Origin: Promethearchaeota archaeon
GTDB lineage: Archaea > Asgardarchaeota > Lokiarchaeia > Sigyniarchaeales > SOKP01
Reading direction: 5' to 3'
DNA length: 64,000 nucleotides
NCBI GenBank assembly: GCA_016840085.1
Contig: JAEOTA010000081.1
Coordinates: 192,001-256,000 of the forward strand
Position 1 is the stretch's first letter. Every line of letters starts with the position of its first letter. Shown here piece after piece: positions 1-64,000 of this stretch. Made by a program: the position numbers and the translations under genes. The notes beneath the pieces are model-generated. The model was not told where the DNA came from, searched no databases, and saw nothing but the letters and a program-made list of their open reading frames with translations.

Positions 1-2742
1 CAATTCAAGCGACTGGGATGTTATTTTTGGGACTGGGATAACCCTTATATTACCTTTAGGAATAGTTATCTTGAGGGAATTTGGTGGACTTTGAAAAAAG
101 CTTGGGAAAATGGACTATTATATCAATTCTATAGACCTTTAAATTGTTGTCCCAGATGTGCTACGGCTCTCGCAAAACATGAGCATGAGTATAAAAATAT
201 AGAAGATACAAGTTTATTTCTCAAAATAAAAGCTGTAGATTTGTATAATACTTACTTTATAATTTGGACCACAACTCCATGGACTTTAGTTGCTAATGAA
301 GCAATAATGGCAAATCCATTTGCAGAGTATGGGAAAGTACACATAGAAGATCTTGATGAATATTGGATTTTATCAAAAGCATCCATTACTCACCTTATTT
401 CAGGGGAATTAGGATACAAATATAAAATTGTAGAAGATTATCAAGGTACAGATTTAGAAGGTATGAAGTATATTCATCCTCTATTAGAAGAAGTGCCATA
501 TCAAAAAGAATTGGAAAAAGAAAGTGATACAGTTCATACTATAATATTGTCAGAAGAATATGTTTCTGCTTCAGAGGGAGTGGGATTAGTTCATACTGCG
601 CCTGGACATGGCCCTGAAGATTTTGAAGTAGGTGTAGCTAATAATATACCAGTTTTTACTCCTGTTAATATTAGAGGAATTTATACTAAAGATGCAGGCA
701 AATTTGCAGGAAAATTCGTCTTTGATGCTAATGACGAGATCTTAGATATATTAAAAAACAAGGGCACTTTAATATTTACGACTGAGATTGAGCACGAGTA
801 TGCTCATTGTTGGCGTTGCGATTCTAAGTTAGTATATAGAGCCACAAATCAATGGTTTTTTAAAACTGAACGTCTAGTTCCCGAATTATTAGAAAAAAAT
901 AGTGAGATATATTGGGTCCCAGATTGGGCAGGAAATCGTTGGTTCAAAAGTTGGTTAAGTACCTTAAAAGATTGGTGTATTTCAAGACAACGATTTTGGG
1001 GTATCCCATTAAGTGTATGGATTTGTGATAATGAAGGTTGTGGGGATGTTACGGTTATTGGTTCGGCTAAAGAATTAAAAGAAATAGCTGGAAAGTGTCC
1101 AGAAGATTTACATCGTCCATGGATTGATGAAGTTACTTGGAAATGTAAAAAATGTAAAAGTGGTACAAAAAAGAGGATTCCTGATATTTTGGATGTTTGG
1201 TTAGACTCTGGCTCTGTTATGTGGGCTGCTCAAGAAGTTTACGATGGAAAAAGTCATTTTGGCACATGGGTTCCAGCGGATTTTATACTCGAAGGAAAAG
1301 ATCAGATTAGAGGTTGGTTTAATACTCTATTATGTAGCGCAATGGTATCCTCTGGGAGAAAAAATTATGATGCTTGTTATATGCATGGTTGGACTTTAAG
1401 AGATAAAATGAAAATGAGCAAATCAAAAGGAACTCAAATTTATCCTGAGGATCTTATTGATGGAACTTTGGATGAACTCAAAAAAAAGAAGTCTTATTCG
1501 AAAATAAAGGGAATTGAAACCTTCCGCTTTTATGCTATTGGAGTTACACAACCTGGTCGGGATTTTAATTTTGTTGCTAAAGAATATGCAGATACTTATA
1601 AGATAATTAATACTATATGGAATGTTTATGTCTATGCTAGTGAGAAGTTCGATTTAGCAGGATTTGATCCATCAAAAGTAATTTTAAAAGAAAATATGTT
1701 AAGTAAATTAGATAAATGGATGATTTCCAAAGTAAATTCTACAATTAAAAAGATTACAGAATTATCAGATAATTATGAACTTCCATGGATTACAGGAGAA
1801 ATTAGAGATTTAATTGTTAATGATATTAGTAGATGGTATATCATGTTAAATCGAGAGAAACTTGACATATATTCTGAAGATCCAAACAAAGAAATCATAA
1901 TGAGAGTACTATTCGAATCCCTATTCAATGTGCTTTTAATGCTTGCCCCTATAAATCCAATGCTTACAGAGGAAATTTATTTTAAGATGTTCAAATCTTA
2001 TATGAAATCGATGGGTTTAAATGAAGTAGAAAGTATACATCTCCAAGATTGGCCTAAAATTGATCAAAATAAGATTGATTCAAAATTAGAAGAACAGATG
2101 GTATTCACAAGAGATTTAATTGAGAATGTTCGCGCTTTAAAGGATGAGAACAAAATAAGATTGAGATGGCCAAATAAGAGAATAATAATTGAACCAAAAG
2201 AAGATATGCCAGACATAATCTTTCCAGATATAATAAAAACGATTGGAAATATAAAAGAATTAGAAACTAATGAATCTGTAAAGACAGGGGAAAATCTAAT
2301 TAAAGGAGAATCAAAATATTATAACATATATTTGGATATCAGTGTAGATGATGAGCTTTTAGGTGAACGTGTAGTTAATGATTTAATTCGAAATATTCAG
2401 TTTTCACGTAAAAAAAGTAATTTTAAAGTTGGAGAAAAAATCTCATTAAAAATTGGAACTACGACTGAATACTTAAAAGAGTATTTAGAAAAGAATAAAG
2501 AAATAATTGCCGATAAAGTAACTGCTGAAAAATTTGAGATAATCCTCGGCGATATACCAGAAGAAAAAATTGAAGTTTCAGGAAAATTGAGTATTTGTGC
2601 TAATCGGGATTGTTCTGCTTCATTAAAAAACAATACAATATCAAAATTAGTAAAAAAACAGAAAATAAAATGCCCCTATTGTAATTCAGATTTAAGTAAT
2701 GAATCAATACAACCCTTAACTTTTAGCTTTAAGAGAATCTGA
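1..2742 (+). CDS. ileS: Isoleucine--tRNA ligase (5'-truncated by window edge)
   Basis: Frame is open from base 1 (QFKRLGCYFWDW...). Editing-domain motifs WTTTPWTL and GVGLVHTAPGHG, DWCISRQRFWG, and KMSKS are present. Confidence 0.96.
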   Translation, partial: QFKRLGCYFWDWDNPYITFRNSYLEGIWWTLKKAWENGLLYQFYRPLNCCPRCATALAKHEHEYKNIEDTSLFLKIKAVDLYNTYFIIWTTTPWTLVANEAIMANPFAEYGKVHIEDLDEYWILSKASITHLISGELGYKYKIVEDYQGTDLEGMKYIHPLLEEVPYQKELEKESDTVHTIILSEEYVSASEGVGLVHTAPGHGPEDFEVGVANNIPVFTPVNIRGIYTKDAGKFAGKFVFDANDEILDILKNKGTLIFTTEIEHEYAHCWRCDSKLVYRATNQWFFKTERLVPELLEKNSEIYWVPDWAGNRWFKSWLSTLKDWCISRQRFWGIPLSVWICDNEGCGDVTVIGSAKELKEIAGKCPEDLHRPWIDEVTWKCKKCKSGTKKRIPDILDVWLDSGSVMWAAQEVYDGKSHFGTWVPADFILEGKDQIRGWFNTLLCSAMVSSGRKNYDACYMHGWTLRDKMKMSKSKGTQIYPEDLIDGTLDELKKKKSYSKIKGIETFRFYAIGVTQPGRDFNFVAKEYADTYKIINTIWNVYVYASEKFDLAGFDPSKVILKENMLSKLDKWMISKVNSTIKKITELSDNYELPWITGEIRDLIVNDISRWYIMLNREKLDIYSEDPNKEIIMRVLFESLFNVLLMLAPINPMLTEEIYFKMFKSYMKSMGLNEVESIHLQDWPKIDQNKIDSKLEEQMVFTRDLIENVRALKDENKIRLRWPNKRIIIEPKEDMPDIIFPDIIKTIGNIKELETNESVKTGENLIKGESKYYNIYLDISVDDELLGERVVNDLIRNIQFSRKKSNFKVGEKISLKIGTTTEYLKEYLEKNKEIIADKVTAEKFEIILGDIPEEKIEVSGKLSICANRDCSASLKNNTISKLVKKQKIKCPYCNSDLSNESIQPLTFSFKRI

Positions 2743-3026
2743 TGATACACTTATTTTAATATTTTCGGACTTAATTCAGAGAGGATTATGGGTTTTTACT
2801 GAACTTTTAAACTTTTTTTTATAAATTATTCTATAACTCGATTGTTGTTTCTATGCTTTATGAATTTTTAATGGGTATAAGGAATTTGAAAAAGTTGCAC
2901 TATTAATATAGACAATTGAATACAATTTAATGCAAATTAAAAAAATTAAAATAGGAAGGAAGTATAAGTTTTACTAACGTAAATCTCATAAAAACATTTA
3001 AATAAACAAAGGTTAAAGTATATATT

Positions 3027-5075
3027 ATGTCAAGTAAATCTAAAATAATAATTGGAATTGTTTTACTAGCAGTTGGTGGTGGTTTAATACCAACTGGTAT
3101 ATTAACAAATGACTATTTACGTGATGCAGTCTACGATGGAGTGCCTGATGCTCTTCTGCAAATTCAAGATGAAGCCGTCTCTGAAATAGAAGAATTGGTA
3201 CCTGTATTAGCAACTCCCTCAGCACTACTGGGCGCAAAAGAAGAAGCAATAGAAGGCATTAAACCAATGGTAGCAGTAGCAGAAACTCCCGGTATTCTTC
3301 GCACTCTCAAAGCTACAATGGAGGCACAAATTCCTTATATACTTACTTTCACCACAGCAGCACACCTCCTTAATTTATCTTACTATTGGGCAGAAGGCAC
3401 TTACGGTCCTGGAAATGGGGCTGAGCAATTTTTTAATAATCCTGGCTATTTTGATCCTTATTCGCAAATCGGACCTTCCACTTTTGCGGGAATTAGTATG
3501 GGCTATACACCATTAGCACAACAAAACCTCCTATTCGATGGTTTTTATGATAGTATAATAGCAGATTATTACTCTGAGTGGTTTCCTACTTCCATTCCCG
3601 GTTTAATCACCGATACTACATTGGGTTCAGGTGTCGGCAATTATTATAGTTATTTTGGAACTGCCGATTATTTTGCTAATGTTGTGTTAGACACCTATCC
3701 TAAAGATGTAATGATGGCAAAGTATAATGCTACATGGGACCAATTAGGAACTTTATGGGCTTATTTTGAATATTTTTTGTTTCCTACTGTCGTTCCTACA
3801 GCATTTCTCAATAATTACGGTATTGATATAGTTACTGCAGCTACTTATGGGTTTTACTTCCAATGGGCGAATGGTACTTTCGTACCTGATGGAATTGATT
3901 TAAGTGCTTTATTGGGTCTTGATTCAGAACTTAAAGGCGTTGAAGCAGGGGTTCCAGCGCCTACTAACATTTCTCTTGCTAATTCTATTGATCTATGGAA
4001 TGATTCAATTCCTTTATCATTTGCAAATGATGATGGAATTTATGCCTGGTTAGATGGAACTGTTACAAATTCCACATTTGGCCTTGATGAAACTCAATTT
4101 GCGATGGTATTAAGCTGGTTAAATAATTTTATCACAAATGTGGCTCCCACCCTTATTGAAAATGACCAAGGAGTTACTATGGATAGGATTGGGGAAGTAT
4201 TATTTTACGAGCAATGGGCAAATGGTACTATTCAAGGTGAAGTAATGGTTCCAGGTGGATTTCTTACTGAACTCGGTGATGAATTTGAAGGGCCACCTTA
4301 TCTTGAAGCTGGTTTACAAGTTCCTACAAACATTTCTTTGGATGCAACAGAAGACCTATGGGATGAATATAATAAATTATCTTTCGCAAACGGAGATGGA
4401 GTTGAAGTGTGGGTTGGAGCAGCGACAAATACTACTCTTAAGGCGCTAATTAAGGATGAGTTTAATATTACTTCAGCGGAGGTTGATTTGCTTGTAGAAT
4501 GGTTAAATCACTTCATATTTGGGCTTAATAAATTTATTAGGGGAAAAACTCTAAAACTTCTTGAATATGCGACTGGTTATGATTTATCTCAATTCTCTTT
4601 AAGGTTATTCTATGAGCAATGGGCGAATGGAACGATAAACGGCGAAGAAGTTATACCTGATGGATTTCTCAGTATGCGAGATCCTCCTATCTACGGACCA
4701 CCCTATTTTGAACTGGGTATAATGTATGCCTGTGGGATAACATTTCCACAAGTAGAAGATCTTTGGCGTGAATCTAGTGATTATGCCTTAACTTCTGTTA
4801 AAGGAGTTAATAAGTGGTACAAGGCAAAAGAAGGTAATGACCAGTGGAATGAGTTAGCTGACGAATTTGACTTTGATTATATTCAAATGTTAGCAATAAC
4901 AACATGGTTACCAGAATTTAGAGATACTCTTGTGAATAAATTAGCAAAAGATGATATGAATTTACCTATGGAGCCTTATGATCTAGGTAACACACTATTT
5001 CTCACTTTACTACCCATAGGGTCAGTCCTTGCAGTATTAGGAGTAGTAGCTTTAATTTTATCGAGGAGATCATAA
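3027..5075 (+). CDS. Membrane-anchored surface protein with N- and C-terminal hydrophobic helices and 3 or more QWANGT repeats
   Basis: Hydrophobic N-terminus (IIIGIVLLAVGGGLI) and C-terminus (LLPIGSVLAVLGVVALIL). QWANGT at 3861, 4212 and 4617. Many N-x-S/T sequons. Confidence 0.85.
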   Translation: MSSKSKIIIGIVLLAVGGGLIPTGILTNDYLRDAVYDGVPDALLQIQDEAVSEIEELVPVLATPSALLGAKEEAIEGIKPMVAVAETPGILRTLKATMEAQIPYILTFTTAAHLLNLSYYWAEGTYGPGNGAEQFFNNPGYFDPYSQIGPSTFAGISMGYTPLAQQNLLFDGFYDSIIADYYSEWFPTSIPGLITDTTLGSGVGNYYSYFGTADYFANVVLDTYPKDVMMAKYNATWDQLGTLWAYFEYFLFPTVVPTAFLNNYGIDIVTAATYGFYFQWANGTFVPDGIDLSALLGLDSELKGVEAGVPAPTNISLANSIDLWNDSIPLSFANDDGIYAWLDGTVTNSTFGLDETQFAMVLSWLNNFITNVAPTLIENDQGVTMDRIGEVLFYEQWANGTIQGEVMVPGGFLTELGDEFEGPPYLEAGLQVPTNISLDATEDLWDEYNKLSFANGDGVEVWVGAATNTTLKALIKDEFNITSAEVDLLVEWLNHFIFGLNKFIRGKTLKLLEYATGYDLSQFSLRLFYEQWANGTINGEEVIPDGFLSMRDPPIYGPPYFELGIMYACGITFPQVEDLWRESSDYALTSVKGVNKWYKAKEGNDQWNELADEFDFDYIQMLAITTWLPEFRDTLVNKLAKDDMNLPMEPYDLGNTLFLTLLPIGSVLAVLGVVALILSRRS

Positions 5076-5142
5076 AAAATTAACAAATTTTAAAATTAAT
5101 ATTTTTCTTTTTTTTATTTTCTTGTTGAATTATGTGATTAAT

Positions 5143-6210
5143 TCAATTAGTGTGTAATGATGTATTTTCTTTTTTATAATAATCTAACCAGTAATTAAAC
5201 ATATTTTTTAAGGTTGTCTCTATAGGTATTTTTGGTATCCATCCTAATTCCTTCGTTATTTTTGAATTATCTCCCAGAATAAAATCCTCATCACTTGCTC
5301 TTAATTTTCTTGGAGTATTTTCTCTGATTTCTATTTCTATTTTTGAAAAACTTAGTGCTATATTCAAAATTTCTCTGATTTGAATTTTCCTACTAGAACA
5401 AATATTATAAGTTTCTCCTGGTTTTCCTTTTATTGTAGCTAACCAAATTGCTGGAATGACGTCCATGACATCTAAAAAATCTCTATAGGGGTGTAAATTT
5501 CCCACCTCAATAATGGGGGCAATTAATTCTAAATCAATTTGCGCAATTTTCCTTATAAAATCAGAGGGAGCATCATTTATCCTGCGAATCCCTGTAATAT
5601 TGAAGAATCTCAAATTTAATATTTCAATTTCAAAATTTAAAAAATATTGACGTGCTAAGAGTTCTGCTGCGATTTTACTTATACCATATGGGTGTACTGC
5701 CAGTAAGGGATCAGTTTCTTTTAAATGTCTTTCTATTTTTGTGGTCGTTCCATATTCAGTTGCGGAACAAGCCAATATTACTCTTGTTGGAATATTATAT
5801 TTCTTAATCGGTTCAAAAATATTTATAGTGCCTATAACGTTCGTGTTAAATGTATCAATAGGATCCTCAAAAGATGGAACAATATAGGGTTGTGCAGCAA
5901 AATGAAATATAAATATTGGTTTAATAATTTTAATAATCTTTTCTAAAAGTGGCGCATTTTTTATATCGCATTCAATAATTTTTAACTTAGTATTATTTGT
6001 TGGGATTTCAATCGATACTCCAAATATTTTCAATTTTTCTTTATTGGAGAATGTTTCTTTCCCATCAGTATAATGCTTTAAATTTTTATATTTTTGGTTC
6101 GGTCTTTCTAAAGCATAAATCTCATAATCCTTTTTAATAAAAAAATCAGTAAGATGAGATCCTAAAAATCCATTTGCTCCTGTAATTATAATCTTATCCA
6201 TTTCAGACAA
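5143..6210 (-). CDS. GDP-mannose 4,6-dehydratase / GDP-6-deoxy-mannose reductase-like extended SDR
   Basis: TGANGFLG Rossmann motif, HFAAQ, YGISK (YxxxK), VGNL..RDFLDV. Confidence 0.85.
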   Translation of the reverse strand: MSEMDKIIITGANGFLGSHLTDFFIKKDYEIYALERPNQKYKNLKHYTDGKETFSNKEKLKIFGVSIEIPTNNTKLKIIECDIKNAPLLEKIIKIIKPIFIFHFAAQPYIVPSFEDPIDTFNTNVIGTINIFEPIKKYNIPTRVILACSATEYGTTTKIERHLKETDPLLAVHPYGISKIAAELLARQYFLNFEIEILNLRFFNITGIRRINDAPSDFIRKIAQIDLELIAPIIEVGNLHPYRDFLDVMDVIPAIWLATIKGKPGETYNICSSRKIQIREILNIALSFSKIEIEIRENTPRKLRASDEDFILGDNSKITKELGWIPKIPIETTLKNMFNYWLDYYKKENTSLHTN

Positions 6211-6226
6211 TCTTTATTATACTTTT

Positions 6227-7360
6227 TTATTTTAGTAAGCCTTTATCCTTTAAAATGTCTATTGCTTTGGTAAAATTATCTTGAAAATTATTTGCAGATG
6301 ATTGTATCCAGTTTAATACTTCATCTATTCCTTCCTTAAATGGTATAGTAGGTCTAAATCCTAGTTTAACTTTAATTCTTGAGATATCAGCAATACAATG
6401 TCTTATATCACCAACTCTATATTGCTGATTATAAATTGGTTTTAAGTCTGGATTTATTTTTTCTGACAAAATTTCAGCAACATCTTTAATTGTAATTGGT
6501 ATTCCGGTCCCAACATTGAAGATTTCTCCATTCGCAGCATTTTTTTCCATTGCAAGAATTAAGGCTTGACAGACATCTTGAACATTCACAAAATCTCTAG
6601 TTTGATGTCCATCTTCAAAAATAATTGGAGGTTTTCCACTAAGTAATCTCGTACCAAATATCGCACAAACTCCAGTATAAGGATTTGATAATGCTTGTCT
6701 TGATCCATATACTAAGAAAAATCTTAATATGGTGGTTTTAATTCCATAAGTTTCACCAATTAATAGAGAACTTTGTTCCTGTGCTTGTTTGGAAAAAGCA
6801 TAAATGGAACTAGGATCAAAAGGAGTGGTCTCATTAGACAATAATGGTTCAACTTTCTTACCGCATTTAGGACATAATAATTCCCACTCTTTAGTTTTCA
6901 ATTGATCCATAGTTCTTAATTTAGGGAAGACAATTCCACAATCATCGCAACTATATTTACCTTCCCCATATACAGTATTAGATGATGCTACGATCAATTT
7001 TTTAATATCATGTTCACTATTAGCAAGAATATCTAGTAGATTAGCTGTACCAAGAATATTATTTTCTATATAATCTTTAACTTGATACATTGATTGCCCA
7101 ACGCCAACTTTTGCTGCCAGATGAAAAACAATATCACTTCTTTTAATTAATTCTTCTAATTTATTGTAATCTGAAACTGAGCCAAGAATAAATTCAGCTT
7201 TTTCATTTAAGTAACTTGGTGCTTTAGTTCTCTTCCCATGCACTTGTTCTTCTAATGAATCAAATACAATAACATTACATTCCTTTTCTTCTATTAATGT
7301 ATCAACTAAATGAGACCCTATAAAACCAGCTCCACCAGTAACTAATATTCTTTTTTTCAT
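6227..7360 (-). CDS. NAD-dependent nucleotide-sugar epimerase/dehydratase with Cys4 insertion
   Basis: TGGAGFIGSH, YAFSK, EDGHQTRDFV. Insert CDDC...CPKC. Confidence 0.9.
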   Translation of the reverse strand: MKKRILVTGGAGFIGSHLVDTLIEEKECNVIVFDSLEEQVHGKRTKAPSYLNEKAEFILGSVSDYNKLEELIKRSDIVFHLAAKVGVGQSMYQVKDYIENNILGTANLLDILANSEHDIKKLIVASSNTVYGEGKYSCDDCGIVFPKLRTMDQLKTKEWELLCPKCGKKVEPLLSNETTPFDPSSIYAFSKQAQEQSSLLIGETYGIKTTILRFFLVYGSRQALSNPYTGVCAIFGTRLLSGKPPIIFEDGHQTRDFVNVQDVCQALILAMEKNAANGEIFNVGTGIPITIKDVAEILSEKINPDLKPIYNQQYRVGDIRHCIADISRIKVKLGFRPTIPFKEGIDEVLNWIQSSANNFQDNFTKAIDILKDKGLLK

Positions 7361-7706
7361 TATTATTTCTTTAAGAAGGTATTACTCTTATATACTCAGA
7401 TCTAAACTTTAAAATATTAAATAATTGATGTAATTTTGAAAAAGATAACTTAAGATTTAAAATGACTGTAAAAATAAAAAAAGAGATTATTAATTTTTAA
7501 AGACTAGTTCTAATTTCAAAATGAGTTTTAATAATGATTGTTAGGTAAATACCCCATTGAATCTAAAGCATTTAATATTATTTTTTTACTTTCTTCAGCA
7601 TTATTGCTTATTATATTTAAAAATCGAAATATTTTCTATTTTAATTTTATTCACTAAAAATAAGAACACACTCTATTAAATAGTTAAATTTTACATATAT
7701 ATCCAA

Positions 7707-8807
7707 TTAATCTGATAGAATTCTTTCTTTAATAATTGCTACTATTCTTTTTGCAGTATTTCCATCCCATTTTTCAATTTTTTTACTTTCTTTATAATTA
7801 TTTGATAAAATATCATCGATACATGCTTTTGCTTTATAAAAATTATTTCCAATTACTGTATTTGTCCCAATATCCACAGTAATAGGTCTTTCGGTATTTT
7901 TTCGCAAAGTAAGAACTGGTATTTTCAGATATGAAGCTTCTTCTTGGATCCCTCCTGAATCAGTTAAAATAAATCTTGAGTTGGACATTAAATTTAGAAA
8001 ATCTAAATAACCAATTGGTTCAGATAAACAAATATTTTTATTCTGCAATTTTTTATTAAGTTTGAATTTTACAAGATTCTTTTGTGTTCTGGGATGAATA
8101 GGAAAAAAAATTTGAATCTTTTCTTGAAGATAATTTATGATTTTTATAATTTTTTCAAAATTTTCCTTTATGTCTACATTGGAAGGTCTGTGCAACGTTA
8201 TTAAAGCATATTTACTTTTTTTTAAATTAAACTTTTTCAGTGAGTTCAATGTCTTGGCTTTTTTGAGATTCATTATTAATGTATCAATCATTATATTTCC
8301 AACAAAATAAATTTTTTCAGAGCTGATACCTTCACGTTTAAGATTTATTTCTGCACTTTTTTCTGTTATAAATAAAAAATCAGCAATTTGATCAGTTAAT
8401 AATCTGTTAATTTCTTCAGGCATGCTCATATCAAAACTTCTTAATCCGGCTTCTACATGGGCAACTTTAATGAATCTTTTTTTAGCTACTAAAGCACAAG
8501 CTAATGTTGAATTGACATCTCCAACTACTATAACTAATCTTGGTTTTTCATTCAATAAGACTTTTTCAAACTCAATCATAATTTTTGCTGTCTGAATAGC
8601 ATGAGATGCTGAACCAACATTTAGATAAATATTTGGCTCTGGTATTCCAAGATTCTCAAAGAATATCTTTGACATATTATAATCATAGTGTTGTCCGGTA
8701 TGTATTAATTTATACTCTATATTTTCTTTTTGAAATTCTTGGATTAATGGAGCAATTTTCATGAAATTAGGTCTCGCTCCTGCTATGATATGTATCAATT
8801 TGTTCAT
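7707..8807 (-). CDS. wecB: UDP-N-acetylglucosamine 2-epimerase (non-hydrolysing)
   Basis: GARPNFMK, HTGQHYD, HVEAGLRS, MPEEINR, TDSGGIQEEA. Confidence 0.95.
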   Translation of the reverse strand: MNKLIHIIAGARPNFMKIAPLIQEFQKENIEYKLIHTGQHYDYNMSKIFFENLGIPEPNIYLNVGSASHAIQTAKIMIEFEKVLLNEKPRLVIVVGDVNSTLACALVAKKRFIKVAHVEAGLRSFDMSMPEEINRLLTDQIADFLFITEKSAEINLKREGISSEKIYFVGNIMIDTLIMNLKKAKTLNSLKKFNLKKSKYALITLHRPSNVDIKENFEKIIKIINYLQEKIQIFFPIHPRTQKNLVKFKLNKKLQNKNICLSEPIGYLDFLNLMSNSRFILTDSGGIQEEASYLKIPVLTLRKNTERPITVDIGTNTVIGNNFYKAKACIDDILSNNYKESKKIEKWDGNTAKRIVAIIKERILSD

Positions 8808-9061
8808 TTTCAGTAATAAAAATATTATTATAAAACTTTCATAAAAAAAATTAATATTTATTAATGTTTCAAGGAAATAATAATTAATTCTTTTAATTGG
8901 AGTATAGTAAAACTGATTAATTCAAAGTAAAACTTATGGTTTTTCAAATTTTTTTGAAATATTATAAAAATATTTTAAATTTCAATATGAAATAAGAGTA
9001 ATATTGATAACATTAAATCTTGATCAATATTCTTTTTAAAAATAATATCTAATTTATTTTT

Positions 9062-10222
9062 ATGATAAGAATAATTAAAGATTTGTCTAAGATTAATTTC
9101 TTACAGCCATCAATTCTTAGATTACTTTTAAGAGATTTTTTTAAAATAAATAATAAAATTCAATCAAATTTATTTCATATACAAAAAGCTATTGATTGGC
9201 TAATTCATGCTCAATCAAAAACTAAAGATGGGGGGATTTCTCTTGGTTATTCATTAAAATTAGGATGGTTCCCATCATATCCTGAAACATCAGGATATAT
9301 TATTCCAACATTATTAGACTATTACAATATTTCTCATAATGATTTTTATAAAAAAATTTGTAAAGAAATTGCAGATTGGGAATGTTCTATCCAATTAAAG
9401 AATGGAAGTTTTCCAGGTGGATTTATAACACAGAATAAAGAATATTCTATTTTTAATACAGGACAAATCATTTTAGGTTTGATCAGGGCATTTAAAGAAT
9501 TAAAATTTAAAAATTATTTGGATTGTGCCATTAAAGCAGGTGAATTTTTGGTTGATAATCAAGAAACTAATGGTAATTGGATAAAATATTGCTTTAAAAA
9601 TAAGCCTCATACATATAATGTACGAACAGCGTGGGCTTTATTAGAATTATACAAAATTACTCATAATAATATATTTAAGGAATCTGCTATTAAAAATTTG
9701 AAATGGGCATTATCTCAAAAATTTGATAATTATTGGTTTAAAAATAATGATCCTACTATTGAATTGAAACCTTTATTACATTTTATTTCATATACAATTA
9801 GAGGATTTTTAGAATCTGGGTTAATTTTAAAAGATAATAAATATATTCGAATAGCAGTTGAAACTTCGAAAATTTTATTAGATTATTTTATAATCAATGG
9901 ATTTTTACACGCAAGATTTAACTCAAATTGGGAAAGTAATGATTATCTTAGTTGTTTAACAGGAGATGCTCAATTGTCTATTATTTGGTTAAAATTATAT
10001 GAAATATGTCAGGATGACCGATTTCTTATAAATGCTATAAAATTAAATAACTATTTAAAATCGAAACAAGTTTTAAATAAACGGAATAAGGCAATTGATG
10101 GTGCTATTAAAGGATCTGATCCCATTTGGGGAAATTATATGAGATTTACTTTTTTAAATTGGGCTGCTAAATTTTTTTGTGATGCTTTAATCCTTGAAAA
10201 TAGAATACTAAAAACAAATTGA
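9062..10222 (+). CDS. Alpha/alpha-toroid protein of the kind found in polysaccharide loci (function unknown)
   Basis: SYPETSGYIIPTL, recurring W/FL..xQ..xG (QW-like) repeats, CLTGDAQ, NWAAKFF. Confidence 0.65.
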   Translation: MIRIIKDLSKINFLQPSILRLLLRDFFKINNKIQSNLFHIQKAIDWLIHAQSKTKDGGISLGYSLKLGWFPSYPETSGYIIPTLLDYYNISHNDFYKKICKEIADWECSIQLKNGSFPGGFITQNKEYSIFNTGQIILGLIRAFKELKFKNYLDCAIKAGEFLVDNQETNGNWIKYCFKNKPHTYNVRTAWALLELYKITHNNIFKESAIKNLKWALSQKFDNYWFKNNDPTIELKPLLHFISYTIRGFLESGLILKDNKYIRIAVETSKILLDYFIINGFLHARFNSNWESNDYLSCLTGDAQLSIIWLKLYEICQDDRFLINAIKLNNYLKSKQVLNKRNKAIDGAIKGSDPIWGNYMRFTFLNWAAKFFCDALILENRILKTN

Positions 10223-10292
10223 AAAAATTAATGTCGTAAGAGTATTAACACAAATTTTTATTATATTCTATCCATACCAAATTATTATTTTT

Positions 10293-11219
10293 CTAATTTA
10301 ATTTTTCACTTATTAGATCGTATGGATATAAATTATTTTCCATTAATTCCTCTTTTGTTGAATATATTGTAATATTTAGTTTAGCCAAATCCATTAAAAC
10401 TTCAATAAATCTTCTGGCATTTACCCACCAAGATGTAGCTTCTCCAATTTTACCAACTTTTAATATCCCTAACCTTTTATAGATTTCCCAAAAATAATTA
10501 CGAATAAAAGTACTATCTTTTTTATCTATTCTAGTTTTAGCTACTTCAGGATCCAATGGATTTACATCAACATTGATGTATTTATCATCACCAATCTTAC
10601 ATTTTAATTTAAAAATTTTATCCACTTTAGTTTTAATTGGGAAATCTTCACCCATAATATCTTCTATATAATGATACTGAGTTGTTGGCCCTAGAGTTAT
10701 CCCAATTCCTAAGATTTTCCCGTTTAATTTAATTAATTTTCCCCAAGGAGAATTTTCACCAAAAGTTTTATCTCCAATATGATGTGTTTCTGTTAATTCC
10801 TTGGCATATTTACCTATTGCTGAAATCGAATGAGTAGGATGAATACTACGAAAAACTTCTCTTAATTTTAAAAATTCTGATGGAATTGCTCCCATTGCTG
10901 TTTTTTTTGATGTATAATCAAAAATATAATTCTTAATATTACATGTATTATACATACTACCTCTTCTTGGATACGTTGGCACCAATAGAGTCCCTTCTTG
11001 TTTTACAGCATAAAGAAGCGCTTCAATGACAGTTTTAGCACCCCCTATAATATAACCAATGCTTTTCAATGAACTATGAATTAAAATAACATCTCCACGC
11101 TCAATTCCAAGATTTTTCAAGTCATTTTTAAGAGTATTTCCATTTAAATGAATTCTACTTCTTCTTAATTTAAATTGGTTTAGTTGTTTCTTTCCAAGTT
11201 TTTTTATTTTTCTTATCAA
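10293..11219 (-). CDS. AAC(3)/YokD-family N-acetyltransferase
   Basis: LGIERGDVILIHSSLKSIG, GTLLVPT, RSIHPTHS, FGENSPW, HYIE. Confidence 0.88.
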   Translation of the reverse strand: MIRKIKKLGKKQLNQFKLRRSRIHLNGNTLKNDLKNLGIERGDVILIHSSLKSIGYIIGGAKTVIEALLYAVKQEGTLLVPTYPRRGSMYNTCNIKNYIFDYTSKKTAMGAIPSEFLKLREVFRSIHPTHSISAIGKYAKELTETHHIGDKTFGENSPWGKLIKLNGKILGIGITLGPTTQYHYIEDIMGEDFPIKTKVDKIFKLKCKIGDDKYINVDVNPLDPEVAKTRIDKKDSTFIRNYFWEIYKRLGILKVGKIGEATSWWVNARRFIEVLMDLAKLNITIYSTKEELMENNLYPYDLISEKLN

Positions 11220-11629
11220 AATATCACAGTTAATTTGGGTTTTAACGATATCTAATTTGTAATATCTTTTCTTAAATAAATTAATTAATATATTTAATAT
11301 CTGAATATTGGCTATCTTGACTTATTAAATAAACGCTTAAATTAGATTGTGTTTTCTGTAAATTTCTTCTGGAATTAACGATCTAATTAATTTATAATTA
11401 TATATTACAGATCAAACATACTATTTTATAAATTAATTATCTAATTTTTATTGCAAATCTTTCAATCTTTCTGTTTGAATTAAGCCTAACTAAACTTTGA
11501 AATATTAGGGAATGATCAGTAATTAAAGTGTTTAAAATAATCTTTAATTTTTATCTTAAGATAAATAATAAAAATATATTCTTATTTATTATATCTTTTA
11601 TTTAAATATACTGCTAGATAAAGATTAAA

Positions 11630-12499
11630 ATGAAAATCATTAACAATATTTTAAGAAAAATTCGAAATTTCTTCTATAAAAATTTGAAGAGAGGAATAGA
11701 ATTAAGAAAATTAGAAAATATCAATGATGACACATTAAATTCAGTTGTTAGAGCTTTAAAACATGTAATTAGTAATAAGATCTCTCAAGAGGAGAAATTT
11801 TGGGTTGATAAAATAGAAAATCTTCGAAGAAACTTACTTACATCTACTAATGAAATAACTATTGTAGATTATGGGGCTATTTCCCCCAATACTTGCTTAA
11901 CTGAAGTTGAAAAAGATAAAGGACGAATAATAAAGAAAACAATTGGGGTAGCAATAAAGGGCAGCGTCCCTTATACAGAAGGGATACTTTTATTTAAACT
12001 AGTAAAAGAATTTCAACCATCAACTTGTTTAGAACTTGGAACCGCTTTAGGAATTTCTTCATCATATCAATCAGCAGCTTTAGAATTAAATAATAGAGGA
12101 AGAATGGTTACAATAGAAGGAGCAAAGTCTGTCGCAGAACTAGCTAGAGAAAATCATAAAATTTTAGGTTTATCAAGAGTTATTTCCAAAATTGGCAAAT
12201 TCGAAAATGTCTTAGAAGAGATTATTAATGAGATTAAACCTGTAGATTTTGTTTTTATTGATGGTAATCATGAAGAAACCGCTACTTTAAATTACTTTAA
12301 CACTATAGCCCCATCACTCTCTGATTATGCTATACTTGTATTTGATGATTTAAGATGGTCAAAAGGTATGAAACGTGCATGGAAAGCATTAACTCAAGAT
12401 AATCGAATTAAATTTGCTATTGATTTAATTGGTATGGGTATATTAGTGATATCTAAATCTGAAAACAAAAAAAGAGTTTTCAAACTATTACTCAAATAA
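11630..12499 (+). CDS. Class I SAM-dependent methyltransferase (Methyltransf_24-like)
   Basis: LELGTALGISS, FVFIDGNH, VFDDLRWS. Confidence 0.88.
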   Translation: MKIINNILRKIRNFFYKNLKRGIELRKLENINDDTLNSVVRALKHVISNKISQEEKFWVDKIENLRRNLLTSTNEITIVDYGAISPNTCLTEVEKDKGRIIKKTIGVAIKGSVPYTEGILLFKLVKEFQPSTCLELGTALGISSSYQSAALELNNRGRMVTIEGAKSVAELARENHKILGLSRVISKIGKFENVLEEIINEIKPVDFVFIDGNHEETATLNYFNTIAPSLSDYAILVFDDLRWSKGMKRAWKALTQDNRIKFAIDLIGMGILVISKSENKKRVFKLLLK

Positions 12500-12576
12500 G
12501 ATATCTCTTGAAATGGCAAAAATTGTTATCCTTGTGAAAATCTTAATAAAAATTAATAGTAATTAATATTTATCGC

Positions 12577-13479
12577 ATGAATAAAGAAAAAGACTTCTAT
12601 TATTATATTTATAATAACAAAAATTATTATTATGGTCTTGAAGCCGAAAGAATTAATCAGATTTTAAAGAGAGTTCCTAGCAAAGGCAGTATTTTAGATG
12701 TTGGATGCGGTGATGGAAGACTGCTCAATAGAATAAATGCAAATTTTAAAATCGGCGTAGATTTTACTATTAAACCTTTATTCTATGTTAAAAATATGGT
12801 ATTCGCAGCAAATGCCAGTAATCTTCCTTTTTCTAATAATAGTTTTGACGTAGTAATATGTTCTGAAGTTCTAGAACACTTAGATAATCCAACCTATAGC
12901 AAAACTCTTCATGAAATATTGAGAGTCTCTTCTCGATATATATTAATATCTGTTCCCTATAAGGAAAATTTAAATCAAAGAACGGCAAAATGTAAAAATT
13001 GCAATCGTTTGTTTAATGCAAGCTTACACTATAGAGCTTTTGATGAGGGTATGTTTGATAATCTATTTCCAGATGCCATTATTATTTTAATTGAAAAATT
13101 TGGTTATAGAAAGTTTTTTCCTGACATTTTTAATAAAGTAAAGAGATTATCAGGTAATTATTTTATTAAAGATAATATAATATGTCCTTATTGTGGAAAT
13201 AAAAATCCCTGTAAAAAAAATAATTTAATAGGGAAGAGTTTAAATTTTTTATTAATCCTTGTAAAAAAATTTTTTTTCTTTTCTAATAAGAAAAAACCAA
13301 TTTGGATCCTTGTTATATTTGAAAAAAGAAGACATAAAGTTATTAAAAGTTATAAAATTGAAAATATATTGGTATGTCCTATATGTCACAAACGATTATC
13401 TTATAAAGATGATATTACAAGATGTAAAAATGGGCATAAATTTTATCATATCAATGAGATTTTAGATCTGAGAGTATAA
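12577..13479 (+). CDS. Class I SAM-dependent methyltransferase with Cys-rich knuckles and a Trm112-like C-terminus
   Basis: ILDVGCGDG, LPFSNNSFDVVICSEVLEH. CKNC, CPYC and LVCPICH...CKNGH..Y.I. Confidence 0.85.
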   Translation: MNKEKDFYYYIYNNKNYYYGLEAERINQILKRVPSKGSILDVGCGDGRLLNRINANFKIGVDFTIKPLFYVKNMVFAANASNLPFSNNSFDVVICSEVLEHLDNPTYSKTLHEILRVSSRYILISVPYKENLNQRTAKCKNCNRLFNASLHYRAFDEGMFDNLFPDAIIILIEKFGYRKFFPDIFNKVKRLSGNYFIKDNIICPYCGNKNPCKKNNLIGKSLNFLLILVKKFFFFSNKKKPIWILVIFEKRRHKVIKSYKIENILVCPICHKRLSYKDDITRCKNGHKFYHINEILDLRV

Positions 13480-13512
13480 TTCCTTGGATATAATCTATTT
13501 AAAACCCCTTTT

Positions 13513-15192
13513 TTAATCTCTTACTATTTTCTTCAAGATATTCATACATTTTCTAATAAAGATATGTAGCCCTGTACTTTTATCAAAAAAAGCTTCAATA
13601 TATTCAATATCTTTAGTTGTAAATACTCTAAAAATTATTATTAAACATAAAAATGTTAATATAAATAAACTTATCGAGATTAGGTTTAATTTACTGAAGA
13701 ATAATAGGTTTAAACTTTCAAGTATTAGAAGGTTTACTTTATTAAGTATTACAATTTCTAAAAGCCATACTACCCCTAAAGCTATAAAAAATGTTAAAAA
13801 CAATAATATTAATTTGATAACATTTAATTCAATTTTTCCAACTTTAATACTTAACACTACGGCAATAATTGAAATTATTAAATTACTCATAATAATACCA
13901 AAAATCCCCCATAATAATCCAAAATTTATTAGAAATGTCAAAAAGATTGGTACTCTTACTATAAAAGCAATAACCCTATAACTTAACATAACTTTCGTTT
14001 TTCCAATGGATAAGATCAATGCTTCAAAGGGCATTCCAATGCTTAAGAATATTAAGGTGAAAAGCATTAAATTAAGGATATTTGTATAGATTAAATAAGA
14101 TTGTCCATAAATAAAAGCCAAAAAGAATTCAGTACATAAGAATAATACTCCTGTTATTAATGTTAATAAAAATATCGAATATATTAGCACTAAATTATAT
14201 AATTTATTGATTTGATAATAATTATTTTTAGCACTTAATCCTGAAAAAGATATGAGCAATGGATTAGAAAAAGTTAGAGCAACACTGGAAGAAACGCCAA
14301 TATAATTTTTCGAAATATTAAAACCTGTCACTATCTCTGCTGAAGCAAATATTGCTATTGATTGAGTTTGGATCTCTGACCAAATATCAGTAAAAAACCT
14401 TCCCAATCTGATAGGTCCACCATAATTTAGAGTTTTACTAATAAAATCTTTCAAATCTTCATTTCTTTTTTCTGTATGTTGAATTTTAGTATATTTTATA
14501 ATCACAATTAAACAACTTAAAATGAATGGAAATAAAAATGATAAAAGATCGATATATGCCACAATTTCAATTTTAAGAGGATTAAAAAAATAGAAAGAAA
14601 ATATTAAAGCACTTATGTTAAAACAATATCTAATCAGTAATAATAAAAAAAGAACATTAAACATATTTAATCCTCTATAAATTGAAGCTAAAACATTATT
14701 TAAACTCAAAATTACTATAAGTGGAGACAAAATTATTAAAAGATTTGTATAATCTTTTATAGTAATTGTAAATATTTGGCTAAAAAAAAAAAATAAAACT
14801 AAACTGATGAGGAATAATGGACATGTAAATAATAATTTTAAGTAAATAGCTTTTTTTATGAAAAATTTTAAATTACTATATTCTTTTAAAGCCAAATATT
14901 GAGGAATATAATAATTTAAAGTAGCATCTAATCCAGGAGGCAAAAAACTCAAAAAAATATTGAAAATTGCAATATATGAAAGAGCTATAATTAACATACC
15001 CCATAACTCTTGAGTAATTAATCTTGCTAATAAGAAAGAAGTGACTAATGAGAGAAAAAAAGACCCATAAGAACTTAAAAATGAATAAAGTGAGTTTTTA
15101 GCTAGGATTCTATGAGTTTTTGTAATTTTTACTTTTTGGGCTTTATTATTGTCTATTGACATGTTTGAAAATTCATTAAACTCATTCATCAA
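13513..15192 (-). CDS. Oligosaccharide flippase (Wzx/MOP family)
   Basis: About 14 hydrophobic segments. LAKNSLYSF...LLARLIT..WG N-terminal signature. Located in a glycan locus. Confidence 0.85.
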   Translation of the reverse strand: MMNEFNEFSNMSIDNNKAQKVKITKTHRILAKNSLYSFLSSYGSFFLSLVTSFLLARLITQELWGMLIIALSYIAIFNIFLSFLPPGLDATLNYYIPQYLALKEYSNLKFFIKKAIYLKLLFTCPLFLISLVLFFFFSQIFTITIKDYTNLLIILSPLIVILSLNNVLASIYRGLNMFNVLFLLLLIRYCFNISALIFSFYFFNPLKIEIVAYIDLLSFLFPFILSCLIVIIKYTKIQHTEKRNEDLKDFISKTLNYGGPIRLGRFFTDIWSEIQTQSIAIFASAEIVTGFNISKNYIGVSSSVALTFSNPLLISFSGLSAKNNYYQINKLYNLVLIYSIFLLTLITGVLFLCTEFFLAFIYGQSYLIYTNILNLMLFTLIFLSIGMPFEALILSIGKTKVMLSYRVIAFIVRVPIFLTFLINFGLLWGIFGIIMSNLIISIIAVVLSIKVGKIELNVIKLILLFLTFFIALGVVWLLEIVILNKVNLLILESLNLLFFSKLNLISISLFILTFLCLIIIFRVFTTKDIEYIEAFFDKSTGLHIFIRKCMNILKKIVRD

Positions 15193-15277
15193 TATAAATT
15201 CAATTTAAAATAAAAATATTAAAAATAAATTATTAGTTTAACTATATTTTTTAAAAATTTAAAATTCAATTAATAAA

Positions 15278-16564
15278 ATGGAATTTAGTAATATCTCAAA
15301 ATTGCAACATGAATTTAGACCCACGATCTTACACTTATTGAATACTTCTCTTCCAAATTTGTCAGGATATTCAATTAGAACCCAAAATATTCTAAGACAT
15401 CTGAAGGATTATTGTTCCTTATACGCAATGACAGAACCAAGATTCCTTCCAAATAGAAATCCTGATCTTATAGATAATATTTTCTATTACCGTTATCCTC
15501 CTATTTCTGGGATTAATTACTTCTTTAATCCAACAATTCAAAAAATAATCAAAAAAGCCAAAATAAATAATTGGTATTATCAAACACTATTTAAAAATGC
15601 TTCATTAGTTTTAAGAAATTTCTTAAATACTTATCCTATAGACATAATACATATACATTCATCCTCATTTTATGGTAAATATGGGGGAAAAGTCGCTAAA
15701 GAATACAAGATTCCTTTTATTTATGAACTTCGAGGATTTCTAGAGGATACTCATGTGGGATTAGGTATTCTAAAAGAAAATTCTTTTATATATCATAGAA
15801 AACAAGAAAAAACCTATTCAATATTAAAAAAAGCAGATGTCATTATAACGCTTGGAGAACCTATGAAAAACGAATTAATATGCCACGGTTTTGATAAAAA
15901 TAAAATTATCATAATTCCAAATGGCGTAAATACTCAAAAATTTAAACCAATACCACCAAATTTACATCTAAAGAAAAATTTATCAATTGAAAATGATTAT
16001 ATTCTTGGATATATTGGTTCTATAAGAAGAATTGAAGGGATTGAGATTCTGCTAATGGCATTAAAATTAATAAAGAAGAAAATCAATAATATAAAACTAT
16101 TATTAATAGGACCTTATAATTATGATTATCTCCAAGATTTAATCACATTAACTGAAAAATTAAATATTAAAAAGAATATTTTAATTATCGGTAAAATTCC
16201 AAATTCAAGAATACAAGAATATTATTCAATACTAGATATATGTATTATTCCACGGTTAAATTTAAAAGTAAATCGTTTAGTAACTCCATTAAAACCATTA
16301 GAAGTTATGGCAATGGGAAAAGTCTTAATAACTAGTAATCTTCCAGCTCTAAGAGAACTTGTAAAACCGAAAATCTCTGGAATTTTATTTGAAGCTGAAA
16401 ATCATCAAGATTTATCAGAAAAAATACTTGAAGTTTTAAATGATGAGAATAAAAGGAACAATCTAGGAAAGAGTGCAAGACAATTTGTTGAAGACAATTA
16501 TGACTGGAAAATTATAATAAAGAAGTATTTTTCTATTTATCAAGAACTAATAAATAAAAGATAA
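15278..16564 (+). CDS. Glycosyltransferase family 4
   Basis: IIPNGVN, YIGSIRRIEG, PLKPLEVMAMGK. Confidence 0.92.
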   Translation: MEFSNISKLQHEFRPTILHLLNTSLPNLSGYSIRTQNILRHLKDYCSLYAMTEPRFLPNRNPDLIDNIFYYRYPPISGINYFFNPTIQKIIKKAKINNWYYQTLFKNASLVLRNFLNTYPIDIIHIHSSSFYGKYGGKVAKEYKIPFIYELRGFLEDTHVGLGILKENSFIYHRKQEKTYSILKKADVIITLGEPMKNELICHGFDKNKIIIIPNGVNTQKFKPIPPNLHLKKNLSIENDYILGYIGSIRRIEGIEILLMALKLIKKKINNIKLLLIGPYNYDYLQDLITLTEKLNIKKNILIIGKIPNSRIQEYYSILDICIIPRLNLKVNRLVTPLKPLEVMAMGKVLITSNLPALRELVKPKISGILFEAENHQDLSEKILEVLNDENKRNNLGKSARQFVEDNYDWKIIIKKYFSIYQELINKR

Positions 16565-16976
16565 AAAGTTAAATTTTACACTAAAATTTAAACCCAAATA
16601 AAAGAATTAAATTTCCTCGGGAATTCTCTTAATCTTTCTTAGAATTGATAGTAAAAATTGGAATAATCATTGAAAAATAAATTTTTTGATTAAAATTTTA
16701 TATAAAACATATTTTAGAAATAGAAATTTTAAGGAGTAAGATTAAATAAAGTTCTACTATTTTTAAATTTCTCATCCAGTTTATCTTTATCTTGACAAGA
16801 GTTTTCAAATAAAAAATTCACAAATTAAGTTGAATCATAATTACAATAAAATTTTTTTTACCTTTAATCTTTTTAATAGGATCATTAAATTTAAATTAGT
16901 TTTTTTAACTTCTAATATCAAAATTTTGATAAATTTATTCTAAAGGAATAAATATCATTCAGAATTATCTTTTTTT

Positions 16977-18188
16977 ATGGTTTTGCTAAACCAGATAAAA
17001 AATATAATAGATTTATTTTTAGATTTTATATTATCAATAGATTTCATTACTTTCCTTGTTATCTTTGTATTTTTATATAATTTATTAATCTATCTAATCA
17101 GAGATAAGATTTATATTAGAAGTTTTAAGCAATATAAAGATCCTAAAGTTGTAAGTATATCTGACTTAAAAGATTTACCTCTTGTAAATATTATTATCCC
17201 TGCTTGGAAAGAGGGAAAATTGTTTGAGGATTGTTTATTATCTATTACTAAGTTAAATTATCCATATTTAAAAGTCATTATAAGCGCAGGGGGTAATGAA
17301 GAAACAATTCAAATAGTTAATTCATTTAAAAAATTCAAAAATTTTATTATTTTAAAACAAAAACCTGGGGGAAAAATGAAGGCATTGAATGATTGTTTAA
17401 AATATGTATCTGAAGGAATTATCTATTCAATTGATGCTGATGTAATCTTGAATAATGAAATTCTAATAAGAATGCTTTATCCTTTAGTAAATATAAATCA
17501 ATATGTAACAGCAGGTAGTGTGAGACCTTTAAAATTTCAAGAAAATATCGATATTGTTAAATATATGCTTATAAATCGAAATACAAATTTTCGAATTAAA
17601 TTTTCAAGATTAGGAAGGGCTGATATATCTGGACCTAATAGTTGTTTCAAATATGAAGTTATTGAAAAAGTTGGTAATTTTTTGGATGATAAATTATTTC
17701 TTGCGTCAGATAGATTTAGAGGACCTCTAATATTCTCCAAAGGATATAAAATATATTGGTTAACTGATTATCGAGGAAAAATTTTTACTTACTTTCCTGA
17801 CTCATTAAAAAAATATTTCTTACAGGAATTTCGCTGGAGAATAAATTCATTAACAAATCCTTATATGAAAAAAAAGGTGAAAATTTATATTAAATTTTTA
17901 ATTTCTTTTTTAATTTCTCTGTATCTTTTAAGCTCTCCATTCTTCATTTTTTTTAATATAAATTTAGCCTTAATAGGTCTTATTATGTTATTAAGTAAAT
18001 ATTTAAAGAAACTAAGAAGAATTGTATTTTTTAAGAGAACAACTAATAAAAATTTTTATGAAAAATTTGGGCTCCTTTTTTTCTTAAAATTAGTGATTTT
18101 TATATATATAGATGAGATATTAACTTTTTATTTAGGTATTAATTTGTTAATTACTCGAAATAAGCAACCCAAAATAAAGATAAAATAA
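16977..18188 (+). CDS. Membrane glycosyltransferase family 2
   Basis: PLVNIIIPAWKE, GKMKALN, IDAD (DxD), QEFRW (QxxRW), N- and C-terminal TM helices. Confidence 0.88.
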   Translation: MVLLNQIKNIIDLFLDFILSIDFITFLVIFVFLYNLLIYLIRDKIYIRSFKQYKDPKVVSISDLKDLPLVNIIIPAWKEGKLFEDCLLSITKLNYPYLKVIISAGGNEETIQIVNSFKKFKNFIILKQKPGGKMKALNDCLKYVSEGIIYSIDADVILNNEILIRMLYPLVNINQYVTAGSVRPLKFQENIDIVKYMLINRNTNFRIKFSRLGRADISGPNSCFKYEVIEKVGNFLDDKLFLASDRFRGPLIFSKGYKIYWLTDYRGKIFTYFPDSLKKYFLQEFRWRINSLTNPYMKKKVKIYIKFLISFLISLYLLSSPFFIFFNINLALIGLIMLLSKYLKKLRRIVFFKRTTNKNFYEKFGLLFFLKLVIFIYIDEILTFYLGINLLITRNKQPKIKIK

Positions 18189-18278
18189 ATTTAGAATCCT
18201 TCTTAAAATCAATAATTATATAAAAAGCAAAAGTTATTTTGACTTTTATAATCTCTATAAATATAGGAAGATTTAACC

Positions 18279-19186
18279 TTATTGTTTGAATACTACATCA
18301 GTTGTATTAACCAAATCTCTAATATCAATTCGCTTTCTCTCATCAAGAGATAATGCGTTATAAGAATATTTTTTCATAAATATGTGTAAATCTTCTATTT
18401 TATATCCCAATAATGGATAAGCTTTAGGAGCAATTTCAACAATAATAGGTGGCAACTTTTCTTTATTATTCTCAAAATATGAAGCTAATCCTTTCAAAAC
18501 TGGAAATTCGAATCCTTCCACATCGATTTTTATAAGGGAAATCTTTTCAATATTCTTTTCAAATATATAATCGTTTAAACATTTAACTCTAACTTTAATA
18601 GTGTTTTCGATTTCATTTGTGTTCATAAATCCACGTACCATTGTATTCCAGCCCTTATTTTTTTATTTAAATCAATATTAGATATTCCTTCTGTTTCACC
18701 TAAAGCATAATTGTTTACAAATATTTGATGATTTTTATTTAAATGAGAGAATTCCAATAGTTTTTCGAAATATACAGGCACCGGCTCAAAACTGTGAACT
18801 TGTCCTTTTTTGCCAACAAGTCCTGTTCCAATAGCAGTTATATATCCTATGTGTGCTCCTACATCTATAAAAATATCTCCTTTTTTAAGATATTTTAATA
18901 AAACACTTACTAATCTTGTTGAATATAATCCTAAATATAAAACCCTCATTCTCGGATAATTTTCAAAGTTAAAGATATAAGTTATTCCATTAAGCTTCCT
19001 TTGAATCTAATTTAACTTTATTTTTGGGAATTCCTGAATTATTTAAGTAGAAAGAGATTTACAGATATTAATTAATTCTTTAAAATAATAAATTGGGTTT
19101 TGAATTAATATCGAAATTTGTTTAAAAAGTATTTTGCAATAATCGGGTAAATTTCTCAGATATTTTCTTCCTATCTTATTAATCAT
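18279..19186 (-). pseudogene. FkbM-family methyltransferase pseudogene
   Basis: ATG at 19186 is in frame with ORF 18623-18949 but interrupted by TAA (19043-19045) and TAG (19007-19009). A frameshift at the T7 run 18658-18664 separates FIDVGAHIG/HSFEP from LIKIDVEGFE. Confidence 0.85.
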
Positions 19187-19359
19187 TTCATATTTCTCAT
19201 CTGTAATTGGAAATTTAACTTATATTTCAATTATAATAATCATAGAGTCTTATATTTTACTATTTAAATAAAATAACAAAAATTTTTTTTGATTTTAAAT
19301 ATTTATTTGAATAAGAACTCTTTTATAGAATTAACTTATCCTTAATATGAGATTATAAG

Positions 19360-20592
19360 ATGAATTTAAAATCCCTACATAGAATATTAAATAAATATGA
19401 TTATTTTAAACAAAATAAACTCTATACAATTACAAGAAAAATTATTTTTCCCTTTATCTTAAAAGTAGTATCAAAACTCTTTCAAAGCAAGATAGATGAT
19501 AAATTAATTGTAATGAGCGCTTATGGAGGTTATGAATACTTAGATAATACAAAATACCTATTTGAATTTCTAAACAGATACTCAGACTATAAGTTAGTTT
19601 GGATTACAAGATCTCAAGAAGTACTAAATAAATTAAGAAAAAAGGGACATAAAGCGGTATATAATTATGATTTAGAGGCGATTCGTCTATTAAGAAAAGC
19701 TAAATTTATTTTTATTACTCATGGATATGTTGACATCTTACCTATAGAATTTTCTCCAGGAACTATTGTTATTTTTACTTGGCATGGAACCCCAATTAAA
19801 AAAATGGATGAATCTCCCATCTATGATAAATGGAGTGATTTTTTTCATTTAAAACTGAAATACGATCAATATGTAGATTATATGTTAACACCTACAAAAG
19901 ATAAAAGAGAACATAAAATTTTAAGCAAAGCATTTAAATTATCTCTTAAAAAAATTTTACCTCTTGGTTATCCTAAATTAGATCTTCTTTTTAATAAGGA
20001 TGAAAATTTTATTACAAATTTAAAAAAATCCTATCAAATTCCTGATAATATTGATAAAATAATTCTATATTGTCCTACTTATAGGCAAAATTTTACATTA
20101 AATTTTCCTTTTAAACCTGAACATTTAAAGAAATTAAATGATTTACTTGATAATACTAATTCTCTTTTTCTCATAAAGGCTCATATGTTTGTACAAAATA
20201 TAAAATTTAAAAATTATGGGAACATAAAAGTCGTTCCTAAAACGGCAAATATAGAAGAACTATACTTAATAACTGATATTCTCATAACAGACTATTCCTC
20301 AACAATGCTAGATTTCTCTTTACTAAATAGGCCAATTCTTTTATTTCCTTATGATTATGATGAATATTTAAAAGAAATTGGTTTATATTATAATTTAGAA
20401 GATATTGCTCCAGGACCGATTTTTTTTGATGTTGATAATTTAATAGAAAGTATAAAAAACATTTCCCAAATCGATAAGAATTACAAAGAAAAGAGAAAAA
20501 ATATTCGGGATCGTTTTAATAAATATGTCGATGGAAAATCAACGGAAAGATTATTAGACTTTTTAAAAATTGATTATCGCAGGGCTATTTAA
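19360..20592 (+). CDS. CDP-glycerol/ribitol glycerophosphotransferase (TagB/TagF family)
   Basis: DNTKYLF, TWHGTPIKK, GYPKLD, ILYCPTYR, LITDYSS..DF. Confidence 0.92.
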   Translation: MNLKSLHRILNKYDYFKQNKLYTITRKIIFPFILKVVSKLFQSKIDDKLIVMSAYGGYEYLDNTKYLFEFLNRYSDYKLVWITRSQEVLNKLRKKGHKAVYNYDLEAIRLLRKAKFIFITHGYVDILPIEFSPGTIVIFTWHGTPIKKMDESPIYDKWSDFFHLKLKYDQYVDYMLTPTKDKREHKILSKAFKLSLKKILPLGYPKLDLLFNKDENFITNLKKSYQIPDNIDKIILYCPTYRQNFTLNFPFKPEHLKKLNDLLDNTNSLFLIKAHMFVQNIKFKNYGNIKVVPKTANIEELYLITDILITDYSSTMLDFSLLNRPILLFPYDYDEYLKEIGLYYNLEDIAPGPIFFDVDNLIESIKNISQIDKNYKEKRKNIRDRFNKYVDGKSTERLLDFLKIDYRRAI

Positions 20593-20601
20593 AATTTTAT
20601 T

Positions 20602-21771
20602 TTAAGCAATTATATTAATAAAATTTCTAAACATTTCAATTTCTTTGGAAATTGAATATTTCTGCATAGCATATTCTTTTGCTAAATTTTGTAATTCTTT
20701 CACTTTTCTCGGGTTTTCTAACCATAATTTATATAATTCTTTAAATTTTTCTTTAAATTCTTCTTTATTTAAATTCTGAAGAAAAAACGCAAAATTTTTT
20801 CCTTTTAATATCTCAATTGAACCTACTGTCTTTGTACAAATAATTATCAATTTTGATGCTAGTGCTTCTATTATCACTCTACCAAATGGTTCCTTGCGAG
20901 AAGAGAATAAAAATATATCATTTTTTTTAATAGCTTCTGCTAATTCCTCCTGAGTTAGATATCCTAAAGAGCTAATAAAATTTGGAAATTTTTTTTCTAA
21001 TCTTTCAACCTCTGGTCTTAAAGGTCCAACACCTATTATTTCAAAAAATAGTTTGAGATCTTTATTTTGATTTAAGAACTCTTCAATTGCTTTTAATAAA
21101 ACACCAACTCCTTTGTGCATATCATCGAGAAAACCCATATAGACAAATTTTAAGACATCACTTCTCCTCTTCTCTTTATCATTATCATCAAACTTATCTA
21201 ATTCTAATCCTTCGATTAAGAAAACCACTTTTTTCTTCTCAAAAAAATTTTCAAGGTATTTTTTAGTATGAAGTGATATCGTATGATGATATACATTTTT
21301 TTTAATAAGAGAAAAAAATAATATAGAAATTCGATATGTCAGATTATAGATTGATATTTTTTTTTCACTATGTAAAGGTTTATGATATCCAATAATTAAT
21401 TTATTTCGAGGATTTAATATCTTAGTAAACAATAAAATCAGATTTATTTTAAAATTACCAGCACTGGTATAGATGATATCATTTTCTCTAACCTTCTTCA
21501 TTAATTTTATTACTGTCCGAGGATAAGGAAAATTAAATTTTTTATTCAAAATGTTAAGTTGAGCAAATTTCAATTGAGAATTTCTTTTTACTCCACGTAA
21601 TCTTTTTTCAATTTCTTCTTTCCATAAAAATTTCTTATTAAGTAGGATATTTGTATCTATCAGAGTTACTTTATAATAATCTTGTAATCCAGCAGCTAAT
21701 TCTATAAAAAAGATTTCGCCTCCTCTTCCGTTTTCCAAAGCAATTTTAGAGAAAACTAATATTTTTAACAT
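20602..21771 (-). CDS. Glycosyltransferase family 4
   Basis: GRGGE N-terminal motif, HKGV..L, SSRKEPFGRVIIEALAS. Confidence 0.9.
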   Translation of the reverse strand: MLKILVFSKIALENGRGGEIFFIELAAGLQDYYKVTLIDTNILLNKKFLWKEEIEKRLRGVKRNSQLKFAQLNILNKKFNFPYPRTVIKLMKKVRENDIIYTSAGNFKINLILLFTKILNPRNKLIIGYHKPLHSEKKISIYNLTYRISILFFSLIKKNVYHHTISLHTKKYLENFFEKKKVVFLIEGLELDKFDDNDKEKRRSDVLKFVYMGFLDDMHKGVGVLLKAIEEFLNQNKDLKLFFEIIGVGPLRPEVERLEKKFPNFISSLGYLTQEELAEAIKKNDIFLFSSRKEPFGRVIIEALASKLIIICTKTVGSIEILKGKNFAFFLQNLNKEEFKEKFKELYKLWLENPRKVKELQNLAKEYAMQKYSISKEIEMFRNFINIIA

Positions 21772-22126
21772 TTTATGAAAAGATGTATATGAATATTATC
21801 TATTGATTTTAATTAAGTTAATTTTGTAATATATTTTTAAAAGTTTATAATTTTGATACATATAGATTTTCAAATGATTACAAATTGAAAAATTCATTGA
21901 TTAAATAAATATTAGATAAATTCTAAAATTATTTTAAGAACTATTAGTGAAAATTATTAGATCATGATACTTTAATAGTGAAGGGAGAAAATAACCATCT
22001 TTTAAAAATCTTAAAGGCTTCACACACCAATCCAAAAAACTTAAAAAATACAAGATTTATTAATATTTTCTAAAAAATTTAATAATTAAGTTAAAAATTA
22101 ATCTATAATTTCTCTTAATAAATATT

Positions 22127-23278
22127 ATGAATGATCTTATACCTATTGAGAGAGTATTAGAAGAAAATATTAGAGTCAAAGAACTTGAAAGACAAGGATT
22201 CATAATAAAACCTGACAATATTGAAATCTATATAAAAGAATTTGAAAATCGAACTAGTGTTTTGCCAGATGAGAATTACTGGAGAGAAAAAAGGGTTCTT
22301 ATTACTGGAATCAGTGGTTTTGCTGGAAGTCATTTAGCAGAACAACTATTAGATTTAGGATGTGAGGTACATGGAACCATTCGAAGACATGCTGTTCCAA
22401 TGCATGAAAATATTGAACATTTGAGAGGAAAAATATATTTACATGAAGCAGATATTACGAGTGCTGAACGTATACTTAGTATATTTGAAAAAATTCGACC
22501 TAATGCTGTTTTTCATTTAGCAGCAGAATCTTTTGTTCCAACTTCTTTTCGAGAGCCTGTGAGGGTAAGTCATAATAACATTGTAGGCACAATTAAAATA
22601 TTTGAAGCAGCACGGAGATTCGATGACGGCTTAGAAAGTGTTCATGTTGCCTGTAGTAGCGAGCAATATGGATTAGTTGATCCAAATGAGGTTCCAGTTG
22701 TAGAAGATTTAAAAAAAAATCCTTTTAGACCAAGAAGTATTTATGCTATATCTAAAGTTGCGACAGAACAGATTGCTTGGTTATATCATAATTCATATAG
22801 CGTACCAAGTATAATTACTCGAGGATTTAATCATGAAGGACCTAGAAGAGGAATACAATTTGTCACAAGCGTCATTCATCGACAAATTGTTGAAATCATG
22901 AATAACAAGAGAAAAAAAATTATTATTGGAAACCCAAATGCTATTCGTGATTTTACTCATGTTAAAGACACGGTTAATGCTTATATTTTAGTTAGTGAGA
23001 AAAAAAAATACGGTGAACCCTTTAATGTTTGTTCAGGAAAAGGTATTACAATAGCAGACTATGTAAAGTTGGCCAAAAGAGTCTTTAATATTAAAGTAGA
23101 CGTGTTTGTAGATCCCAAACGTAAGCGACCAAGTGAGGTTCCTTTATTAATAGGGAAAAATGATAAAATTGTAAAATCGATAGGATGGCGACCCGTAAGA
23201 TCAATTCTTGATATTATTAAAGAAGGTGTCGAATATTTCCAACAACATCCAGAACAGTTAGGTATTGAAGCTCATTAA
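22127..23278 (+). CDS. gmd: GDP-mannose 4,6-dehydratase-like
   Basis: LITGISGFAGSHLAE, HLAAESFV, PRSIYAISK, FNHEGPRRG, RPSEVP. Confidence 0.85.
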   Translation: MNDLIPIERVLEENIRVKELERQGFIIKPDNIEIYIKEFENRTSVLPDENYWREKRVLITGISGFAGSHLAEQLLDLGCEVHGTIRRHAVPMHENIEHLRGKIYLHEADITSAERILSIFEKIRPNAVFHLAAESFVPTSFREPVRVSHNNIVGTIKIFEAARRFDDGLESVHVACSSEQYGLVDPNEVPVVEDLKKNPFRPRSIYAISKVATEQIAWLYHNSYSVPSIITRGFNHEGPRRGIQFVTSVIHRQIVEIMNNKRKKIIIGNPNAIRDFTHVKDTVNAYILVSEKKKYGEPFNVCSGKGITIADYVKLAKRVFNIKVDVFVDPKRKRPSEVPLLIGKNDKIVKSIGWRPVRSILDIIKEGVEYFQQHPEQLGIEAH

Positions 23279-23325
23279 ATTTCGAATTTTTTGAATATTC
23301 TTCTTAAAAACCTTAACATCTTTTT

Positions 23326-24531
23326 TTATATGTTTATTTTAAGGTCTAGAAATTCAGCAATCCGTTTGCAAGAATTTCCATCATGGAATTTATTGACAAG
23401 TTCATTCACATTTCTTCTTCGTTCTTCATATTCAGGAGACCATTGTTCAATAGTTTTTAAATGATGAATCAAATTTGAAATATTATAAACAATTGGTGCT
23501 GGAATAAATTTTTCATAATCATGATAATATAATCCACGTTCATTTTTGTAAAATTCAAGGTCATATGGGAATGAAATAATCGGTTTGTTATCAATTAATA
23601 AAAAATCAAACATGATTGAAGAATAATCAGATATTAATACATCTGATATTAATAATAGTTCTTGAGGGTCTGAATAAGAATCGGGTATTATAATATGGTC
23701 TAAATCTAAATTATCAATTTCTTTTACAAATACATGTGTTTTAAATATTAATATTGAATTGTTTTCTTTTAAAAAATTATTTAGTGTAACCATATCAGTT
23801 TTAGAAAACGGCATTTTTGCAATACGATTTTCCCTAAACGTTGGGGCATACAATATAATTTTTTTAATTTCTTTTGAAATTCCTTGTTGTTCTTTAAAAA
23901 TATTAATTTCTGATGCAGTTTTATTATATAAGAAATCATGTCTTGGATACCCCGTTATAATAATTTTTTCTGAAGGCACTCTGTATGCGCTTTTCATTTT
24001 TTGTTTATCATCTTCTGATGTGGCTAAAATATAAGAAATTTCTTTGGAAAACATTTGAAGTACCTGGAAATTATATCTATTAAATCTTGTTGTTGGTGAA
24101 TCAAATCCAACTTTTTTAATTGCACTTCCATGCCACGTAAGAATAAGTTTTGTTTTTTTTGAAAATTTAATAGGTAGGACATCACCTTCACCATGTGTTA
24201 CAAAAACACATCTTGCATTTCTTAATTTTGAAAAAGCCTTGAAAGAAAATGCATAAAGAGATTTTAATTCCATCTTATTCAGTTTCTTTACAATTTCTTT
24301 TGACCTTGAGATCCAAATACATTCGTAATTGGAAAATTTATTAAGATATAAAAACAAGTATTTTGTATTTCCGATAAAAGATTTTCCAAGATAACCTCCA
24401 AATATTAATAAATTATTGTCTATTTTAGATATTTTTAATCTAGAAATTAATCTTAAGCCTTTCAGAAGTGATATTTTTGCAAAATACTTAAAAAACTTAG
24501 AAATTTTACTAATCATTGTTTTCTTCAACAT
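23326..24531 (-). CDS. CDP-glycerol/ribitol glycerophosphotransferase (TagB/TagF family)
   Basis: GNTKYLF, TWHGSAIKK, TGYPRHD, ILYAPTFRE, LISDYSSIMFDF. Confidence 0.92.
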   Translation of the reverse strand: MLKKTMISKISKFFKYFAKISLLKGLRLISRLKISKIDNNLLIFGGYLGKSFIGNTKYLFLYLNKFSNYECIWISRSKEIVKKLNKMELKSLYAFSFKAFSKLRNARCVFVTHGEGDVLPIKFSKKTKLILTWHGSAIKKVGFDSPTTRFNRYNFQVLQMFSKEISYILATSEDDKQKMKSAYRVPSEKIIITGYPRHDFLYNKTASEINIFKEQQGISKEIKKIILYAPTFRENRIAKMPFSKTDMVTLNNFLKENNSILIFKTHVFVKEIDNLDLDHIIIPDSYSDPQELLLISDVLISDYSSIMFDFLLIDNKPIISFPYDLEFYKNERGLYYHDYEKFIPAPIVYNISNLIHHLKTIEQWSPEYEERRRNVNELVNKFHDGNSCKRIAEFLDLKINI

Positions 24532-24985
24532 TTTTAATTTTTGGATTGTCTAAGTAAGTAAAATCTATTTTTTTTGATAAAACTAAATTTCCTTGAAATT
24601 TTTTTATAAAAGATCTCCAATCATACAAATATATCTTTAATTATGAGTCATAATAGTATAATCTACATGTAATAAGAATTTTTAACAAAAAAATTTAATT
24701 CTTCTAATATTGTGTATAATTAACATTTAAATATCATCAATTTTGAAATTAGAAATGCTAATTTAACAGAAAACCACGTTTATTATTAGCATAAAGATTA
24801 AGATTTATTAAAAGAAAAAAGAAGCTTTTCTTTTAAAAGTAGAGTAATTTTCGCCAAACTCATAGTAGAAATTAAATCTATCTATTGTTTTTGCATGTTT
24901 TATCAAAAATTCTTTATACATCTTTATTTCTTTAGAAATTGAGTATTATTGGAATGCATTTTCTTTAGTTAAATATACTTATGCT

Positions 24986-25033
24986 AAATATTTTCAAGAA
25001 CATCCAGAACAATTAGGCACCGATGTGCATTAA
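24986..25033 (+). repeat. Diverged duplicate of the last 48 bp of gmd (23231-23278)
   Basis: KYFQEHPEQLGTDVH* versus EYFQQHPEQLGIEAH*; 38/48 nt identical by manual alignment, stop codon conserved. Confidence 0.85.
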
Positions 25034-25108
25034 ATCTTTTCAAATTTAAAAAAATATTATTTACGATTTTCTTTTTATAGATAAAAATTTTATCTTTTAA
25101 GGAAAAGG

Positions 25109-25825
25109 CTATAAATTTAATACATTTTTTTGTATTTTTATTAATTCTAAAATACCTTTTTCCCCTAACTCCATTATTTCATTTAACTTCTTTTTAGTGA
25201 AAGTAGCACTTTCAGCGGTTCCTTGAATTTCAATAATTTCGGAATCTTCATTCATTACTAAATTAAAATCAACATCAACCTTAGAATCCTCAACATAATT
25301 CAAATCAAGTGAGATATTATCATCTTTTATACCTAATGAAATTGCTGCAATAGTTTTGTAATCTGGAAATTCATATATTAATTGTTGATCATACATATAG
25401 TTAATAGCATCAAAAACGGCTACAAATGCACCTGTAATTGAAGCACATCTAGTACCTCCATCTGCTTGTATTACATCACAATCTATCCTGATTGTACGCT
25501 CCCCAAGTTTTTCATAATTGAAAGCGGCACGCATAGATCGTCCAATTAGTCTTTGAATCTCCATAGATCTTCCTCTATAAGTCTCTCTTTGATTTCTGAT
25601 TTGTGTTGCTCTAGGTAACATCGAATATTCTGCGGTTATCCATCCTGTTCCTGTGTCTACTAAAAATCTTGGAACCGATTCTGTCACTGATGCCGTCACA
25701 ATTATTTTTGTATGTCCTTGAGTTATTAGTACTGAACCTTCAGGATATTTAAGATAATTACGTTCAATAGTAGTCTTTCTTAACTCATCATATTTGCGAC
25801 CATCAAACCTTATTTTCTGATCCAT
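25109..25825 (-). CDS. rph: Ribonuclease PH (bacterial type)
   Basis: GWITAEYSMLPRAT, EIQRLIGRSMRA, LGERTIRIDCDVIQADGGTRCASITGA. Confidence 0.93.
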   Translation of the reverse strand: MDQKIRFDGRKYDELRKTTIERNYLKYPEGSVLITQGHTKIIVTASVTESVPRFLVDTGTGWITAEYSMLPRATQIRNQRETYRGRSMEIQRLIGRSMRAAFNYEKLGERTIRIDCDVIQADGGTRCASITGAFVAVFDAINYMYDQQLIYEFPDYKTIAAISLGIKDDNISLDLNYVEDSKVDVDFNLVMNEDSEIIEIQGTAESATFTKKKLNEIMELGEKGILELIKIQKNVLNL

Positions 25826-25911
25826 TGAAAATATACCATTTTTTAGTAAAAAAAGTATATAGATATATTTTTTGTAAAGTAAAAAAGTTACTAAAAATGA
25901 ATTGAATTCTG

Positions 25912-27015
25912 CTATTTAAAAATTGGATAAGATCCTAATAGTTTATACCAAATAACAATCTCATTCATTTCATTTAATACTTCTTTTATTTTAGGGTCTT
26001 CCCTATCACCTTCAAAATCCATTAGAAATATATATTCCCATCGACCTTTCCTACGTGGCCGAGATTCAATTTTCATTAAATTAATACCTGCATCAGCAAA
26101 AATTTTTAGTACACGATATAAAGCTCCGGGAATATGCTTAGTGACAAAAACTATAGAAGTTTTAACTTTATCTTCTTTTAGTTTATTTTCTTTTTTAGAA
26201 ATTATTAAAAACCGTGTATAATTTGAAGGGTTGTCTTCAATCCTTGAATTAAGAACCTTTAAATTATATATTTTACATGAAAATTCAGTACCGATAGCCG
26301 CGTACGATTCATCGTCTAATTCTTCAACTCTACGAACGGCTTCAGCTGTTGAATTTACATTAATCATATTAACATTAGGTAAATATGCTTTAATCCAAGA
26401 TCTTGTTTGAGCAAACGCTTGAGGATGGGAAATTATATTTATAATTTTTGACAAATCAGAATTTTCTAAAGAAATTAAATTTTGAATAATTCTTAACTCA
26501 ATTTCCCCAAATATTATGAGATTTTTTTCAATTAATAAGTCAAGGGTTTCTCTAACAGTACCTTGAAGGCTATTTTCAATTGGAATAACTCCAAAATAAA
26601 TAATATCTTTTTCTATATTTTCAAATATCTCTGAAGTACTATTAAACGTTTTGAATTCTGATCCCGCTTTTGGAAAATATTCAAGAGCTGCTTGATGGGT
26701 AAATGTCCCTTCGGGCCCGAGATACCCTACTTTATTAATAGCTCCTTGAATTAATTTGCTTGCACTCATTATCTCTTTCCAAATTGCGTCAATACTCCCA
26801 TTTTTAAAAATTGTTGCTTTATTTTTTAGTCTTTCAATAATTTTTTTTTCTCTTTGGGGCTCTAGTACTTTTAAATTTAACTTTTGTTTTAAGTTACCAA
26901 TTTCAATTACAATCTTTCCTCGATTGTTTAAGAGATCTACAATAGCGTCATCAATTTTATCGATTTCGTCTCGTAATTTTCTTAATTTTTTCTCTTGGTT
27001 ATTATTTTCACTCAT
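25912..27015 (-). CDS. pheA: Bifunctional chorismate mutase/prephenate dehydratase
   Basis: LRDEIDKIDD..LLNNR (CM domain), YLGPEGTFT, PIENS, SHPQA, NYTRF, KIESRP (ACT domain). Confidence 0.95.
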   Translation of the reverse strand: MSENNNQEKKLRKLRDEIDKIDDAIVDLLNNRGKIVIEIGNLKQKLNLKVLEPQREKKIIERLKNKATIFKNGSIDAIWKEIMSASKLIQGAINKVGYLGPEGTFTHQAALEYFPKAGSEFKTFNSTSEIFENIEKDIIYFGVIPIENSLQGTVRETLDLLIEKNLIIFGEIELRIIQNLISLENSDLSKIINIISHPQAFAQTRSWIKAYLPNVNMINVNSTAEAVRRVEELDDESYAAIGTEFSCKIYNLKVLNSRIEDNPSNYTRFLIISKKENKLKEDKVKTSIVFVTKHIPGALYRVLKIFADAGINLMKIESRPRRKGRWEYIFLMDFEGDREDPKIKEVLNEMNEIVIWYKLLGSYPIFK

Positions 27016-27054
27016 TTTTCAAAATTATAGTGTTTTTAATATAAAAATGATAAA

Positions 27055-28740
27055 TTATAATTGATCAAAAAAATGTTCAATATTTAATTCAAATGCCGCA
27101 ACTGGAAATTCTAATTTAAAATTTAATAAAACTTCTGGATGTATTTCACCAATTTCTCCTATAATAGAACCATTCAAATAGATTTCCCCATATCGGCCAT
27201 CTATATAGCTTTGATTTTTACCAGGTTTAACTTCATAATTATTATATTCTCCAAGTGAGTTTATTATGAAATCTAAAGTAGACTTTATTTCAGTATAATC
27301 TGCATCTTCATGATATGAAACAGCAGATAAATGAACTTCTCTCTTTGTTCCCGTTTCCTCTTTTTTTGATAATAAAATTATATCCCCAACCTCGAAAATT
27401 TTAATAGGTTTTTCTTCAGATCTATTTAAAAGTAATGTATCCATTAATTTGGGAAGAATTCTCGTTCTAGTTGTATTATACTCTTTAGAAACGGGATTTG
27501 CTATTTCAACAATTTTATCCTTATTATATTCTTGGTTCATATACTTAAATTGTTTTTCTGAACTTGTTAGAATGAAATTAAGAACTTCTAAGTATCCTGC
27601 TCCAATCATAATTTTCCTTATTCGATTAGAATAATCTTGTATTGGATGATATTGACCGATGCCACCTTCGCGAATTGTAAGAGGTAAATTAATGTAGCCA
27701 TAACCAATAGCACATTCCTCAGTAAAATCAACTGGATGCATTATATCCCCCCTATAAGCAGGTACTAATATATCTAAATATCCCTTCTTTTTAGATTCTA
27801 CTGCACCCATTCTTACTTTTTTAAAACATTTTATCATTTCTGAAATTGTTAAATTCAAACCAATAATGCTATTAATGTAGTCGACATTAACCATCCATTT
27901 TTTTGGGTTCAAATCAGGTGTAATTACCACACTTTTTCCTTCATAATTAACTTTTACAGTTTCTAATTTTGCTCCCATGTCCATCAATGTAGTTGATAGG
28001 ATGTTTAATGCTAAATTAACTGCTTTTAAATCGGTTCCTGTTAAATCTAAAAATAAATTTTTGGTTTCATCTGTTACAGTTGTGAGAACTCCGTTTATAA
28101 CAGGTGGAAAGGACAATACTTCATTCTTTTTATCAAAAATAATAGGATATACTTCTTTTCCTTCTAAAATATGGGCATACTCAATACCCTTATCGTGTAA
28201 TAATAAAATTTCTTCCAAATTCATAGGATATCCATCTCCATGTAATGGAACAAAGCTAACAGAATCTGGTTTTACAGCAGTGTATCTATAGGGAGGTGAA
28301 ACTTTATCAAAATCATGAACTCCAATGGCAACTTTTTTTCTATCCCTTCCTACCGCCCAATGTAGATGTTCTTGAATATTCATCAATGTAGCCACTTCAT
28401 CCTCATCTAAATCAATATCTCGTATAACTCCACAGACTATGTATGGTCGAACTTTTTTTACGAGGGGATCTACATTTAAAACTGTTTCTCCTGAAATAAT
28501 TTCATAAGTTGGAAGGCCTTCCTCAATTTCATAGTAACCCTTAAGAGCTCTCGCAATACCCTCTGGGCTAGAAAAATCTGGCCTATTGGGATTGTATTCA
28601 ACTTTTACCACCTGTTCTTCTTCATTAATATCTTCTAAATCTAAACTAATCCATTGGAGATCATATTCTAATTCTTTTAGATCTAATTTTCTCCCAACTA
28701 ATTTTTCTAATCTTTCAACCTTTAATTCAATTGTAGGCAT
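27055..28740 (-). CDS. pheT: Phenylalanine--tRNA ligase beta subunit (archaeal/eukaryotic type)
   Basis: NPNRPD, QEHLH..GRDRKKVAIGVHD, SFPPVIN, GEIHPEVL. GAGGTG SD upstream. Confidence 0.96.
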   Translation of the reverse strand: MPTIELKVERLEKLVGRKLDLKELEYDLQWISLDLEDINEEEQVVKVEYNPNRPDFSSPEGIARALKGYYEIEEGLPTYEIISGETVLNVDPLVKKVRPYIVCGVIRDIDLDEDEVATLMNIQEHLHWAVGRDRKKVAIGVHDFDKVSPPYRYTAVKPDSVSFVPLHGDGYPMNLEEILLLHDKGIEYAHILEGKEVYPIIFDKKNEVLSFPPVINGVLTTVTDETKNLFLDLTGTDLKAVNLALNILSTTLMDMGAKLETVKVNYEGKSVVITPDLNPKKWMVNVDYINSIIGLNLTISEMIKCFKKVRMGAVESKKKGYLDILVPAYRGDIMHPVDFTEECAIGYGYINLPLTIREGGIGQYHPIQDYSNRIRKIMIGAGYLEVLNFILTSSEKQFKYMNQEYNKDKIVEIANPVSKEYNTTRTRILPKLMDTLLLNRSEEKPIKIFEVGDIILLSKKEETGTKREVHLSAVSYHEDADYTEIKSTLDFIINSLGEYNNYEVKPGKNQSYIDGRYGEIYLNGSIIGEIGEIHPEVLLNFKLEFPVAAFELNIEHFFDQL

Positions 28741-28749
28741 TTTTTCACC

Positions 28750-30291
28750 TCATTTAAGATAAGATTGTTGTCTTAACCAATTTAATGGATTAATATAAAA
28801 ATCTCTAATATCCTTCCGACCATAATAAGGTATTGCGATTCGTTCAAGTCCTTGCCCCCAAGCTAAAACTCGAGTTGGTTCCTTTAACCCCCAAGGATAA
28901 GTCACTTCCGGGCGAAATATCCCAGAACCTCCCATCTCTAGCCACTCGTCAAATTTATCATAATATACTGAAACTTCCATGGAGGGTTCAGTATAAGGGA
29001 AAAATCCTGGTCTTGTAATAATCTTCTTAAATCCCATTTTTCTGTAAAATTCTGACAATAATCCAATTAAATCACATAATGTCACGTTATCATCAATCAC
29101 TATTCCTTCTATTTGAGTGAATTCTGCTAAATGTGATTTATCAACTTTTTCGTTACGAAATACCCTATCAATGCAAAACACCTTTACTGGCACTTTATCA
29201 TTATTTCTATAAAATTCTGCCAATCTTCGCATAGTTGTAGCTGTTGTGTGAGTTCTTAACACTGTTTTTTTAGCGATCTCAATATCCCATTTATAATCCC
29301 ATCCAGTAGAACCTGATTCTCCTCCATTTTCATGCATATCACGTACAGCCAAAACTCTATCTTTCTCGGGTAATTTTGCTGTTTTGGGATTATTAAGATA
29401 GAATGTATCTTGCATTTCACGAGCAGGATGATCTTGCGGTTGATATAAAGCATCAAAACAGTAAAAAGCACTCTCAATGATTGGGCCTCTTATCTCAGTA
29501 AAACCCATTGATAAGAAAATTTCTCTTATTTCATTAATCAAATTAATTAACGGATGGATTTTTCCTGCCTTTAACAATGGTCCAGGTTTAGTGACATCAA
29601 ACGGTTTTAAATTATAATTTTTCCATGTACCTAAACTTAGCATTTCTGATGAAATTTTACTTATTTGCTTCAATTCTTCAATTTTAGAAATAGATACTTT
29701 TTTCCCTTTTTCTGTTAAATATATAATTCTTTGAGTTTTTCGTGTTTTCTTTATTAATTTTCTTCTATTTAAAGTTTCAATTAAACTTAAATGATCTTTA
29801 GACAAAGTAGAATAATCAATCACACAATTTTCTTCAAATTTTTTCAAGAATTTTTCAAGTTCAGTTTGCGGAAACTCTTCAGAAATTAGGTAAACTTTAT
29901 TTTCTCCTGTCGCCTTACTCTGACCGATCCATCTATTTTTCTTCAAATTTGAAATTCCTATATAAAAAATATCTTCTTCTAAATTTGATTGTTTTAACAA
30001 ATTATCGAAGTTAATTTCTTTTATTTTGCTTTTTAACATTAAATTTAATAATTTACGTTCGGGTAATCCATTTTTCAAATAATCGATCCCTTCATTGTTT
30101 AATGAAATTTGATAGATTTCCTCTTCTTTGAAACCTCCCAAATCATATTCAATTAAATCATTAATTGTTGACATTAAGACTATATAATCGATTTTTAATT
30201 CTTTTGCTAGTTCTGCAGCTACCACATCAGAACTTTTTTTTTTTAAGACTTTTAAAATGTCAATTACTTGCTTTTTAAGTTTAATTGTCAT
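28750..30291 (-). CDS. pheS: Phenylalanine--tRNA ligase alpha subunit (archaeal/eukaryotic type)
   Basis: PQDHPAREMQDTFY, LRTHTT, RVFRNE, FPYTEPS, GSGIFRPE, WGQGLER. Confidence 0.96.
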   Translation of the reverse strand: MTIKLKKQVIDILKVLKKKSSDVVAAELAKELKIDYIVLMSTINDLIEYDLGGFKEEEIYQISLNNEGIDYLKNGLPERKLLNLMLKSKIKEINFDNLLKQSNLEEDIFYIGISNLKKNRWIGQSKATGENKVYLISEEFPQTELEKFLKKFEENCVIDYSTLSKDHLSLIETLNRRKLIKKTRKTQRIIYLTEKGKKVSISKIEELKQISKISSEMLSLGTWKNYNLKPFDVTKPGPLLKAGKIHPLINLINEIREIFLSMGFTEIRGPIIESAFYCFDALYQPQDHPAREMQDTFYLNNPKTAKLPEKDRVLAVRDMHENGGESGSTGWDYKWDIEIAKKTVLRTHTTATTMRRLAEFYRNNDKVPVKVFCIDRVFRNEKVDKSHLAEFTQIEGIVIDDNVTLCDLIGLLSEFYRKMGFKKIITRPGFFPYTEPSMEVSVYYDKFDEWLEMGGSGIFRPEVTYPWGLKEPTRVLAWGQGLERIAIPYYGRKDIRDFYINPLNWLRQQSYLK

Positions 30292-30375
30292 GCTTTTGAA
30301 TCGAATTTTTTATTTTTTCATTATTATTTTTAAAATCTCTAATGTATTTAAATCTTTCGTGAATTAAATCGCTTT

Positions 30376-30585
30376 ATTTTGCTCTATCTCGAATTAGAAC
30401 AAAATTTAAACATTTTTTATTATGAAATTTTGGATTTTAAGAAAGATAAGCTCAAGCTCGTCCGCAGCCAAGGGAACTATCTCAGCTATTAATATCTATT
30501 CCCTTGGCAGAATAAAGAATTTAAAGAGAAATGAATCTTGAGAAATTTGTATATTCAGAAGATTAGGTGTTTTACATATTTTCAT
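30376..30585 (-). promoter_or_regulatory. Structured 5' leader of pheS-pheT-pheA with a Phe-codon cluster and GC-rich hairpins (candidate attenuator)
   Basis: Perfect 10-bp inverted repeat GCCAAGGGAA/TTCCCTTGGC (30467-30476 / 30499-30508). Further hairpins at 30444-30463 and 30376-30405. Reading frame ...SFLFKFFILPRE* ends inside the first hairpin. Confidence 0.5.
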
Positions 30586-30652
30586 ATATATATCTCTATT
30601 CAAGTATTCATTTCTTATGATTTATTAAAAGAATACTCAATAAAAAATTTTA

Positions 30653-31093
30653 TTAAATTAAATTTTCTCTAATGGAAGTCGAACTTATTTTAATATTATT
30701 TTTATCCTTGATAATAGGAATTACAATAATTACTAAAGGTTTAAAGCTTTTATTTACTCGTATCTCGTTAATTCTTAAAGCTGTTTCATATGTTTCCTGA
30801 CTTACAACTATACCTTCATATTCCGATTCATTAATAGGAGGACCGTAAGGATCATTTAACTCTACAATATTCGCTCGTTTTATATCTGTAAATGTCTTAA
30901 TATATGATTTAAGATTCCTTTCACGTGTTGCGTAATCCTCAAGTTTTGAAGCAGCTTTCTTATTCTTCAATAATTTTTCTGTTGTTAACCCTATTACAAT
31001 TTTTTTTGAAATAGATAAAGCAGTTTTTATAAGTAACTTATGTCCTTCATGAAGATGATCAAAAGTCCCACCTAATCCAACTTGATTGAGAAT
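30653..31093 (-). CDS. coaD: Phosphopantetheine adenylyltransferase (archaeal/eukaryotic type), probable ATT start
   Basis: Frame extends upstream of the ORF-track start to GLGGTFDHLHEGHK. DPYGP, VVSQET and KISSTSIR are present. No in-frame ATG/GTG/TTG occurs between the upstream stop and the GGTFD motif. Confidence 0.9.
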   Translation of the reverse strand: MLNQVGLGGTFDHLHEGHKLLIKTALSISKKIVIGLTTEKLLKNKKAASKLEDYATRERNLKSYIKTFTDIKRANIVELNDPYGPPINESEYEGIVVSQETYETALRINEIRVNKSFKPLVIIVIPIIKDKNNIKISSTSIRENLI

Positions 31094-31148
31094 TTGTACA
31101 ACACCTTAAAAAATTAAGAAAAACATAAAATAATTAATCCTTTTCCTT

Positions 31149-31568
31149 TTAAACCTTGGGTTTTGTTTCTTGCCCCTTATTGGATTCAGTAGGTCTTTTC
31201 AATCTTACAGAATAAATTTGCTTAATTTCCATTAAGTCATCACACTTATTACATTTGTCTCTCTTCTTAAAAACAAAATCACCTTTTGCATAGTTCCTAA
31301 CTTTAGTAATGCCGCATAAATTACAGATTAAAATAGTTAATGTTTGTCTGATAGGTTCTGGCGGACTTTTTTGTACTTGTATTAACGTAGCACCAAAGCA
31401 TATTAATATAAAACCAATAGACCAGCTTGAGATTTGATCAGGACCAATATTGAGGTAAATAAAAAGAGCTCCTAAAATAATTAAAAATATAAACAGAATA
31501 TTTTTTAAAACACTTTTAAATGTGATTCCTTTTTTTAAAATTTCCTCATCGTCTTCTTCTTCAATCAT
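31149..31568 (-). CDS. Small membrane protein with C-terminal zinc ribbon
   Basis: Two TM helices, CNLC...RNYAKGDFVFK...CNKC. Divergent from DUF1512. Confidence 0.75.
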   Translation of the reverse strand: MIEEEDDEEILKKGITFKSVLKNILFIFLIILGALFIYLNIGPDQISSWSIGFILICFGATLIQVQKSPPEPIRQTLTILICNLCGITKVRNYAKGDFVFKKRDKCNKCDDLMEIKQIYSVRLKRPTESNKGQETKPKV

Positions 31569-31688
31569 AGAAAATGTTGCAATATCTTGTTATCTATTCA
31601 CTATAATAGAAAAGAATAAATAAATTTTTTTATTATAAAACTATAATAGATAAAAGTTTTCAATTTTAAGTTAAAGTTTTGGGTAAAA

Positions 31689-32831
31689 ATGTTTAATATA
31701 TTTCAATTTGGCAGTGAAGGAACTGATCCGATAAGTTTAATTATCCAACTATTATGGTTTGTTCTTATATTTATAAGTATTTTTTATGGACAGAAGATTC
31801 AAGGTTGGAAAGCATCTAAAGAAATACAAATAGGATTAGAAAAATTAAAAAAATGGAATGACGAGTGTAAAGAAATTTTAATGAATAATTTTAAAGAATT
31901 TGCTGATCAAAAGAAGACTCAAAAAGATTTAATGCTGCAACTTGAAGATTTTATTACTTTTGTTACTATAGCTCCTGTATCACTTGATCCCTATGGTATT
32001 GTACCAAAATTTGACCACGTTGTCGATGTTAGAGATGATCGATTTAGAGAGGAAGTCGCGATTTTAGCACCTAAAGCCGACAGTGTGCAAAGGTACAATT
32101 TGGAGAACTTATTAGAAGCAACAATGGCAATCGATTTTATTTATAGATTAATTAGACATTATTTAATACTCGGTAAGAAAACAAAATCAATGATTTTACT
32201 TATGCAAATATCAATGCAATTAGGTCTAATACTAAGTATGGCTAAAGCTTATTACCATGCAGCTAAAGCTTTCGCAGAGGGGAGCCCTATTGGAGATGGT
32301 CTTGGGCCATTAGTCACAGCTAGCTTTATAAGAGATGTTTCGAATGGAGAAATTGAAGCTAATGAAATTGTTAAAGACACAATAGTTCAAGAAGTTAATT
32401 TTGAAGATAGAACTATATATGTTGTTCGGGCAAAAGGTCCTGGGGGAAGTGTTGGAAAACCGGGGAAAGTTATAAAAAAACTTATTGAGGAACATGGTGA
32501 TGATGTTTCTCGAATAATTATGATAGATGCGGGATTAAAACTTACAGGAGATAAAACAGGTTCAATTGCGGTAGGCGTTGGGGCAGCTATAGGGGGTTTA
32601 GGTATCGAAAAACATTACATTGAAGAATCTTCAACAGGAAAATCAATTCCAATTGATGCACTTATCTGTAAACAATCGCTAGAAGATGCTATAACCACTA
32701 TGAAAAGACCAATAACTCAAAGTGTACCAAATTTTGTAGAGAAAATTAAGATGGCAATTCGAAAGCGAACTGAAAAAGGAACAAAAATCATACTGGCAGG
32801 CATTGGAAATACTATCGGAATAGGTGTTTAA
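31689..32831 (+). CDS. DUF1512 family protein
   Basis: PIGDGLGPLV, KGPGGSVGKPG, IIMIDAGLKL, GVGAAIGG, GIGNTIGIG. Confidence 0.85.
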   Translation: MFNIFQFGSEGTDPISLIIQLLWFVLIFISIFYGQKIQGWKASKEIQIGLEKLKKWNDECKEILMNNFKEFADQKKTQKDLMLQLEDFITFVTIAPVSLDPYGIVPKFDHVVDVRDDRFREEVAILAPKADSVQRYNLENLLEATMAIDFIYRLIRHYLILGKKTKSMILLMQISMQLGLILSMAKAYYHAAKAFAEGSPIGDGLGPLVTASFIRDVSNGEIEANEIVKDTIVQEVNFEDRTIYVVRAKGPGGSVGKPGKVIKKLIEEHGDDVSRIIMIDAGLKLTGDKTGSIAVGVGAAIGGLGIEKHYIEESSTGKSIPIDALICKQSLEDAITTMKRPITQSVPNFVEKIKMAIRKRTEKGTKIILAGIGNTIGIGV

Positions 32832-32943
32832 CTAGTATTTTTTTTTAAGTTTTCTAAGTAACAAACACTAATTTTAGATTTTTTTCATTTTAGTCTTATA
32901 TTCCTTAAAAATAAAAAAAGAAATTGTTTTATAATTAAGGGAA

Positions 32944-34291
32944 GGTTATTTTTAATTTCCCTTTATGAAATTAAAATTGTATTCTATTTCTTATTACAGC
33001 TATGTAATCGCAATAGAATATGGGTGTAACCCTACACCCTCTATTCCATCTGCCGATATGGCTTTTGGGACTGCTTTTTTAAGGATATTGTATGCGCCAT
33101 TCACATCCGCATTGATCATGATCCCTTCATGACTTTTATATAAACTTCTACAAATACGTTTTCCCTTATAAGTTTCATGCTTGTTAATTGATTCATTATC
33201 TAAGAAACTGCATCTCGAAGTATAATGTTCTGGCATTAGAAAAATATCAATTCCGATTAACTCTGATTTATATTTAATTTGGGACACTAATTTAGAAAAA
33301 GGAATTTGGACAAAGTTCTGGTTATTACGCTTTCCAATTTGTATTTTATGTTTCCAGGTTTTATTATAACCAATAATTATCTTTCCAAAATCATGATCAA
33401 TACAGTAAGTAATCACTGCTCTCGAAATTTTATGAAACATATCATTTATTTTATTGTTTCTTTTCCGAGTTAACCATTGCATTCTTTTTGTTTCAAAACT
33501 AATACCTTGCTTATCTTTTATACTTTTATACTTGGCAAGTTGTTTGTTGTAGAATTGATTAATTGATTTAATACTACCACCTTTAATAATAGCGGGTTTT
33601 AACCCAGCATTATTTACTATAGTTATGATATTGTTCACGCCTAAATTAATTCCAATAACTCTATCTTTATCCAAATTTAAATTTTTTTCTTCTATTTGAT
33701 AAACAATTTCTAAGATATAATAAAATCCTTTCGGAATGATTCTGACGTAGAATGATTTACTTTTTATAGGAGTTTTAATGGGATGCAATTGAGTTTTTTT
33801 TAGGAAAATAAAGAAAACCTACCTTGATCCTGCATTGTTGATTTGTGAATATAATCATATACTCTCCCTGTTTTTTTTATAATGTGGAGGTTTTGGAGTT
33901 CCTAAATACTTTTCTGGATGCTTTTTGTAGGTTTTAAGAGCTTGGAAAAATGATTTCCAATTTTTATCCACGAGTTTTAAAGTTTGCTGAGCAGTTTGTG
34001 AAGGGAGTTTTTTATATGGTTCTTTCTCTTTTAGCATATACCATAAATCGTAATATCTCAACCAATTTCCTAAATAAAAATATTCTTGTCTCATATAATA
34101 ATTGGCAAGATTATAGAGATTTTTAGATAAATGACATAGATAAGATAGTTGATTTGTTTTGTTTAATTGAATCTGCTCTGTCAGTCTCATTGCCATAATA
34201 TTAAACGTTAGTATCAGCTTTAAAAAAAAAGAGACTAATGATTTATAATTGATACAAGAATAATAAAAATAAAGGGAAATTAAAAATATTA
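32944..34291 (-). mobile_element. TnpB-only element bounded by 20-bp perfect inverted repeats and 8-bp direct repeats
   Basis: IR TATTTTTAATTTCCCTTTAT (32947-32966) / ATAAAGGGAAATTAAAAATA (34269-34288). TAAGGGAA at 32936-32943 and 34292-34299, each 3 nt outside the IR. No tnpA present. Confidence 0.6.
33000..34196 (-). pseudogene. tnpB: TnpB (IS200/IS605-related, rearranged RuvC-II type), split by two compensating frameshifts and carrying RuvC-I D->N
   Basis: SKNLYNLANY, LPSQTAQQ, GINLGVNN (normally DLG), IIIGYN, NNQNFVQIPF, EHYTS, NADVNGAYNI, DGIEGVGLHP. A8 runs at 33871-33878 and 33794-33801. Confidence 0.9.
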
Positions 34292-34377
34292 TAAGGGAAT
34301 AAGATTAATTAATTATTAAAATTAATTATTAGAAAAAAGAATAATTTAAACAAATTTAAAATTGAGGTGTAATAAAA

Positions 34378-36249
34378 ATTTACGGTTATATGGGAAAGAT
34401 TTTACGAGTGAATTTAACAAATGGAAAGATTAGCGAAGAATTTCCCGATGAGGTAACATTGAAATTATATTTGGGTGGATCAGGATTAGCTACTAAATAT
34501 TTAATTGATGAAGTCCCAAAAGGAATTGACCCACTCGGCCCTGAAAATAAGCTAATTTTTATGACAGGGCCATTAACAGGAACTCCTTCTCCTAGTACGG
34601 GAAGATATAGTGTTGTTGCGAAGTCTCCTCTTACAATGGTATGGGGTGAAGCAAATTCTGCTGGTTTCTGGGGGCGTGATCTTAAGAGATCAGGTTTTGA
34701 TGGCATAATTTTTGAAGGAATTTCCCCTAAACCAGTCTATCTTGTTACTGAAGATGGAAAGGCGGAACTTAGAGATGCTTCACATCTTTGGGGCAAAAAT
34801 ACTTCTGAAACTACAAGGATCATCAGAGAAGAACTAGGTGATAAATTTAATGTATCATGTATAGGTATAGGTGGAGAAAATCTAGTTAAATATGCAGCAA
34901 TAATGAATGATTGCGATAAACCTAATTATGGGCGAGCCGCAGGAAGATGTGGAATGGGCACAGTAATGGGTTCTAAAAGAGTTAAAGCAATAGCATCAAA
35001 AGGCGATGCTAAGATTGAAGTGGCAAATCCCGATGAATATAAAGCAGAAGCTAAACAAAGATATGATTGGGTAAATCAAAGTTTATTGAAAATGACTCTT
35101 GAAGTCTTCGGAACTGCTACTATGGTTGATTTAGTGAATATAAAGGGTGGCTTACCTACAAATAACTGGCAAACTGGGGTTTTTCCAGCAGCTGATAAAA
35201 TTAATGGGTCAGCAATTAATGAAACAATCCTTACAGGACGCAAACCATGTTTTGCTTGCCCAATAGCTTGCGGTCGACTTTCTGAAATTAAAGAAGGTAA
35301 ATATAAAAGTGCGGGAGAGGGTCCAGAATATGAATCACTCGGAGCTTTAGGGACGATGTGTGGTGTAGATAATCTAGAAGCAATTACTTTGGCGCATTTC
35401 CTTTGTAATGAATATGGTCTTGATGTTATCTCTGCAGGAAATACTATTGGTTTTGCAATAGAATGTTTTGAAAAAGGTATTTTAACTAAAGAAGATACTG
35501 GAGGTCTTGAATTTAATTTTGGGAATGCTGATCTTGTTGTAGATCTTATTGCTTTAATTAGTAAAAGAGAAGGAATTGGTGATTTACTTGCTGAAGGAAC
35601 AAGAAATATGGCAAAAAAGTTAGGAAAAGGATCTGAAAAATTTGCTATGCATGTTAAAGGGTTAGAACTTCCTGCTTATGATAGTAGAGCTGCTAAAATC
35701 ACAGGATTAGCATATGCTACAGCAAATCGAGGAGGTTGTCATATTACGGGATACATAGAAGGTCCCGCTTTTTTATCAATGCCCTTTATGATTGTAGAAA
35801 ATGCTATGGTAGGAGATGTTCTTTCAGAAAATCCAGAAGACACTAAGGTTGTTAAGGAATTTGAAGATGCTTTTGGAATATTTGATGCTATTGGGGGCTG
35901 CAAATTTATGGGAATGGTGTTAACTTCAGAAGATTGGGCATCACTTATTCAAAATCTTTTAGGGTATGCTTTTACCGCAGAAGATTTTGCAAAAACAGGA
36001 GAAAGGCTATACAATCTTGCTAGAGTTTATAATGTGCGAGAAGGGATAACTAGAGCTGATGATACCTTACCTCCACGCTTGTTAGAAGAACCAATGCCTG
36101 AAGGTCCTGCTAAAGGAGAGAAAGTTAATCTAGATCCACTTTTAAATGCATATTATGAATATCGTGGATGGGATAAAGATACTGGCATACCAACTAAAGA
36201 AAAACTCAAAGAACTCGGATTAGAGTGGGCTATTAAAGAAATTTATTAG
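34378..36249 (+). CDS. aor: Tungsten aldehyde:ferredoxin oxidoreductase (first ATG 34390; probable ATT start 34378)
   Basis: (I)YGYMGKILRVNL, KSPLT, GRAAGRCGMG.VMGSK, CFACPIAC, GPEYE, HVKGLELPAYD.R, DDTLPPR. Confidence 0.95.
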   Translation: MYGYMGKILRVNLTNGKISEEFPDEVTLKLYLGGSGLATKYLIDEVPKGIDPLGPENKLIFMTGPLTGTPSPSTGRYSVVAKSPLTMVWGEANSAGFWGRDLKRSGFDGIIFEGISPKPVYLVTEDGKAELRDASHLWGKNTSETTRIIREELGDKFNVSCIGIGGENLVKYAAIMNDCDKPNYGRAAGRCGMGTVMGSKRVKAIASKGDAKIEVANPDEYKAEAKQRYDWVNQSLLKMTLEVFGTATMVDLVNIKGGLPTNNWQTGVFPAADKINGSAINETILTGRKPCFACPIACGRLSEIKEGKYKSAGEGPEYESLGALGTMCGVDNLEAITLAHFLCNEYGLDVISAGNTIGFAIECFEKGILTKEDTGGLEFNFGNADLVVDLIALISKREGIGDLLAEGTRNMAKKLGKGSEKFAMHVKGLELPAYDSRAAKITGLAYATANRGGCHITGYIEGPAFLSMPFMIVENAMVGDVLSENPEDTKVVKEFEDAFGIFDAIGGCKFMGMVLTSEDWASLIQNLLGYAFTAEDFAKTGERLYNLARVYNVREGITRADDTLPPRLLEEPMPEGPAKGEKVNLDPLLNAYYEYRGWDKDTGIPTKEKLKELGLEWAIKEIY

Positions 36250-36290
36250 AAATATTGTATAATTTTAAATTAAAAGAGTGCGAAAAAATC

Positions 36291-37994
36291 ATGGCTGAAG
36301 AAGAAAAATTAACTTATGCTGATAAACCATGGAAAAAGAGTTATAAACTTGGACCTTTTAAGCTATTAGAAACTATGGCACCCTATCCTGAAATGTCAGT
36401 TTATAAATTTCTTGAGGATTCAGCTACCAACTTTCCTGAAAGTAAAGCAATTCATTTTATGGATAAAGTGATGACCTATGAGGAATTAAAATTACAAGTA
36501 GATAAATTTGCCACCGCATTATCAGATTTAGGGATAAAAAAAGGCGATAAAGTCGCAACAATACTCCCAAATAGCCCCCAGTTCATAATAAGTGATTTTG
36601 CAATTTTACGACTAGGTGCAATTCATGTTCCTCTTAGCATACTGCATAAAGCTCCAGATTTATTATATGAATTAGGTGAATCTAAAGCTGAAACTATAAT
36701 CTGTTCGTATAGACGCCTTGAAAGAGTTAATGAAATAAAAGATAAGACTAATATAAAGACAATAATTTATACATCAGTTCCAATTTTCCCTGATTATTCA
36801 TTACCAGAAATAAAAGAGACATACGGAGCTATTCAATTTGAAGATTTAATGAACAAATATGAACCAAATCCCCCTGAAGTTGAGATAAATCCTAAAGAAG
36901 ATCTTGCAGAATTACCTTTCACTGGAGGTACTACTGGTGTCCCAAAGGGTACTATGTTAACTCATTATAATATTACTACGACTATTATCCAGACCTTTCA
37001 TTGGTATTTGAAACCATTAGAGGTGGGGACAAGAGGAAAAGCTTCTGCAGTAATATGTGTCCCTATGTTTCATCAATATGGTCATATGATTGCATTTGCT
37101 TCCGTTTCAATGGGTTTTGGGATATATTTAGTCGATCCAAGAGATCTTGATAAAATTGTTGATATCATAAAAAAACATCGACCTTTTATGGTTTGTGCTG
37201 TCCCCACTCACTACATGCTACTTATGGAGAAAGACTTACCAAAAATGCCCGTTTTTTATTATTCTGCTGCTGCTGCTCTTCCTCCTGAAGTCGCTGAAAA
37301 ATTTGAAAAAAAAACCGGAGTACCTTTGGGGGAAGGATATGGTATGACGGAGTCTGCTGTTACACATATAAATCTCTCAGGTCTTTCAAAAGTTACAGGA
37401 TTTATGTCAGAAGTAAAAAGAAGTGTTGGTATTCCTGTTCCTGATACCGATGTTAAACTTGTTAATCCCGATACAGGTGAAGAAGTTCCATTTGGTGAGC
37501 CTGGAGAAATAATTGTAAGGGGTCCACAACTTATGAAAGGATATTGGCCCACTCCTGGTAAAGGACTAACTGAAGATGGATGGATAGCAACAGGTGATAT
37601 TGGAAAAATGGATGAGGATGGTTACTTTTATATAGTAGACCGAATTAAGGATATGATAAATGTTTCAGGTATGAAAGTCTACTCAAGAGTATTTGAAGAT
37701 CTTTTATATGAACATCCAGCAGTAAATGAAGCAGCGATTATAGGAATCCCAGATCCAGAACGACCTGGAAGTGAAAGAGTAAAAGCTTTTATACAATTAA
37801 ACCCGGGATATGCCAATAAAGTTACTGTTAATGAGTTAATCGAATATTGTAGAGAAAAATTTCCGCCATACGCAGTGCCGAAATCTATTGAGTTTAGGAA
37901 AACTCTACCATTAACATTAGCAATGAAAATTTTTAAGAGAAAACTCAGGGACGAAGAAATCGCTAAAATGAAAGAAAAGGGAGAAATTAAATAA
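36291..37994 (+). CDS. Long-chain-fatty-acid--CoA ligase (AMP-binding)
   Basis: FTGGTTGVPKG, EGYGMTE, GPQLMKGY, TGDIG.MDEDGYFYIVDRIKD. ATG at 36291 is more likely than the TTG at 36255. Confidence 0.92.
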   Translation: MAEEEKLTYADKPWKKSYKLGPFKLLETMAPYPEMSVYKFLEDSATNFPESKAIHFMDKVMTYEELKLQVDKFATALSDLGIKKGDKVATILPNSPQFIISDFAILRLGAIHVPLSILHKAPDLLYELGESKAETIICSYRRLERVNEIKDKTNIKTIIYTSVPIFPDYSLPEIKETYGAIQFEDLMNKYEPNPPEVEINPKEDLAELPFTGGTTGVPKGTMLTHYNITTTIIQTFHWYLKPLEVGTRGKASAVICVPMFHQYGHMIAFASVSMGFGIYLVDPRDLDKIVDIIKKHRPFMVCAVPTHYMLLMEKDLPKMPVFYYSAAAALPPEVAEKFEKKTGVPLGEGYGMTESAVTHINLSGLSKVTGFMSEVKRSVGIPVPDTDVKLVNPDTGEEVPFGEPGEIIVRGPQLMKGYWPTPGKGLTEDGWIATGDIGKMDEDGYFYIVDRIKDMINVSGMKVYSRVFEDLLYEHPAVNEAAIIGIPDPERPGSERVKAFIQLNPGYANKVTVNELIEYCREKFPPYAVPKSIEFRKTLPLTLAMKIFKRKLRDEEIAKMKEKGEIK

Positions 37995-38160
37995 GGAATA
38001 ATAAAGTAATCTACATTAACAATATAAATATATATTTTAGTATATCTGCATTTTTTTTATTAAAAACTAGAATATTTATTAAACTCTTTATTAATTAAAA
38101 TATACAAATAAATAACCTAACTTAAAAATTAGTTTAAAATTTTAAATCTAAGTGATAATT

Positions 38161-38583
38161 ATGAAATTTGGATCAGATGAATGGGCTAAAGCGTTTTGCA
38201 AAGCGGTAAATGAAAATCAGAACTATAGAGATGCAGCTGGACCAGAAGGATTCCCCCCTGATGGATGGGAAGGTGATTTTCTATTTGCTGTGGAGCCTTC
38301 GGGGAATTTAGATCATGAAATTAAGATGTTTGTGGGACTTTATCATGGAGAATGCACAGGTGCTAGGGTAGTAGAAGAAGGAGAAGAAGTAGAGACTGAA
38401 TATGTATATTCAGGGCCCTATGATGCTTGGGTTCAAGTTTTAAAGAAAGAATTAGATCCCATCAGGGGACTACTCGCTGGAAAGTTTAAGTTAAAAGGAG
38501 ACATGGCTAAAATTTTGAAAGCTACACGAGCAGCTCAAGAATTAGTTGTTTCTACTACTATGATTGATACAGAATTTTATTAA
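38161..38583 (+). CDS. SCP2 sterol/lipid-binding domain protein
   Basis: FGSDEWA..F...VN, W..VLKKELDPIRGLLAGKFKLKGDM. Confidence 0.88.
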   Translation: MKFGSDEWAKAFCKAVNENQNYRDAAGPEGFPPDGWEGDFLFAVEPSGNLDHEIKMFVGLYHGECTGARVVEEGEEVETEYVYSGPYDAWVQVLKKELDPIRGLLAGKFKLKGDMAKILKATRAAQELVVSTTMIDTEFY

Positions 38584-38650
38584 TCATAACGAAGATTTAT
38601 TTAATCTTTTTTATTTTTTATTTTATCTTAAATTGGTTTTGAATTATAGG

Positions 38651-39460
38651 ATGTCTTCTCTCAGTAAGAACTTATCTGAACTCACAACTAAGCAAATCTA
38701 TTTTTTTGATTTAGATGGAACCATATATTTAGGAGATAAATTATTTGAGGGAGTTATAGACTTAATTGAATTATTAAGAGCAAAAGGAAAGAATTTTTAT
38801 TTTCTTTCAAATAATTCAAGTATTTCAACAAATGATTATCTTAAGAAGTTGAACAACTTTAATCTTAACATAACTCGAGAAAATCTTATATTATCTCAAC
38901 ATCCTACTATTGATTATCTAAAGAAGAATAAAATCAAAAAAATTTTCTTACTAGGTACTCAATCATTAAAACAAGAATTCACGCAAGAGGATTTTGAATT
39001 AACAGAAGAAGATCCAGAGATTCTTGTATTAGCTTTCGATAAGGAATTAACTTACGATCGATTGGTTAAAGCTACTCAATTTCTCTTAAAAGATAATTTA
39101 GCATACATTGCTACTCATTTAGATAATAAATGTCCTACTGAAAATAGTTACATCCCAGACGCAGGAGGGATTGCTGCTCTATTATATAAGGCTACGGATA
39201 GAATGCCCAGAGTTTTTGGGAAGCCTAATAAAGATATGCTTTTATTTAAATTAGAACAATTAGGGATAGTACCTAAAGATTCTGTAATGGTTGGCGATAG
39301 ATTATATACTGATATTAAAATGGGGAAAGAAGCAGGAGTAACAACTTGTTGTGTATTATCTGGAGAAATAACATTAGAAATGATAAAAAATAGTGAATAT
39401 AAACCTGATTTCATAATAAATGGAATTTGGGAATTATTAGAAGAATTTAATAAAATTTAA
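38651..39460 (+). CDS. HAD-IIA family hydrolase (NagD-like)
   Basis: FDLDGT, LSNNS, FGKP, MVGDRLYTDI. ATG 38651 avoids overlap with the SCP2 gene. Confidence 0.9.
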   Translation: MSSLSKNLSELTTKQIYFFDLDGTIYLGDKLFEGVIDLIELLRAKGKNFYFLSNNSSISTNDYLKKLNNFNLNITRENLILSQHPTIDYLKKNKIKKIFLLGTQSLKQEFTQEDFELTEEDPEILVLAFDKELTYDRLVKATQFLLKDNLAYIATHLDNKCPTENSYIPDAGGIAALLYKATDRMPRVFGKPNKDMLLFKLEQLGIVPKDSVMVGDRLYTDIKMGKEAGVTTCCVLSGEITLEMIKNSEYKPDFIINGIWELLEEFNKI

Positions 39461-39626
39461 CATAATAATCTTATGATGAGTTTTTTTTTTTAGAAAATTT
39501 TTTTTCCTTATTGAAATTACTATATTCAGAAATAATATCTAAAGTATATGCATAAAATATAAAAATTTAATGAATTGTCTTTAATTTAATAATTCTTGAT
39601 CATAATAGAAATTTTGGGAAAAAAAA

Positions 39627-42317
39627 ATGACTATCAGTGAAAATAAATTTGTCTATGATTTTAGCGAAGGTAATAAGGATTTAAAGAATTTACTCGGTGG
39701 AAAAGGAGCAAACCTGGCTGAAATGACAAAATTAGGTTTAAACATCCCACCAGGATTCACAATTACAACTGAAGCTTGCTTGTTATATTTCAGTGATCCT
39801 AAAGGTATGATGGAAAAACTAAAACCAACTGTGATGAAATATTTAAAAGCATTAGAGGAAAACACAGGAAAGGAATTTGGAGACAATAAAAACCCTCTTT
39901 TGGTAAGTGTACGAAGCGGGGCGCCGCAGAGCATGCCTGGAATGATGGACACAGTTCTGAACTTAGGATTAAACGACCAGAGTGTATTGGGCTTAGCAGA
40001 ACAAACTGAAAATCCACGTTTTGCTTATGACAGTTACAGACGCTTTATTCAGATGTTTGGGGACGTAGTAATGGGGATTGGGGATGAAAAATTCGAAAGG
40101 ATATTAAATAAATATAAAAGAACGATCGGGAGGAATGCCCAAGATACTGATTTAGGGGTTATGGATTTACAAAAAGTAATTGCTGATTATAAAGCATTAT
40201 ATGAAAAAGAAATTGGTTCAGCATTCCCTCAAGATCCGTTTGAACAATTATTTCTAGCAATTGAAGCAGTATTCAAATCTTGGAATAATAGGCGAGCAAT
40301 TACTTATAGAAAGATTAACAATATTCCTGATTTTGGAACAGCTGTTAATATTCAAGCAATGGCATTTGGTAATAAAGGATGGAATTCTGCTACAGGTGTT
40401 GTTTTTACAAGAGATCCTTCAACTGGAGAAAATAGAAAGTTTGGTGAGTATTTAACAAACGCGCAAGGGGAGGATGTTGTTGCGGGTATAAGGACTCCAA
40501 AAAAATTTGAAGATATGAAGGAAGAGTTTCCAGAGATTTATTCAGAATTATTGGGAACTATGGAAAAATTAGAAAAACACTATAGAGATATGCAAGATAT
40601 TGAATTTACAATTGAAGATGGGAAACTCAATATTTTGCAAACTAGAAATGGGAAACGTACACCTTCAGCAGAAGTAAAAATAGCTGTTGATATGGTTAAA
40701 GAAGGATTAATTACAAAAGAAAAAGCACTATTAGGGGTAGATCCAAAAAAAGTATCTAAATTATTATTTAAAAGTATAGATGAGAATTCTATAGTGCATG
40801 TACTCGCTCATGGAATTAATGCGTCCCCTGGTGCAGTTTCTGGGATTGCGATTTTTGATCCAGATACAGCAGAAGAATTAGCAAATCAAGGTCAAAAAGA
40901 AATAATTTTAGTTAGACCACAAACAAAACCAGATGATGTTCATGGTTTATATGCAGCTAGTGGAGTTTTAACGCAATTTGGTGGAAAAACATCTCATGCA
41001 GCAGTTGTTGCAAGAGGGATGGGAAAACCCGCGGTTGTAGGATGTTCTGATATAGAGATTTACGAAGAGGAAAAGGAATTTAGAGTTGCGGACATGGTTG
41101 TTAGAGAGGGTGATTATATAACAATAGATGGAACCACTGGACGTGTTATCGAAGGAAAAGTTCCTTTAATTGAGCCTGAAATTAAAGGAGAATTCCTAGA
41201 GTTATTAGAAATTGCTGATAAGCTAAAAACTCTCGGAGTTAGAGCTAATGCAGATACTCCTGCCGATGCTCTAAAAGCATTAGAATTTGGAGCAGAAGGG
41301 ATAGGACTGTGTAGAACTGAACATATGTTTATGGCACAAGATAGGTTACCGGTGGTGCAAAAGATGATAATGGCAAGGACGTTAGAAGAACGTCAAGATG
41401 CGCTTAATAAAATTTTACCGATGCAGAAAGGTGATTTTCTTGAAATATTTAAAATCATGGAAGGAAAGCCAGTAACCATTAGATTATTAGATCCTCCATT
41501 ACATGAATTTCTACCTGAATTAACCACGGTTCAATTAGAAAGCCAAGAACTAAAAATGACAAATGCGTTATCAAGATCATTACTTAATATTAGTCCATTA
41601 GATAATGAAATCACTGAAAAGAAAAAGGTTATTAGCTTAATCAGATCACTTTCGGAAGAAAATCCTATGATGGGACTAAGAGGTTGTAGATTAGGAATTG
41701 TGTGGCCTGAAATCAATGAAATGCAGGTTAAAGCAATGTTTCAAGCTGCCTGTGAATTAAAACAACAAGGTATAAATGTTATTCCAGAGGTGATGATTCC
41801 CCTTGTAGGGATGATCTCTGAATTACAATTCGTGAAAGCTCAATTAATGCAGGTCGCTTTAGAAACAATAAATGAATATAATGTAGATCTTGAATATAAG
41901 TTTGGTACAATGATAGAAATACCAAGAGCAGCTTTAACTGCTGATGAAATTGCGATTGAAGCAGAATTCTTTTCATTTGGAACTAACGATCTAACACAGA
42001 TGACGTTTGGTTTTTCTCGTGATGATGCTGAAGGTAAGTTCCTACCTATCTACTTAAATAAAGAAATATTAGAAAATAATCCATTTGAGATTCTTGACCA
42101 AGAGGGCGTTGGAAAACTAATGAAAATGGCTATCGAGCTTGGTAGAAAGACAAGACCAGATTTAAAGACAGGTATTTGTGGAGAACACGGTGGCGAACCC
42201 AGTTCTATTAAATTTGCTCATTTAATTGGCTTAGATTACGTTTCTTGTTCTCCTTTTAGAATCCCAGTTGCTAGAATTGCAGCAGCACAAGCTTCAATTG
42301 AAAATAAGAAAGCCTAG
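39627..42317 (+). CDS. ppdK: Pyruvate, phosphate dikinase
   Basis: LGGKGANLAEM, SMPGMMDTVLN, GGKTSHAAVVAR (phospho-His), GICGEHGG. Confidence 0.97.
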   Translation: MTISENKFVYDFSEGNKDLKNLLGGKGANLAEMTKLGLNIPPGFTITTEACLLYFSDPKGMMEKLKPTVMKYLKALEENTGKEFGDNKNPLLVSVRSGAPQSMPGMMDTVLNLGLNDQSVLGLAEQTENPRFAYDSYRRFIQMFGDVVMGIGDEKFERILNKYKRTIGRNAQDTDLGVMDLQKVIADYKALYEKEIGSAFPQDPFEQLFLAIEAVFKSWNNRRAITYRKINNIPDFGTAVNIQAMAFGNKGWNSATGVVFTRDPSTGENRKFGEYLTNAQGEDVVAGIRTPKKFEDMKEEFPEIYSELLGTMEKLEKHYRDMQDIEFTIEDGKLNILQTRNGKRTPSAEVKIAVDMVKEGLITKEKALLGVDPKKVSKLLFKSIDENSIVHVLAHGINASPGAVSGIAIFDPDTAEELANQGQKEIILVRPQTKPDDVHGLYAASGVLTQFGGKTSHAAVVARGMGKPAVVGCSDIEIYEEEKEFRVADMVVREGDYITIDGTTGRVIEGKVPLIEPEIKGEFLELLEIADKLKTLGVRANADTPADALKALEFGAEGIGLCRTEHMFMAQDRLPVVQKMIMARTLEERQDALNKILPMQKGDFLEIFKIMEGKPVTIRLLDPPLHEFLPELTTVQLESQELKMTNALSRSLLNISPLDNEITEKKKVISLIRSLSEENPMMGLRGCRLGIVWPEINEMQVKAMFQAACELKQQGINVIPEVMIPLVGMISELQFVKAQLMQVALETINEYNVDLEYKFGTMIEIPRAALTADEIAIEAEFFSFGTNDLTQMTFGFSRDDAEGKFLPIYLNKEILENNPFEILDQEGVGKLMKMAIELGRKTRPDLKTGICGEHGGEPSSIKFAHLIGLDYVSCSPFRIPVARIAAAQASIENKKA

Positions 42318-42443
42318 ATCCTTTTTTAATCTATTATCTTTAATTTTGTATCAAGCAAATATTAGGATAAATATACTCTTTGTATTTTTAAATCCGTAAA
42401 TGTTATATCAATTAATTTATTTACTAATTTATATAATATTAAA

Positions 42444-43559
42444 GTGAATGATAATATGCCTTTAACTTTAGATGAAAAGATTGCTCTATTAAAAGAAGTT
42501 GGAGAAGAAATCATTGAATTAAATGAATTAAAAGAAATGATTCAATGGAAAATTGATCATAATGAGGAAATCTATGCTTATGATGGATTTGAACCTTCTG
42601 GAGTGTTGACCATCGCTCAAGGGCTTTTAAGAGCAATTAATGTTAATAAAATTACTAAAGCAGGGATCAAATTCAAATTTTTAGTAGCCGATTGGCACGC
42701 TGCTGCCAATTTAAAATTTGGGGGGGATTTAGCAGTTATCAAGAAAGTAGGAGATTTCTTGATTGAAACATGGAAAGTATGTAATATGGATTTAAGCAAT
42801 GTTGAATTTATTTATGCTTCTGATCTAGTAAAAGAATCTTCATATTGGGAATTGGTATTAAAAATAGCTATTAATAGTTCCTTAAACAGAGTTAAAAGAT
42901 GTACTCAAATAATGGGAAGAAGTGAGTCAGAAAAGCTTTCTGCTTCACAAATTCTTTATCCTTTAATGCAAGCAGCAGATATTTTCTATCTTCCTGCAGA
43001 TATATGCCAACTAGGAATGGATCAAAGAAAAGTAAATATGTTAGCAAGAGAGCTTGCAAAAAGGTTGGATAGACCAAAACCTGTTGCAATTCATCATCAT
43101 ATGTTAATGGGATTATATAAACCACCTGCTACTGATTTGAACGGAATAGAAAGAACAATAGAAATCAAAATGTCAAAATCGGACCCAGATTCAGCTGTTT
43201 TTATGTTAGATTCTCCAGATGATGTAAAACGCAAAGTAAATAAGGCATATTGTCCTCCTAAACAAGTTGTTGAAAATCCTGTCCTGGAATATTGCAAATA
43301 TATAATTTTCGAGCTTGTTGATGTTTTTAAAGTCGAGAGACCTGAAAAATATGGTGGTAATGTTGAATATCTCTCATATGAGGAGCTGGAAAAAGATTAC
43401 CATGAAGGAAAGTTGAATCCACCCGATTTGAAACCAGCAGTAATATATTATTTAAACCAATTATTAAAACCAGTAATAGAACATTTTGAAAAAGATGAAA
43501 ATGCCCATAAATTATATGAATTTGTCCAAGCAGAATATAAAAAACATAGAACTAACTAA
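42444..43559 (+). CDS. tyrS: Tyrosine--tRNA ligase (plant/protist-like clade)
   Basis: YDGFEPSG, ADW, YPLMQAADI, QLGMDQRKVN, KMSKS, KAYCPP. Confidence 0.95.
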   Translation: MNDNMPLTLDEKIALLKEVGEEIIELNELKEMIQWKIDHNEEIYAYDGFEPSGVLTIAQGLLRAINVNKITKAGIKFKFLVADWHAAANLKFGGDLAVIKKVGDFLIETWKVCNMDLSNVEFIYASDLVKESSYWELVLKIAINSSLNRVKRCTQIMGRSESEKLSASQILYPLMQAADIFYLPADICQLGMDQRKVNMLARELAKRLDRPKPVAIHHHMLMGLYKPPATDLNGIERTIEIKMSKSDPDSAVFMLDSPDDVKRKVNKAYCPPKQVVENPVLEYCKYIIFELVDVFKVERPEKYGGNVEYLSYEELEKDYHEGKLNPPDLKPAVIYYLNQLLKPVIEHFEKDENAHKLYEFVQAEYKKHRTN

Positions 43560-43581
43560 AAAACAGAAGAGGAGTATTAAA

Positions 43582-45048
43582 ATGTCAGATAATCATGTAG
43601 TTGATATATTTTTGAATCCAAAATCAGTAGCAGTAATTGGAGCATCAAAAAACCCTATGAAGGGTGGATATCGTATTATAAATAATCTAATCGTCAACAA
43701 TTATAAAGGAAAGATCTTTCCTGTGAATCCTAACTCAGATGGTGAAGTTTTCAATTTAAAATTTAAGAAATCAATATTAGAAATTGAAGAAGAAGTCGAT
43801 TTAGCAATTTTTTATGTAGCTAACCGGATTATTCCAGAAATATTAAGAGATTGTATCAATAAACGTGTTAAAGCAGCACTTATTGAAACGTCAGGATTTG
43901 AAGAAGTGGGGGAAAAAGGACTTAAATTGAGAGATGAAATATTGAAAATAACAGATAGTTTTTCTAAGATACGGATTGTAGGTCCGAATTGTATGGGTCT
44001 CACAAAGATTGATGGAGATAGTGATAGTGAAGAAAGAGGTGGATTTTTTTCAGGTTTTGGTGTTTTTAATAAATATCGACGAGGAAACATAGCAATTATA
44101 ACTCAATCAGGAATGTTAAATGGAGGATATCTAATGAACCTGATGCGAAATTACCCTGATTTAGGAATTAGATATTCATGTTCAATAGGTAATAAAATGG
44201 ATTTAAGTGAAATAGAATTTTTGGAGTACTTTCTTGATGATCCTACTGTAAATGTTATAGCTTTGTATCTTGAATCTTTTAAAGATCCTCGGAAATTTAT
44301 TGAATTATGTAAGAAAACGAAAAAAATTCCTAATAAAACAATTATATTATTAAAAGGCGGAATCACACCTTTAGGGCAAAAAGCTTCTTTAAGTCATACA
44401 GGTTCGCTAGCAGAAAGTAATCAACTAATCAATGCTATAATTAAACAATCAGGTATAATTCAAGCAGAAAATTTGCACGATTTATTTCAATACACCAGAA
44501 CCTTTTCAATGATATATAAATCTGGAAAAAAATTACCTACATATGGTAAAGTATCTATGATGGCAGGATCTGGTGGAGCTGGCACTATTTCTGCTGATCT
44601 AACAATGAAATATGGATTAACCTTTCCAATTATGGGAGAAAAGACATATCAGGTTTTGAAAGATCTCTATCCTGAATGGATGCCTCCAAATCGATTCGCA
44701 CTTCTAGATTTATGGCCAACATTTGAAAAAGCGATGATGAACAACATCAGTCAAAAAGATGTAATGACAAAGATTTGGAAAGCAGTATTAGATGATCCTA
44801 AAATTGAAGGAGTCTTTAATATGATGTTCGTATCAAAGCGATTTAGTAATAGGTATGATGTTGAAGAAATGACACAGTATAAAACAGATAAGATAATATT
44901 TATGTGGATGGTTGGTGATATTCACGGAGTTCAGCGTATGACAAAATTATTTAATAAAAATAATATCCCTACTTTTCCGTCATTAGAAGAGATGATAAAA
45001 AATTTCTCAATATTAGTTCAAGAGTCAAAAAGTAAAAGTAAAAAATAA
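43582..45048 (+). CDS. ADP-forming acyl-CoA synthetase alpha subunit (CoA-binding)
   Basis: PKSVAVIGAS, IVGPNCMG, TQSG, SIGNKMD, ASLSHTGSLA (phospho-His). AGGAG SD before ATG 43582. Confidence 0.88.
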   Translation: MSDNHVVDIFLNPKSVAVIGASKNPMKGGYRIINNLIVNNYKGKIFPVNPNSDGEVFNLKFKKSILEIEEEVDLAIFYVANRIIPEILRDCINKRVKAALIETSGFEEVGEKGLKLRDEILKITDSFSKIRIVGPNCMGLTKIDGDSDSEERGGFFSGFGVFNKYRRGNIAIITQSGMLNGGYLMNLMRNYPDLGIRYSCSIGNKMDLSEIEFLEYFLDDPTVNVIALYLESFKDPRKFIELCKKTKKIPNKTIILLKGGITPLGQKASLSHTGSLAESNQLINAIIKQSGIIQAENLHDLFQYTRTFSMIYKSGKKLPTYGKVSMMAGSGGAGTISADLTMKYGLTFPIMGEKTYQVLKDLYPEWMPPNRFALLDLWPTFEKAMMNNISQKDVMTKIWKAVLDDPKIEGVFNMMFVSKRFSNRYDVEEMTQYKTDKIIFMWMVGDIHGVQRMTKLFNKNNIPTFPSLEEMIKNFSILVQESKSKSKK

Positions 45049-45063
45049 TACGGTTATAATACT

Positions 45064-45687
45064 ATGCGAATCTTATGCATTGGGGATTCACATATACCTA
45101 ATAGAGCTAAAGATCTCCCTGAACAAATATATAATAAATTAAATGATTTATCTAAAGAAGAATTATTTGATTATACTTTCTTTACTGGAGATATAATTAA
45201 TTATCCCGAGTTAATAGACTATTTGAAATTAAAAACTAAAAATAGTTTGTTTATAGTTATAGGAAACATGGATTATTATTATGGAAATCGAGATTCTCCC
45301 ATGTATCAAGAATTAGATATCTTTTTTGAAGATACTTCTAAATTAATTATAGGTTTAACTCACGGAGCAAAAATAAAACCAAGGGGAAATCAAACTCAAT
45401 TAGAAAAACTTGCTATTGAAAATAAATATCAAATATTAGTATCTGGTCACACTCATAAGGAAGAAATTGTTCTTACAAAAAAGGGTATTTTGCTAATCAA
45501 TCCTGGAAGTGTTACAGGTGCATGGTCTTTTCTAGCAACTGGTAATCCTTCCTTTGTAGAATTATACATCAATAAAAACACAAAAGAAATTGAAGTAAAT
45601 TTATTTCAAAAACAAAAGCAAACAAGGGAGATTAAACATTTCAAATATAATTACATCCTGAAGAATGATAAGATTCAAAATAAATAA
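45064..45687 (+). CDS. Vps29-like / MJ0936-family metallophosphoesterase
   Basis: IGDSHIPNRA, FTGD, GNMD, THG, LVSGHTH, INPGSVTGAW, PSF. Confidence 0.85.
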   Translation: MRILCIGDSHIPNRAKDLPEQIYNKLNDLSKEELFDYTFFTGDIINYPELIDYLKLKTKNSLFIVIGNMDYYYGNRDSPMYQELDIFFEDTSKLIIGLTHGAKIKPRGNQTQLEKLAIENKYQILVSGHTHKEEIVLTKKGILLINPGSVTGAWSFLATGNPSFVELYINKNTKEIEVNLFQKQKQTREIKHFKYNYILKNDKIQNK

Positions 45688-45774
45688 TAGAATGTTCTTG
45701 TCTTCTGTTTAAACTAAATTTCTTTTTTTAACTCAACAATATATGCTGAGTAATAATGAATTGCTAATATGTTT

Positions 45775-46182
45775 TTAATCCAAAACAATAATTTTGGGGA
45801 GTTTTAATCGCATACCAAGATTGTACTTGCCATCTGAGCCTTTTGAAAACCTTAATTTATTATATCCAAACCTATTCTTTTTAAATAACATATGAAGTGT
45901 TGAATTTTCTCCATTTGCAAAAAATAATAAATCTTCTGGAGTAATCATAACTTCCAAGTCATATTCCTCCAATTTTCCGCTTTTCATATTAAAACTTCCT
46001 TCTTCTGCTATTAAACTTAACCAAAAGTAAAGGTCTTCTTCAATTTGTAATCCTAAATTTATCTTTGCTTTAAAATTATTCAATAATTTTACATTATTAG
46101 AATTCTTTCTCTTATCCTTTATTATGCTTTCAATTGTTTGTTGAAAGGTAATAAAGAGATTTTCTTTTTCTTCTTCTTTCAT
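45775..46182 (-). CDS. Hypothetical protein, SCP2-like fold possible
   Basis: 135 aa ORF. The GKLEEYDLEVMITPEDLLFFANG pattern resembles SCP2 domains. Confidence 0.55.
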   Translation of the reverse strand: MKEEEKENLFITFQQTIESIIKDKRKNSNNVKLLNNFKAKINLGLQIEEDLYFWLSLIAEEGSFNMKSGKLEEYDLEVMITPEDLLFFANGENSTLHMLFKKNRFGYNKLRFSKGSDGKYNLGMRLKLPKIIVLD

Positions 46183-46366
46183 TTTCTCTCTAGCTTATAT
46201 TATATATTTTGAATATATCCCCTTATATTCGTTTTTAAATCAAACAAATAATATTTGATATATTATTTATTAAATTTAATAAAAAAATAAATATTATTTA
46301 CAATTTAAAGAATTATTTTTATTGTTTTAAATCTAAAATTATTGAAATTAAAGGTGAAAAATGTAA

Positions 46367-47566
46367 ATGTGGTATTTTTATAGCCCTAACATAATATTTG
46401 GTGAAGAAGCTTTAGATTTTTTTGAAAATATAAGGGGAAAAAAATGTTTTATCGTTACTGATAAAATTATTGAGGATTTAGGACTTTTAAGAATCTTAAC
46501 TGAAAAGTTAGACAAATGTCAAAGGGTGTATACAGTTTTTAACGAAGTACTTCCAGATCCAAGAGAAGAAAGTGTTTTAAAAGCTAGAGAAATGTGTATT
46601 GATTATTCACCTGATTTAATTATTGCACTAGGAGGTGGTTCTGTTATAGATACTGCAAAAGCAGTTTGGTGTCTATATGAATTTCCAGAATATACTCTTG
46701 ATGATATTCAAGTTAATAACAATGAATTATATGCAATGGGCAAAAAGTCAAAATTAATTGCGATCCCTACTACTTCTGGAACAGGAGCTGAAACAACAAA
46801 TGTTGCAGTTATATCAAGATATGAGTATAATGTGTGGAGAAAACTTTTTTGCATGCATAAAGGTCTAGTCCCTACTTATGCCATTGTTGACCCAATATTT
46901 CCTAAAAAAATGCCTCCTAAATTAACAATATATACTGCTTTTGATGCTTTAGCACATTCGGTTGAAGGGTTGGTAACTCTCTGGAGAAATGAATTCAGTA
47001 ATGCTTTATGCTTAAAAGCTATAGAGCTTATATTTAAATATTTGCCAATAACTTATAATAATGGAGAAAATGAGGAAGCAAGGGATTATATGCATCAAGC
47101 AGCGAGCATATCGGGATTAGCTTTTGGAAATGCTCAAGTTATACTTGCACACACGTTAGGTCATAGCTTTGGCTCTATTTTTCATATTTCACATGGTGAA
47201 GCATGTGGTATTTCTCTTCCTTACGCTGTACAATATGTTTTAAATGATCCTGAAGGAGCGGCAGATACAATAAAGATTTATGCTAAATTAGCAAAACAGT
47301 TAGGTTGGGCTAAATGGAATGAAGAAAATAAAAAGGCAGCTTATAAAGTAGTAGAAAGGATTAAAGAACTCCAAAAAGAAGTTAATTTTCCTACAAAGCT
47401 TAAAGAAACAGGTGTTTCAGAAGAAGATTTTGAAAAATATCTTAAAACGTTAATTTTATTATGCTTTCAAGATTCTACTGGCGTATTAGGCCCAAGAGCT
47501 CCAAGTAAGGACGAATTTGAAAGACTATTTAGGTATGCATATGAAGGGAAAGATATTGATTTTTAG
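46367..47566 (+). CDS. Iron-containing alcohol dehydrogenase
   Basis: ALGGGSVID, IPTTSGTGAE, DALAHSVEG, HTLGH, HGEAC. Confidence 0.93.
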   Translation: MWYFYSPNIIFGEEALDFFENIRGKKCFIVTDKIIEDLGLLRILTEKLDKCQRVYTVFNEVLPDPREESVLKAREMCIDYSPDLIIALGGGSVIDTAKAVWCLYEFPEYTLDDIQVNNNELYAMGKKSKLIAIPTTSGTGAETTNVAVISRYEYNVWRKLFCMHKGLVPTYAIVDPIFPKKMPPKLTIYTAFDALAHSVEGLVTLWRNEFSNALCLKAIELIFKYLPITYNNGENEEARDYMHQAASISGLAFGNAQVILAHTLGHSFGSIFHISHGEACGISLPYAVQYVLNDPEGAADTIKIYAKLAKQLGWAKWNEENKKAAYKVVERIKELQKEVNFPTKLKETGVSEEDFEKYLKTLILLCFQDSTGVLGPRAPSKDEFERLFRYAYEGKDIDF

Positions 47567-47738
47567 TTTAAATTTTTATTTTTTATTTTCTTAAAAAATT
47601 CATTTTTCAATAATCAAATTTCTTATTTGTTTCGTCAAACAGTAATTATGTTAAACATAAATATTACGATATGATATTATCTTTTTAAAGAATTCTTAAA
47701 ATTATTTTTACTAAGAAATTATTACAATAGTAAATGAC

Positions 47739-49472
47739 ATGACAATTCCTGAAAATGAAAAAGAAACTCTTGAGTTATTGGAGAAACATATAGGAAAGTC
47801 AATATGGGAAGTAACAGAATTGGAACGTTATAGATTTGGTTACTATGTACAAAATGATCATATTATTGGTTTATCTCTTTTTTCTTGTGGGTTATCTACT
47901 ATTCCTGAAGAGATAAAGTCATTTTCTTCACTTAAAGAATTCTATTTAAGAGGAAATAATTTAAGATCGATTCCAGAAGAATTATGTGCTCTATCTTCAC
48001 TGGAAATATTAGATTTAAGTGAAAATCATTTATCAAAATTACCAGATTTCATTAATTTGTTATCTAATCTTAGAGAATTGGATTTAGAATCAAATAATTT
48101 AGCGGATATACCTGAAACAATGGGAAATATTTCATCTCTTGAACTTTTAGACTTAAGTGAAAATGAAATTATAGAGATACCATATTCTTTAGGAAATTTA
48201 ATAAATTTAAAGACTTTAGATCTAAGTGGAAATAATATTGATTCTCTTCCAGATTCAATTGGTTCACTAAGATCCTTAGAAATATTATATTTAGGAAATA
48301 ATAAGTTAAATACATTTCCTGAGTCAATTGGTTCATTAACATCATTGAAAAGATTGAATTTAAGAAATAATCGTATAAAAACACTGCCAGAAAGTATAGG
48401 CGATTTATCATTATTAAGTTCTTTTTTCTTAAAAGGAAACAGTCTAGAAAGCCTTCCTAATTCAATAGGGAAATTAAATAATTTGATATATTTAGGCTTT
48501 ACATCAAATAGACTAACTTCTCTTCCTGAAAGTATTGGTTCTCTTACCTCATTAGAAAATTTAAGTGTTTCCTCGAATAATTTAATTAAACTTCCCAATT
48601 CAATAGGTTCTCTTACATCTTTATTAAGATTAGAAATCTCAGACAATAAGTTAAAAAATTTACCAGATTCAATTGGAGAATTATCGTCTCTTCAAATATT
48701 ACGATGTGACCGCAATCAATTAACAGAGATCCCAGACTCAATAGGAGAACTAGAAAAATTAGAAATTTTAATACTTGAAATAAATAATTTAAGAAAGTTA
48801 CCTGAATCAATAAACCAATTGAAGTCTCTTAGAGAATTAAATCTATATGACAATAAAATTGAAACTTTAACAGAATCTATAGGTGATCTTCCATCATTAG
48901 AAATATTGGATTTGGAAAAAAATGAATTGAAGGAACTCCCAGAGTCTATAGGTTCACTTGGTTCACTTTTAGAGCTGGATATATCTACAAATAAATTAGA
49001 AAGTGTCCCCCAAACTATTGGTTCACTTCCTTTAATAAAAAACTTAATGCTTGGGTTCAATAAACTAAAAATCATACCAAAATCTTTAGGATTCCTTACA
49101 TCGCTTGAAATCTTAGATTTAGGAAAAAATAATTTAATAGAAATTCCCGAAACCATAGGTTCTCTTACGTCACTAAAACATTTATATTTATATTACAATG
49201 AAATCGAAAATATTCCAGAATCAATCGGTTCATTGAATTCTTTAAAATATCTATATTTAGGTAATAATAGATTGAATGCACTTCCAGAATCAATAAGATA
49301 TCTTAAAAACTTAAAATATTTGTTTTTAAGGACAAATAATCTGACAAAATTGCCAGAATCATTAGAAGCATTACCATCTCTTCAATATTTAAATATCGAA
49401 AAAAATAATCTAAAAGGATACTTAGACTTGTTAGATAAATTAGAAATAAAAGGTATTAAAATTTTAAAATAA
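47739..49472 (+). CDS. Leucine-rich repeat protein (~22 tandem 23-aa LRRs)
   Basis: Repeated LPESIGSLxSLxxLxLxxNxL units. Confidence 0.95.
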   Translation: MTIPENEKETLELLEKHIGKSIWEVTELERYRFGYYVQNDHIIGLSLFSCGLSTIPEEIKSFSSLKEFYLRGNNLRSIPEELCALSSLEILDLSENHLSKLPDFINLLSNLRELDLESNNLADIPETMGNISSLELLDLSENEIIEIPYSLGNLINLKTLDLSGNNIDSLPDSIGSLRSLEILYLGNNKLNTFPESIGSLTSLKRLNLRNNRIKTLPESIGDLSLLSSFFLKGNSLESLPNSIGKLNNLIYLGFTSNRLTSLPESIGSLTSLENLSVSSNNLIKLPNSIGSLTSLLRLEISDNKLKNLPDSIGELSSLQILRCDRNQLTEIPDSIGELEKLEILILEINNLRKLPESINQLKSLRELNLYDNKIETLTESIGDLPSLEILDLEKNELKELPESIGSLGSLLELDISTNKLESVPQTIGSLPLIKNLMLGFNKLKIIPKSLGFLTSLEILDLGKNNLIEIPETIGSLTSLKHLYLYYNEIENIPESIGSLNSLKYLYLGNNRLNALPESIRYLKNLKYLFLRTNNLTKLPESLEALPSLQYLNIEKNNLKGYLDLLDKLEIKGIKILK

Positions 49473-49617
49473 TAAAATCTATCTTATAAGATCTCTGTAT
49501 TTTATTTTTAAAACTATTATCTTAGTTTAAACTACTATTTTATTATTAGTAATTATTTTACTGCACGATATTCCTTATAGGTTTAGTAATTTTAAAACAA
49601 TATAATTTAAATATTAA

Positions 49618-51657
49618 ATGGAGTTAGTTAAAACTATGGATATTTCAAAAGCTATGAAAATTAAGTTATCAGAGGAATTACCTCCATATCCAAAATTCGT
49701 AGAAGGGATAAGAAGAGCACCGTCTCGGGGATTTAAACTTACTCCTGCTCAAACAAAGCTAGCTCTTAAAAATGCTTTGAGATATATTCCGCCAGTTTTA
49801 CATGAAAAATTAGTTCCAGAGTTTTTAGAAGAATTAATTACTAGAGGACGAATTTATGGGTATAGATTCAGACCTGAGGGACATATTAAAGCAAAATCTA
49901 TAGATGAATATAAGGGAAATATTCTTGAAGGTAAAGCTTTGCAAGTTATGATAGATAATAATTTAGACTTTGATGTGGCACTTTACCCTTATGAATTAGT
50001 TACATATGGAGAAAGTGGGCAAGTATTTCAAAATTGGATGCAATATCGCATAATAAAAATGTATCTTGAAGAAATGACTGAAAATCAAACTCTTATTGTA
50101 GCCTCAGGGCATCCTATAGGCCTTTTCCCTACTTCACCTACTACACCCAGAGTAATTTCTACTAATGGATTAATGGTTGGCATGTTTGATAATCCTGATG
50201 ATTTTAATTTGGTAGCAGCTTTAGGCGTCGCTAATTATGGTCAGATGACAGCCGGAGGTTGGATGTATATTGGACCTCAGGGAATTGTGCATGGTACCTA
50301 TATTACGTTATTAAATGCAGCGCGGTTATATCTTAAAATCCCACAGGATAAAGATTTAAAACGGATTCTATATTTATCTTCTGGTCTTGGTGGTATGAGT
50401 GGAGCTCAAGCTAAGGCAGTAGAGATTGCAGGTGGGATTGGCGTCATTGCTGAAGTAGATAAATCAAGGATTAAAACTAGACATGAACAAGGATGGGTTT
50501 CTAAGATCTCGGATGATTTAGATGAAATTTTTAAATGGGTAGAGGATGCAAGGAAATCGGGTATACCTTTATCTATAGCGTATCATGGAAATATTGTGAA
50601 TTTATGGGAATATGTGGTTGAAAATAATATAAAAGTAGAACTTGCATCAGATCAAACTTCTTGCCATGCTGTGTACGAAGGAGGATATACTCCTTATCAA
50701 ATTAGCTTCAAAGAAGGAAGGGAGTTAATTAAAACTAACATCGAGAGATTCAAACAATTAGTAGATGAATCTTTAAAGGAAACCTTTAAACTTATTAAAA
50801 TCATGAAAAATAGGGGAACTCACTTTTGGGATTATGGAAATTCTTTTATGAAAGCTGTATTTGATGCAGGAGCTAAAGAAATTGCAATAAATGGAACTGA
50901 TCCTGCTGAAGGATTTATCTTTCCATCATATGTAGAAGATATTATGGGACCAATATGTTTTGATTATGGATATGGTCCATTTCGATGGGTATGTTTATCT
51001 GGAAAAGAAGAAGATTTGGATAAAACTGATCAGGCAGCGATGAGTTTTATTAATCCTGAGAGAAGAACTCAAGATAGAGATAATTATTATTGGATTAGAG
51101 ACGCTAAAAAAAACAGGCTAGTTGTAGGGACAAAAGCTCGAATTCTATATGCTGATGCCAAAGAGCGTATCGATATCGCTCTTAAATTTAATGAATTAGT
51201 GAGGAAGGGAGAGATTGGGCCAATAATGTTAGGTAGAGATCATCATGATGTTTCTGGGACAGATTCACCTTTTAGAGAAACTTCAAATATCCGAGATGGA
51301 AGTAATGTGATGGCAGAAATGGCAGTTCATTGTTTTGCGGGGAATGCTGTTAGAGGTATGACTTATGTAGTTTTATCTAATGGAGGTGGTGTAGGCATTG
51401 GAAAATGTTTTAACGGTGGTTTTGGCTTAGTTTTAAATGGATCTGAAAGAGTTGATAACATTATCAAAAATGCTATTGAATGGGATGTTATGGGGGGTAT
51501 AGCGAGAAGAAGTTGGGCTAGAAACCCTAATGCTTTTCAAACTGCTTATAATTGGAATATAGAAAATGAAAAGAGAGGGCATTTAACACTACCATTTATA
51601 GCAGAAGATACACTTTTAGATGAAATTGTTGAAGATTATTTAGATAAATTAGAGTAA
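49618..51657 (+). CDS. hutU: Urocanate hydratase (long, UROC1-like form)
   Basis: GQMTAGGWMYIGPQGIVHGT, GLGGMSGAQ, SDQTSCH, GRDHHDVSG. 679 aa with N-terminal IRRAP...KNALRY segment. Confidence 0.96.
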   Translation: MELVKTMDISKAMKIKLSEELPPYPKFVEGIRRAPSRGFKLTPAQTKLALKNALRYIPPVLHEKLVPEFLEELITRGRIYGYRFRPEGHIKAKSIDEYKGNILEGKALQVMIDNNLDFDVALYPYELVTYGESGQVFQNWMQYRIIKMYLEEMTENQTLIVASGHPIGLFPTSPTTPRVISTNGLMVGMFDNPDDFNLVAALGVANYGQMTAGGWMYIGPQGIVHGTYITLLNAARLYLKIPQDKDLKRILYLSSGLGGMSGAQAKAVEIAGGIGVIAEVDKSRIKTRHEQGWVSKISDDLDEIFKWVEDARKSGIPLSIAYHGNIVNLWEYVVENNIKVELASDQTSCHAVYEGGYTPYQISFKEGRELIKTNIERFKQLVDESLKETFKLIKIMKNRGTHFWDYGNSFMKAVFDAGAKEIAINGTDPAEGFIFPSYVEDIMGPICFDYGYGPFRWVCLSGKEEDLDKTDQAAMSFINPERRTQDRDNYYWIRDAKKNRLVVGTKARILYADAKERIDIALKFNELVRKGEIGPIMLGRDHHDVSGTDSPFRETSNIRDGSNVMAEMAVHCFAGNAVRGMTYVVLSNGGGVGIGKCFNGGFGLVLNGSERVDNIIKNAIEWDVMGGIARRSWARNPNAFQTAYNWNIENEKRGHLTLPFIAEDTLLDEIVEDYLDKLE

Positions 51658-51731
51658 TAACTTTTAATTATTAATAATTCAAAATTGTTTTAATATAGTC
51701 AATTTAATATAAAATATAATGAGGAAATAAT

Positions 51732-53258
51732 ATGGTAGAGAAATTCGGATACGGAATCGATCAATTGACAATAGATAAAGCCTTAAAGATTGCACGTGGT
51801 CAAATAATAGGCATTTTATCTGATGATATTAAATCTAAAATAGAGGAGAATTTTAATGCAGTTCAATCAATTGCTAATGGAGATAAATTAGTATATAGCA
51901 TTAACACTGGCTTGGGCCCATTGTGCACAACAAGAATTTCAAGAGAAGAAACTTCCAAATTGCAGGAAAATCTACTTAAGAGTCATAGTGTAGGAGTTGG
52001 ATCATCTATAAGCCATGAAATTTCAAAATTGATGTTAATACTGAAAGTTCATGCTTTATGTATGGGTGTTTCTGGAATTTCATTACAATTAGTAGAGAGG
52101 ATTTGCTGGCACATAGACAATAATCTTATTCCGTTAGTTCCTGAGCAAGGATCAGTTGGGGCATCAGGTGATTTAGCTCCACTAGCTCATTTATTTTTAC
52201 CTTTAATTGGATTAGGCTATTTATCAAAGGAGGGGAGTGATTTTATTCCAACACACTTAATATTAAAAGAACACAATTTAAAACCATTGAAACTTCATGC
52301 AAAAGAAGGTATAGCTTTAATTAATGGAACACAATTTATTACTGCACATGCATTAAAAGTATCAGAAAAATTATCAAACTGTCTTGATCATGCAGATCTC
52401 ATAGGTGCTCTAACTCTTGAAAGTTATTTAGGATCACCTCAACCCTTTGTAGAAAAGTTAATAAAACTAAGACCCCATAAGGGTGCTTTGATTGTAGCAA
52501 AAAGATTTAGAAAATTTTTAGAAGACTCTCAATTAGTAGAATCACATAAAGATTGTGGAAGAGTGCAAGATCCTTATTCAATTAGGTGTATACCACAAGT
52601 TCATGGTACATCAAGAGATGCTTTAGAACATTTAAATGAAAAATTATTATGTGAGTTAAATTCAGTTACTGATAATCCTATTATTTTTAATGAAACTGAA
52701 ACTTATAGTGGTGGGAATTTTCATGGACAACCCCTTGCTTTACCTTTGGATTATGTGAGTTTTGCTGCTTCTGAACTTGGAAATATTTCTGATAGACGAA
52801 CTTATTTGCTAATCGAAGGAAAATGGGGATTACCTTCATATTTAATAGAGAATGCAGGACTAAATTCTGGATTTATGATAACACAATATACTTCAGCAGC
52901 TCTGGTTAGTGAAAATAAAACTCTCTGTTTTCCTGCAAGTGCAGATAGTATTCCTACAGGAGGTGGACAGGAAGATCATGTAAGTATGGGATCTATAAGT
53001 GCCAGAAAGGCCCTTAGAATAATAGAGAATCTTGAAAAGATACTTGCTATTGAGCTTTTATGTGCTGCACAAGCATTTGATTTTAGGAGACCTTTGAAAT
53101 CAAGCAAAGTCATTGAAAATTGCCACAAATGCATACGTAAGAAAATACCACATATAAATGAAGATACTATATTATCCAAATATATAAACGTCTCAGTAGA
53201 AATTATAAGAAGTAATGAATTATTAAATATCGCTCAAAAATTCCTAGAAGGGGCTTAA
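51732..53258 (+). CDS. hutH: Histidine ammonia-lyase
   Basis: GSVGASGDLAPL (MIO-forming ASG), QDPYSIRC, GGNFHGQP, QEDHVSMG. Confidence 0.96.
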   Translation: MVEKFGYGIDQLTIDKALKIARGQIIGILSDDIKSKIEENFNAVQSIANGDKLVYSINTGLGPLCTTRISREETSKLQENLLKSHSVGVGSSISHEISKLMLILKVHALCMGVSGISLQLVERICWHIDNNLIPLVPEQGSVGASGDLAPLAHLFLPLIGLGYLSKEGSDFIPTHLILKEHNLKPLKLHAKEGIALINGTQFITAHALKVSEKLSNCLDHADLIGALTLESYLGSPQPFVEKLIKLRPHKGALIVAKRFRKFLEDSQLVESHKDCGRVQDPYSIRCIPQVHGTSRDALEHLNEKLLCELNSVTDNPIIFNETETYSGGNFHGQPLALPLDYVSFAASELGNISDRRTYLLIEGKWGLPSYLIENAGLNSGFMITQYTSAALVSENKTLCFPASADSIPTGGGQEDHVSMGSISARKALRIIENLEKILAIELLCAAQAFDFRRPLKSSKVIENCHKCIRKKIPHINEDTILSKYINVSVEIIRSNELLNIAQKFLEGA

Positions 53259-53259
53259 T

Positions 53260-54567
53260 ATGTTTGTAGCTTCAACATATTCAAAAAAACAAATCTTTAC
53301 TGATGTGGAGCCAGATCTCGTTATTTTTCATGCTAATCAACTTGTTACCATGGATACTACATTTGGTGCCCCGAGAATAAATGAAGAAATGTCTGAGTTG
53401 GCAATTATACATGACGGAGCAGTTGCAGTTAAAGATGAAAGAATTATTTTTGTAGGGACAACTGAAGAACTAATGTCAAAATTTGAATTTGGGAAAATTC
53501 ATACAAAAATAAATGCAAAAAACAGATTAGTTACTCCTGGTTTTGTGGATCCGCACACTCATGTTATTTTTGGTGGTACAAGAGAAATTGAATTATCCTT
53601 AAAAATTAACGGAAAAACATATCTAGAGATTTTAAATGAAGGAGGGGGAATTTTAAAAACTGTTAGAGAAACCAGGGAAGCTTCATTAGCTAAGTTAATA
53701 GAAAATGGGAAAAAAATTTTAGATCGAATGATGTTTTATGGTACAACCACAGCAGAAATAAAGTCTGGTTATGGATTAACTACTGAAAGTGAACTAAAAA
53801 TATTAAGAGCCGCTAAAATCTTAAATGAAGAACATCCTATAGATATAATCTCAACGTTTTTAGGTGCCCATGCAATACCCCCCGAATATAAAGATAACCC
53901 AGATGATTATGTTGATTTAATTATTTCAGAAATGATTCCAACAGTTGTTAAAGAAGAACTTGCAGAATTTTGTGATGTATTTTGTGAAAAAGGAATATTT
54001 TCAATAAAACAAACTAGAAAAATAATTAATAGAGCGAAAAGATATGGATTAAAACCTCAGATTCATATTGATGAAATCGTTGATACAAATGGCGCCTTAT
54101 TAGCTGCTGAAGTGAAAGCAATTCAAACAGGACATTTACTTAAATCGAATGATCATGGGTTAAAAGCAATGGCAGATGCGGGGATCATTGCAACTCTCTT
54201 ACCTGGAACTCCTTTCTGTTTAATGTCAAATGAATATGCTCCCGCAAGAAAGATGATTCAAATGGGAATCCCAATAGCAATAGCAACTGATCTTAATCCA
54301 AATTGTTGGACAGAATCAATGCAAATGATTATTGCATTAACCTGTTACAATATGAAACTAACTCCTGCTGAAGCTTTATCTGCAGCAACTATTAATAGCG
54401 CATGTGCTCTTCAAAGACAAGATGAAATTGGGAGTTTAGAAATAGGAAAAAAGGCAGATTTAATTATATTTGAAGTTCCAAATTATCATTTCATTCCTTA
54501 TCATTTTGGAATTAATTTAGTATCTAAAGTAATTAAGAATGGAAAAATTGTAGTTGATAATAAATAA
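53260..54567 (+). CDS. hutI: Imidazolonepropionase
   Basis: PGFVDPHTH, EIKSGYGL, FLGAHA, DVFCE, ATDLNP. Confidence 0.95.
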   Translation: MFVASTYSKKQIFTDVEPDLVIFHANQLVTMDTTFGAPRINEEMSELAIIHDGAVAVKDERIIFVGTTEELMSKFEFGKIHTKINAKNRLVTPGFVDPHTHVIFGGTREIELSLKINGKTYLEILNEGGGILKTVRETREASLAKLIENGKKILDRMMFYGTTTAEIKSGYGLTTESELKILRAAKILNEEHPIDIISTFLGAHAIPPEYKDNPDDYVDLIISEMIPTVVKEELAEFCDVFCEKGIFSIKQTRKIINRAKRYGLKPQIHIDEIVDTNGALLAAEVKAIQTGHLLKSNDHGLKAMADAGIIATLLPGTPFCLMSNEYAPARKMIQMGIPIAIATDLNPNCWTESMQMIIALTCYNMKLTPAEALSAATINSACALQRQDEIGSLEIGKKADLIIFEVPNYHFIPYHFGINLVSKVIKNGKIVVDNK

Positions 54568-54579
54568 TTGATGGATTTA

Positions 54580-55497
54580 TTAAAAATCAAAATAATGCTC
54601 TAACAAATGCTTTTCTTCAAGTTTTGCTGGTTTTTCAAGTTGCAAATAATATTCTAATGAGTTTAATACAGCATCTAAAGGTAAAACACCTATCAATTCT
54701 GTTCCTATTATAGCTACACCATAACGGGCAGCTTCAAGTCTCACTAATTCCATTTGTCGATAGAGAGGAGTCTTCCTAAAATTTATATTGGAAATCCCTA
54801 CTTGCACATATTCCCGTTTTGCCAATTCTGTTCCCATTGCTTTAATATTTACTAGTCCACCTGAACGTAAATGTATTGATTTCGCTACTTTTTTAGCAAT
54901 TTTAAGATCTTTAGTCCCTAGATTAATATTAAAGCTAATTAAAGGATTTCTAGCACCTGTTATAGTAGCACCTGCCGTTGGATGAAGCTCAGACGGACCA
55001 AGATCAGGTTTACGTTCAGGATCTGTTTTGATTGTCTCTTTCAACCCTTCATACTCTCCAACACGAATATTATCTATATTTGTTCTTTCCATTTTTCTGG
55101 CAGATTCTTCATATAAGTATACAGGAATACCTTCTTTTGCTATAGCTTCTGCAAATTTTATTGATAATTCAATACACTCCTCCATAGTCACATTTTGAGC
55201 AGGTACAAATGGAACAACATCAACAGCTCCAATTCTTGGATGTTGTCCTTTATGTTTGGTTATATCAATTAATTCAATAGCTTTTTTAGCAGCGGTAATA
55301 TTTGCTCTTAAAACAGCTTCAGGTATTCCTACAAAAGTAATTACAGCTCGATTGTAATCAGAATCATATTGAACATCAACGATGCGCGTGTTAGGAGTGT
55401 TTTTAATTACTGATACAATTAATTCAATCTTCTCTCTATCTATTCCTTCACTATAGTTAGGAACCGATTCTACAATTTTCTTTTTTCCTCTTTCCAT
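54580..55497 (-). CDS. ftcd: Glutamate formimidoyltransferase (FTCD N-terminal domain only)
   Basis: ESVPNYSEG, HKGQHPRIGAVDVVPF, IRVGEYEG, HPTAGAT.TGAR. Confidence 0.93.
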   Translation of the reverse strand: MERGKKKIVESVPNYSEGIDREKIELIVSVIKNTPNTRIVDVQYDSDYNRAVITFVGIPEAVLRANITAAKKAIELIDITKHKGQHPRIGAVDVVPFVPAQNVTMEECIELSIKFAEAIAKEGIPVYLYEESARKMERTNIDNIRVGEYEGLKETIKTDPERKPDLGPSELHPTAGATITGARNPLISFNINLGTKDLKIAKKVAKSIHLRSGGLVNIKAMGTELAKREYVQVGISNINFRKTPLYRQMELVRLEAARYGVAIIGTELIGVLPLDAVLNSLEYYLQLEKPAKLEEKHLLEHYFDF

Positions 55498-55585
55498 AAT
55501 AAATAGCCTAGAAAAATTTGTTTTAATTTTAATAAAAATATAAAATTAATATTATTCTTACGAATAAATAAAATTAACTTTACAA

Positions 55586-56848
55586 TTACAATGAATATTT
55601 CTTCTTAGCATATGTTTTATCTGTAAAAACATAAATTTTATCTACCCCATTTCCAATAGGAATATTTTTTATTTCTAAATCAATTAATATCTTCTTCTCT
55701 TTTGTTCCTCTGGGAGATTTATTTACTAATTTGCCTTTATATCTTATATTTTTAGCTTTTTCATGAATATATGTATCTGTTTTTTTTCCCATAATAATGA
55801 TATCATCACCTTCCATCAAATAACCATTAGTTAAAACTATTTTAGCTGTTTTTTCTTTTGAATCATACTCTAAAATATCTCCTAGAGATATATATCTATA
55901 ATGAGATAAATTTGTTGGAGATTTATGTTGATGGTCTTCTTCAGTAACTCTTTTAAAATAGAAACCTGGTGTAAATCCTCGATTGTAAACTTTTTTTAAT
56001 TCTGAAACCCAACGACCTGCTCTCTTTTTTGTAAATGTTCCCTCATAATATGCTTCAATTGCTTCTCTATAAGTTTTGGTAACAATTTCTACGTAATGAG
56101 GATGTCGCATTCGACCTTCAATTTTAAAAGCATCGATTTTCGCGTTAATGAATTCAGGAATAGAGGCAATAGTACATAAATCTCTTGAATTCATAAATCT
56201 AACTCCATCATAAATGTATTCAGTACCAGATTCTTCTTTAACCCACCATCTTCTCCTACATGGCTGTTCACAATTTCCTCTATTTGCAGATTTCTCTTCA
56301 GTCCCACAAATATCTTGAGAAAAATAACATCTACCACTAACAGATGTACACATAGCTCCATGAATAAATGTCTCAATTTCTGTTTTTGTTAAATTTCTTT
56401 TTATCTCTTTAATTTTTTCAAGTGATAGTTCTCTTGCTAAAATAATGCGTTCAGCACCCAATTTTTCATAGAATCTTGCTGATAAGGAATTAGAAACATT
56501 ACACTGAGTAGATATATGAAAAGGAATGTTGAATTCTTTTGCGGTCTCTATTGCCGCCAAATCATGAACAATCACACCATCTATACCAGAATTCTTGCTT
56601 TCTTCTATGATCTTACGCATTAAATTCAATTCGTTATCATAAACTAAGATATTTGTTGTCAAATACGCTTTTAGGTCATTTTTATGACAGAAATTCACTG
56701 TCTTATTCAAGTTCTCTAAAGCAATATTTACCGAACGCATCCTCATATTGAACTTTTTAATTCCAAAATAAACAGAATCTGCATATTTGGAGGCCGCTTT
56801 TATTGCTTTAAGATTTTTTGCGGGAGCAAGTAATTCTACTTTATTCAT
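55586..56848 (-). CDS. U32 family protein (Fe-S, TrhP/RlhA-like hydroxylation factor)
   Basis: ELLAPA, HISTQ, ARELS, HGAMC.SVSGRC..S, NRGNCEQPCR, KIEGR. Confidence 0.9.
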   Translation of the reverse strand: MNKVELLAPAKNLKAIKAASKYADSVYFGIKKFNMRMRSVNIALENLNKTVNFCHKNDLKAYLTTNILVYDNELNLMRKIIEESKNSGIDGVIVHDLAAIETAKEFNIPFHISTQCNVSNSLSARFYEKLGAERIILARELSLEKIKEIKRNLTKTEIETFIHGAMCTSVSGRCYFSQDICGTEEKSANRGNCEQPCRRRWWVKEESGTEYIYDGVRFMNSRDLCTIASIPEFINAKIDAFKIEGRMRHPHYVEIVTKTYREAIEAYYEGTFTKKRAGRWVSELKKVYNRGFTPGFYFKRVTEEDHQHKSPTNLSHYRYISLGDILEYDSKEKTAKIVLTNGYLMEGDDIIIMGKKTDTYIHEKAKNIRYKGKLVNKSPRGTKEKKILIDLEIKNIPIGNGVDKIYVFTDKTYAKKKYSL

Positions 56849-56884
56849 CTTTTTGGATTTTATACTATTACCCTTTTTTTAAAA

Positions 56885-58114
56885 TTATCTTTCTGCAATC
56901 TGAATACTAGTTGGAATAATTGCTACTCTGGGAGTATCACCAAATTTATTTTGCAATTCTTGAATCAAGTCAGGCCATTTATTAAATAATATAACAGATT
57001 TGGGAAAGAAATGATCCTTATCTTTCTCATTAATGTTAGGGGAAAAGAGATATACCTTTCTTTTTCGGATAAAGAAATCCCAAAATTTCGTGTCTCCGAC
57101 ATTCCTATAGAGTCTTGCTCCTGTTTCCCCCACAAGGCTGTGATATCCCCGCCCTTCATATGAAGATGTCATGATGATTATAGCTCCATCTGGATCGATT
57201 AGTGTTTGTGGTGCTGTCATTAAGAAATTAAAAGCTTTATATTGAGCTTGATTTAATTCTGAATCTTCTGGAAAAGAATTGAAAAAGCAAATTTGATTAT
57301 TTTGGGTTACTTTTGTTGAATAAACTTGCTTTCCAAGTTCGATAGCCTTCCTGTGAGCCTCTTTAAAATGCCCAGCAAAGATCCCTGCAATTTTACCCTT
57401 ATCTGTAAGTATTACATTTATTGAAAAGTCTAAACCAACCTTCTGAGCAATCTCCTCAATATCTCTACGTGCCTCTGTGATTATTCCAATTCCTCCCGAT
57501 ATACTTTTATGATTTGCTTCAAGAGTATCTATTCCACATACTCCTGGTAGCACTATTTTAGCACCACCTCCAAATCCTGCGAGTGGATGAGGTATCACTC
57601 CACCTATAGCAATTTTAAAATCTCCATCAGCGTAAGTTTTATTGACATGTATTGGTGTTCCTATTGTTGATTCACCGAAGTATTTTAAATTTTCATACGG
57701 ATGATGATTCTCAATTCTAAACTTATTCACTATATCTTTGCCTAGTTTAAGAATACAATCTTGCCTTGTCATTGGTCTGTGAGCGCCTATTGCTAATAAA
57801 ATTGTAATCTGGTCCTTTTTAATATCTACTTTTTTTAATTCTTCAAGGACATAAGGAATTATTTTTGAAATGGGAGTCGGTCTTGTCATATCATCAATAA
57901 CAATTACCACATTAGATTTATTTTTTGCAAGTTCTGATATCTTTGGAGTACCAATAGGATTTAAAATAGATTTTTTAATATCTTCTTCCTTTAATTCCAG
58001 AACATTAGATCCGTTCATTTTATATAATGAGATATCCCATGAATCTGGAAAAGTTAATTCTAAGAATTCAGGTTCTCTCCAAGCAGCCCAAGGTATTTTA
58101 AATTTTTTTACCAA
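56885..58114 (-). CDS. LarA-family nickel-pincer-dependent racemase/epimerase
   Basis: DDMTRPTP, AIGAHRPM, PHPLAGFGGGAKIVLPG, ANH. Confidence 0.85.
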   Translation of the reverse strand: MVKKFKIPWAAWREPEFLELTFPDSWDISLYKMNGSNVLELKEEDIKKSILNPIGTPKISELAKNKSNVVIVIDDMTRPTPISKIIPYVLEELKKVDIKKDQITILLAIGAHRPMTRQDCILKLGKDIVNKFRIENHHPYENLKYFGESTIGTPIHVNKTYADGDFKIAIGGVIPHPLAGFGGGAKIVLPGVCGIDTLEANHKSISGGIGIITEARRDIEEIAQKVGLDFSINVILTDKGKIAGIFAGHFKEAHRKAIELGKQVYSTKVTQNNQICFFNSFPEDSELNQAQYKAFNFLMTAPQTLIDPDGAIIIMTSSYEGRGYHSLVGETGARLYRNVGDTKFWDFFIRKRKVYLFSPNINEKDKDHFFPKSVILFNKWPDLIQELQNKFGDTPRVAIIPTSIQIAER

Positions 58115-58245
58115 TGTATTTCACACAATAAGTTTTGAAAAATTTTAATAATATAATTCGATTTTCTTTGTTAATTAATATTTAAGTTTTAGATTTTCTT
58201 TTTATCTAGGTAAAACTTTAAATAAATATTATAAGAATGTTATAG

Positions 58246-59688
58246 TTGGTTAGTTTGGAGAGTAAAAGAGAAGAACTAATTATAATGAAATTTGGTGGAT
58301 CTTGCTTACAAGATGCTCTATCTTTTGCCCAAACAAAAGAAATCATTATAAAATATCTAGAGAAATTTAATCTTATTGTAGTTAGTTCTGCGATGATAGG
58401 CATAACCGATAAATTAATTGAGTTTTACAAAAGATCTTGTAATGAGGGCTCAGAATGTGAATATATCATAGAAGATATATATAATATTCACAAAAGATTA
58501 ATAAATCAAATAATTGAATCAAAAAGAGAAGAATATGAAAAATCATTAACCTATTTACGCAAAAATATTGAAGAATTAAGACAATTAGGACGTGTGATAC
58601 AGTTAATAAGACCAAGTATGGATATTCAAGATCTTATCATAAGTTATGGAGAAAAATTAAGTACATTTGTTTTAACAGAATATTTAAGCTCTAATGGGAT
58701 TAAATCTAGATTTATTTCTTCAAACGAGATTATTATTACAGATGATAATTTTGGAAATGCTTTTCCAATCCTTGATGATACAGAAAATCTGGTCAATGAA
58801 AAATTAATACCTATAATGATCTCAGATCCGAATCTTACCTTATGTATTACTGGATTCTATGGAGTAACAAAAAAAGATAAAAAAATAACTACACTTGGAA
58901 GAGGAGGGAGTGATTTAACTGCCGCTATTCTTGCATATTCTTTACGAAATGCATTTAATTGTAAAGTTATCTATTGGAAAGATGTTAAAGGATTAATGGA
59001 TGCTGATCCAGAAATTTCAGAAAAAACTTCTTTATTAAAACAGATTTCCTATGTTGAAGCAAAAGAACTTGCTTTTTTTGGAACAAAAGTTTTACATCCA
59101 CTCTGCCTTGATGTTTGCGAGAAGGGAAACATTCCCTCTGAAATTAGATCATTTAGTGATCCTACTTCAAACGAATTTACAACTTTCACAAAAGAAATTG
59201 TAAGAAATGGAAAAGTAATTAAAGCTATCACTTCAATTTACAAACTTTCAATGGTGACTATTGAGAGCAATATGATGGTTCCATTATCTGGCACAGCTTC
59301 TAAACTCTTTTCTCTTTTGGGGGATAATAATGTAAATATAGTATTTATATCTCAGAGTTCTTCAGAAAATAATATAACCTTTGGAATAGATTTTAAAGAT
59401 TCAAAAAAAGCAAGTTTCCTCTTAAGAGACTCTGAATTTTTTGGAAAGAAATGGTTTCGTATTAAAATTAATAATGATATTTCTTTAGTTGCAATTATTG
59501 GCGCCGGAGTTCTTCATACACCAGGTATAGCAGGAAAAGTATTTACAAGATTAGGAGAAAATAATATTAATGTATTAGCAATTGCACAAGGATCTTCTGA
59601 ATTAAACTTTACGGCAATAATAGAAAGAGATAATTGCAAAAAAGCGATTAACGTATTATATAACGCTTTTATAAATCAAGAATATTAA
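58246..59688 (+). CDS. Aspartate kinase with two ACT domains
   Basis: MKFGGS, VVSSAM, TTLGRGGSDLTA, DV.G..DADP, GTKVLHP, AIAQGSSE. Confidence 0.93.
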   Translation: MVSLESKREELIIMKFGGSCLQDALSFAQTKEIIIKYLEKFNLIVVSSAMIGITDKLIEFYKRSCNEGSECEYIIEDIYNIHKRLINQIIESKREEYEKSLTYLRKNIEELRQLGRVIQLIRPSMDIQDLIISYGEKLSTFVLTEYLSSNGIKSRFISSNEIIITDDNFGNAFPILDDTENLVNEKLIPIMISDPNLTLCITGFYGVTKKDKKITTLGRGGSDLTAAILAYSLRNAFNCKVIYWKDVKGLMDADPEISEKTSLLKQISYVEAKELAFFGTKVLHPLCLDVCEKGNIPSEIRSFSDPTSNEFTTFTKEIVRNGKVIKAITSIYKLSMVTIESNMMVPLSGTASKLFSLLGDNNVNIVFISQSSSENNITFGIDFKDSKKASFLLRDSEFFGKKWFRIKINNDISLVAIIGAGVLHTPGIAGKVFTRLGENNINVLAIAQGSSELNFTAIIERDNCKKAINVLYNAFINQEY

Positions 59689-59705
59689 AAATAATAATAT
59701 GAAAT

Positions 59706-60944
59706 TTAGTCGAAGAAGTCTTTAAATTTCTCTTTAGCTATATTTTTTCTAGTTTGTTGTTGTTCTTCTGGTGTTGTCGCCTTTTTTAACGCTTCATTAC
59801 AAATTTTTTTTCCAATATTGACTTTAGGATTTGATGCCCAATTTACATTAAGTAATAGACATAAGTAATAAACTGATGATAAAATGAATGCTGCGAGAAA
59901 TCCAATATCGAATTCAGAAGGATTTTTTAACGAAATTTTTGCTGAAGGAACACCTTGCTGAATTAAAGCTTGAAAAGTTGCATCAGCTTGATAATTTATA
60001 ATTGTTTGAGCTGATTTACCATTAACCAAATCTATAGAAGAATTCAGTGTTAAATCAAGATTTTCTTTCTTAATAGTCCATAATATTGGAACTACAATTC
60101 TTTTAGTTCCCCCTAGTAAAAACTCTAACACAGAATGTTGGCAAATAGGAGCTGGTTGATATGCTCCAATCATACCTTTTCCATCTTTCCCTGTACTTTC
60201 GGATATACATTGAACCCATAATCCAACAGATCCCTCAAGATTTTTTGAATAAGGCATTGAAAAAATCATTTTAAATCCCCTCTTATATAAATTAAATAAA
60301 TATGTTGAAAACTCTAACGCAGGATTTTTTTCATATGTAGAAAATAATTTATAACCTTCTTCTAATCCAAACAGAAATTCTCTAATATTAATACCTGAAA
60401 TATATGCTGGAACAATACCAACATTAGTAACAGACCCAGCATATCGTCCAGAAAGATCAGGAACATCTAAAATTGGACAATTAATTGATTTTAGAATTTC
60501 ATTCATGGTTCCCATAGAAGATAATCCTAGAAATTTATATCCTCTATTTAAAAATGTACCAATTGTAGAGTTAACATCTAAAGTTTCTCCGCCTCTAGAT
60601 ATAGAAATAACGAGTGAATCTTCAGGAGAAGTTTTATCTAAACATCCCTTCAATTCTACTGCTCTTGAACTAGTAACAGGGAAAATTCTCTTTTTAGATA
60701 GGTGTTTTAATGCTAATAAAGTTTGAATTGAACCTCCTGTTCCTAAAATTATAATGTTTTTTAAATTCTCTGTTAAAAACTGATTTGTAATTTCCTCAAT
60801 TTTTTCGAGCTCTAAATACGATTTTGTGTCAAAAAAAAAAGGAGGACTCCATTTATCTTTATTATTTTTGATTTTATTTACTGAATCTTGTATAGCTTTT
60901 TCACTTAACTCAGGATAATATTCTAAATCTAAGTTCGACCCCAT
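59706..60944 (-). CDS. Divergent glucose-6-phosphate isomerase-like (SIS) protein
   Basis: LGTGGS, SRGGETLD, SGRY, Q..SESTGK, QHS, P.V..GK. Confidence 0.75.
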   Translation of the reverse strand: MGSNLDLEYYPELSEKAIQDSVNKIKNNKDKWSPPFFFDTKSYLELEKIEEITNQFLTENLKNIIILGTGGSIQTLLALKHLSKKRIFPVTSSRAVELKGCLDKTSPEDSLVISISRGGETLDVNSTIGTFLNRGYKFLGLSSMGTMNEILKSINCPILDVPDLSGRYAGSVTNVGIVPAYISGINIREFLFGLEEGYKLFSTYEKNPALEFSTYLFNLYKRGFKMIFSMPYSKNLEGSVGLWVQCISESTGKDGKGMIGAYQPAPICQHSVLEFLLGGTKRIVVPILWTIKKENLDLTLNSSIDLVNGKSAQTIINYQADATFQALIQQGVPSAKISLKNPSEFDIGFLAAFILSSVYYLCLLLNVNWASNPKVNIGKKICNEALKKATTPEEQQQTRKNIAKEKFKDFFD

Positions 60945-61179
60945 TTTAATTTCACCAATTTAGTTTAATATTATAATAATAGGATAATATAATCTACTCT
61001 TGTTTTTATTATTTTATTAATCTAAAAATCTATCTTAATAATGTCGTTTTTAGCTACGATATGTACAAAAAAAATTTGAAAATCTTAACTCTATTTTATT
61101 TAAAATAAGGCGCTATACAACTTAACATAAAATAAGTACCTTTAAAAAATACACTAAAATTTAATTTATGTGATATAAT

Positions 61180-62433
61180 TTGGCTAAAGCAGTAGAGGCA
61201 AAAAATGGAAGTAAAGTTGAAATGGGAGAAGCATATTACTGTCCCGAATGTAAAAGAACACATACTAAAGGAAAGATTTATAAAGATCATTTTAAATATG
61301 CCCAGTTGGAAGAAACTGGGGAAGAAATGAATGAAGATGCTTATGATGACGAAACAGAATTAATGGAAGCATTCAATGAGTTAGAAGAAAAAGAAAACAT
61401 TCTAGAAGATGAAGAGAACATTGATAAAATTGAACCTCAAATAGACCAAGGAATAGATAATGATGAGGAGGATGATGAAATTAGTAAAAATAATTGTGTA
61501 AATGCTGTGAAAAAACTCCCGGGTGTAGGAGAAGCTACATTAAATAAACTTATAAAAGCAGGATTCAATAGCCTTGAATCTATCGCCTATACACCACCCT
61601 CCATAATTAAAGAAGAAAGTGGTCTTGGTGATAAAACTACTGAAAAACTAATTAAAGCATCAATGGAACAATTGGGCATAGGATTTAAATCTGCTGATGC
61701 TATATGGGAACATAGAAAGAATATTGCAAGAGTTACTACTGGTAGTCAAGAGCTAGATGATGTATTAGGCGGTGGTGTAGAGACTGGAAGTGTAATTGAG
61801 TTTTTTGGAGAATTTAGAACTGGAAAAACTCAGATTATGCATCAATTATGTGTGAATGTACAATTACCCAAAGAAAAAGGTGGACTTGAAGCTAGAGCAT
61901 TATATATTGATACGGAAGGTACTTTTAGACCGGAAAGAATAATCCAAATGTCTGAAGGGCTTGATTTAGATTATAAGAATGTGTTAAAAAATATTGTTTT
62001 TGGAAGAGCTTATAATTCTGATCATCAAATTTTACTAATTAAAGAGGCCACTAATATCATTAAAGAAAAAAATATAAAATTAATTGTCATTGATTCATTA
62101 ATTGGACATTTTAGAAGTGAGTATATTGGGAGAGGCACTTTAGCTAGTAGACAACAGACTATCAATACTCATTTACATGATTTATTAAGGTTATGTGATA
62201 TTTATCCTGATTTATCGGTCGTAGTTACAAATCAAGTATCTGCGAAACCGGATGTGTTTTATGGTAATCCTTTGACTGCTACTGGCGGAAATATTGTTGC
62301 ACATGGTTCAACAATTAGGGTTTATTTGAGAAAAGGTAAAGGGGAACAGAGGATTGCAAAAGTAGTTGATGCTCCTCATTTACCAGAGGCTGAAGCCGTC
62401 TTTAGTATTACGGAAAATGGAATATCTGATTAA
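61180..62433 (+). CDS. radA: DNA repair and recombination protein RadA with extended N-terminus
   Basis: LPGVG (HhH), GEFRTGKTQ, YIDTEGTFRPER, FRSEYIGRG.LA.RQQ, DAPHLPE. Confidence 0.96.
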   Translation: MAKAVEAKNGSKVEMGEAYYCPECKRTHTKGKIYKDHFKYAQLEETGEEMNEDAYDDETELMEAFNELEEKENILEDEENIDKIEPQIDQGIDNDEEDDEISKNNCVNAVKKLPGVGEATLNKLIKAGFNSLESIAYTPPSIIKEESGLGDKTTEKLIKASMEQLGIGFKSADAIWEHRKNIARVTTGSQELDDVLGGGVETGSVIEFFGEFRTGKTQIMHQLCVNVQLPKEKGGLEARALYIDTEGTFRPERIIQMSEGLDLDYKNVLKNIVFGRAYNSDHQILLIKEATNIIKEKNIKLIVIDSLIGHFRSEYIGRGTLASRQQTINTHLHDLLRLCDIYPDLSVVVTNQVSAKPDVFYGNPLTATGGNIVAHGSTIRVYLRKGKGEQRIAKVVDAPHLPEAEAVFSITENGISD

Positions 62434-62445
62434 AAATAATATATA

Positions 62446-62703
62446 TTAAATTTTTATTTTCCAACCTTCTCTCTGTGTAAATTGTATTCTATTATCCTTA
62501 TTCATTTGCTGTATTATTTTGTTTATTACTTTTTCGGAAATAGTGATTCTGGATTTTACAGCACCCTCTAAAACGTTATCAATTAATAATTTTAGCGTTT
62601 GAACTGATTTTTTTTCATAGAGAATTTTTAAAACAAGTTTTTCAATAATTTTTCTGACATCTGAATGGATAACAACTTTGCCTTTTTGATTTTGATCTGA
62701 CAT
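62446..62703 (-). CDS. Small hypothetical protein (winged-helix-like)
   Basis: 85 aa ORF filling the gap. Three helices followed by a beta-hairpin (RIQFTQREGWKI). Confidence 0.6.
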   Translation of the reverse strand: MSDQNQKGKVVIHSDVRKIIEKLVLKILYEKKSVQTLKLLIDNVLEGAVKSRITISEKVINKIIQQMNKDNRIQFTQREGWKIKI

Positions 62704-62946
62704 ATTTCTTTTACGGTAATCAATAAACTAAATAAAGATAATTGAAATTCAGTTCATATATGCAAAATAGATATATATAGGATAGCTATTGTACTATTTA
62801 TAATTTCTCTCAAAAATAAGTTAAAGATGTTCTTTTACTAACATAGGTTTTTAAACATAAAATAACAAAATAAAGAAAAACAATTCTTAAAGTAAATCTA
62901 ATTATAAAATTCAAAAAATTATAAAAAAATGTTAAAAATTTTTTTT

Positions 62947-64000
62947 TTAAACTAGCTTTTCATACTCTTTAGCTTTATTCGTTAATCGTTTAACTTCCTT
63001 AGTCATTTCTGTTACTCCTAACTTAAAAATTTCTGAAGCAATTTTTGAAGACATTTTGTATTTTTGTGCTGATTCACTATATTTTTCTTCTTTAGCCGCA
63101 GTTTTTGCTTCATTTTCGAGTTTTTTCATCTTTATTTTGAGGTCTTTTATTTTAATCTTCCGTATAATATCATCTAATACGGTAAATTCCCTCGATAACT
63201 CCCAATTCAGAGCTATTCGTGCAGCATTCTGGAATATCTCAATAGATTTATCAAAATCTTTCTTATCCAGTTTTTCTCTTGCAATTTTGTTTAGTTTCTT
63301 AATTTCCTTTTTAGCCTCTTTTACATTCTCAATTAATGCAGCTCCGGGTTTAGCTTCAATAGGTGCTGAAACAATCTCTTGGCGTTCTGTTAAACTTGCA
63401 AAATAAGCCTCTCTTTCTGCAGGACCCATTTGAGCTAAATCATTAACCAATTTCTGTTTCTCTTCTGGAGATAAATCAATTAGACTTGTTACTTTTTGAT
63501 TTATAAGATTTATTTCTTGTTGAGAAATAGGAGGTGCTTCAATAGCAGATATTTCTATTGGCATCAAAATTTTCATATCTCTTAATTCCTTAATACCCAT
63601 GAAGATTTCTGCAGTGTCTTTACTAGATTTTTCACTTGCTTCTTTTAGAAGGGTAGCGATAAAGAAAAAGTTCCTTTCAGAATCTTTTATCAAACTATTT
63701 GCAATTTTGAGCACATCTCTTGAATGAGAAATCTTCAATGCTTTAATATTTGAAAACTCATAGGTAATTTCATGAGGTAATATAATTGATGTGTTCAAAA
63801 TCTCATCAATGAGCATCCCTGAATCTCTGAATATATTAAGTTGCCCTCTCCATGTGGGAAGATCATTTGCATAGGTTTTTTCAAATATCTTTATTAATTC
63901 CTTTAAATTTTTACGTAAAATTATTGAAGCATTCTTAGAGAGTACTAGAGCGATTCTTATGAACTCTCCATCAGATAATAATAACATTTTGTCACCGTAA
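62947..64000 (-). CDS. C-terminal part of a large hypothetical protein (longin-like segment plus helical/TPR-like tail), 5'-truncated
   Basis: Frame is open to the window edge (YGDKMLLLSDGEFIRIALVL...FEKTY...W.G...F). C-terminal helical repeats. Confidence 0.75.
   Translation of the reverse strand, partial: YGDKMLLLSDGEFIRIALVLSKNASIILRKNLKELIKIFEKTYANDLPTWRGQLNIFRDSGMLIDEILNTSIILPHEITYEFSNIKALKISHSRDVLKIANSLIKDSERNFFFIATLLKEASEKSSKDTAEIFMGIKELRDMKILMPIEISAIEAPPISQQEINLINQKVTSLIDLSPEEKQKLVNDLAQMGPAEREAYFASLTERQEIVSAPIEAKPGAALIENVKEAKKEIKKLNKIAREKLDKKDFDKSIEIFQNAARIALNWELSREFTVLDDIIRKIKIKDLKIKMKKLENEAKTAAKEEKYSESAQKYKMSSKIASEIFKLGVTEMTKEVKRLTNKAKEYEKLV

Follow-up and report, generated by a model that had tools for sequence, protein, structure and literature searches.

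Elements of the IS200/IS605 group have neither terminal inverted repeats (TIRs) nor target-site duplications (TSDs) and are characterized by subterminal DNA hairpins and the Y1 transposase TnpA. The pairing of TnpB with DDE transposons has been known in outline since 2023, when six DDE-transposase-associated TnpB branches (DDE-1 to DDE-6) were described together with solo TnpBs whose ends match (Altae-Tran et al. 2023, PMC10691335). In that report TnpB lies between inverted terminal repeats with its 3' end no more than 250 bp from the transposon end, and solo copies are presumed to be mobilized in trans. A 2026 review noted that DDE transposons are rare partners of prokaryotic TnpB and called for characterization of such cases (PMC13565253). 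Homing by TnpB has been established for IS605 and IS607 elements, and in the IS607 element CboIStron the last bases of the scaffold are also the last bases of the TAM (10.1101/2023.11.20.567912).

The window analysed here is a stretch of 64,000 nt (G000:C78:192001-256000) from a Promethearchaeota assembly of 4.68 Mb with a GC content of 29.5 %. It contains one decayed member of a family of non-autonomous TnpB elements (Table 1) that belongs to the Promethearchaeota, Loki-type Asgard archaea, and the named records with the same element ends are likewise from Promethearchaeota. As in DDE-1 to DDE-6, tnpB is enclosed by inverted terminal repeats that are near-identical to the ends of a transposase-bearing element, and the TIR-bounded family may overlap with one of the six branches. 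The partners differ, being named as IS630 (PMC10691335, accessible text) and as ISL2 and IS1031 (PMC13565253) in those branches and an IS6/IS1-like archaeal DDE transposon here; the accessible text of the 2023 report gives no TSD, TAM or pseudoknot geometry (PMC10691335). In the openly accessible publications searched, no account was found of an IS6-like or Asgard TIR-bounded TnpB, of an IS6/IS1-like partner or of such a TAM/TSD/pseudoknot geometry.

The family shares its TnpB ancestry with IS607 elements such as CboIStron and would also share the identity of the last scaffold base with the last TAM base and cleavage of the empty site (10.1101/2023.11.20.567912). In CboIStron, however, a serine recombinase uses the shared base as its recombination core and neither TIR nor TSD exists, whereas in the present family this base would be the one with which an 8-bp DDE duplication begins. 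The presence of both TIRs and TSDs separates the family from IS607, recombinases of which were found only beside sister elements without TIRs, and from IS200/IS605, including the IS1341 solos. Fanzors in TIR/TSD transposons are similar in having a rearranged RuvC-II, a guide RNA that overlaps the TIR and TSD bases within TAM and scaffold (PMC10530073, PMC13565253), but in the reported Fanzor cases the TSDs are short, fixed and wholly inside TAM and scaffold, whereas eight variable bases are duplicated here and seven would pass into the guide seed. The host in the present case is an archaeon and the likeness implies no claim of ancestry. TldRs have also lost a RuvC catalytic residue, but they occur as clades in which inactivation is conserved, stable new partners other than a transposase are present, transposon ends are lacking and guides match TAM-flanked promoter targets (10.1101/2023.11.30.569447), none of which is seen here.

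Table 1. Positions of the TnpB element, its predicted RNA and its flanks, counted from the first base of the window
Feature	Position	Strand	Comment
DUF1512 gene	31689..32831	+	Other neighbour of the insertion site
Conserved BRE/TATA-like motif	32919..32935	+	TTTTATAA at 32927-32934; precedes aor in empty alleles
Predicted guide, ~20 nt	32923..32942	-	TSD bases 2-8 plus flank; matches empty allele beside TTAT
TSD, right-end copy	32936..32943	+	Single copy in empty alleles of G024, G004 and G025
Right TSD on minus strand		-	32943 predicted last scaffold base; other 7 bases guide positions 1-7
Putative omega-RNA scaffold	32943..33075	-	Overlaps tnpB 3' end; 5' limit provisional; fold z = -2.5
Whole non-autonomous element	32944..34291	-	1,348 bp, single gene tnpB; TIR pair and TSD, copy alignment, empty sites
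Right-end TIR	32944..32966	+	23 bp, begins GGT; doubles as predicted 3' part of omega-RNA scaffold, with one arm of the terminal hairpin and the UAACC strand of the pseudoknot
tnpB pseudogene	33000..34196	-	Pfam OrfB_IS605, NCBIfam guided_TnpB; D184N, two compensating frameshifts
Central omega-RNA hairpin	33022..33039	-	Loop GGGUUA (33032-33027) pairs with scaffold 3' end
RuvC-I Asp-to-Asn codon	33645..33647	-	AAT; found in this copy alone
Region of compensating 1-nt insertion	33794..33808	+	T8 run at 33794-33801
T8 run (A8 on coding strand) with 1-nt deletion	33871..33878	+	
Left-end TIR	34269..34291	+	23 bp; outer triplet TAA on element strand, usually GAG/GGT/GAA; terminal G lost
TATA-like TATTATAA	34287..34294	+	Altered left end plus TSD
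TSD, left-end copy	34292..34299	+	Read in sequence; empty-site comparison
Predicted TAM TTAT	34299..34302	-	Three bases outside TSD plus first TSD base
aor (aldehyde:ferredoxin oxidoreductase)	34390..36249	+	Neighbour through insertion only; no tnpB linkage at any other copy

An earlier note on this DNA had described an inverted 20-mer, an 8-bp direct repeat 3 nt outside each arm and a TATA-like motif between tnpB and aor. All three are present: positions 32947-32966 are the exact reverse complement of 34269-34288 (20/20), TAAGGGAA stands at both flanks and TATTATAA spans the left end. The exact 20-mer occurs three times in the 4.68 Mb, each time at ends of the tnpB element family, and other copies of the family likewise carry the inverted pair at their ends, with few mismatches, indicating that the pair is above chance. 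Five further full copies, 86-88 % identical, are present in the same genome together with six partial ones, all beside unrelated genes; Asp184 is kept in all five, and an open frame of 396-398 codons in four of them. Intact genes lie at C78:57111-58307, C85:106768-107964 and C19:301570-302766. In the copy alignment, similarity extends through the 20-mers and three further bases on their outer side and stops there, fixing the TIRs at 23 bp, and the flanking 8-mers differ from copy to copy and match within each copy. The TSD was exact or 7/8 in 10 complete main-clade elements (three in this genome and seven elsewhere, one of the 10 over 9 bp). The flanks do not match in approximately 7 of 17 complete elements, for which rearrangement or chimeric assembly is assumed.

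In three genomes of the same genus (G024, G004 and G025) the DUF1512 gene and aor are joined through one TAAGGGAA, the alignment with G024 being 88.8 % over 2.5 kb without the element. The empty joint is also present, at lower depth, in two metagenome runs from the same or a close population. Together with the copy-specific 8-bp duplications and a DDE transposon with matching ends, these empty sites bear out one of the three readings in the earlier note, that TnpB was captured in a TIR/TSD non-autonomous element. On the features that it had asked to see compared between copies, both 20-mers are kept at unrelated loci, whereas the Asp-to-Asn change and the linkage to aor are not conserved: Asp is present in all other TIR-clade rows in which the motif was read, and the neighbours differ at every copy.

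Two further kinds of locus were observed. At G000:C19:193138-198805 (L046), two inverted copies, of which one is interrupted by a stop at codon 279 while its partner has a decayed left TIR, enclose approximately 3 kb of genes and have matching flanks at neither copy. Short remnants consisting of the omega-RNA/right end alone or the left end alone were seen at G000:C76:25554-25625, C3:36067-36198, L173, L178, L196, L226 and L242. These tnpB-less remnants may be MITE-like relics or guide-only loci.

A genome search for a transposase with the same TIR, as had been proposed, identified a DDE transposon at 16 contig ends (C12, C18, C24, C25, C26, C33, C36, C41, C57, C72, C74, both ends of C77, C79, C80 and C86), the copies of which are 95-100 % identical. 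Between its ends and the right TIR of the tnpB elements there are differences at 4/23 positions (19/23 identical), and in the LW40/L139 subfamily of other Promethearchaeota the inner 19 bp are identical to the tnpB TIR. This autonomous insertion sequence (IS) is recently active. For 6/7 of its right flanks in G000 a left flank with the same 8 bp was found, and 16 paired 8-bp TSDs were found across genomes. The IS is collapsed in the assembly, with at least 9 copies; its 8-bp TSDs join contigs C41/C24, C79/C25, C77/C26, C86/C36, C80/C57 and C12/C72, and its presence at both ends of C77 accounts for the 127-bp inverted ends of that contig.

Full-length relatives of the transposase have 420 aa, an N-terminal Zn ribbon and invariant D139, D197 and E359. 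Like IS6/IS26 and the archaeal IS6-like elements (PMC6807381), the autonomous IS has a Pfam DDE_Tnp_IS240 domain with an intact triad, G-terminal TIRs and an 8-bp TSD. It differs in its 420 aa as opposed to a short transposase, in the Zn ribbon, in the approximately 160 aa between the second D and E, and in a TIR of more than 20 bp that starts with GAT rather than a 14-bp TIR starting with GG. It scored 34-45 bits on the IS6 and IS1 models (44.5 on IS6), compared to cut-offs of 125 and 100. The autonomous IS probably works in an IS6-like manner, yet is outside the IS6 family as defined in PMC6807381.

Judging from the shared ends, it is highly probable that the DDE transposase of this IS, or of a close relative, moved the tnpB family in trans. 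In G000 the autonomous IS ends in GAT and the tnpB elements in GGT or GAG, so that this IS is only the presumed partner. A single TIR pair enclosing both transposase and tnpB was not found among the loci examined.

Further DDE-type loci were also observed. Distant members of the helper transposase family (L146 in G101:C54, L143/L168 in G044 and L155 in G064:C9) have TIRs of their own as well as TSDs of 8 or 9 bp, and form an Asgard IS group that is apparently unclassified. A complete autonomous copy (L185) lies on a 2.3-kb contig binned as Spirochaetaceae (CAZPQC010000363.1), reflecting either mis-binning or transfer. At L265 (G056:C9:52777-53013), beside a contig end, tnpB is joined at codon 129 to a fragment of a DDE-type transposase, which represents either an insertion into tnpB or a capture intermediate.

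The right end of the element is predicted to encode a structured omega-RNA, as indicated by a covarying hairpin and a pseudoknot; Rfam contained no relevant family for this putative RNA. Among 27 right ends, compensatory changes were found in 5/6 pairs of the central hairpin, and the whole omega-RNA structure had 17 compensatory cells, compared to 3.6 in shuffles. Pairing between the right TIR, through its inner arm, and the bases immediately preceding it involves little covariation. The loop GGGUU pairs with the last four element bases and the first TSD base in 98.5 % of cells, with little variation within the clade; prokaryotic omega-RNAs are known to have scaffolds closed by a pseudoknot beside the guide (PMC13565253). 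Between clades, loop and end change together (GGGTTA/TAACCT, GGACTA/TAGTCT, GTGTTA/TAACAT and, in the TTCAA clade, TTGAAC/GTTCAA). Over the TIR and non-TIR clades 84/90 pairs were formed in 15 distinct combinations, compared to a shuffle mean of 73 with 0/5000 as high, a comparison in which the end motifs of the non-TIR sisters were chosen by eye on the basis of multi-copy boundaries, and in which related sequences are not independent of each other.

The final T of this pairing lies within the element in non-TIR relatives and is supplied by the target in the TIR clade. The first TSD base was T in 36/36 right flanks of tnpB elements, compared to 11/27 for the autonomous IS. The outer triplet is fixed on the right (GGT in 35/36) and drifts on the left (GAG, GAA, GGT), which is expected if the right end alone also encodes RNA. 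These patterns suggest that the guide starts at TSD base 2. A guide so defined has a full match only to the empty allele, the best other TAM-adjacent match in the genome being a 10-nt seed with 13/20.

The 20-mer lies upstream of the pseudoknot strand that closes the scaffold and is therefore scaffold; as a guide it was rejected, being invariant across loci and inside the scaffold. The fold of 32936-32965, previously read as an ordinary right-end hairpin, proved peculiar to this copy, in which the TSD happens to resemble the TIR. Within 32936-32966 there is complementarity between the guide seed and the TIR portion of the scaffold, a feature particular to this insertion that could misfold the RNA of this copy.

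The opposite end of the tnpB elements is marked by a one-sided motif. TA/T (the slash marking the outer edge of the TSD), mostly as TTA/T, was found at 21/23 left junctions and 1/36 right junctions. Four subfamilies of the autonomous IS had it at 8/28 left ends and 2/27 other ends, and the contrast between the left ends of the two groups has p ~1e-5 over rows that are not fully independent. There were two exceptions among the tnpB elements, one of which (L190) has a 9-bp TSD that restores the motif, and the other may do likewise. TAT was also read by eye directly before the left end of non-TIR sister solos. From these junctions we infer a TAM of approximately TTAT, with its last base being the first TSD base.

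As a whole, these observations are best explained, with moderate confidence, by a decayed TnpB element that was mobilized in trans and spread by homing with a shared TSD base. Intact copies probably make TnpB together with an omega-RNA that runs through the right TIR. A borrowed transposase would insert the tnpB element and produce the 8-bp duplication. The scaffold would be closed by the pseudoknot with the first TSD base (U) as its last base, and the new guide would consist of TSD bases 2-8 plus flank, the TAM of the empty allele ending on the first TSD base. With a TAM and a full match, the empty allele would be cut and then repaired from the filled allele, which would itself be spared as having a TAM and only 7 matching bases. 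Insertions beside a TAM in the right orientation would be those that spread and persist. Homing by the TIR-bounded family is proposed here by analogy with the IS605 and IS607 elements.

Copies without the motif are nearly absent, which is stricter than mere survival might yield for a transposon with no need to excise. This could instead reflect the transposase itself imposing TA/T, either through unequal ends (GAG/GAA left, GGT right) or in another member of the transposase family, with the TAM merely matching. Autonomous copies already favour TA outside the TSD (15/28 left ends), the motif is near 100 % if 9-bp TSDs are allowed as in L190, and transposase and TnpB are known to converge on one motif in IS605 and IS607 (10.1101/2023.11.20.567912). 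However, the preference of the autonomous elements, taken from four subfamilies, is only loose, and the T fits the pseudoknot of the RNA as well as the junction in non-TIR ancestors, which did not rely on this transposase. We consider this explanation, the main rival, unlikely.

The fixed register and orientation in essentially every copy would also be consistent with a minimal RNA-protein-assisted transposon, in which TnpB and its RNA bind TAM sites and position the borrowed DDE transposase; according to one report, engineered dead TnpBs can direct transposition (10.1101/2025.08.27.672191). Mobile copies, however, keep the nuclease triad intact, the guide would be acquired only after insertion and there is no adaptor gene. 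The autonomous IS moreover reaches TA/T unaided in approximately one quarter of cases, so that a modest filter is enough, and direct targeting of this kind appears improbable.

The preferred reading, of trans-mobilization followed by homing, applies to intact copies, and the copy in the window is not one of them. The change of the RuvC-I Asp to Asn reported in the earlier note is confirmed at residue 184 (GINLG, compared to GIDLG in homologues), as are the missing and the extra nucleotide, with two stops between them. The tnpB ORF stops after 113 codons. Contigs of three public runs (a single study, possibly the source samples) had 0 differences from the window over 33608-33971, indicating that the Asn and both frameshifts are real and not assembly errors. 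No RNA run was listed among the public runs that contain the sequence. Read-through of the two frameshifts by programmed slippage (at A8 runs, A_AAA_AAC in the first case) was set aside, as it needs two opposite slips and is without conservation.

Private changes at otherwise invariant residues numbered 17 in this copy and 4-9 in other copies, its terminal branch is the longest in its subclade (0.14 versus 0.04-0.13), and its pN/pS against the consensus is 0.30, compared to 0.13-0.27 for intact copies. It is the most decayed copy, having lost Asp184, the reading frame and the terminal G of the left TIR, and its suspected status as a relic is upheld by the two frameshifts, the private changes and the branch length. 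A rearranged RuvC-II, defined by replacement of Glu by Gly, an alternative Glu approximately 45 residues on and an NADxN RuvC-III, is present in all copies (GYN, the alternative Glu in E-S/H-F/Y-TS, and NADVN). Comparison to solved structures gave a weak dCas12f match at most.

A real D184N was the starting point for another reading in the earlier note, that a dead, TldR-like TnpB guided by the 20-mer represses aor-fadD or itself. In a weaker form, considered in the present analysis, the TnpB of another copy might use the RNA of this one to bind the left junction without cutting it. TTAT and 7 bases matching the true guide are indeed found at 34302-34292, beside the TATA-like box and approximately 90 bp before aor. 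The original form is nevertheless refuted and the weaker one very unlikely. The Asn is private to this copy, the ORF of which is frameshifted, whereas other copies keep the Asp and carry both 20-mers at unrelated loci. The linkage to aor is unique to this insertion, and the transposon ends have been kept, unlike in TldR. The 20-mer is scaffold and transposon end, the true guide fully matches the empty allele only, and TAM plus seed are matched equally well or better at 23 other sites in the genome.

The insertion may have affected aor in another way. The element landed in a 36-bp motif before aor that is conserved in five orthologous spacers that are otherwise divergent, and the TTTTATAA box, now 1.36 kb from aor, is probably an aor promoter element, from which the insertion appears to have cut the gene off. 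The altered left triplet and the TSD together created TATTATAA, 4 bp closer to aor than the original box. It could tentatively be regarded as a replacement promoter for aor-fadD, and its origin from chance decay in AT-rich DNA is equally possible. A sigma-70 promoter scan gave 13 matches, compared to 10.9 expected, for a promoter type that is wrong for archaea. At 34372-34392 of the window, the conserved AOR start YGYMGK reaches further upstream than the first ATG; for the corresponding start codon G004 has ATG, this genome ATA and other orthologues ATT, AAG or AAT, with a conserved GAGGTG ahead. A non-ATG start of aor is possible.

In a quick, midpoint-rooted TnpB tree of 104 rows, the TIR-bounded TnpBs formed one clade (23 rows, SH-aLRT 97), in which the two solo-labelled rows have damaged or cut-off ends. 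Nearby clades are without TIRs and are often preceded by an IS607-type serine recombinase or its remains. This suggests that the TnpB descends from IS607-type elements, with the direction from IS607 to DDE shell read from a quick midpoint-rooted tree. The suggestion of IS607-like end repeats or an ordinary right-end hairpin therefore holds in part: the IS607-type descent stands, as does the place of the right TIR in the terminal omega-RNA hairpin, but the partner in that hairpin is the sequence just inside the TIR. That the element is an ordinary IS607/IS1341 solo moved by a serine recombinase, its end repeats inverted by coincidence, is very improbable despite the recombinases of its nearest non-TIR relatives and the RNA hairpin role of the right TIR, being contradicted by the empty site, by copy-specific 8-bp duplications and TIRs that are absent from IS607 (PMC13565253), by a TIR common to a DDE transposon and by sister solos that show neither TIR nor TSD.

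One such sister family, at G000:C89:21991-23232 (L048) and in the G023 copies L264-L273, consists of tnpB only, without TIRs or TSD. It ends in GTCT and starts after TAT, and its close relatives have IS607-type recombinases or their remains.

A second TnpB (L085:1200-2545), 47 % identical, belongs to a separate clade (support 100) of elements ending in TTCAA. The TIRs of L085 resemble those of the autonomous IS in G044, its 8-bp TSD is perfect, and its loop TGAGT pairs with the end ACTC and an A supplied as the first TSD base. By these features L085 appears to be a second, independent capture of TnpB by a TIR transposon. A search of 161 genomes for more elements with this type of TIR found only the G044 autonomous ends and one candidate match in G059, so that the second capture is represented by one case.

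In a broader and rather doubtful proposal, the IS6/IS1-like archaeal DDE family would have captured TnpB and omega-RNA at least twice, from IS607-type and TTCAA-ending lineages, each right TIR being rebuilt as a terminal hairpin and pseudoknot strand with the first TSD base completing both scaffold and TAM. In its boldest form, TnpB would set the orientation and register of insertion.

The window's own copy is of less importance, as a relic that is of interest solely for the apparent displacement of the aor TATA box and the possible new box. For the four intact compact nucleases in this genome, the analysis provides a predicted TAM (~TTAT) and scaffold end. The family would represent a concrete, testable solution in which a transposase with loose targeting is combined with a variable 8-bp duplication that becomes guide seed, and in which one base serves both TAM and scaffold, in parallel to the placement of Fanzors in TIR transposons.
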